Source: Candidatus Saccharimonadota bacterium (GTDB lineage Bacteria; Patescibacteriota; Saccharimonadia; Saccharimonadales; UBA4665). Taken from it: a stretch of DNA of 32,000 bases. The notes below the pieces were generated by a model that did no database searches, had not been told where the DNA came from, and worked only from the letters and a program-made list of their open reading frames with translations. Shown here one piece after another: positions 1 through 32,000 of the stretch (position 1 is its first letter; each line of letters starts with the position of its first letter). The stretch covers positions 180,001-212,000 of the forward strand of contig CP064992.1 in NCBI GenBank assembly GCA_016699935.1, read 5' to 3'. Position numbers and translations under genes: made by a program.

Positions 1-657
1 GTCCTGGTTGGTGAAAAATCTCCAAAATCTATATAGTTACCCTGTGCCGAATTACAATCTTCTGCTTGTATTGTATTTGCGACACAAAATAACAGATACG
101 GCGGGACAACAGATCTGACACTCACGCCATTAGGGAGAATAGCGTACGCAAGTCCAGAGCCGTCTCTATTCGTTCCAGTCGCATCGGTGCTGGCAAATGT
201 CTCAAGTCTCCCAAAGTACGTGTCTGCGGTTGAAGGATTCGTCACGCCAGCCAGTTCAAACGTAACTTGCCCGACTATGCTTGGTGCCGGAACACGAGTA
301 AGAATAAGCTCATTGGCGGTTGTAGTTGGGTGGATAGTAAAACCGCTCATGCCAGTTTGCGAAATAAGTGATGCGCCCAGGAAACTCAGACCCGCAGGGC
401 CAGTACAGGGAGCATCCACGAAAGGGTCCTCGACGCATATTTGAAGACGCACTGACCCCACGTTACCGGCAGATTGACCAGACAAGCTTATTTTATAATT
501 CGCCGTACTCCCAGCCTGTGCGGTGGAAATCTGTAGCCGCCGAGTTGCAAGGCTTAGCAGCCTCAATATAAGAAATGCGCAGCGGTCCTGTTACGCTGAG
601 TAACAAGACCGCTATGATACCGATGCTAGTTATTTTGTGCAGCCGGTTCAGGCGCAT
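1..657 (-). CDS. Secreted surface protein, third paralogue of the 682-3286 family. Only the N-terminal part is present because the gene runs off the window start. There is a frame break after the signal peptide.
   Basis: My own minus-strand translation. ATG at 657-655 is preceded by GGAGAA and gives MRLNRLHKITSIGIIAVLLLSV..., which stops at 495-493. A +1 frame is open from about 590 to position 1 and reads ...LQISTAQAGSTANYKISLSG...FELAGVTNPSTADTYFGRLETFASTDATG. This parallels SIQLSDSGPS...FEVTGVTNPSTLGSFFGRVTTYAND in the 409-aa protein. It is absent from the ORF track, probably because it is edge-truncated and frame-broken. Confidence 0.55.
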
Positions 658-681
658 TATTTCTCCTCTGAAAACTATTCT

Positions 682-1916
682 CTAGAATGTACCCACACCA
701 ATGAGGCTAAAGTTTTGACTGTATATACCTGCTGGAGTTGTCGGTGAGGCTACCGCAGCAAAGGTAATCGTATTATTCACACTATTAGCCTGCTTATCGT
801 CACCACCAGTCGTCTCAGCAATCTTACTGCCGTAGGTGCTGATGACGTTATCGTTTGCCGTGGCGGTGTCCATGAGGTAAGTACCACCAGCGCCAGCCCA
901 ACGAGTGACAGCTGTGTTTTCTCCTGTGAACCACCAGTTGCAGCCGTACCGTTACTGACGAAGGCACCGAATTCTGCAGTGTTGTTCGTGAAGGCGATTG
1001 ATGTCGCCGCGCCAGCGTTGACGGGAGGGATTTCACAGGTTGTGCCGCCATCTCGGCTCAGGCCACCATTACCGCCAGTACAGCTCGTGTTTGCTGCCCG
1101 TAGGTAGAGGGCGTAACCCTGTGAGGCATTCGTGGAAAGTTGAGTGTAAACATTCGCTGAGGCTGGAGTTGCTCCAGTATATCCTAGGACGTAGTCTGGT
1201 GACGAACCAAGAGTAATAGCTGGTGCTGTTGCTGAACCGCATGATCCTGCAGCCGTGAGGTTATTTGCATTGGTTACGGCCACACCGCCTGATGTACAGA
1301 GTGACAGTTGCTCCATGACACGAGCTGTGACCGTGATGGTGTTGACTGTGCTCATGGCAACACCACCGTAGTCGACGTAGTTACCGGTGCTGGTAGCACT
1401 TGCATATGTACCATATGTGTCGTTTGCATAGGTCGTAACACGACCAAAGAACGAACCAAGCGTGCTTGGATTGGTAAGACCAGTTACTTCAAAGGTGAAG
1501 GCACCAGCGGCTTGCGAGCTCGTGTTTGTAAAACGAAGGCGGCTTGCCGTCAGCGTTCCAAGAGACCAGGTGCCGTTCGCGGTCAGACTTGCTGTTGAAA
1601 CGTCCAGGTTCGTTGGTGCTGTACAGTTGTCGTTAATGAGCGGTGAGGCGCTACAAAAGTCAACGACAAAGCTTTGTACAGCAGCAGATGTCGTAAACTT
1701 AATTCTATATGCAACGCTGGTACCACTACCGACACCGCTTGGGATGTTGGAGTTGTTGCTTGGACCGGAATCGCTCATTTGGATAGAGCGGTAGGTGAGT
1801 TGGGCAGCGGAAGCCTTTTGATTTGATACGAACACGGGAGCAACTGCTCCAACGAGTATCGCCACAGCTGCAAATAACGCTGCTGGGCGCTTCAATGAGT
1901 TGCGAGTTATACTCAT
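682..1916 (-). CDS. Secreted T/S/N/G-rich surface protein, tandem paralogue 1 (about 410 aa). Frame break near 905-920.
   Basis: Joins ORFs 777-1991 and 682-873. The likely start is the ATG at 1916 (MSITRNSLKRP...), preceded by AAGGAG. It has a signal-peptide-like N-terminus ending ASAAQ. It is near-identical to 2057-3286 over about 1 kb. At 905-920 the sequence is ttcacaggagaaaac versus ttcgggtgaaaac in the paralogue. One missing G in a G-run would restore GGSQGENTAVT. Confidence 0.75.
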
Positions 1917-1982
1917 TATTTTTCTCCTTTTATAATTTGTTTGTTTTAGAGTTAACGAACGCACTATATCATGGTTATGTTT

Positions 1983-2014
1983 AAAAAACAAGCCCCTTTT
2001 TGCAAAGGGGCTTG
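1983..2014 (-). terminator. Rho-independent terminator after paralogue 2.
   Basis: Perfect 11-bp stem CAAGCCCCTTT / AAAGGGGCTTG (1989-2014) with a 4-nt loop. On the minus strand it is followed by a T-run (the A-run at 1983-1988 on plus). Confidence 0.7.
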
Positions 2015-2056
2015 TGTGGCTGTGGATAACTCGCCTTAGATGTAACTCGCAATCAT

Positions 2057-3286
2057 CTAGAACGTACCCACACCAATGAGGCTAAAATTCTGACTGTATA
2101 TACCAGCTGGCGTTACTGGTGATGCCACCGCAGCAAATGTGATAGTGTTATTGACACTATTAGCCTGCTTATCGTCACCGCCAGTCGTCTCAGCAATCTT
2201 ACTGCCGTAGGTACTGATGACGTTGTCATTTGCCGTAGCGGTGTCCATGAGGTAAGTACCACCAGTGCCAGCCCAACGAGTGACAGCTGTGTTTTCACCC
2301 GAACCACCAGTTGCAGCCGTACCGTTACTGACGAAGGCACCGAATTCTGCAGTGTTGTTCGTGAAGGCGATTGATGTCGCCGCGCCAGCGTTGACGGGAG
2401 GGATTTCACAGGTTGTGCCGCCATCTCGGCTCAGGCCACCATTACCGCCAGTACAGCTCGTGTTTGCTGCCCGTAGGTAGAGGGCGTAACCCTGTGAGGC
2501 ATTCGTGGAAAGTTGGGTGTAAACATTCGCTGAGGCTGGAGTTGCTCCAGTATATCCTAGGACGTAGTCTGGTGACGAACCAAGGGTAATAGCTGGTGCT
2601 GTTGCTGAACCGCATGATCCTGCAGCCGTGAGGTTATTGGCATTGGTTACGGCCACACCGCCTGATGTACAGAGTGACAGTTGCTCCATGACACGGGCTG
2701 TGACCGTGATGGTATTGACTGTGCTCATAGCAATACCACCGTAGTCGACGTAGTTACCAGTGCTGGTAGCACTTGCATATGTACCATATGTGTCATTTGC
2801 ATAGGTCGTAACACGACCAAAGAACGAACCAAGGGTGCTTGGATTGGTAACACCAGTTACTTCAAAGGTGAAGGCACCAGCGGCTTGCGAGCTCGTGTTT
2901 GTGAAACGAAGGCGGCTTGCCGTCAGTGTTCCAAGAGACCAGGTGCCGTTCGCGGTCAGACTTGCTGTTGAAACGTCCAGGTTCGTTGGTGCTGTACAGT
3001 TGTCGTTAATGAGCGGTGAGGCGCTACAGAAGTCAACGACAAAGCTTTGTACAGCCGAGGCAGTCGTAAACTTAATTCTATATGCAACGCTGGTACCACT
3101 ACCGACACCGCTTGGGATGTTGGAGTTGTTGCTTGGGCCGGAATCGCTCAGCTGGATAGAGCGAAGGGTCATTTGCGCTGCCGAGGCTACATTGTTTAGC
3201 AGTACCGGCGCAGCACTACCAACTACGATCGCCAGCGCCATGAGGGCGTTTGTCGGGCGTCGTAGCGACTTATAGTTGATATTCAT
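2057..3286 (-). CDS. Secreted T/S/N/G-rich surface protein, tandem paralogue 2 (409 aa, intact).
   Basis: Intact ORF with AAGGAG upstream of the ATG. The N-terminus (MNINYKSLRRPTNALMALAIVVGSAAPVLLNNVASAAQ) looks like a signal peptide. The mature part has almost no charged residues, contains paired Cys, and ends ...PAGIYSQNFSLIGVGTF. Confidence 0.85.
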   Translation of the reverse strand: MNINYKSLRRPTNALMALAIVVGSAAPVLLNNVASAAQMTLRSIQLSDSGPSNNSNIPSGVGSGTSVAYRIKFTTASAVQSFVVDFCSASPLINDNCTAPTNLDVSTASLTANGTWSLGTLTASRLRFTNTSSQAAGAFTFEVTGVTNPSTLGSFFGRVTTYANDTYGTYASATSTGNYVDYGGIAMSTVNTITVTARVMEQLSLCTSGGVAVTNANNLTAAGSCGSATAPAITLGSSPDYVLGYTGATPASANVYTQLSTNASQGYALYLRAANTSCTGGNGGLSRDGGTTCEIPPVNAGAATSIAFTNNTAEFGAFVSNGTAATGGSGENTAVTRWAGTGGTYLMDTATANDNVISTYGSKIAETTGGDDKQANSVNNTITFAAVASPVTPAGIYSQNFSLIGVGTF

Positions 3287-3439
3287 GTGTGTTTCTCCTT
3301 AGTGTTGTAAAGACTTAATTAATATTTACATCACTAAGATATCACCCATTTATGTAAATTACAAGCATGCGAAAAGAGAAAATTGATTGTTTGTTGTAAT
3401 AATTAATCATTATCGTTGTAAGAAATAATAGTATAGAAG

Positions 3440-4186
3440 TCAGAAGGTCGATGTCGCGACAACAGACTGATTGGTAGTATAGGTTCCGCCAGGAGTTATG
3501 GCAGTAATATTCATAATGTAAGAGATAGTGTAGTCGGTATACCCTGAACTCGACAGTGATTCGGCAATAACATCACCCGAAACATACTTATAGGTGTCGG
3601 GTGTATTGTAGCCAGTTGCATAGGTACCAAAAGAAAATGGTCCAGAGAGCGTACCGTCAGGTCGCTGTACAGGGTCGGCTCCAATATTTGGTGCTGTGTT
3701 ATCACGTAGATTAATACCAAATTGCTCGGTACCTGGGTTAATTGCGCCTGCCGTGGCAAGTGGTGTAATTGCATGACCAGAATTGGTTGGTGTAGAACCG
3801 TAGATCTGCACAACGTAGCCATGAGCTAGGTATGACTTTACGGTAAACGATGCGTAATCATAGCCAGTGCTCGTAGGCGTAATATCACCGAGGTTCACGG
3901 CCGATTTCGTGACATCGATTTCAAGCCATGGGATGCGGTCGGTATTAAACCCAGCTTGAGCTTGGAATTGGTTACCTTTAGTGTTCCCAACCGTCAGTTC
4001 GCCAGCCGACTGCTTTGAGCAGTAGCTGCCAGAGCAGGCGTTCAGTTCGCCACCAGTACCGAAGAATACCTCGTTAACCTGATAGCTAGAAGACGATGAT
4101 TGCTGCGCAAAGGTTACAGCAACCCCACAAGTAAGCGCAAATGCGACTGAGGTGAGCGAGAGACGAAACAGCGTTTGTATTTTCAT
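3440..4186 (-). CDS. Secreted 248-aa protein sharing the C-terminal module of the 409-aa paralogues.
   Basis: Intact ORF with a signal peptide (MKIQTLFRLSLTSVAFALTCGVAVTFAQQ). By-eye alignment: HGYVVQIYG / QGYALYLRA; ITPLATAGAINPGTEQFGINLRDN / IPPVNAGAATSIAFTNNTAEFGAFVSN; C-termini TPGGTYTTNQSVVATSTF / TPAGIYSQNFSLIGVGTF. Confidence 0.8.
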   Translation of the reverse strand: MKIQTLFRLSLTSVAFALTCGVAVTFAQQSSSSSYQVNEVFFGTGGELNACSGSYCSKQSAGELTVGNTKGNQFQAQAGFNTDRIPWLEIDVTKSAVNLGDITPTSTGYDYASFTVKSYLAHGYVVQIYGSTPTNSGHAITPLATAGAINPGTEQFGINLRDNTAPNIGADPVQRPDGTLSGPFSFGTYATGYNTPDTYKYVSGDVIAESLSSSGYTDYTISYIMNITAITPGGTYTTNQSVVATSTF

Positions 4187-4313
4187 AATATAAATCTACT
4201 CATGCTTATTTTCTCGCATTTTGTGTTTTGATGCAAACTTGGCAACAATATTATTCCTTTTACACAGCTCATGAGGTATGATAAGACAAGTATAAGCATA
4301 AGAGAAAACCAGT

Positions 4314-5312
4314 ATGGCAGACGACGAAACAAAGAATGGTGAGGATTCGAATAGTCTCGAATCGTCAGAAAGTAGTTCGTTAGAAGCGAGCGAGGGCAGT
4401 AATAGCCTCGAGAAAGATGCTGGTACAACTGGCAAAATTGACGACACGCCCCTTTCAGCCCAACAAAATGGCTCGTTTGCACAGCGCATTGTTAGCAAAG
4501 TAAACATTTATCTGTTGCTATTTATTTTTTTGCTGGCTATCGCTGGTGGCATTATACTCATAACCTATCTCAATAGTAAAAAACAGGAAAAAAGCACCAT
4601 ACAAACACAGTCGCTCAATAGCGATACCTTAAAACAGCTCGCCACAAGCGACGTTACCGTCGGCCAGCCGAAACAGATTTTGAGTGTCCAAAGCAACGCG
4701 GTGTTTGCGGGAAAAGTCCTTATTCGCGACAGCCTTGAGGTAGCTGGCCCAATTCAAGTAGGTGGTAGCTTGAGCGTACCAGGCATAACTGTTTCGGGGA
4801 ATAGCGTCCTTGAGCAACTTCAGATAAATAAGAATCTCAGTGTCCAAGGGGATGCCTCCATTCAGGGTCAGCTTGCCATTCAGAAAGGGTTGAGTGTTGC
4901 AGGGGGAGGAACGTTTGGCGGTTCACTAACGGCGCCCGGAATCACTGTGAATACGTTACAGCTAAACGGAAACTTAACTCTAACAAAACACATTGTTATT
5001 GGCGGATCTACTCCTGGCAGAGATACAGGCACGGCTCTTGGTGGTGGCGGTACGGTAGCATTGAGCGGTTCCGATACGGCGGGTAGTATAAACATTAATA
5101 CAGGTTCAGGTCCGGTAGCTGGCTGTTTTGCCACGGTTAATTTTACGCAGAAGTACAATACGACACCGAACGTCATTGCGACACCCATTGGCTCCAACGC
5201 CGCACTTGTCGGCTACTACGTGAACCGCAGCCCCTCGAATTTCAGCATCTGCGCCGCAAATAACCCGCCAGCAAACGCAAGCTTTGGTTTTGACTATTTC
5301 ATTGTGGAATAA
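4314..5312 (+). CDS. Single-pass membrane protein. It has an acidic S/E-rich cytoplasmic N-terminus, one TM helix, an extracytoplasmic short-repeat region (probably beta-helix or bactofilin-like) and a C-terminal globular domain.
   Basis: Intact 332-aa ORF, divergent from 3440-4186. TM segment: IYLLLFIFLLAIAGGIILITYL. Repeats of the type LSVPGITVSGNSVLEQLQINKNLSVQGDASIQGQLAIQKGLSVAGGGTFGGSLTAPGITVN. The fold assignment is inference only. Confidence 0.8.
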   Translation: MADDETKNGEDSNSLESSESSSLEASEGSNSLEKDAGTTGKIDDTPLSAQQNGSFAQRIVSKVNIYLLLFIFLLAIAGGIILITYLNSKKQEKSTIQTQSLNSDTLKQLATSDVTVGQPKQILSVQSNAVFAGKVLIRDSLEVAGPIQVGGSLSVPGITVSGNSVLEQLQINKNLSVQGDASIQGQLAIQKGLSVAGGGTFGGSLTAPGITVNTLQLNGNLTLTKHIVIGGSTPGRDTGTALGGGGTVALSGSDTAGSININTGSGPVAGCFATVNFTQKYNTTPNVIATPIGSNAALVGYYVNRSPSNFSICAANNPPANASFGFDYFIVE

Positions 5313-5401
5313 TCAGGCTGCAAACCCCTGCGTGGTATAAACACCCCCGTGAACGCCACTAGACGCGAGCGAATGAGAATGAGGCCTCGAGGAGTGGCTA
5401 A

Positions 5402-5723
5402 TTACACGTCTAAAAATACGACAACACTATCGGCTTTAACGTGCATAATGCCGTTTTGAATTCGAATCGTTTCTTCGCCTTTTTCGGTTCGCACCACAAT
5501 GTCGCAAGGGACAAGGAGGGTAATGAAGTTATGGTGCTGCTGCAGAATATCAAAAGGACCGGTTTGGTTCGCTGCGCTGATACTCTTGGCCTGTCCTCAA
5601 AATACACTTTGTACGGCGCATATATCTTGACGAACATCAATCCATTGCCCTCAGGTGAGCCGGAGTCACTTGGACTATCGTCGGATACGATTTCGCCCGT
5701 GCTTGCGTCTTGCCTGGTCGCCA

Positions 5724-5724
<1 letters not shown>
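5402..5724 (-). CDS. atpC: F1 ATP synthase epsilon subunit. Short form with the beta-sandwich only. Frame break near 5585.
   Basis: ORF 5410-5724, once re-framed after ...YFEDR, gives AKSISAANQTGPFDILQQHHNFITLLVPCDIVVRTEKGEETIRIQNGIMHVKADSVVVFLDV* (stop at 5402-5404). This matches the epsilon N-terminal domain pattern. It lies immediately downstream of atpD, with a GTG at 5724 overlapping the atpD stop, or an internal ATG (MFVKIYAPYK). No C-terminal helical hairpin is encoded. Confidence 0.7.
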
Positions 5725-8012
<2,288 letters not shown>

Positions 8013-8118
8013 CCGTCGCTCCCTCTGGTCGTTTTAGGGGGAAGGGCTAAGAGCAGAGGGCTGAGTTCAAGCTGTGCGATACCTTTGCCCTGTGCACTAT
8101 ATCCTAGACCGTGGTGAT
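8013..8118 (-). repeat. atp intergenic repeat, copy B (upstream of atpG).
   Basis: Homologous to 7040-7146. It ends in AGAGGGAGCGACGG followed by the atpG ATG. Confidence 0.7.
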
Positions 8119-8645
8119 TCATGGCTTTTTCTCCGGGATTACTGCATCCATAACGTGGCCTTTTGGTTGCTTGGCCTTTTGTTTTTCAAGCTCAACAGAC
8201 ATCATTTCATCAACCTTTTGCTCCTCGACTTTTTCGGGGTTTGTGCCCTCGGTCTTCGCCTCAGCTTTGGAGCCTTCATTGTTAGTGTCGTGCTTTTTAC
8301 GCCGAGTAATTTCTTGAATAACGGGTGAGATGGTTCGCCGGCATGAGCCTGCGCGACTGGGGTTACAGCCGCTGGTGGCTCTGCGTCAGGATTATCGCTT
8401 TCCTTTTTCTAAATCAGGTGCTAGTTGTACGGGTTCTTCAGAGGCCGTCTGCGCTTGAGTCTCCTTAGACTCTGCCGAACTACTAGTAATACCCCAGGGT
8501 CATTTTCTTGTTGGTCTTTTTCGGCCGACGTCTCTTTGGGAGCCGCCTCGTGCTGCTCACCTGAAGCAGCAGGGTCGCCTGGTGAATCCGCCTTTTTTTC
8601 TTCGGGCCCTTGGCCTTTGCTACGTCCTTAGTACCTTCAGCATTG
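8119..8645 (-). other. Purine-rich tract between the atpA core and repeat B. It may be a disordered K/E/D/A/P-rich C-terminal tail of atpA (needs about 5 frame corrections), a separate ORF, or non-coding.
   Basis: Minus-strand frames read, in pieces: [20 protein letters not shown] / KKADSPGDPAASGEQHEAAPKETSAEKDQQENDPG / ITSSSAESKETQAQTASEEPVQLAPDLEK / KESDNPDAEPPAAVTPVAQAHAGEPSHP / VIQEITRRKKHDTNNEGSKAEAKTEGTNPEKVEEQKVDEMMSVELEKQKAKQPKGHVMDAVIPEKKP*. Every junction lies at a homopolymer run. Confidence 0.4.
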
Positions 8646-10133
8646 TTACTTTCGGCATCTTTTGCCCGTCTGGTTTATCTGCTGTATGTTCTGTATCATC
8701 AGACGGCTTTGGTACGCCCTTGACACATTCGCCGACAAGCATATCGTGAACCTTTTGATAGTCATCGTCTTTTTTTCAACCTTTTTGGCAAAGTCGTTCG
8801 CATTGAGTTTTAGGGCATTGATATCCAATAGGGCACCATCTTCCAAGTTGAGCACAATATCGAGCATAAGCTGCTGTGCCATAAGTGAAAATGTGTCCCC
8901 GGAGCTTGTGTGAGAAGTTCAAATACTCGCTTGCCAGTGGCGAGCGCTTTTTGCCTCAGAACCAAGTTCGGAACCAAAGTGAGAAAACTCTTCTGCTTGA
9001 CGGTAACTAGCGAGCATTTTGAGCGTCTGTGCAGCAAGTTCTTTTTGCCGCTTGTTATGACCAACACCCCCTGCCCGGGTCACACTGAGGCCGATATTCA
9101 GCGCAGGACGAATACCGTTTCGGAACGTATCCATGTCGAGGATCCACTGGCCGTCGGTAATAGACATGATGTTTGTCGGCAAGTAGGCGGTGATATCGCC
9201 GTTTGCAGCATGCACCACCGGGATTGAAGTGAGACAACGGCCGGTGCTATCGAGACGACCAGCCCGCTCAAGGAGCGAGGAGTGAGCGTAAAACATGTCG
9301 CCAGGGTAGCTATCACGTCCCGGACTAACACCAGAGAGCAACGCAACTTCGCGGTAGGCGTGAGCATGGCTGGTGAGGTCATCATAGACGATGATAGTGT
9401 CTTGATCGCACTTCTGCCATAGGTATTCAGCCATAGCACAAGCGACATAGGGTGCAATGTAGCTCATGATAAGCGACTCAAACATGGTACTGACGACGAC
9501 GATTGCTTTTTCCATACCACCGTTCTCCTGGAGACGTGTCAGCAAAGTATCAACATCGCTACGTCGCTTGGCTATGAGGCAGTACACAACTATCTGGTCG
9601 GTGTTTTTTTGGTTTATCGCGAGCTGCGTGACTACCGTACTCTTACCAGATTTGCTATCCCCGAGGAGCGCCATGCGCTGCCCACGCACCATCGGAAACA
9701 GGGAATCGATGGCCGTCACGCCACTTTCAAGTTGATCCTCCACGAGTTTACGAGTATAGAGTGGCGGTGCAGTATTAAACACCGGCCAGACCGCGTCGGC
9801 TGGCACTGGCCCCTTGCCGTCCAGGGGGTCACCAGTCACAGAAACAACACGGCCGACAAAGTCCTTACCAACCTTACACACCAGTTCTTGGTGCTGTAAC
9901 ACGGCTACCGTACCAACATGGAGGGGTTCTGACCCAAGGTGGAGCACAAGCACATATTCTTCAAGCACTTGGTTAATAAAGCCCTTACTCCCATCTTCAA
10001 ACATAACGAGTGCATGGAGAGCAGATGGCTGTAGACCGCTCACCCGAATAAGGAATTTATCGACTGCTATAACTTCGCCGACTGGCTTACCCGATTCAAC
10101 CAGTTTCTCGAAATGCTGGTTGCTGAAACTCAT
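8646..10133 (-). CDS. atpA: F1 ATP synthase alpha subunit (core about 495 aa). Two frame breaks at about 8925 and about 8890.
   Basis: ORF 8919-10133 has Walker [10 protein letters not shown] and alpha-like sequence. Restoring one A in an A-run and one G in a G-run continues it as ...[47 protein letters not shown]...[16 protein letters not shown]. This resembles the ...LMQEINQTGG... segment near the E. coli AtpA C-terminus as I recall it. Confidence 0.95.
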
Positions 10134-10669
10134 GCTGGCGCCTCCACCGTCTGGGCTTGCGTTTCGGCTGTCGGTTGCGTATTGGACTCCCGGAGCCTTT
10201 TCATGAGTATTTCTCGTTTTTCGGTAAATGTTTTTCTCAGCGACATGTCGAAGTAGTGATTAGTTGTGCGTAGCACACAACCTGCACCGATTCCTGGCTG
10301 AAGACCAATTGCCACCAACACGTGTGGATGCACCTGTGTTCGTAACCATGTCGTCAGCTTCATGAGAAAGTCTGGGGTCGGATCGGCACTAAAGCTCATA
10401 TGAACCCTGGGAGCCTCTTTACGGAGCAACTTTAGGAATGCAAGCAAACTTGTACGAGCATGGGCATCACGTAAATCTAGTTTGTTTGTTTCAGCAAGCT
10501 GATCCATAAGTGCACTTAATTTTGGGAGCTGAACATAACTGCCGGTTCGAATTTTATCGCTCGAGAGCTTTGCCTCAAGCCGCTCAAGTTCACGAATTAG
10601 TCTACCAAGATCAATCATGCCAACAACCCCTACAGGTAAAACCGGTGCAGCCTGGGTCTCAGGCGCCAT
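10130..10669 (-). CDS. atpH: ATP synthase delta (OSCP-like) subunit.
   Basis: Intact 179-aa ORF with a 4-nt overlap onto the atpA start. The C-terminal part (...[31 protein letters not shown]...) fits the delta pattern (...GG..v..g....D.S.r..L). Operon position also fits. Confidence 0.8.
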
Positions 10670-11278
10670 GATTGATATCCTGAATTATGGCTTCACGATT
10701 CGCCTCTAGGTCAGCAAGGATGTACTCAAGTTGATCGTTCAAGTCAATTTGGTCACCTATGGCAGCGAGCACGTAGTGGTTGATTATATCCGTCATATTT
10801 TGCTCAAACCGTTCCACGAGCTGCTGCTTTTCAGCTACAATCTGTTGCTGCACCTGCTGACCGAGCTGAGCGCGTTGTTCTTCAATCGCAGTATTGGTTT
10901 TCTGGATCGAGTCGATGGCAAGCTGTTTGGCATCGTTGATTGACTGCTCGTACTTGGCAAATTCTTCTTTGAGATTTCGGGTAATCTCTTCCTTCATATA
11001 CTCGTTCAGTTGGCTCGTTGTCAGGCGCAAATCCTGCTGCAAGAACATAGCATTTTCAGAAATAATCTTCTCGAAGTGAAGTCTACCCCTGTTACGGAGC
11101 TCTTCCCGAAAGGTATCATTAAAAATGTGCTCGACGTCTTCTTCTGCCGCTTTTTCAATGTCTGAATTGTCATTATTCTTCTTTTTGTACCTACTGAGCC
11201 AAGTTTAATTGCCAACCATATGAAAGCAAGCGTCGCAGAAAACAGACTCCCTATTAGTGCCAGCTGCCAGATTGTCAT
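10659..11278 (-). CDS. atpF: ATP synthase b-like peripheral stalk subunit. Frame break near 11185.
   Basis: Joins ORFs 11021-11278 (TM helix MTIWQLALIGSLFSATLAFIWLAI) and 10659-11048 (long charged coiled-coil-like region). One missing A in an A-run links ...GSVGTKKKNNDNSDIEKAAEEDV... to ...ENAMFLQQDLRL. It overlaps the atpH start. Confidence 0.65.
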
Positions 11279-11308
11279 AGATTTGTCCCCACCTCTATAC
11301 GCTTGTGT

Positions 11309-12139
11309 TTACAATTTCAATAGTAAGTATATCGCGATTAAGCCAATAACAAAAACTGTCAGCCCGAGTATGACGACCTGAATGAGTCCGCGCAAAATTG
11401 ATTTCTTGGCGAGCGGGTTACGACCGATGGAAACAAGACTACTGCGCACCCCGCCATACAGCAAACTACCCGTCATAAATATGGTAACGAGCAAAATGGC
11501 GAGACTGATGTAAAGTCGTACTGTACTGACTGGTTTTCCTGCGATGCTATCACCGGATTTTCGAGGAAAGCTGGGACAGGCGGTCCACTCACCGACACTG
11601 CCAGCGGGTTACGAAATCCCAATATCTATCTGTATGAAGCCGATTGCGACATCTTTGTTGCCGGATGATGTCGTAAGCGCAGCATTGCCGCTGACATTTT
11701 TTGTACCATCAAAACTACTAAGTGCCTTGCCAAGGATGACACCCTGTCTTGAATCTGCTTTCATACCGATGCCGTCGAGTGCGGATATGCTGACAATGTC
11801 GCCGCTTTTAATGGGGCCGTTTTGAGTGCTGACGAGCGCATCGTATTTGCCGTTGGAAGCCACGTATACCTGGGCAGTACTACTATCACCACCTAAAGAC
11901 ACAACCGTGTCATTCGCTGACACGACAACACCATGCATAGATTTGTCATTTTGGTTTGTCAATGCCCGGACTTTGCGACTATCTTTTGGGTCGAGCATTA
12001 CAATCATGCCTTTTTGGACAGTACCTGTAACACCGTAACCCTGCGAAACGGTTTGGGCGTGAGCAAGTCCAGGCAGGAGCATCACTGCACAAAGGCCTGC
12101 CGCTACAGATAGACTATGCCAAATATGTACCCGTCGCAT
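11309..12139 (-). CDS. Secreted domain protein with a C-terminal two-TM hairpin. An in-frame TAA lies at 11609-11611.
   Basis: ORF 11609-12139 carries a signal peptide (MRRVHIWHSLSVAAGLCAVMLLPGLAHAQ). It is in the same frame as the region down to 11309, separated only by one TAA. The downstream part encodes ...VRLYISLAILLVTIFMTGSLLYGGVRSSLVSIGRNPLAKKSILRGLIQVVILGLTVFVIGLIAIYLLLKL. There is no in-frame start before the first TM helix. Confidence 0.6.
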
Positions 12140-12174
12140 TTCCTCGTAAGTATAACCGTTTTATATCCGTCACG

Positions 12175-12234
12175 CCATAGTTTTTTACAGCTTTTCCAGT
12201 CCGTCGTTTATGCGATGCTGTGAAAAACTATGGA
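12175..12234. promoter_or_regulatory. 17-bp imperfect inverted repeat in a divergent promoter region.
   Basis: CCATAGTTTTTTACAGC (12175-12191) and GCTGTGAAAAACTATGG (12218-12234), 26 nt apart, lying between the divergent genes 12139(-) and 12354(+). Confidence 0.5.
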
Positions 12235-12353
12235 AATAGCTCACATATACTAAAAATATCCACTTTCAATTCACCATTCTTCACTCTTCGTTCCCCGTTC
12301 TTCGTTCTTCGTTCCCCTTTCTCCATTCCCTCCCAATGCGCTATACTAATCGC

Positions 12354-13165
12354 ATGTCAATTACAAAAGCTATCATACCAGTCGCGGGTTGGGGTACGCG
12401 GCGCCTACCTATCACCAAAGCCATCGAAAAATGCATGCTGCCAATTGGTAATCGTCCAATCGTCGATTATGTTGTGCGCGATTGTGTGGCTGCTGGCATC
12501 ACCGATATTTACTTTATCGTCGGCGAACAAAGCGAACAACTTCACACCTATTACCGTGATAATATCGAGCTGACTGATTACCTCATTCGCAACGGCAAAC
12601 AGGATATGCTTCCTCTCACCGAAACACCGCTAGCTCGCTTTCATTACATCGTGCAACCAAGTTATGGCAAATATGGCACCGCCGTACCGGTTGATCTGGC
12701 CATGCCCTACGTGAATGAGGGCGAATCTGTCGTAGTGGTGATGGGTGACGATTGTCTATACAACCGTGATGGCAGTTCAGATATCGCGAGAATGCTCGAG
12801 GCCACCCCAGAGGGGCAAAGTGCCATACTCGCGGTACCAGTGACCGATGATTCCATCCAACAATATGGACATATTGTCGCAGATGACCAAGGAAATCTGG
12901 TGCGCATCATAGAGCACCCAATCCAATGCCCGAAAAATTCATGAAAAATGTCAGTAAGTACGTTTTGAACTACTCAATGCTCAAGGCGGTCAGTGAATAC
13001 GTCGCTCAACCAATAGAAGCAGGCAAGGAATACTACATTTTCCATCCATTCCAAAAAGTTATTGAAGACGGTGGTGTCATGAAAGTCGTTTCTGCGCAAG
13101 GGCAATATCTAGACGCTGGTACAGTCGAGGGCTGGCTTCACGCTAATCAGGTCGTAATCTCCTAA
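12354..13165 (+). CDS. galU: UTP-glucose-1-phosphate uridylyltransferase. Frame break near 12920.
   Basis: MSITKAIIPVAGWGTRRLPITKAIEKCMLPI matches the GalU N-terminal motif. ORFs 12336-12944 and 12926-13165 join if one base is restored in cacccaatcc. TATACT at 12342-12347 lies 6 nt before the ATG at 12354, which suggests a leaderless start. Confidence 0.85.
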
Positions 13166-13189
13166 AACCCATCCCCCCACCTCTCAGCT

Positions 13190-13230
13190 AAAACCCATCT
13201 TGGGAGGACAGTCCTCCCAAGATGGGTTTT
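13190..13230. terminator. Bidirectional terminator hairpin between convergent galU and the cysteine desulfurase gene.
   Basis: AAAACCCATCTTGGGAGGAC / GTCCTCCCAAGATGGGTTTT. The arms are near-perfect over about 17-20 bp, with A/T runs on both sides. Confidence 0.8.
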
Positions 13231-14412
13231 TCAAGAGATATGAGAAATCTTGGTTATCTGTAATAGTGTTGTTCTAATTACTTTTGTTATCTCTGTTAGA
13301 GCCTGTATGAATCTTTCTATGTCGGGCATGGTGGTAGAGCGGCCCATGGTAATACGTAGACTGCTTCGGGCAGCATCGTCGCTGACGCCCATGGCGCGCA
13401 GCACGTGGCTCGGCTCCTCAGAACTGGCGCTGCAAGCCGAGCCGGCCGCCGCGAGAAATCCTCGCTCTTCGAGCTGGATGAGTACGCGTTCGTTATCAAA
13501 CCCGGGTAGTGTAATATGTATGTTGTTTGGCAGACGATACTTCAGTGAACCATTGATTATTACACCTGGGATTTTTTGAGATAAGAGGCGGATAGCTACA
13601 TTTTTCACTTCATTGAGCCTAGTGGCTTCAAATTGTCGCACAGACTGTGCCTGCTCAAGCGCCTTAGCAAACCCCACTGCTCCTGCAACGTTTTCGGTCC
13701 CGCTGCGCAGCCCTCGTTCTTGGCCACCGCCCCTTATGATTGGAGATAGCTTGACAGAACTTGCCGCGTAGATCACGCCCGTTTGTTTCTGGCCATAGAT
13801 TTTACCCCCGTTTAGGGTCATAAGGTCGACCCCTAGACTTGCGACTGAAAGGCTGAGATAATTCGCCGCTTGACAGGCATCAGTATGGAAATATAGCGGC
13901 AAGTCGTTCCCTGCCTTTTTTCTTTCGGTGCGAATTTCAGCCAGCACAGCCGAAATCTGACGCAGTGGTTGCGTAGTACCAACCTCATTATTGGCATACA
14001 TAACGCTTACCAGCACGGTATTGTCAGCAATTTTTTGCCGCAGGCTACCCGGGTCTACCCTCCCCTGCTCTGTTACAAACGCAACGGAGCAATTAAATTG
14101 TTGCGCCGCCGCCAATACAGATTCATGTTCAATAGCGCTAACCGCAGCGGAGCAATTTGGAAAATTTGCCATGACACCTGCAACGGCTAGATTGTTCCCT
14201 TCCGTGCCACCAGCGGTAAAAATAACTTCGGTCGGACGCACACCAAGCCAGTGCGCGACACTCCCCCGTGCAGCTTCAAGCGCTTCCCTTGCCTGCCGAG
14301 CCGGCAAATACGTGGCCGATGGGTTATAAAAGACATCAGAAAAATACGGTTGCATGGCCGCAAGCACATCGCTATCAACCGGCGTCGCCGCCGCATGGTC
14401 TAGGTAGATCAT
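13231..14412 (-). CDS. Cysteine desulfurase, class V aminotransferase (IscS/NifS type).
   Basis: 393-aa ORF. PLP-lysine region LNGGKIYGQKQTGVIY, active-site region AAGSACSASSEEPSHVLRAMG, and N-terminus IYLDHAATP. Confidence 0.9.
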   Translation of the reverse strand: MIYLDHAAATPVDSDVLAAMQPYFSDVFYNPSATYLPARQAREALEAARGSVAHWLGVRPTEVIFTAGGTEGNNLAVAGVMANFPNCSAAVSAIEHESVLAAAQQFNCSVAFVTEQGRVDPGSLRQKIADNTVLVSVMYANNEVGTTQPLRQISAVLAEIRTERKKAGNDLPLYFHTDACQAANYLSLSVASLGVDLMTLNGGKIYGQKQTGVIYAASSVKLSPIIRGGGQERGLRSGTENVAGAVGFAKALEQAQSVRQFEATRLNEVKNVAIRLLSQKIPGVIINGSLKYRLPNNIHITLPGFDNERVLIQLEERGFLAAAGSACSASSEEPSHVLRAMGVSDDAARSSLRITMGRSTTMPDIERFIQALTEITKVIRTTLLQITKISHIS

Positions 14413-14421
14413 ATTCGTATT

Positions 14422-14766
14422 TTACACCACAGGCTGGGCAAGCAAAGGGTCAAACTTAGTGTGCAGGCGTCGTTGGTATTCGCGTGCAGCACTACAAAGA
14501 CGCTGGAATTCTTCATCTGAAACAGGTCGGTACGGCTGGCCATCTTGTGCCTTGAAGACACCATGTGGCCGCACATCGTACCTAGTAGTTCGTACGATGT
14601 GCTGGCCGTTTTCATCCCATTCCTCATGCCACACCCAAGTATGCTCATCCAGACAAAAGAACTCACGGCGATGCCCTGCTGGAATAGGGCCAAATACTTC
14701 GCCACCCATCTTTGGCAGCATCACGGAGAATGTTACGATAAATTTCCGCACTCTTTCGCCCCTCAT
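14422..14766 (-). CDS. Hypothetical small protein (W/E/H-rich).
   Basis: ORF of 114 aa in operon-like spacing upstream of the desulfurase. The real start may be the internal MLPKMGG. No family recognised. Confidence 0.5.
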   Translation of the reverse strand: MRGERVRKFIVTFSVMLPKMGGEVFGPIPAGHRREFFCLDEHTWVWHEEWDENGQHIVRTTRYDVRPHGVFKAQDGQPYRPVSDEEFQRLCSAAREYQRRLHTKFDPLLAQPVV

Positions 14767-14802
14767 CCTGCTGTGAAATGATGCTAAGCAACTTCTTCAG
14801 CA

Positions 14803-15150
14803 TCATATCATCCTAACTGTGTCGGGATTTTCTAGGACGGTGGCTGCGGTTTTTGCGTCGGTGTCCGGAGAACCACCGGCAAGAGCTGCGACTCGTATAC
14901 GAATATCATTAATATCCATTAGTGGCACAAGGTTTACTGTTTGAGATGGCTTACTTAATTGGGTATCAATAACTTCAGTGGCTGTTAGGCGATTTGGGGT
15001 ATTTGCGATAGCCAATTGAGCTGGCTTCCGCGCCTCCATACCATTTAACCGATTCACAGCTTTAGCCGTAAATCCCAACACATCGACCACGAGTGGCCAC
15101 TCAAGGCTAGTGAGTGCTGGTGCGACTTCTTTGCTGAGGAATATATTCAT
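14803..15150 (-). CDS. Hypothetical protein.
   Basis: Intact 115-aa ORF located 5 nt downstream of the tatD stop on the same strand. No family recognised. Confidence 0.55.
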   Translation of the reverse strand: MNIFLSKEVAPALTSLEWPLVVDVLGFTAKAVNRLNGMEARKPAQLAIANTPNRLTATEVIDTQLSKPSQTVNLVPLMDINDIRIRVAALAGGSPDTDAKTAATVLENPDTVRMI

Positions 15151-15155
15151 AATAG

Positions 15156-16028
15156 TTATGTAAGCTTGAGAAGCTTTAGTGCATTTGCGGTGGTAGATTC
15201 TGCGAGATGTTCGACAGATTCGTCCCGTAATGCCGCTAGATACTCCGCCGTCTGCATAACATGCTTAGGCTCACACACTTTACCACGAAAGGGCTTGGGA
15301 GTCAAGAAGGGAGCGTCAGTTTCTAACAGGAGTCGGTGTTGTGGAATTGTGCGATATGTCACAAGCTGTACTTCGTCTCGCGTAAACGTTGCTATCCCGT
15401 TTACACCTATGTACAGCCCCTGCGCTACCGCGCGCTCCATATTTGCCTGACTGTCGGTGAAACTGTGCAGCACACCACGCACACCTTGATAACTCTCAAA
15501 AATCGGCCAAAAATCATCAAATGCGTCGCGCACGTGAAAGCTGAGTGGCAGATCGTGTTGTAGTGCCAGCTCTATTTGCATGCGCAACACCGCTTCCTGG
15601 TCTTCCTTGGGCGAGTGCCCGTAATAATAATCAAGCCCACACTCCCCGACTGCCACCACTTTTGCCGCTGTCGCCAACTGTCGAAACCGTTCAAGCACCT
15701 CTGGTAAAATACCAACTTTACTCGCTTGGGAGGACAGTCCTCCTGGGTTCGATTTTTGTGGTGTAGTGTAGTTTTTGGCTTCGTGGGGATGGATTCCGAT
15801 ACTCGCCCAGACGCCGTCGTGATTCTGGGCAAATTGCATCGCAAGTTCGCTATCGGCTAGGGTCGTACCGATGACTATCATGCGCGTCACACCCGCCGCG
15901 CGTGCAGCATCCAAAACCGATCCCGCACTCCGCTCAACCCTGTCGGCATGCCATTTGTCATGTACGGGCGTGAGAGCAACTGCTATCTCATGCACATGGC
16001 AGTGCGTATCGAATAATTCAAGTGTCAC
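15156..16028 (-). CDS. tatD: TatD-family metal-dependent hydrolase / DNase.
   Basis: Motifs LFDTHCHV, GIHPHEA, VVAVGECGLDYYY and ETDAPFLTP. I prefer the GTG at 16028 (MTLELFDTHCH), preceded by GGAG and lying 5 nt after the metG stop. The alternative is the ORF-track start at 16100, which overlaps metG. Confidence 0.85.
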   Translation of the reverse strand: MTLELFDTHCHVHEIAVALTPVHDKWHADRVERSAGSVLDAARAAGVTRMIVIGTTLADSELAMQFAQNHDGVWASIGIHPHEAKNYTTPQKSNPGGLSSQASKVGILPEVLERFRQLATAAKVVAVGECGLDYYYGHSPKEDQEAVLRMQIELALQHDLPLSFHVRDAFDDFWPIFESYQGVRGVLHSFTDSQANMERAVAQGLYIGVNGIATFTRDEVQLVTYRTIPQHRLLLETDAPFLTPKPFRGKVCEPKHVMQTAEYLAALRDESVEHLAESTTANALKLLKLT

Positions 16029-16032
16029 AGTG

Positions 16033-17484
16033 CTACTCCTGCGGCGCGGTAAGTTCAAGCTTTGGGAAAAGCGTAGTTTCAGCAGGGTGGACGGTGCCAC
16101 CTACAAACATTGCCTGGATTTTGGCCGCCGTTGCCGGCAGGAATGGTTCAAGCAGCTGTGCGATTTCAAGTAGGTCGCTCACGAACCCAGCGAGCACTTC
16201 GCGCAGATGGTCTTGGTCGTCGGTTTTCGCAATAACCCATGGTTTTTGGGTATCGATAAGCTGATTGAGGCCCCGCACCTGCTCCCAAACACTGTCAAGC
16301 GCACGGTCGAACTTACAAAGCGCAATTGCCTCACCGTACGCCCCCATGTCATGTTCAGCCTCGGGCACATCGCCAATTACGCCACCCTGGTATTTCTGTA
16401 TCATTGCAGTTGTCCGTTGGACCGCATTGCCGAGCTCGTTAGCAAGCTCATTATTGTAGGCTGTATCGAATGCTTCCCAGCTAAAATCGCCGTCATCATA
16501 GCTCGGCACATGGCGCAGGAAGTAGTATCGGAAGGCGTCAGCACCATATTTTTCGATAACTTCATTGGGGCTAACACTATTGCCCAGAGATTTACTCATT
16601 TTTTTGCTGTCTACCGTGACATAGCCGTGAACGTAAAGCTGTTTCTGGATAGGTAGGCCAAGACCGAGCAAAATCCCAGGCCAAATTGCCGCATGGAAAC
16701 GTAAGATTCCCTTGCCGACCACCTGAACATTCGCTGGCCAATACTTCTTAAAATCATCGTGCTCGGGGTAGCCAAGCACCGTTATATAGTTGAGGAGCGC
16801 GTCAAACCAGACGTATATAACCTGGCTTGGGTCGCCTGGCACCGGAATACCCCAATCTATCTTATCTTTTGGACGTGAAATGCTAATATCGTCAAGCCCT
16901 TCACGCAGTAGCGACAGAATTTCGTTGCGCCTGGTGGTTGGCGTTACGAGAAATACATTTTTCTCTATGGCTTCACGAATCTGCTCGGTGTAGTTACTGA
17001 GCCGAAAAAAGTAGTTTTCTTCCTCGATTTTTTCGTAGGGACGATTATGGTCTGGGCAAACTCCCTTGTTTTCTTGCACAGTCGTTTCAGTGAAAAACTC
17101 TTCATCGCCCGTGCAGTACCAACCAACGTATTTGTTTTTGTAAATATCACGAGCGAGCGACTTCCATATAACCTGGACTCGCTCTGCATGAGCTTTATCT
17201 GTTGTACGGATGAAGCGGTCTGGCTTAACATTGAGTGCAGCGATTAGTTCACGGAACTTTTCTGACATTTCGTCGGTAAACTTTTGCGGGTCTACTTTGA
17301 GTTCGGCTGCTTTTTCAGCTATTTTGCCGCCGTGTTCATCGGTACCCGTGCTGAAAATGGTGTCTTCACCGCGTGCCCTGGCCGCGCGTGCCCGTACATC
17401 TGCCATGACAAATTCCATGGCATGTCCCAGGTGTGGTTCGCCGTTGACGTATGGTATGGAGGTCGTTACAAAATAATTGCTCAT
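16033..17484 (-). CDS. metG: Methionyl-tRNA synthetase.
   Basis: Intact 483-aa ORF. HIGH-type motif PHLGHA and a KMSKS motif present. TAGAAT at 17491-17496 lies 6 nt before the ATG, which suggests a leaderless start. Confidence 0.95.
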   Translation of the reverse strand: MSNYFVTTSIPYVNGEPHLGHAMEFVMADVRARAARARGEDTIFSTGTDEHGGKIAEKAAELKVDPQKFTDEMSEKFRELIAALNVKPDRFIRTTDKAHAERVQVIWKSLARDIYKNKYVGWYCTGDEEFFTETTVQENKGVCPDHNRPYEKIEEENYFFRLSNYTEQIREAIEKNVFLVTPTTRRNEILSLLREGLDDISISRPKDKIDWGIPVPGDPSQVIYVWFDALLNYITVLGYPEHDDFKKYWPANVQVVGKGILRFHAAIWPGILLGLGLPIQKQLYVHGYVTVDSKKMSKSLGNSVSPNEVIEKYGADAFRYYFLRHVPSYDDGDFSWEAFDTAYNNELANELGNAVQRTTAMIQKYQGGVIGDVPEAEHDMGAYGEAIALCKFDRALDSVWEQVRGLNQLIDTQKPWVIAKTDDQDHLREVLAGFVSDLLEIAQLLEPFLPATAAKIQAMFVGGTVHPAETTLFPKLELTAPQE

Positions 17485-17526
17485 TAGTCTATTCTACCTT
17501 ATTTTTTAGAGTTAAGAGATACGAGT

Positions 17527-17553
17527 AAAAAAAGTTAATGCCCGCGGGGGCAT
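17527..17553 (-). terminator. Probable terminator downstream of the HIT gene.
   Basis: On the minus strand: ATGCCC-CCGC-GGGCAT hairpin (17538-17553), followed after 4 nt by T7. Confidence 0.55.
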
Positions 17554-17557
17554 CAAG

Positions 17558-17615
17558 TGTGTTTTCACCTGGGATATCAAAATAACTGAGGAGAGTTTTG
17601 TCTGGGATGTCATTT
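17558..17615 (+). repeat. Dispersed twin-hairpin repeat, copy 1 (diverged).
   Basis: GTGTTTTCACCTGGGATATCAAAATAACTGAGGAGAGTTTTGTCTGGGAT. It shares TTTCACCTGGGAT...AATAAC...GTTT(C/T)G(T/C)(C/T)TGGGAT with the copies at 26848, 27691 and 29789. Confidence 0.75.
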
Positions 17616-18032
17616 TAGCAACTTTCCAACTTCTTTGGCTTCTAGTGGGTCGAGGTCGGCGAAAAGTTCGGTGTCGTATTTCTCGCTGACCTGGTAAATA
17701 TAATCGTCTTGGGTGCGGGGGACAGCATGATAGTGAATGTGGCGGACACTGAGTTTGCCCTTTTGTAGAAAAGGTCGGTAATTTTGCCGCACATCGACAC
17801 CTTCGCCAAGTTTTGCTGCAAGTATTTTCTGCGAAATATAATCTAGCAGCTCAAATATGTCTCGCCGTTCTTCTGCTGTCAGCTGCCACGGTTCCTCAAC
17901 GTGCCGCTTTGGTATAACCAGGGCGTGTCCAGGAACCTTGCGCGGGTTACTGAGCAACACAAAGGCATGCTCGTTTTCTCTGAGCACCCGGTCTCTTGCA
18001 TCACAAAACGGACAATCTGCTATATGTGCCAT
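17610..18032 (-). CDS. HIT-family (histidine triad) nucleotide hydrolase.
   Basis: Intact 140-aa ORF with histidine triad HIHYHAVP and the PGHALVIPKRHV region. Confidence 0.9.
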   Translation of the reverse strand: MAHIADCPFCDARDRVLRENEHAFVLLSNPRKVPGHALVIPKRHVEEPWQLTAEERRDIFELLDYISQKILAAKLGEGVDVRQNYRPFLQKGKLSVRHIHYHAVPRTQDDYIYQVSEKYDTELFADLDPLEAKEVGKLLK

Positions 18033-18050
18033 GGCTTTTTAGTATAGCAC

Positions 18051-18911
18051 CTATAAATTACGCTTTTCATCGTCAAGCTTATTCACTTGCGAACGCGCCA
18101 GTGCCGCAACGATTACAATAACTGCCGAATATATCAACCCTGTCATGTAAGCCAGTGATTCCAAAGCATCAGAATCATTGTCGGACCAGAAAGCAAGAAG
18201 TAGTGATGACTCCACTAGCCCAGTCAAGGAAATAATTATCTGGGAAAGCAACACGCCGCTAACATTCCGTAGGCTCTTGGCAAAAAGAAAGTACAGCCCG
18301 TAGATTAAGAATTGCAAATTTGGAATTAGTAGAAGTACTCGTAGCGGCGCACCGGTATAGTCATATCCCCTCAGTCGTAACCACTTACGTACTAGCTGAT
18401 ACATCAAGTACAGACCATATGCAATTAGCACGAAAGACCACCATTTCACTATCGGGATATACGATGCGACACGATTGTTCGCTGTCTGACTTGAGTCTTC
18501 GTCTTCTACGGGGTGCTGTGGCCAACTAGAATGTGCGGCTGGATTGTATTCGACCGCGGGATTTGCCGCAGCTGTAGCAGGCGGCGAGAGCGTGCTATCA
18601 CCGACGCTGGAAGATGGCTGCGAATTTGCTGGAGGTGCCGTTACTGCAACTTCTTGCATAGCAGTCTGTGTTTGAGTAGTCACGGGAATATTGGGTGACG
18701 TTGAATAGGCAGACATATCATTTACAGGATTAATGACAACCTTTTTTGTACTAGTTGGAAGTGGAGTGGTGGCTTGGGCTTGTGGAGCAACTTCAGTAGC
18801 ACTCTGATTGCCCGCGAAACTATCGTCTGCCGTTTTCAGACGCGCTTCTTCCAGAGCGGCCTGTTCCGCTGGGGAAAGATGCGGTTGCGTTGCTGGCTGG
18901 TCTTCATCCAT
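18051..18911 (-). CDS. Membrane protein with a P/T/A/Q-rich disordered N-terminal half and about 4 C-terminal TM helices.
   Basis: Intact 286-aa ORF. The low-complexity N-terminal region is followed by hydrophobic segments (WWSFVLIAYGLYLMYQL, LLLIPNLQFLIYGLYFLF, and others). Confidence 0.65.
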   Translation of the reverse strand: MDEDQPATQPHLSPAEQAALEEARLKTADDSFAGNQSATEVAPQAQATTPLPTSTKKVVINPVNDMSAYSTSPNIPVTTQTQTAMQEVAVTAPPANSQPSSSVGDSTLSPPATAAANPAVEYNPAAHSSWPQHPVEDEDSSQTANNRVASYIPIVKWWSFVLIAYGLYLMYQLVRKWLRLRGYDYTGAPLRVLLLIPNLQFLIYGLYFLFAKSLRNVSGVLLSQIIISLTGLVESSLLLAFWSDNDSDALESLAYMTGLIYSAVIVIVAALARSQVNKLDDEKRNL

Positions 18912-18994
18912 GGCTTATATCCTTTTATGCTTATATTACAGTACTCGGCAAGAGTAGCATATACATCACCCATAAAATATGATACAAGAAGGTT

Positions 18995-19709
18995 ATGTTT
19001 CCAAAGAGCTGTCCCGCTTGCGGCGCACACGGTATTTCGCACGACGAAGAAAGTATTTTTTGCACACAGTGCCCTATTTACCGCGTGCGACTGGCGTGGT
19101 ATCTGCGACCGAATGCATGGGCAAGAAATCGCCAGTGGTGGTGGCGCCTACCATTTGTCGCCTGGTTTGCTTTCGTACTGGCCGACAACCTGAAAAATCA
19201 TGACTACGCCCTCAATCGTTTGCAAAACCCACTATCTGCCCTGGATCTTGGCATACACGAGCTTGGTCATTTCATCTTTGCACTATGCGGAGAATTTATG
19301 ACTATTTTGGGTGGTTCGCTTTTTCAATGCCTTTTTCCATTGCTATGGATGGTGGGTTTTCTCCAAAAAAAGTGGTATTTTGCGGCTTCGCTCTGCTGGT
19401 GTTGGCTGGGTCTAAACCTGTTTGATGTTGCCATGTACGCCGGTGACGCTCGAGCTCGGTTATTACCGCTGGTTGGGCCCGGTACGTATGCAGCAGACCC
19501 GACCGACCCCACAGCTTACGACAGCATGCATGATTTGGTACCAGCTCTTTAAGTCGCACCGGACATCTCAACTCCGACCTAGTGATTGCTCATGGACTAC
19601 GAGTCGCGGCCATTGTATGTTTCGTCGTTGGCTTAGTCCTCGCTGGCATGCTAATAGTACAAATGATACATGGTTCAGTAAGCCGCGCCAGAAAAGTAAC
19701 GCCAGCCTA
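18995..19709 (+). CDS. Membrane protein with an N-terminal zinc ribbon and an HExxH motif (putative metalloprotease). Frame break near 19545.
   Basis: CPACG...CTQCP, then GIHELGHFIF and several hydrophobic segments. Re-framing after ...SMHD gives ...LNSDLVIAHGLRVAAIVCFVVGLVLAGMLIVQMIHGSVSRARKVTPA* ending at about 19709. Confidence 0.6.
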
Positions 19710-19740
19710 ATACAAAAACCTAGGCGAGCCTAGGTTAGTA

Positions 19741-19824
19741 TGGTGCGCGGGCGGGACTTGAACCCGCACGCCTTTTGGGCACAGCATTTTAAGTGCTGAA
19801 TGTCTACCATTCCATCACCCGCGC
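19741..19824 (-). tRNA. tRNA-Leu (anticodon UAA).
   Basis: Minus strand reads GCGCGGGTG...CAGCA-CTTAAAA-TGCTG, then a long variable arm, then GCGGG-TTCAAGT-CCCGC, acceptor and CCA. The junction between T-stem and acceptor is one C short of a canonical 5+7 bp arrangement. This is possibly another homopolymer deletion. Confidence 0.9.
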
Positions 19825-19832
19825 ATATTATC

Positions 19833-20318
19833 TTAAGTTTTCGAAAACCTGACCTTCTTATTTTTACCACGATGTGTGGGCTGAAGGCTATGACAATTTG
19901 GACAAAGTATACGCAAATTCTCTAGTCGATTATCAGTAAGCACTCCGTTTATATGATCAAGTTCGACTGGTATTCTACCATCAACCGACATCTGAGCCCA
20001 GCCACAAATTTCACTTAGGATATTTTAAGCCCAATTCAAACAGACGAATTTTTAGTTTATAACTTTGAGCGGTTGATTGTTCTACCAAAAGCTCTTCAGT
20101 TCAGGTAGTGTTTTTGTATGCTACTTTTCCCGACGTTCCACCTAGCATCAGTAAAAATGTCTGACATTAATCCTAATTTTGCGTATTCTAGACCGAGCCT
20201 GATATTAATTTCCACCCGCAGGGACTAGACCTAGCATAACTATGACTTGCCTACAGCTCAATGATGTTTCAACAGCATCTTTTAGTTCGTCATCTGACCA
20301 CGACCTTTGTTTTGGCAT
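19833..20318 (-). pseudogene. HNH endonuclease, disrupted by an in-frame TAA plus frame breaks.
   Basis: N-terminus MPKQRSWSDDELKDAVETSLSCRQVIVMLGLVPAGGN*YQARSRI... C-terminus ...CEICGWAQMSVDGRIPVELDHINGVLTDNRLENLRILCPNCHSLQPTHRGKNKKVRFSKT*. The middle part needs at least two re-framings. Confidence 0.75.
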
Positions 20319-20402
20319 ACGACATAGTATATACCTTATATTCCGACCGCCTGATTATGTACCACCGCTGAAACTTTTTGGCGTATGATACGTATAATAA
20401 AC

Positions 20403-20911
20403 ATGGAAGAAAACGAAATTATTACAGCAGTTCTAGGTGGTAATGTAGATGCTTTTGCCCCGTTAGTTGACCGTTATCACATCGGCATAATTATTTACTG
20501 CCAACAATTTGGCCTAGATCGTACATCAGCAGAAGACTTAGCACAAGATATTTTTCTAGCTGCATATCAAAGACTCAAAAGTATCGGGCAAATCGTGCTA
20601 GCTTTTCAACTTGGTTGTATCAGTTGGCGCAATCTCGCTGCCTTGATGAATTGCGGCGAAAGCGCACACACATAGACTTGGCTGATTTGCGAAATAGTTG
20701 CCCTTACAGAGCCGCTAAGCAGAAGCTGAAAAAGCGAAATTCGTTCGGCGGTGCAAAAGCTTAAGCCGCCAGTTTACAGACAAGTGATTGAAGCCTACTA
20801 CTGGCATGGTAAAAGCTACGACGACATAGCCCGCGAGTTTGAGCTCCCCTCAACACCGTGCGCACCAACCTGCGCCGAGCAAAACTGCAACTGAAAGGAG
20901 TTTTAGCATGA
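20403..20911 (+). CDS. ECF-type sigma-70 family sigma factor, with several frame breaks.
   Basis: Region-2-like DRTSAEDLAQDIFLAAYQRL. Region-4-like IEAYYWHGKSYDDIAREFELPLNTVRTNLRRAKLQLKGVLA*, recovered by re-framing (for example a C-run at about 20845). TATAAT lies at 20393-20398. The start could instead be 20385. Confidence 0.75.
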
Positions 20912-22129
20912 AACGAGATGACTTTATGCTCACCACCGCCGCCCCTGAAAAGCGCAGTACCTTCACTGTGCGCGTTATGGATGCAATCTCAGCTGCTCAC
21001 AAACCGAGCCGCAAAACCGTCTTTCTTGGCCTTACGAAATCCGCACTCATTGCCCTAATCATTTTCTTATCTTCGCCGTCCCAGTCGCTGCTTATGCCAT
21101 TTCGCATTGGCTAAACGTTACAAATGAAGGAAAAACCAGGGTGGCCGACAGGAATACAAAATAACAGATGCGGATAAATGCGACATTCCATGGTATGGGC
21201 TTAACTATTCGCGATTCGAGCTGAGAAAAGACGCACCAGTTATGGAAGATGAGGAGGTTAGAAAAATTGCCCAGGCAAGCTGCGAAATGCGACTAGCCGT
21301 TAAAATGGCGGAGTCTCGCTGGGCAACACCTATGGAAAAACGCGTGCCTAGTCCAAATGTAAAAGTTTACATGACTTTGCCGGGATCGACCGGAACCATT
21401 GAAAGCGTATCCGGGACCGCTGTTAAGCTACGCGTAAAGCAATATTCTGGCTATGAAGAAACGTATACCCATAAGACCTACCCCGACAAATCTATTGCAT
21501 ACTATGACATTACAGGCAAAAAGCTAAACTCTTTGAAGGGCGGCGATGTCGTCACGGAAGTAATGCTCGAACAGCAAGTACTCGACGGTAAGCCTTATGA
21601 TACAAGAGGCATTATATCTGGTGTCATTGCACTCTATCGTTTGAGTTTCCCCATTGAGTACTACTCAACAAAACAGGCATACCTCATGGAACTACCGGAA
21701 TGCTATAACAACCCCGGAGAATATTGCCCTAATGGCTCGATGATCGACGTATACCCAAGAACGGACGATGAAGGTAGATCGAGCCCTGCAACTGCTTTTA
21801 GGAATTACGACGAAAAAACTATGGTAATGCGTGAAGTAAGTGGCACAGTTACAGAATTTGCACCAAATAAACTTGTCATACGCTCACGAAGCAAGCACGA
21901 AATCTACACTGTTATTCTTGATACTGCAGCATTTGAAGCATTTAACACCGCTCAGCGAAAATACGGTGAAGATGAATTGCAGCTACTCGTCGGTGACGAG
22001 ATAAAGATGAACTACTATGACCTAAAGGCCAAATCTACAAAGAATATTACGTCTGAAAATTTAGCTTTTGTGAATATGTTACTTGTAGGCAATCCTAAGG
22101 TCGAACAGGTAATTAAATACAATCAGTAG
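20908..22129 (+). CDS. Putative anti-sigma factor: cytoplasmic N-terminus, one TM helix and an extracytoplasmic domain of about 330 aa. Two frame breaks.
   Basis: Its ATG overlaps the sigma stop (ATGA). MKRDDFMLTTAAPEKRSTFTVRVMDAISAA...SALIALIIFL, then (re-framed) IFAVPVAAYAISHWLNVTNEGK, then (re-framed at an A-run near 21133) it joins the frame of ORF 21242-22129. Confidence 0.55.
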
Positions 22130-22135
22130 GCAAGG

Positions 22136-23031
22136 TTACCAGCTGCCGCCGGAGCCGCCGCCGCCGAAAGAGCCGCCGCTGAAGCCGCCGAAACCACCGC
22201 CAGATCCACTACCAAAACCGCCAGAGCCGCCAAAGAAGCCGCCACCACTACCCCAGAATCCAGTATTATCGCCGCTGGCTACCCTTGATCGGTAGTTTTT
22301 CGACAGTAAATAATCTAGCAAAAGCCCCAGGAGTAATCCCAGGGTAAACACAACAGAGGCCAAAATGACGGCCGCGGTGAAAAACATGATAATACCGGGT
22401 AATGCGCCTATTATCCCGCCGGCCCACCAACTCTTACTTCGCGCTAGAAATGATGCCAGGTAGGCCACCACAAAGAAGCCAGCATAGATGAGGAATTCGA
22501 TAGCTCCACTGCTCACTTTGGGCTTTTGGGTTCGCTGAGTCTTTCGCCGCCGATGACGGATACGATGCTGTCAACACCCGCCTTGACACCACCTGTATAG
22601 TCACCCTGCTTGAACAGGGATTAACCTTTTGCTTTAAAATTAGGTTGGACTGCAAATCTGTCAAATACGGTTCCAGCCCTCGGCCAACCTGAATGTAGTC
22701 CTTGTGATCCTCCACTGCCACGAAAAATAGTACACCATTATTGGCTTCTTTGCTGCCAACACCCCAACTCTGCGCCACACGGAAACTGTAGCCAAAGTTA
22801 TCTTCGCCTTGCAGGCTTTTAATGGTGAGGACGGCAATTTCGTTGCCTGTTTTAGCTTTGTAGTCGATGAGTTTTTGGCTGAGCTGGGCTTCTACAGCGT
22901 CGTCGATCACGCCGGCCTGGTCGAGGATGGCAGTTTTGCTTGGGGCGGCGGGATATCGAGCGCAGACGCATGCTGAACATAACCCACCATGAGGCCAAAA
23001 GTACGCCGACGATTAGAGTATATTTACGCAT
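22136..23031 (-). CDS. TPM-domain (YgcG-like) membrane protein with a Gly-rich C-terminal tail. Frame breaks present.
   Basis: Signal/TM MRKYTLIVGVLLASWWV (ATG at 23031). TPM-like core ...IAVLTIKSLQGEDNFGYSFRVAQSWGVGSKEANNGVLFFVAVEDHKDYIQVGRGLEPYLTD. Then TM helices and GGSGGFGSGSGGGFGGFSGG (ORF 22136-22516). Confidence 0.75.
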
Positions 23032-23090
23032 ACTGTAGGCTTGGTGTCGTCATTTCAGACCCATGTCCGGAACTGAGGATGACGGCGTAA

Positions 23091-23680
23091 TTACTGAGCC
23101 GTTGAAGGCTGAGTTAGGTTAACCTTAGGAGCGGTTTCGGCACCAGTTTGAGCGGTGTAGAGATCTTTTGTCAAAGCCAAACATGCCCGCGAGAATGTTT
23201 TTGGGGAAACGCTGAATCATAGTGTTGTAGGTTGTGGCTACTGCACTGTAGTTATCGCGCTCTACTTTTATACGGTTTTCGGTGCCTTCCAGCTGAATCA
23301 TCAAGTTTTGGACAGTTTCAACACTGCGGAGTTCTGGATAATTCTCGACAACGACCAATAGACGGCTCAAGGCGCTTTCGTATTGCTGCGAGGCGGCCAG
23401 CCTGTCTTCGGTGGTTTTGGCACCGCCGTACTGAAGTTCGTGCCTTGGCAAGGTCGCCGAAGACTTTTTGCTCTTGGGCTTGGGCGCCCTTAACGCTTTC
23501 AACCAAGTTTGGCACCAGGTCGAAACGACGTTGATAGGCACTGTCGAGCTGGGCAGCAGCCTGATCTACCTTATTGCGCTGGGTGACGAGCCCGTTGTAC
23601 CCACCAACAAACCAGCCTAGAAAACTCAGCACCAGCACACCGACAATGCCGAGAGTTATCATGCCTTTTGATAATTTCAT
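23091..23680 (-). CDS. lemA: LemA family protein. Frame breaks present.
   Basis: ATG at 23680 preceded by AGGAGG. MKLSKGMITLGIVGVLVLSFLGWFVGGYNGLVTQRNKVDQAAAQLDSAYQRRFDLVPNLVESVKG... is typical of LemA. The fragments 23318-23716 and 23125-23541 join, and the re-framed C-terminus ends at the TAA at 23091. Confidence 0.85.
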
Positions 23681-24008
23681 TCGAATTCCTCCTCTTATGT
23701 ATGTATAACTATACACGATTTGCTAAGTTCTTAAGTCGGAATCTGACCTACACCCACTTTTTTCGTTGTCATCCCGACCCCGCATCAAGTGCGGGGCAGG
23801 CTTCGTGGAGGGATCTTTTCGGTTTCAATATCATGGAGATCTTTCGACTGCGCTCAAGATGACAGCCCAAATAGTGAGTGTAAGTGAGAGTCGGAATAGT
23901 CGGATAGACGGTCCACATTTCATGATCTACTCGCCTGCCACCCTTTTCGCCGGTACGACTACTCTACGCTATTCACATCCCGCTTATGCGTGCTATAGTG
24001 AAACCAAT

Positions 24009-25783
24009 ATGTGGGTACAACTCACTAACCCGTTTGAAAACACCGTGCTATCTGCATTGGTTGCTTCTGTGCCGATTGTGGCGCTTTGCGTCATACTACT
24101 CAGCCGTAAGATGGCGGGGTGGAAAGCAAGCCTTGTTACGCTTGGACTCGCGCTCCTTGTCGCTATGTTTGCCTTTACCATGCCACCTCACCTCGCCCTG
24201 CTGTCAACGGCGTATGGCGCTCTCCAAGGGCTTTTTCCAATTGGCTGGATAGTGCTGAATGCGGTGCTACTCTATAACATCAGTGTGCGAACTGGTAGTT
24301 TCGCGATAGTACGCGATACCATAGAATCGATTACTGTTGATCGGCGTTTGCAAGCACTGCTGATTGCCTTTTGTTTCGGTGCCTTTCTGGAAGGTTCGGC
24401 CGGGTTTGGCGCACCAGTGGCGATAACGGCAGGCATGCTAGTGGGGCTTGGCTTCAATGCTCTGTACGCTGCTGGCATATGTCTCATCGCAAACACAGCG
24501 CCGGTTGCATTCGGGGGTATCGGCATTGCCGTTATCACGGCTGGGACAGTGACGGGCATCGACCCGAACCTTATCAGCCGTATGGTGGGACACCAACTAC
24601 CGTTCATTGCGGCCATCATTCCACTGTGGCTCACGGTCATCATTGCGGGGTGGAAAGGCGCGCGGGAAATCTGGCCAGCGCTGGTAGTGGCAGGCGGATC
24701 GTACGCCCTGACCATGTTTGCGACGGCTTCGTTCGTAGGGCCAATGCTACCAGATATTCTCTCGGCCGTTGTGTCTATCAGCGCCATGGTTATTCTGCTC
24801 AAATTTTGGCAGCCCAAAACAGTCTGGCGGTTCCCGAAAGAGCGCACCGAAACAGCCATCGCCCATACCAAAACCCATCATCATTCGACTAGCACCATTG
24901 TTCGTGCCTGGACGCCGTTTGTCCTCCTCGTTATCTTTGTGGGAAACTGGGGCAGCACGGGCATCAAGGCGCTACTGGACCACACGAGCGTGAAAATTCC
25001 TTCGGCGCACTCGATCATGCCATACTGATTGGCGATAAGCCCAAAGAAATTGTGTACAGTTTTGGTTGGCTGTCAGCAGCTGGTACGGCAATACTGTTTG
25101 CAGCAATCTTATCAGCGCTACTGCTTCATATGCCGTGGCGTGCCTTTTGGGAAACAGTGCAAAAAACCCTGCGCGAGCTTTCTAAACCACTGCTTACCAT
25201 CGCAGCAGTCGTTGGGTTTGCGTATCTCGCGAATTTCTCTGGCATGTCCGCAGCACTCGGCCATGCGCTGACCGTAACTGGACACTGGTTCCCGCTCATC
25301 GCACCGCTGCTTGGTTGGCTGGGCGTGTTCATCACTGGTAGCGATACGTCGTCCAATGCCCTTTTTGGCGGCATTCAGCAGCAGACGGCACACACGCTCG
25401 GGATCGATCCAACACTCACAGTCGCGGCAAATACCAGTGGCGGCGTGACGGCCAAGATGATTTCACCGCAGAGCATCGCCGTGGCGACGGGTGCGACGGG
25501 GCTGACTGGGCAGGAAGGCACGCTCTTTCGGTTTACCATTTTGCACAGTTTGGCGCTAGTGAGCATCATTGGTGTCATTACCTACCTGCAGGCCTACCAC
25601 CTACCCTGGATGATTCCTAAAGCTGCCGAAGTTGCCGCCGCCGCCAGCCAGACACGCATCGGCGGTGGCGAGCTGGTACTCATAGCTCTTTCGGTCGTGG
25701 CTATCATCGTCACGGCAGTCGTCGCCCTCCCAAAGCGCCTACCCAAACCAAAGGGGTCTTCTGATCAAAGCGTCACAGAATAA
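24009..25783 (+). CDS. lctP: L-lactate (LctP/glycolate) permease. Frame break near 25010.
   Basis: Two collinear fragments (to 25028 and 25052-25783) with LctP-like multi-TM sequence. Restoring one T in ccttc gives KIPFGALDHAILIGDKPKEIVYSFGW. I place the start at MWVQLTNPFENTVLSAL (24009), with TGcTATAGT at 23991-23999. Confidence 0.9.
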
Positions 25784-25836
25784 TTATCAACTACCAACGA
25801 TCAAGTTACCAACAAACAATCAACTATCAACAACTG

Positions 25837-26125
25837 GCCGGAGGCCGCATATTTACACATCCCGCCAGCGGCGGGATACAGCTAAAGACGGCCATGCGGA
25901 AGCTCCTGGTTCGGCTGTTGTCGGCTTTGACAACTTCCGTCAGGCGGCAAAACTTGTTTGAGTGGAAGGCAGGTTGCCGGCGGCAAGCTGTGTGGAGCGA
26001 GTTGTTTTGTCGGTTGTCAAAACGAACAACAAGCTGACCAAGAGGTGTAGCTCTGGCCTGGTTTCTTTGCCTTCTTTCTTTGGCAGCAAAGAAAGAAGGT
26101 CGCCGGTGGGGGCGAGACCCCAAAT
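25837..26125. ncRNA. Candidate structured non-coding RNA or palindrome cluster. Class and strand unknown.
   Basis: No credible ORF. There is a chain of strong local hairpins: an 8-bp stem at 25859-25877, a nested stem CGGAAG...GTTGTC-GGCTTT-GACAAC-TTCCG, a 9-bp stem around TTGCCGGCGGCAA, a stem of about 9 bp at GTTGTTTTGTCGGTTGTCAAAACGAAC, and a perfect 13-bp stem at 26070-26099. Confidence 0.35.
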
Positions 26126-26166
26126 TCACTATTTACATGTCAGCGCAAAAGTGCGAAAACACGCTT

Positions 26167-26556
26167 CTACAAAATCCGGATGAGTGCCTTTGAAGTCGTA
26201 ATCACTTTATCTATCAGCGCATCCCGGCATGGGTCACCGGTTTCAGCTTCTAGTGCAAAAATGGGTTTGCCTAGTGCACTGGCATAAGCCATTTCCATCG
26301 TCACACTGGTACCAACATAGCCTTTCGGGTTGAAAATATAGCAAACTTCGGCTTTACGAATCCAATCAAAATGTTCGAGTGTCAGACCTTTGAATAACTT
26401 GGACGTAACATATTCGGAGTGAAACTTCTCGTTTTCAAAGATTGGCTCCTGTATGCTCGGCTCAAACACAAGCACCCCAAGTTTTTCTAGCTCCGCACAA
26501 AAAAGCGCAATCTCTTGTGCGTACTTTTTACTACCACAAACAACAACTGATTTCAT
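26167..26556 (-). CDS. Nucleoside 2-deoxyribosyltransferase-like small protein.
   Basis: MKSVVVCGSKKY...TSVTMEMAYASALGKPIFAL resembles the NDT-like fold signature (N-terminal G-rich strand and E...A.alGKP). The start is uncertain: ATG at 26556 or GTG at 26595. Confidence 0.5.
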   Translation of the reverse strand: MKSVVVCGSKKYAQEIALFCAELEKLGVLVFEPSIQEPIFENEKFHSEYVTSKLFKGLTLEHFDWIRKAEVCYIFNPKGYVGTSVTMEMAYASALGKPIFALEAETGDPCRDALIDKVITTSKALIRIL

Positions 26557-26657
26557 AAGTAAAAAAGCAATCACTTTCCTGGCCACTTTGCGCACGAGTG
26601 CGCAGCGCGAGCTTTAGGGGGTGGAGGTAGTTTCTCCAATTCATTTCAAAGACTACC

Positions 26658-26675
26658 GGAGGGGCAAGCCCTTCC
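26658..26675 (-). terminator. Hairpin just downstream of tRNA-Cys (weak terminator candidate).
   Basis: Minus strand GGAAGGGC-TT-GCCCCTCC, followed by GGTAGTCTTTG. The U-tract is poor. Confidence 0.35.
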
Positions 26676-26682
26676 TAAAATA

Positions 26683-26756
26683 TGGAGGCACCGAGCGGGT
26701 TCGAACCGCTGTACGAGGTTTTGCAGACCTCTGCCTAACCACTCGGCCACGGCGCC
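26683..26756 (-). tRNA. tRNA-Cys (anticodon GCA).
   Basis: Minus strand GGCGCCG-TG-GCC...GGC-A-GAGGT-CTGCAAA-ACCTC-GTAC-AGCGG-TTCGAAC-CCGCT-CGGTGCC-T-CCA. It folds as a canonical cloverleaf. Confidence 0.95.
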
Positions 26757-26847
26757 ACGTGCAATGATTATACCTCAGATACCACCTCATAAAAAGGGCT
26801 CGTAGTTTTACGTGAGCGGTGACTATGGTGTTTATATGCAAACAAGC

Positions 26848-26915
26848 ATGGGGAACATGATAATGGATGTTTCACCTGGGATCGTGAAATAACAGGGAGC
26901 GGTTTCGCTTGGGAT
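26848..26915 (+). repeat. Dispersed twin-hairpin repeat, copy 2 (full length).
   Basis: CATGGGGAACATGATAATGGATGTTTCACCTGGGATCGTGAAATAACAGGGAGCGGTTTCGCTTGGGAT. Confidence 0.8.
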
Positions 26916-26958
26916 GGTGGGTTAACGTATGCTTGGCACTGCCCTTACGACCGCGCAA

Positions 26959-27612
26959 TTACACAAGCGATACTACTATAGTCAGTGGGATAAAGAACGG
27001 CACTGCGCCAGCGGCGAGAATAATAGTATTTTGACTCGACGAATCATTTATGTGCAGTCTATCCAGCATGGGTTTGCAGCGCTCCTCGAGCCTGATAATA
27101 TACTCTGTTTCGGTCACGATGAAGTTCATAATATATTGCAACTGCAACGCAATGATCAATATATACATGGTGGCGCCAGTATACGCCGCAGACACATAAC
27201 CTATGCCTGCCACGAGCAGTATGAGGGAAGTATAAAAAGCGACTACCATCTGTATGAAAATCTTCGTCCCTACATCGTGACGTTGTCGTACATGTGGCAG
27301 GAAAAATAAAATCGACCACAGCAGCCCAAAGCTTGCTGCACTTTCTAGTTTAGGCGTCTCATCTAGTGTATAACCTATCGTAAAAACGGCAGTAGATAGT
27401 GTAAAAAGTGTTAGGAATATTCCTAGCAACGTATACGTGGCAATCTTTAACACTGACCTTGTCCGAAAAACGACGCGCACGAGACGAGCAAGATGAAAGA
27501 GTGCTATAAAAACTGTCGCAAAGAGCATGCCGAAATACTGTGCTTCGGCAACATGATGAAACATAAACGCCAGCAGAATATTTACGAAAGCAATTAGTAA
27601 AACAATATACAT
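26959..27612 (-). CDS. Polytopic membrane protein of unknown function.
   Basis: Intact 217-aa ORF with about 6 hydrophobic segments. No family recognised. Confidence 0.65.
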   Translation of the reverse strand: MYIVLLIAFVNILLAFMFHHVAEAQYFGMLFATVFIALFHLARLVRVVFRTRSVLKIATYTLLGIFLTLFTLSTAVFTIGYTLDETPKLESAASFGLLWSILFFLPHVRQRHDVGTKIFIQMVVAFYTSLILLVAGIGYVSAAYTGATMYILIIALQLQYIMNFIVTETEYIIRLEERCKPMLDRLHINDSSSQNTIILAAGAVPFFIPLTIVVSLV

Positions 27613-27690
27613 GCTAAGAGAAATTGTAACAGATACCGCCTAGCCCCAGCCGTGTTCCAGCTGCGGGAGATAATACGGGTTATGTCCTCG

Positions 27691-27735
27691 CACATATTGG
27701 GGAATGTGAAATTGGGTTTTTCACCTGGGATGAAT
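27691..27735 (+). repeat. Dispersed twin-hairpin repeat, copy 3 (first half only).
   Basis: ATATTGGGGAATGTGAAATTGGGTTTTTCACCTGGGATG. Confidence 0.7.
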
Positions 27736-27832
27736 TAGTAGTCATATGAACACTCCATAGACTGTATCCCGTGGTGTGATCACTTATGCTGAAAATCGCT
27801 GAATGCTGTCGTGGAGGCGGGGTGATTATTTA

Positions 27833-28595
27833 CTAGCGAAAGATCAGATCTGCCGGTACGCGCCTCTGGCTTTTAGGGCATGAGCCATGCGTATAAGTTC
27901 GCTTAGGATAAACAGGAGCGCCAGAAGCGTTATAGCCCAGGAGCACATTACTAATAACCACCGGTATTGAATCCTCAGGTTTTCTAGCGACCATTATATA
28001 CGGCGGGTACGGCGGGGCATCTCCTGCTTGCACCCTTTTTATTTTCTGAGTTGGGGGGTCATCATAGTACTTGCGCCTCATCGTGAGCCAGTCTGATTCT
28101 TCGCTATCTCGCTCCTTCTCCCAACTATCTTCGCGCATATAGGCAAAATCAGTAACTTCAAATCCGCCACGATACCTCAAACAATCTTCAACATCATAAG
28201 GATCCCAGGGGGTATTCTCTTCCGCTATAACCACAGCACCCTCTCGTCCTAAGACCCTATACACCTCCATTAGACCGAACATAGCAAATTTATCAAAATT
28301 TATTCTCCACCTTCGATCCCTGAATTGCCCAAACATACTACGCATGAGGACTAGCTCAAATTTTCCGTCTTCAAAACAAGATAAATCTGAACAATCAGCG
28401 ACACGTATATTTGGTCCTAGTTTGTCGCTTTCTTTAGCGTGTAGTGTTTCAGCAATATCGATTCCAATATAATCAACTGCAACTTGTCCATTCTGGAATA
28501 ACGCGCCTCCACAATTTATAGCGTGTTTATAGGCATAACCTCCGCAGCCAATTTCAAGAACCCTGAGTGGGTTTGTGAATTATTCTCAATAGACA
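27833..28595 (-). CDS. Class I SAM-dependent methyltransferase with a C-terminal extension. Frame break near 28562.
   Basis: The frame is open from about 28560. LEIGCGGYAYKHAINCGG...YIGIDIAE...FEDGKFELVLMRSMFG carries motif I and the post-I region. The ATG at 28595 (MSIENNSQTHSG) joins if one G is restored in a G-run. Confidence 0.8.
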
Positions 28596-28631
28596 TATAA
28601 TATTTTTATCACTTTTTTGATAGTTTTGCAA

Positions 28632-29700
28632 ACTATACGTAGTAACTCACCACCTTTGCAACCTAAAAGGTAGGCGTCCTAAACTGTTATTACCACATAA
28701 CAATGAAAGGAGCCTACCATGGCTTATTCTACCAACCCTAACTTACCAAAAGCGAGAGCAATTGCCATGCAGTTGCTCATCCGTGAAAAGCTACCACTAC
28801 AGGTGGTAAGGAACCGTTGCGGTGTACACCGCAGTACAGTCTGGCGCTGGAAACAGAAATGGGAGGCGCTCAATGAGAACGTTCAGCTTACCAACGATAA
28901 CCGACCAACCAGGAGTGCCGGCAATGTATTTAGGCAAGCAGCCCTCAAGTGGCTGGTTCCCACCATTAGCTCAGGCCATGTACCAGTCCTCGTGCTGTTG
29001 CTCTTATATTGTTGCCCGAGTACTAGAGCTTCGGGCTCAACTTAAGGCTGTGCTGAGGTTGTTTGGTACCACATCGCCCGCACGGATGGCTTACACGTAA
29101 GCCTGAGTAGTGTGCGCCGCATATTGCGGCGTTACCACTGCTTTGACGGTGCTCGGAAGAAACGGGTGCGTCCAGATAATCCAAGGCGTCCCCACGTGAC
29201 TAGGCCTGGTGAGCTGGTTGAAACGGACACCATTCACTATATTTGCCCATTAACCAAGAGCAGACGGTATGTCTATACCGTCATAGATTTGTATACCCGT
29301 ATGGCCTACGTCGAGATCCATCCTCGCATTCTGCCTGGCTTGGCTGCACGTGTGGTGCTACATGCCAGGAATGAGTTTGGCTTTGACTTCCATATGGTGC
29401 AGGCTGACAATGGTCCGAGTTTAGCCATTACTTTGAGCAAGTGCTCAGAAGAAATGTTATGTCTACCCGACATACCAGACTGGGGAGACCTAATGACAAT
29501 GCACACATAGAACGCTTTAACCGCACCGTCCAGGAAGAATGTCTTGGAAGCTCAATATCCTACAAGATAACCACCAAGCACATACAAACAAAACTAGACG
29601 ATTACCTTGAATATTACAACTTCAAGCGAGTACACTTGAGTTTACAGTGCAAGACTCCTGCTGAAATGTTGCAAGGTCTTGAGTTCTCTACGACTATAGT
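28632..29700 (+). mobile_element. IS481-like insertion sequence (about 1.07 kb) with imperfect terminal inverted repeats.
   Basis: Left end ACTATACGTAGTAACTCACCACCTTTGCAAC (28632-28662). The reverse complement of the right end is ACTATAGTCGTAGAGAACTCAAGACCTTGCAAC (29668-29700). The repeats enclose an HTH plus DDE (rve) transposase. No clear target-site duplication was seen. Confidence 0.7.
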
Positions 29701-29752
29701 CCGTGATTCCCAATTTTTCGCCCAACACCAGGCAGCTTCTTGTCATCTTTAG
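28719..29752 (+). pseudogene. DDE (rve-type) transposase in at least 3 frame fragments.
   Basis: HTH part ...VVRNRCGVHRSTVWRWKQKW. Catalytic core ...GELVETDTIHY...VQADNG(PEF), then after re-framing SHYFEQVLRRNVMSTRHTRLGRPNDNAHIERFNRTVQEE...YYNFKRVHLSL. The breaks sit at short homopolymers. The nominal ORF end at 29752 lies beyond the right inverted repeat, so the true stop is uncertain. Confidence 0.8.
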
Positions 29753-29788
29753 CCAACAAAGACGCACGTTACGGGAGTTATTCTCGTA

Positions 29789-29865
29789 CAGGGATGGGGA
29801 ACGTGAAATTGGGGCTTTCACCTCGGATCGTGAAATAACAGGGGACGGTTTCGTCTGGGATTGAC
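29789..29865 (+). repeat. Dispersed twin-hairpin repeat, copy 4 (full length, best-preserved hairpins).
   Basis: GGGATGGGGAACGTGAAATTGGGGCTTTCACCTCGGATCGTGAAATAACAGGGGACGGTTTCGTCTGGGAT. Hairpin 1 is GTGAAA/TTTCAC. Hairpin 2 is GTGAAA/TTTCGT. Confidence 0.8.
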
Positions 29866-29914
29866 TCGACAGTGGTAATTTTCTTGGTGTTTGGTGTAAC
29901 AGCTGGTTAACCGC

Positions 29915-30325
29915 TTATTTTTGCGATGTGGGCCACTTCCATGCGTAGCGAATAATGAGTATGAGGAGGACGACTTCTATGGCAGCGCCTAAAAACATGT
30001 GAGGCCAAGCTTCTCCTACCAAATTAAATAACATATAAGGAATATAAACCGTAGCTATTATAATGTTTGTCCGCCGACTGATCTTTGCCGGTAAGCCAAC
30101 AGAGAGAAAAATCATGAGAGCAGGGATAATTACCCCGACGAGTGCTGCAAATAGAAAAGCTTGAGAAATATCAAATGTAAACACTTTACCTGAGAAAATG
30201 TCTTCTAAGGTGCCCGGCATGTACAAGTGAAAATAATCTACGTAGGTGTAGAAAAACAAAACTCGTCCATAGTGCAGCGAGTTTTACGCGGACACTAACT
30301 TTTGTTCATCCAGTTTAGCTTTCAT
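29915..30325 (-). CDS. Small polytopic membrane protein. Frame breaks near the N-terminus.
   Basis: ORF 29915-30259 plus the upstream ATG at 30325 (MKAKLDEQKLVS...). The re-framed linker reads VRVKLAALWTSFVF, followed by LYTYVDYFHLYMPG... Confidence 0.6.
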
Positions 30326-31030
30326 ATTTGTTCCTACCCCTTTTTCTCTGTAATAATTGCGCCCTGAGCGAGTTATATTATAGGTTTAGTTGTTGACCGC
30401 TTGTTCCTATTTCTTCATTCCTTCATTGCATTATACACTGCGCATTGAACTACAGGCGTGTTTACACTGATGTAGGAATATGTCGGATATTTGACCCCAG
30501 CAATTAAGTTTAGCGAGTAATAAAAAGACCTTCCAGAAACTTAAAAAGCCTACTGCAGTGCAAGATAGCAGACGCATTTCTAGCTTTTATTTTAGCGTTT
30601 AGAACGATTACGGGCTATTGCACTTGACTGAAGGAATGCATTTCACGGAGTTGATATGGGTCGTCCAAAAGAATGCAGCAACGATTTTATATTCTGTATA
30701 AGCAACATGAGCTTGCATTATGTATCTCTGTTAAACTATAATCTACTAGGTCATTCAGATATGCTCCTTTGTTTAGGGTGACGAGTGCCAGTGGCATTTC
30801 GGAGGGCAACTTTGCGGTGCGAACCTTGTGTGCTTAGCAGCGAATTTTCTGGGTCGCGGAACGTGATCGAACTCGCCCAGCTAAAGAAGAACTTTTACAA
30901 TATAACTCTGCTTTTTAACCCAATTTTTCAAACCAAGGAACTGTTTGGAAAATTGAGAGGAGAAGCATAGGTTTAGGTCGAAGCTTTTGGCTTTTTAGCC
31001 AAAACGAGACTTTACCATAAGCTTCGACGA

Positions 31031-31053
31031 GCGGGGTGTAGCTCAGTTGTTTA
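31031..31053 (+). repeat. Copy of the first ~21 nt of tRNA-Gly (acceptor 5' strand plus D-arm), located 96 bp upstream of the gene.
   Basis: GCGGGGTGTAGCTCAGTTGTTTA versus the gene GCGGGTGTAGCTCAGTTGTTTA. There is one extra G. It includes the same unusual D-loop. Confidence 0.8.
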
Positions 31054-31089
31054 CCGTATCATACGATACGGCCATGTCGTATGACATGG
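31054..31089 (+). other. Two abutting perfect 7-bp hairpins with mutually complementary tetraloops.
   Basis: CCGTATC-ATAC-GATACGG (31054-31071) and CCATGTC-GTAT-GACATGG (31072-31089). Loop ATAC is the reverse complement of loop GTAT. Confidence 0.7.
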
Positions 31090-31126
31090 GAGCGCATGTA
31101 CCTTACAATATATTTACACCAAGTAT

Positions 31127-31203
31127 GCGGGTGTAGCTCAGTTGTTTAGAGCGCGTCCTTGCCAAGGACGAGGCCAGGGGTTAGAGTCCCCTCACCCGCA
31201 CCA
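31127..31203 (+). tRNA. tRNA-Gly (anticodon GCC) with a non-canonical D-loop and T-loop.
   Basis: GCGGGTG-TA-GCTC-AGTTGTTTA-GAGC-G-CGTCC-TTGCCAA-GGACG-AGGCC-AGGGG-TTAGAGT-CCCCT-CACCCGC-A-CCA. All four stems pair perfectly. The D-loop lacks GG (GTTT instead of GGT). T-loop position 56 is A instead of C. Confidence 0.85.
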
Positions 31204-31239
31204 TATAAAATGCCTCAGCAAAAGCTGGGGTTTTTATAT
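31204..31239 (+). terminator. Terminator hairpin after tRNA-Gly.
   Basis: CCTCAGC-AAAA-GCTGGGG followed by TTTTT. The stem is extended by ATATAAAA/TTTTATAT. Confidence 0.7.
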
Positions 31240-31360
31240 GGTTCTGGGCTGGGGGGGCTCTAACAGGGGAGTGCCAGTGGCACTCCCCGACCCGAAGCCC
31301 GGCGACCCTGGGAGCCGGGTTGTCGTAGCAGCGCATAAGCATCTGCGCTCGCCGACAAGG

Positions 31361-31381
31361 AGAGTCCCCTCACCCGCACCA
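31361..31381 (+). repeat. Perfect 21-nt direct repeat of the tRNA-Gly 3' end (att-like).
   Basis: AGAGTCCCCTCACCCGCACCA occurs at 31183-31203 and again at 31361-31381. Confidence 0.85.
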
Positions 31382-31400
31382 ATAATCTTATTGTTAATCT

Positions 31401-31427
31401 AAAGAGATCATTTGATCTCTTTTTGTT
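31401..31427 (+). terminator. Rho-independent terminator.
   Basis: AAAGAGAT-CATTTG-ATCTCTTT followed by TTGTT. Confidence 0.6.
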
Positions 31428-31577
31428 AAAATGTTATCACTGTGCAATACATTTTCCACGTGTCCATTACCGATAACTTTATTGACAGGGATGTTCATGA
31501 CATTTTCTGAAAAAAATACGACTTTTCGCCAGACACCATTTTACTGATCACCCCTATGATGGTCCTGAGAAAGATTT

Positions 31578-32000
31578 TTGCTCAGTGAGATTAAACGACT
31601 CGGTTTCAGTATAGAATCGCACTACTCTTACTTATCTACTCTAGGAGACAAGTTTAGAACCACCCTACTCGAAACCATTGAATATAAGGACAAAGGATAC
31701 CCAATATACTGCATTGACTTTTGCCCTGATGCCACTGGTCAACGCTTATTTATACTGTCTGGTAGTCATGGGAACGAAGAGGCTGGCTTAATAGCGGTAG
31801 AACGATTCATTGAATTTCTAGACACTGTGGGTGAAGAAACAAATGTCGCTATCCGTATCGTCACCCCTCACAATCCTGTTGGCACAGCTATGTTTTCTAG
31901 GTACAACGGTCAGGGCTACGATATGAATCGCGATTTTGCAAAAAAAGAATACAATTGAGACTCAGGCGGTCATGAAGAGCTTTGAAGAGTTTAAGCCCAC
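31578..32000 (+). CDS. M14-like zinc carboxypeptidase / succinylglutamate desuccinylase-aspartoacylase superfamily protein. Partial, with a frame break at an A-run near 31945. It continues past the window end.
   Basis: LFILSGSHGNEEAGLIAVERFIEFL contains the HxxE zinc-ligand motif in its usual context. After ...RDFAKK the frame shifts and remains open to the window end. The start is uncertain: TTG at 31578, or ATG at 31558 with a break in a T-run. Confidence 0.5.

Follow-up and report, generated by a model that had tools for sequence, protein, structure and literature searches.

The window analysed here, a stretch of 32,000 nucleotides, belongs to a Saccharimonadia MAG with the locus tag IPL68. 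At its left end, positions 1–5312 contain four co-directional minus-strand genes for Sec-exported-type, S/T/N/G/A-rich proteins with paired cysteines, together with a divergent gene for a beta-helical, membrane-anchored protein, and the locus extends past the left edge of the window. The features are as follows.

1–657, minus strand: 5' portion, 218 codons long when repaired, of a gene truncated by the window edge, predicted to encode a PamE-type two-domain Pam pilin, assigned through its ortholog in a close relative
682–1916, minus strand: tandem paralog of the gene at 2057–3286, predicted PamB-type shaft pilin, 410 aa after repair, assigned by DNA identity to that gene
1988–2015, minus strand: terminator-like hairpin (12-bp stem with 6 G-C pairs, T-run) just 3' of the stop codon of the gene at 2057–3286, from a consensus scan
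2057–3286, minus strand: intact gene for a 409-aa two-domain Pam shaft pilin of predicted PamB type, assigned by AlphaFold2, hhalign and similarity to the locus L037
3440–4186, minus strand: pamT, first gene of the operon, encoding the 248-aa single-domain tip pilin PamT, assigned by an NF058579 equivalog match
4187–4313: 127-bp intergenic region that separates pamT from the divergent tail-fibre-like gene, from the gene positions
4314–5312, plus strand: gene for a conserved "tail fibre-like" membrane protein of 332 aa, assigned by homologues, AlphaFold2 and Foldseek

The coordinates and strands that the original prediction gave for four consecutive minus-strand genes are correct, but two of these genes (682–1916 and <1–657) are not intact ORFs. 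The richness in T/S/N/G/A and the scarcity of charged residues that it described are borne out by the 409-aa protein (58.7% S/T/N/G/A, 8.1% K/R/D/E) and by PamT (48.8% and 10.5%, respectively), and signal peptides can be predicted for all products, each of which begins with basic residues followed by a hydrophobic segment and an A-x-A-like site. Both shared modules are recovered as well: the HMM of the 409-aa protein family matches the fragment at 1–657 (E 7.5e-21) through the common N-terminal module, and profile-profile comparison of this family with the PamT family detects the common C-terminal module (96.2% probability, E 2.7e-9; residues 242–409 of the 409-aa protein and 101–248 of PamT).

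PamT, which is identical (100%) to IPL68_01130, scores 303.9 bits against the NCBIfam equivalog NF058579 (CPR_pilus_PamT; cut-off 240) and 164.7 bits against NF058581; the NCBIfam models for the Pam family are these two and NF058578. Relatives of PamT are encoded in 417 genomes. The Pam pilus, a surface fibre of ultrasmall CPR bacteria, was first described in 2026, and filaments of PamA and of PamB have been solved by cryo-EM (Troman et al., bioRxiv 10.64898/2026.03.03.709456). The intergenic region at 4187–4313 is presumed to carry putative promoters for both directions, and a consensus scan yielded one weak promoter-like match within it, on the minus strand (4245–4218).

The intact shaft pilin consists of a signal peptide (residues ~1–36), a nine-strand N-terminal domain (NTD, 40–189), a conserved linker (~190–207) and a C-terminal domain (CTD, ~203–409). 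In the AlphaFold2 model, a confident one (pLDDT 88.7) that shows the nine NTD strands and the CTD, the signal-peptide segment is a helix (5–30), the linker is unpaired in the monomer, and the C-terminal strand (401–407) folds into its own domain. Conservation peaks in two windows, the linker (193–207) and a CTD stretch (384–398), which is the pattern seen in PamA and PamB (Troman et al.). The six cysteines, in three pairs, and the mature mass of 37.4 kDa fit PamB, for which three Cys pairs and 38.7 kDa have been reported (Troman et al.). The protein has no NCBIfam or Pfam match at E ≤ 1, and its membership in the Pam family rests on profile-profile and transitive evidence. It is 89% identical to its counterpart in the closest relative, L001 (CP064993.1), and this ortholog (L001-409) matches NF058581 with E 0.005; the shaft pilin of the window is 37.6% identical (E 5e-53) to the pilin in the PamB position of L037, which itself matches NF058581 (L037-380, E 1.5e-12). 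The profile of the family matches 1331 cluster representatives at E ≤ 1e-3. Judged by similarity to L037, whose gene order agrees with the order of the Candidatus Mycosynbacter amalyticus accession numbers, and by size and Cys count, this protein and its tandem copy appear to be shaft pilins with two domains that have diverged from known members and come closest to the PamB type. The hairpin downstream of the intact gene is possibly an attenuator that raises the level of the major pilin relative to the downstream gene products.

Over 1109 nt, the DNA of the tandem copy is 96% identical to that of the intact gene, the only gap being 2 nt long. Two extra bases near nt 926–927 split it into two ORFs (777–1991 and 682–873), and the two pieces score 395.7 and 108.7 bits against the A1 HMM. 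With these bases removed, the product is 410 aa long and differs from the intact pilin at 28 of 410 positions, 19 of which are in the signal peptide. In the gene at the window edge, one extra base near nt 553 comes after the signal-peptide codons and shifts those of the mature part into another frame. Accordingly, the 351-aa ortholog from L001 aligns in two frames (residues 1–35 with nt 657–553 and residues 35–218 with nt 554–3; 76% identity). This ortholog scores 144.8 bits against NF058581 (Pam_pilin_C; cut-off 55) and is closest to the gene in the PamE position of L037 (37% identity, E 2e-67). By position and similarity to L037, size and Cys count, the truncated gene is predicted to encode a PamE-type pilin.

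Given that both genes are interrupted and that the indels sit outside simple homopolymer runs, so that real mutations are possible, the locus might be decaying, in which case both would be true pseudogenes and PamT and one pilin the only functional members. We consider this scenario improbable. The genes for the alpha, gamma and epsilon subunits of the ATP synthase, for a 207-aa protein and for lactate permease are also split in the window, and among the 13 L001 proteins with matches in the window, 6 align in two reading frames, including the essential ATP synthase subunits alpha, gamma and epsilon. The breakage of the ATP synthase genes and of lactate permease makes assembly error likely and points to a general error rate of the assembly. 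Moreover, outside the indel, the mature part of the repaired tandem copy differs from the intact pilin at only 9 positions and contains no stop codons, and the L001 orthologs are intact. Thus, the frameshifts in the two pilin genes are most likely assembly errors.

In L001, the atp operon is followed by the tail-fibre-like gene (on the reverse strand), pamT, genes for proteins of 409, 410, 351, 331 and 307 aa, and mnmA. The 307-aa protein matches the PamR equivalog (386 bits, cut-off 300), PamR having a C-terminal TM helix, and in the 331-aa protein, a signal peptide is combined with an Ig-like domain of the WxLIP_PGBD family and a C-terminal TM helix that precedes a basic tail. A check of gene-cluster conservation was positive: the whole order from the tail-fibre-like gene to PamR is found in ~56 of 80 related species-level genomes, and the contig breaks off early in most of the rest. 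The ATP synthase and tail-fibre-like neighbours match those that adjoin the pam operons described by Troman et al. Positions 1–5312 are, with high confidence, best explained as the promoter-proximal part of the Pam pilus operon of a Saccharimonadia (CPR/Patescibacteria) bacterium. Leftwards from 4187–4313, the operon would comprise pamT (3440–4186), two PamB-type genes (2057–3286 and 682–1916) and the gene for a PamE-type adaptor pilin (<1–657), followed beyond the window edge, as in syntenic relatives, by a gene for a single membrane-anchored chaperone with two Ig domains and by that for the membrane anchor PamR. The proposal of a dedicated cell-surface fibre system with paralogous beta-sandwich subunits was therefore sound, but the system, while real, is already named and structurally known. 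It had been described as uncharacterised, a view that confident homology to a known system was to overturn, and PamT matches an NCBIfam equivalog of a pilus for which cryo-EM structures exist. The fibre is probably also a dominant envelope structure, as proposed; in M. amalyticus, homologous pilins rank 2nd and 9th in protein abundance (supplement of Troman et al.).

The Pam set of M. amalyticus consists of PamA, B, C, D, E, R and T (Troman et al.). The present system resembles it in the PamT equivalog, the two-domain pilins with a conserved linker and a Pam-type CTD, the paired cysteines, the Sec signal peptides, the Saccharimonadia host, the membrane-anchored chaperone and PamR downstream (here seen in relatives), and the neighbours, which are the ATP synthase operon and a tail-fibre-like gene. 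However, the operon here is shorter, with PamT, 1–3 PamB-type pilins, a PamE-type pilin, a single chaperone (closest to the one in the PamC position) and PamR, and lacks a large PamA-type pilin and a second chaperone. The shaft pilin gene is immediately 3' of pamT and tandemly duplicated, and the CTD of its product has diverged beyond the reach of the NCBIfam domain model.

By homology with the cryo-EM structures of M. amalyticus PamA and PamB, we infer that the subunits would be exported via Sec and that the chaperone, tethered by its C-terminal TM helix, would cap the open groove of a subunit until displaced by the linker strand of a neighbour (donor-strand exchange), giving a thin, extended, disulfide-stabilised fibre. 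No usher would be involved because there is no outer membrane. PamT would cap the distal end, PamE and PamR would end the fibre and fasten it to the membrane, and the fibre would probably be the first structure to contact the host bacterium. The suggested kinship with donor-strand (fimbrial-type) assembly is upheld in principle. The C-terminal strand, which had been put forward as the donor, is most likely not the donated one; in the model it is tucked into its own domain, and the linker is one of the two conservation peaks. In Pam pili, the donated strand is the NTD–CTD linker (Troman et al.), and this is most likely also the case for the shaft pilin analysed here. Chaperone-usher pili (Pap/Fim; class 5 CFA/I, with CfaB and CfaE) similarly have an incomplete Ig-like fold completed by a strand of the neighbour, a two-Ig-domain chaperone and a tip subunit without a donor strand. 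In contrast to these, the Pam system lacks an usher and an outer membrane, its chaperone is membrane-tethered and matches Pfam WxLIP_PGBD, with no PapD-family match listed at E ≤ 1, and its pilins have an extra N-terminal domain and donate an internal linker rather than an N-terminal extension (Troman et al.).

In a Foldseek search of PDB copies that lack the Pam structures 25PZ and 25QA, the top matches of the shaft pilin were chaperone-usher CFA/I pilins (3f83, 6k73, 4y2l), with low TM-scores (~0.2). The same search also returned the two-Ig-domain MSCRAMMs ClfB, FnBPA and SdrG at E ~1e-5, and the chaperone-like protein matches WxLIP_PGBD of WxL clusters, which are thought to form wall-bound complexes; the products could hence be monomeric adhesins attached to the wall or membrane, or else a surface layer (MSCRAMM- or WxL-like), and form no filament. 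This reading appears highly improbable: LPxTG motifs and WxL domains are missing, the PamT and PamR equivalog matches and the synteny tie the locus to a system with filaments seen by cryo-EM, and the most conserved parts are the linker and the CTD stretch near the C-terminus.

Apart from the assignment of the locus to the Pam pilus, we observed that Pam chaperones match Pfam WxLIP_PGBD (DUF916; PF06030) of Firmicute WxL clusters (57 of 62 Pam chaperone homologues do so), a relationship that is not mentioned in the Pam preprint (Troman et al.). These clusters encode WxL proteins, thought to be wall-bound and not to form filaments, and WxLIP (DUF916-DUF3324-TM), predicted to fill a gap in its WxL partner with a strand of its own (Hassan et al. 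2023, PMC10599100). In architecture, the Pam chaperone corresponds to WxLIP, with two Ig-like domains between a signal peptide and a C-terminal TM helix; DUF3324 was not detected, and none of the Pam subunits has a WxL domain or dual W-x-L motif.

The divergently encoded 332-aa protein, identical (100%) to IPL68_01135, has the features originally ascribed to it: its N-terminus is acidic, it contains a single hydrophobic segment, and its strands are short and repeated. It also gives a weak match of bactofilin type. The acidic tail is followed by a TM segment (56–89), a bactofilin/beta-helix-like stalk and, at the C-terminus, a beta-sandwich head whose Cys pair (C271, C313) is invariant; in the AlphaFold2 model, pLDDT is ~90 for the head and low for the stalk. 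Sequence matches to bactofilin, Mu gp45 and short-tail-fibre families are weak, all under the curated thresholds. A structural search of the PDB gave no significant match (best E 0.02), and Foldseek against BFVD retrieved phage proteins (best E 5.6e-9), tail-fibre and H-type-lectin matches included. The protein probably forms a beta-helical fibre, possibly trimeric, that is exposed and bears a lectin-like head, and it may lie outside the pilus structure proper. Its gene adjoins pamT in 79 of 80 loci (the 80th begins at pamT), divergently in 77, and is central in the neighbourhood network of Troman et al.; it is also better conserved than the pilins (57–100% identity among the 120 matches listed, out of 1898 homologues). 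These observations would fit an integral Pam component that serves as a membrane platform or anchor for pilus growth, which we regard as unlikely. The ATP synthase genes are equally syntenic, so that adjacency alone is weak proof, and the protein has neither a Pam pilin domain nor a detectable acceptor groove. The role of membrane anchor, once suggested for it, is proposed for PamR, which is encoded further downstream, shows an N-terminal donor strand in published models (Troman et al.) and ends in the TM helix noted above. The structural matches, being phage tail-fibre, tailspike and lectin-like, are better accommodated by an independent fibre or adhesin. This protein resembles phage tail fibres, tailspikes and bactofilin beta-helices in its stalk of short repeated strands and in the matches of its beta-sandwich head, and it differs from the phage proteins in being encoded by a cellular gene and in having an N-terminal TM anchor and an acidic tail.

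The locus at the left end of the window is a further Pam operon, and because the Pam system was named and structurally solved in 2026, its discovery has been overtaken. In Candidatus Mycosynbacter amalyticus, cryo-EM filaments are built of two pilins, PamA (55.3 kDa) and PamB (38.7 kDa, with three cysteine pairs), the linker of one subunit filling the C-terminal domain of its neighbour; the pam operon also encodes PamT (the tip), PamE, PamR (an RbmA-like membrane anchor) and two PapD-like chaperones with C-terminal transmembrane helices, PamC and PamD, and it adjoins ATP synthase genes and a 'tail fibre-like' gene (Troman et al., bioRxiv 10.64898/2026.03.03.709456). The original prediction recognized a surface-fibre system in this stretch, and the locus indeed is a real, conserved pilus operon. 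However, the system was taken to be uncharacterised, whereas the family is already named, modelled in NCBIfam and solved by cryo-EM. Positions 1-5312 of the window hold four co-directional genes on the minus strand and a divergent gene on the plus strand, with coordinates that agree with those first read from the sequence:

<1-657, minus strand: g1, putative PamE-type pilin, cut by the left window edge; signal peptide and body in different frames
682-1916, minus strand: g2, putative PamB-type shaft pilin, a near-duplicate of g3, split into ORFs 777-1991 and 682-873
2057-3286, minus strand: g3, putative PamB-type shaft pilin; intact, 409 aa
3440-4186, minus strand: g4, PamT; intact, 248 aa
4314-5312, plus strand: g5, tail fibre-like membrane protein, divergent from g1-g4; intact, 332 aa

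Against NF058579, the NCBIfam equivalog model of the CPR-type pilus protein PamT (cut-off 240 bits), g4 scores 303.9 bits (E 7e-91). The other operon members, of which the chaperone and PamR genes are outside the window, were read in L001 (CP064993.1), the closest relative with DNA, whose g3 is 89% identical and in which the atp operon is followed by a 339-aa g5 ortholog in reverse orientation, PamT, genes for proteins of 409, 410, 351, 331 and 307 aa, and mnmA. The 351-aa protein, the ortholog of g1 (76% identity), reaches 144.8 bits against NF058581, the model of the Pam pilin C-terminal domain (cut-off 55), and the 307-aa protein is PamR by the equivalog model NF058578 (386.1 bits; cut-off 300), as is its counterpart in L037, a locus with a longer operon (372.8 bits). 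The 331-aa protein (L001:14952-15947), with a signal peptide, an Ig-like domain, a transmembrane segment at residues 284-318 and a basic tail, fits the PamC/PamD architecture.

A genome scan detected a PamT relative in 417 species-representative genomes. Among the best 80 of these 417 PamT loci, 56 show the full order of tail-fibre-like (TF-like) gene, PamT, one to three g3-type genes, a g1-type gene, a chaperone and PamR, with mnmA next in 51 of the 56; a chaperone is found in 57 of the 80 and PamR in 56, the remaining loci being mostly contigs that end early. ATP synthase genes and the tail-fibre-like gene adjoin the operon in nearly all of these 80 loci, and in the window atpC and atpD occupy positions 5410-7004, next to g5. 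The conservation and co-occurrence in relatives that would be expected of a genuine system are thus fully borne out. Most of the best 80 loci have the short, single-chaperone operon. Longer operons with extra pilins and two chaperones occur in a minority (L037:9902-17671, L040:9914-18991 and L048:9911-20596); the genes of L037 are ordered as implied for M. amalyticus, and L040 and L048 have a different order with four two-domain pilins. A second ORF matching the PamR-derived HMM lies after mnmA, outside the core operon, in L012, L013, L022, L038, L047, L049, L062, L066 and L071, and the equivalent site in L001 marks the start of a gene of at least 788 aa.

Several other identities of the pilins were considered and rejected. 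A classical chaperone-usher pilus is contradicted by the syntenic L001 operon, which contains no usher-sized gene and no match to a PapD-family chaperone: in Pfam searches, there was none for the L001 chaperone at E <= 1 and none among 62 chaperone homologues at E <= 1e-3. The pilins are not WxL proteins, given that g1, g3 and g4 have no WxL match in Pfam at E <= 1 and that the sole W-x-L is a single WSL in the N-terminal domain of g3, whereas the WxL domain needs a dual W-x-L motif. Nor does a sortase pilus or an MSCRAMM fit, there being no LPxTG-like motif in g3, g4, g5 or the L001 pilins, all of which end in GTF or ATF. An S-layer identity was rejected as well. Searches of Pfam and NCBIfam with g3, the g1 fragment and g5 yielded nothing above the curated cut-offs, with only chance-level matches for g3, and PHROGs gave no match for g3 or g4 and weak ones only for g5. 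In the PDB copies searched, which lack the Pam structures 25PZ and 25QA, no relative of g3 or g4 came up by sequence, and the Foldseek results included no Pam entry.

Despite this, several lines of evidence from sequence comparison and structure modelling argue that g3 belongs to the Pam pilin family. Although g3 itself has no match to NF058581, or elsewhere in NCBIfam, at E <= 1, the members of its family grade into that model: its 409-aa ortholog in L001 scores 17 bits (E 0.005) and a 380-aa member in L037 scores 47.8 bits (E 1.5e-12), both below the cut-off of 55. Furthermore, the C-terminal domain of g3 is homologous to that of PamT, with a profile-profile probability of 96.2% (E 2.7e-9) between the g3 and g4 families over these domains and an alignment that takes in the terminal motif TP(A/G)G.Y...TF. 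The shared C-terminal module initially proposed is therefore real, and so is the shared N-terminal module, since the g3-family profile matches the g1 fragment with an E-value of 7.5e-21. The unusual composition noticed at the outset is likewise confirmed: g3 consists of 58.7% S/T/N/G/A and 8.1% K/R/D/E and contains six cysteines, or three pairs, of which five are invariant and one is nearly invariant across 95 family members. The predicted signal peptides also stand, in that every product opens with a signal-peptide-like hydrophobic segment, which follows basic residues in g1-g4 and in the L001 chaperone and PamR; the AlphaFold2 model of g3 places a helix at residues 5-30, within the predicted signal peptide, and the mature protein has a mass of 37.4 kDa.

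In the same model (pLDDT 88.7), the N-terminal domain comprises nine strands within residues 40-189, no strand of the monomer pairs with residues 190-202, and residues 203-407 form an all-beta C-terminal domain, with the last strand, 401-407, as part of the fold. The best matches of the model in the PDB are CFA/I chaperone-usher subunits (3f83, 6k73 and 4y2l), followed by two-Ig-domain MSCRAMM adhesins and RbmA, all with low TM-scores. The two most conserved 15-residue windows of the g3 family fall in the C-terminal domain (384-398) and in the linker (193-207), and the same pattern, a conserved donated linker and its binding site in the C-terminal domain, has been described for PamA and PamB (bioRxiv 10.64898/2026.03.03.709456). 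Along with the PamT-like C-terminal domain and the graded matches to NF058581, the predicted fold and the conserved windows place g3 among the Pam pilins. The family is large, its profile matching 1331 cluster representatives at E <= 1e-3, of which 522 remain at E <= 1e-30. Glycosylation of g3 appears plausible in view of its 12 N-x-S/T sequons, its very high Ser and Thr content and, by analogy, the extra density on Ser356 of PamA, which is consistent with a post-translational modification and was modelled as a sugar (bioRxiv 10.64898/2026.03.03.709456).

Because M. amalyticus is outside the best 80 PamT loci, pilin types were assigned against L037, the long operon of which runs PamT, PamA, PamE, PamD, PamR, PamB, PamC, as the M. 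amalyticus accession numbers imply, rather than against M. amalyticus sequences or structures. The criteria for a PamB were a mass of about 38.7 kDa, three cysteine pairs, an N-terminal domain without the insertion of about 100 aa found in PamA and best reciprocal similarity to WP_260763280.1. The 'g1type' HMM, for which all phmmer hits were used, proved to be a general model of Pam pilins, and subtypes were set by pairwise BLASTP instead. By this measure, g3 is closest to the L037 pilin in the PamB position (37.6% identity, E 5e-53), compared with 24% for the pilins in the PamA (E 1e-8) and PamE (E 4e-6) positions, and the best match of the g1 ortholog is the pilin in the PamE position (37%, E 2e-67). 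Judged through L037, g3 and g2 are therefore provisionally assigned to the PamB type, a call that for g3 also draws on the cysteine pairs and the mass, and g1 to the PamE type. The single chaperone is 38.8% identical to the chaperone in the PamC position and 26% identical to that in the PamD position.

Two of the pilin genes are interrupted in the window. With two extra bases near nt 926-927 removed, g2 encodes 410 aa, and its product departs from g3 at 28 positions, of which 19 fall within the signal peptide; g1 contains one extra base near nt 553. The sequence context of these indels shows no simple homopolymer runs, and homopolymer error was accordingly rejected as their cause; for the same reason, we keep a slight chance that g1 and g2 are genuine pseudogenes. 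Against such decay, however, the breaks extend beyond the pilin genes: for 6 of the 13 L001 proteins that match the window, the alignment is spread over two reading frames (ATP synthase alpha, gamma and epsilon, the product of a 207-aa gene, g2 and g1), the L-lactate permease is split into ORFs 23766-25028 and 25052-25783, and the frame changes of these further genes relative to L001 lie in 5410-11300 and 23766-25783. That so many other genes, essential ones included, are broken at this rate implies an error-prone assembly, and the g1 and g2 frameshifts are probably artefacts of it. The products of g4 and g5 match IPL68_01130 and IPL68_01135, respectively, of a 'Candidatus Saccharibacteria bacterium' MAG at 100% identity; the IPL-series locus tags presumably denote a long-read activated-sludge MAG set. 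Other features annotated in the window are as follows:

13231-14412: class-V aminotransferase
15156-16100: TatD-family DNase
16033-17484: methionyl-tRNA synthetase
19742-19825: tRNA Leu-TAA
26683-26756: tRNA Cys-GCA
31127-31203: tRNA Gly-GCC

The duplication of the shaft pilin gene appears to be a recurrent feature of these operons. In the window, g2 and g3 are 96% identical over 1109 nt of DNA, and their similarity starts abruptly after the signal-peptide region. Tandem copies of the gene occur in 15 of 62 loci (among them L001, L006, L008, L014, L035, L036, L039, L042, L055 and L072), and in most of these, a copy resembles its partner in the same genome more closely than copies from other genomes, up to complete identity in L006. 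The within-genome likeness, together with the abrupt onset of the g2/g3 similarity, suggests recurrent duplication or gene conversion. A strong terminator-like hairpin (1988-2015, minus strand; a 12-bp stem and a T-run) separates the g3 stop from the g2 start, and no similar element follows g2. This putative attenuator would be in keeping with strong expression of the major pilin and partial read-through.

For this locus, we obtained the identities of the parts, predicted domains, conservation patterns and synteny, and the mechanism is drawn by homology from the Pam system. Under this scheme, the subunits would be exported by Sec, the membrane-tethered chaperone would cap the open C-terminal groove, and the chaperone strand would then be replaced by the linker strand of the next subunit. 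PamT would form the tip and PamB-type subunits the shaft, PamE and PamR would close the fibre and tether it to the membrane, and no usher would be involved. Such donor-strand exchange, with the linker entering the C-terminal groove of the next subunit, gains indirect support from the conservation of linker residues 193-207 and C-terminal residues 384-398. The class of mechanism envisaged in the original prediction, donor-strand complementation, is retained, but the donor is most likely the internal linker and not the C-terminal strand, which in the model belongs to the fold of its own subunit.

The affinities of the chaperone point beyond the Pam system. PF06030 (WxLIP_PGBD, DUF916) is matched by 57 of 62 Pam chaperone homologues (alignment A4) at E <= 1e-3, and by the L001 chaperone with 34.3 bits against a gathering score of 27.3; the remaining Pfam matches of Pam chaperones are to generic Ig/Fn3 families. 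A profile search of PDB sequences with the chaperone family had EfmWxLIP1 as its top match, a weak one (E 0.18). The WxLIP proteins of Firmicute WxL clusters appear similar in architecture to the Pam chaperone: they comprise DUF916 (PF06030), DUF3324 and a C-terminal transmembrane segment, and the Pam chaperone combines a PF06030 match with a transmembrane segment, although DUF3324 was not detected in Pam chaperones. For WxLIP, too, insertion of a strand into a gap of the WxL partner has been predicted (PMC10599100). The Pam preprint mentions neither WxL nor DUF916 (bioRxiv 10.64898/2026.03.03.709456). If the chaperones truly are WxLIP/DUF916 members, Pam pili and Firmicute WxL clusters would be two branches of one old, usher-less system of single-membrane bacteria with a membrane-tethered chaperone, which would contradict the claim that the Pam machinery is exclusive to CPR. 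Strand-complementation chemistry, and perhaps fibres, would then be predicted for WxL proteins, and the new CPR pilus would be tied to a widespread, poorly understood Gram-positive surface system.

The neighbouring gene g5 had been proposed to encode an anchor or platform of the fibre. Because PamR already fits the anchor role, an independent adhesive fibre appears more likely. With 1898 homologues, 120 of them listed at 57-100% identity, g5 is more conserved than the pilins, and the invariant cysteine pair of its C-terminal domain argues that this part lies outside the cell. AlphaFold2 predicts the C-terminal head (residues 235-329) with a pLDDT of about 90 and the stalk with a low one, as expected if the stalk is oligomeric. 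A structure search of the PDB with g5 gave nothing significant (best E 0.02), the matches being to phage receptor-binding proteins, tailspikes, carbohydrate-binding modules and a snail H-type lectin; in BFVD, significant matches to proteins of uncultured phages (best E 5.6e-9) are followed by weaker ones to tail-fibre proteins and to an H-type-lectin domain protein (E 0.013). None of the sequence matches to bactofilin, Mu gp45 and a short-tail-fibre family reaches its threshold. These results agree with the label 'tail fibre-like' in the preprint, and the weak likeness of the modelled head to H-type lectins and phage receptor-binding heads suggests glycan binding. In L001, a 224-aa gene without a family match lies between atpC and the tail-fibre-like gene (L001:8145-8819); it is absent from the window and present in a few loci only.

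Pam pili are thought to provide the first contact of CPR/Saccharibacteria with the host bacterium, and their pilins rank among the most abundant cell proteins in the one cultured example. In Saccharimonadia from wastewater and soil, the common form of the operon is the short, single-chaperone version, and its major pilin, apparently a divergent PamB type, is missed by the curated NCBIfam and Pfam models, so that automatic annotation keeps calling it hypothetical. The match of the chaperone to WxLIP, the recurrent pilin duplication and the short operon as the majority form go beyond the preprint; of the leads here, the WxLIP link and the tail-fibre-like neighbour deserve follow-up. Taken jointly, the propositions that Pam chaperones are true WxLIP/DUF916 members, that the short operon (PamT, PamB-type, PamE-type, one chaperone and PamR) is the common minimal form with a repeatedly duplicated and homogenised shaft gene, and that g5 is a dedicated host-recognition partner of the pilus make up a tentative picture that we consider possible but rather doubtful as a whole.

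A few PamT relatives carry labels from other groups. L029, L070 and L079 come from MAGs labelled Dormiibacterota, Bacillota and Pristimantibacillus, and protein P0216 is named Polaromonas; L070 has a full Pam operon, and L029 and L079 show the TF-like-PamT context before the contig ends. Most likely, these are mis-binned or mislabelled Saccharimonadia contigs and not occurrences outside CPR.
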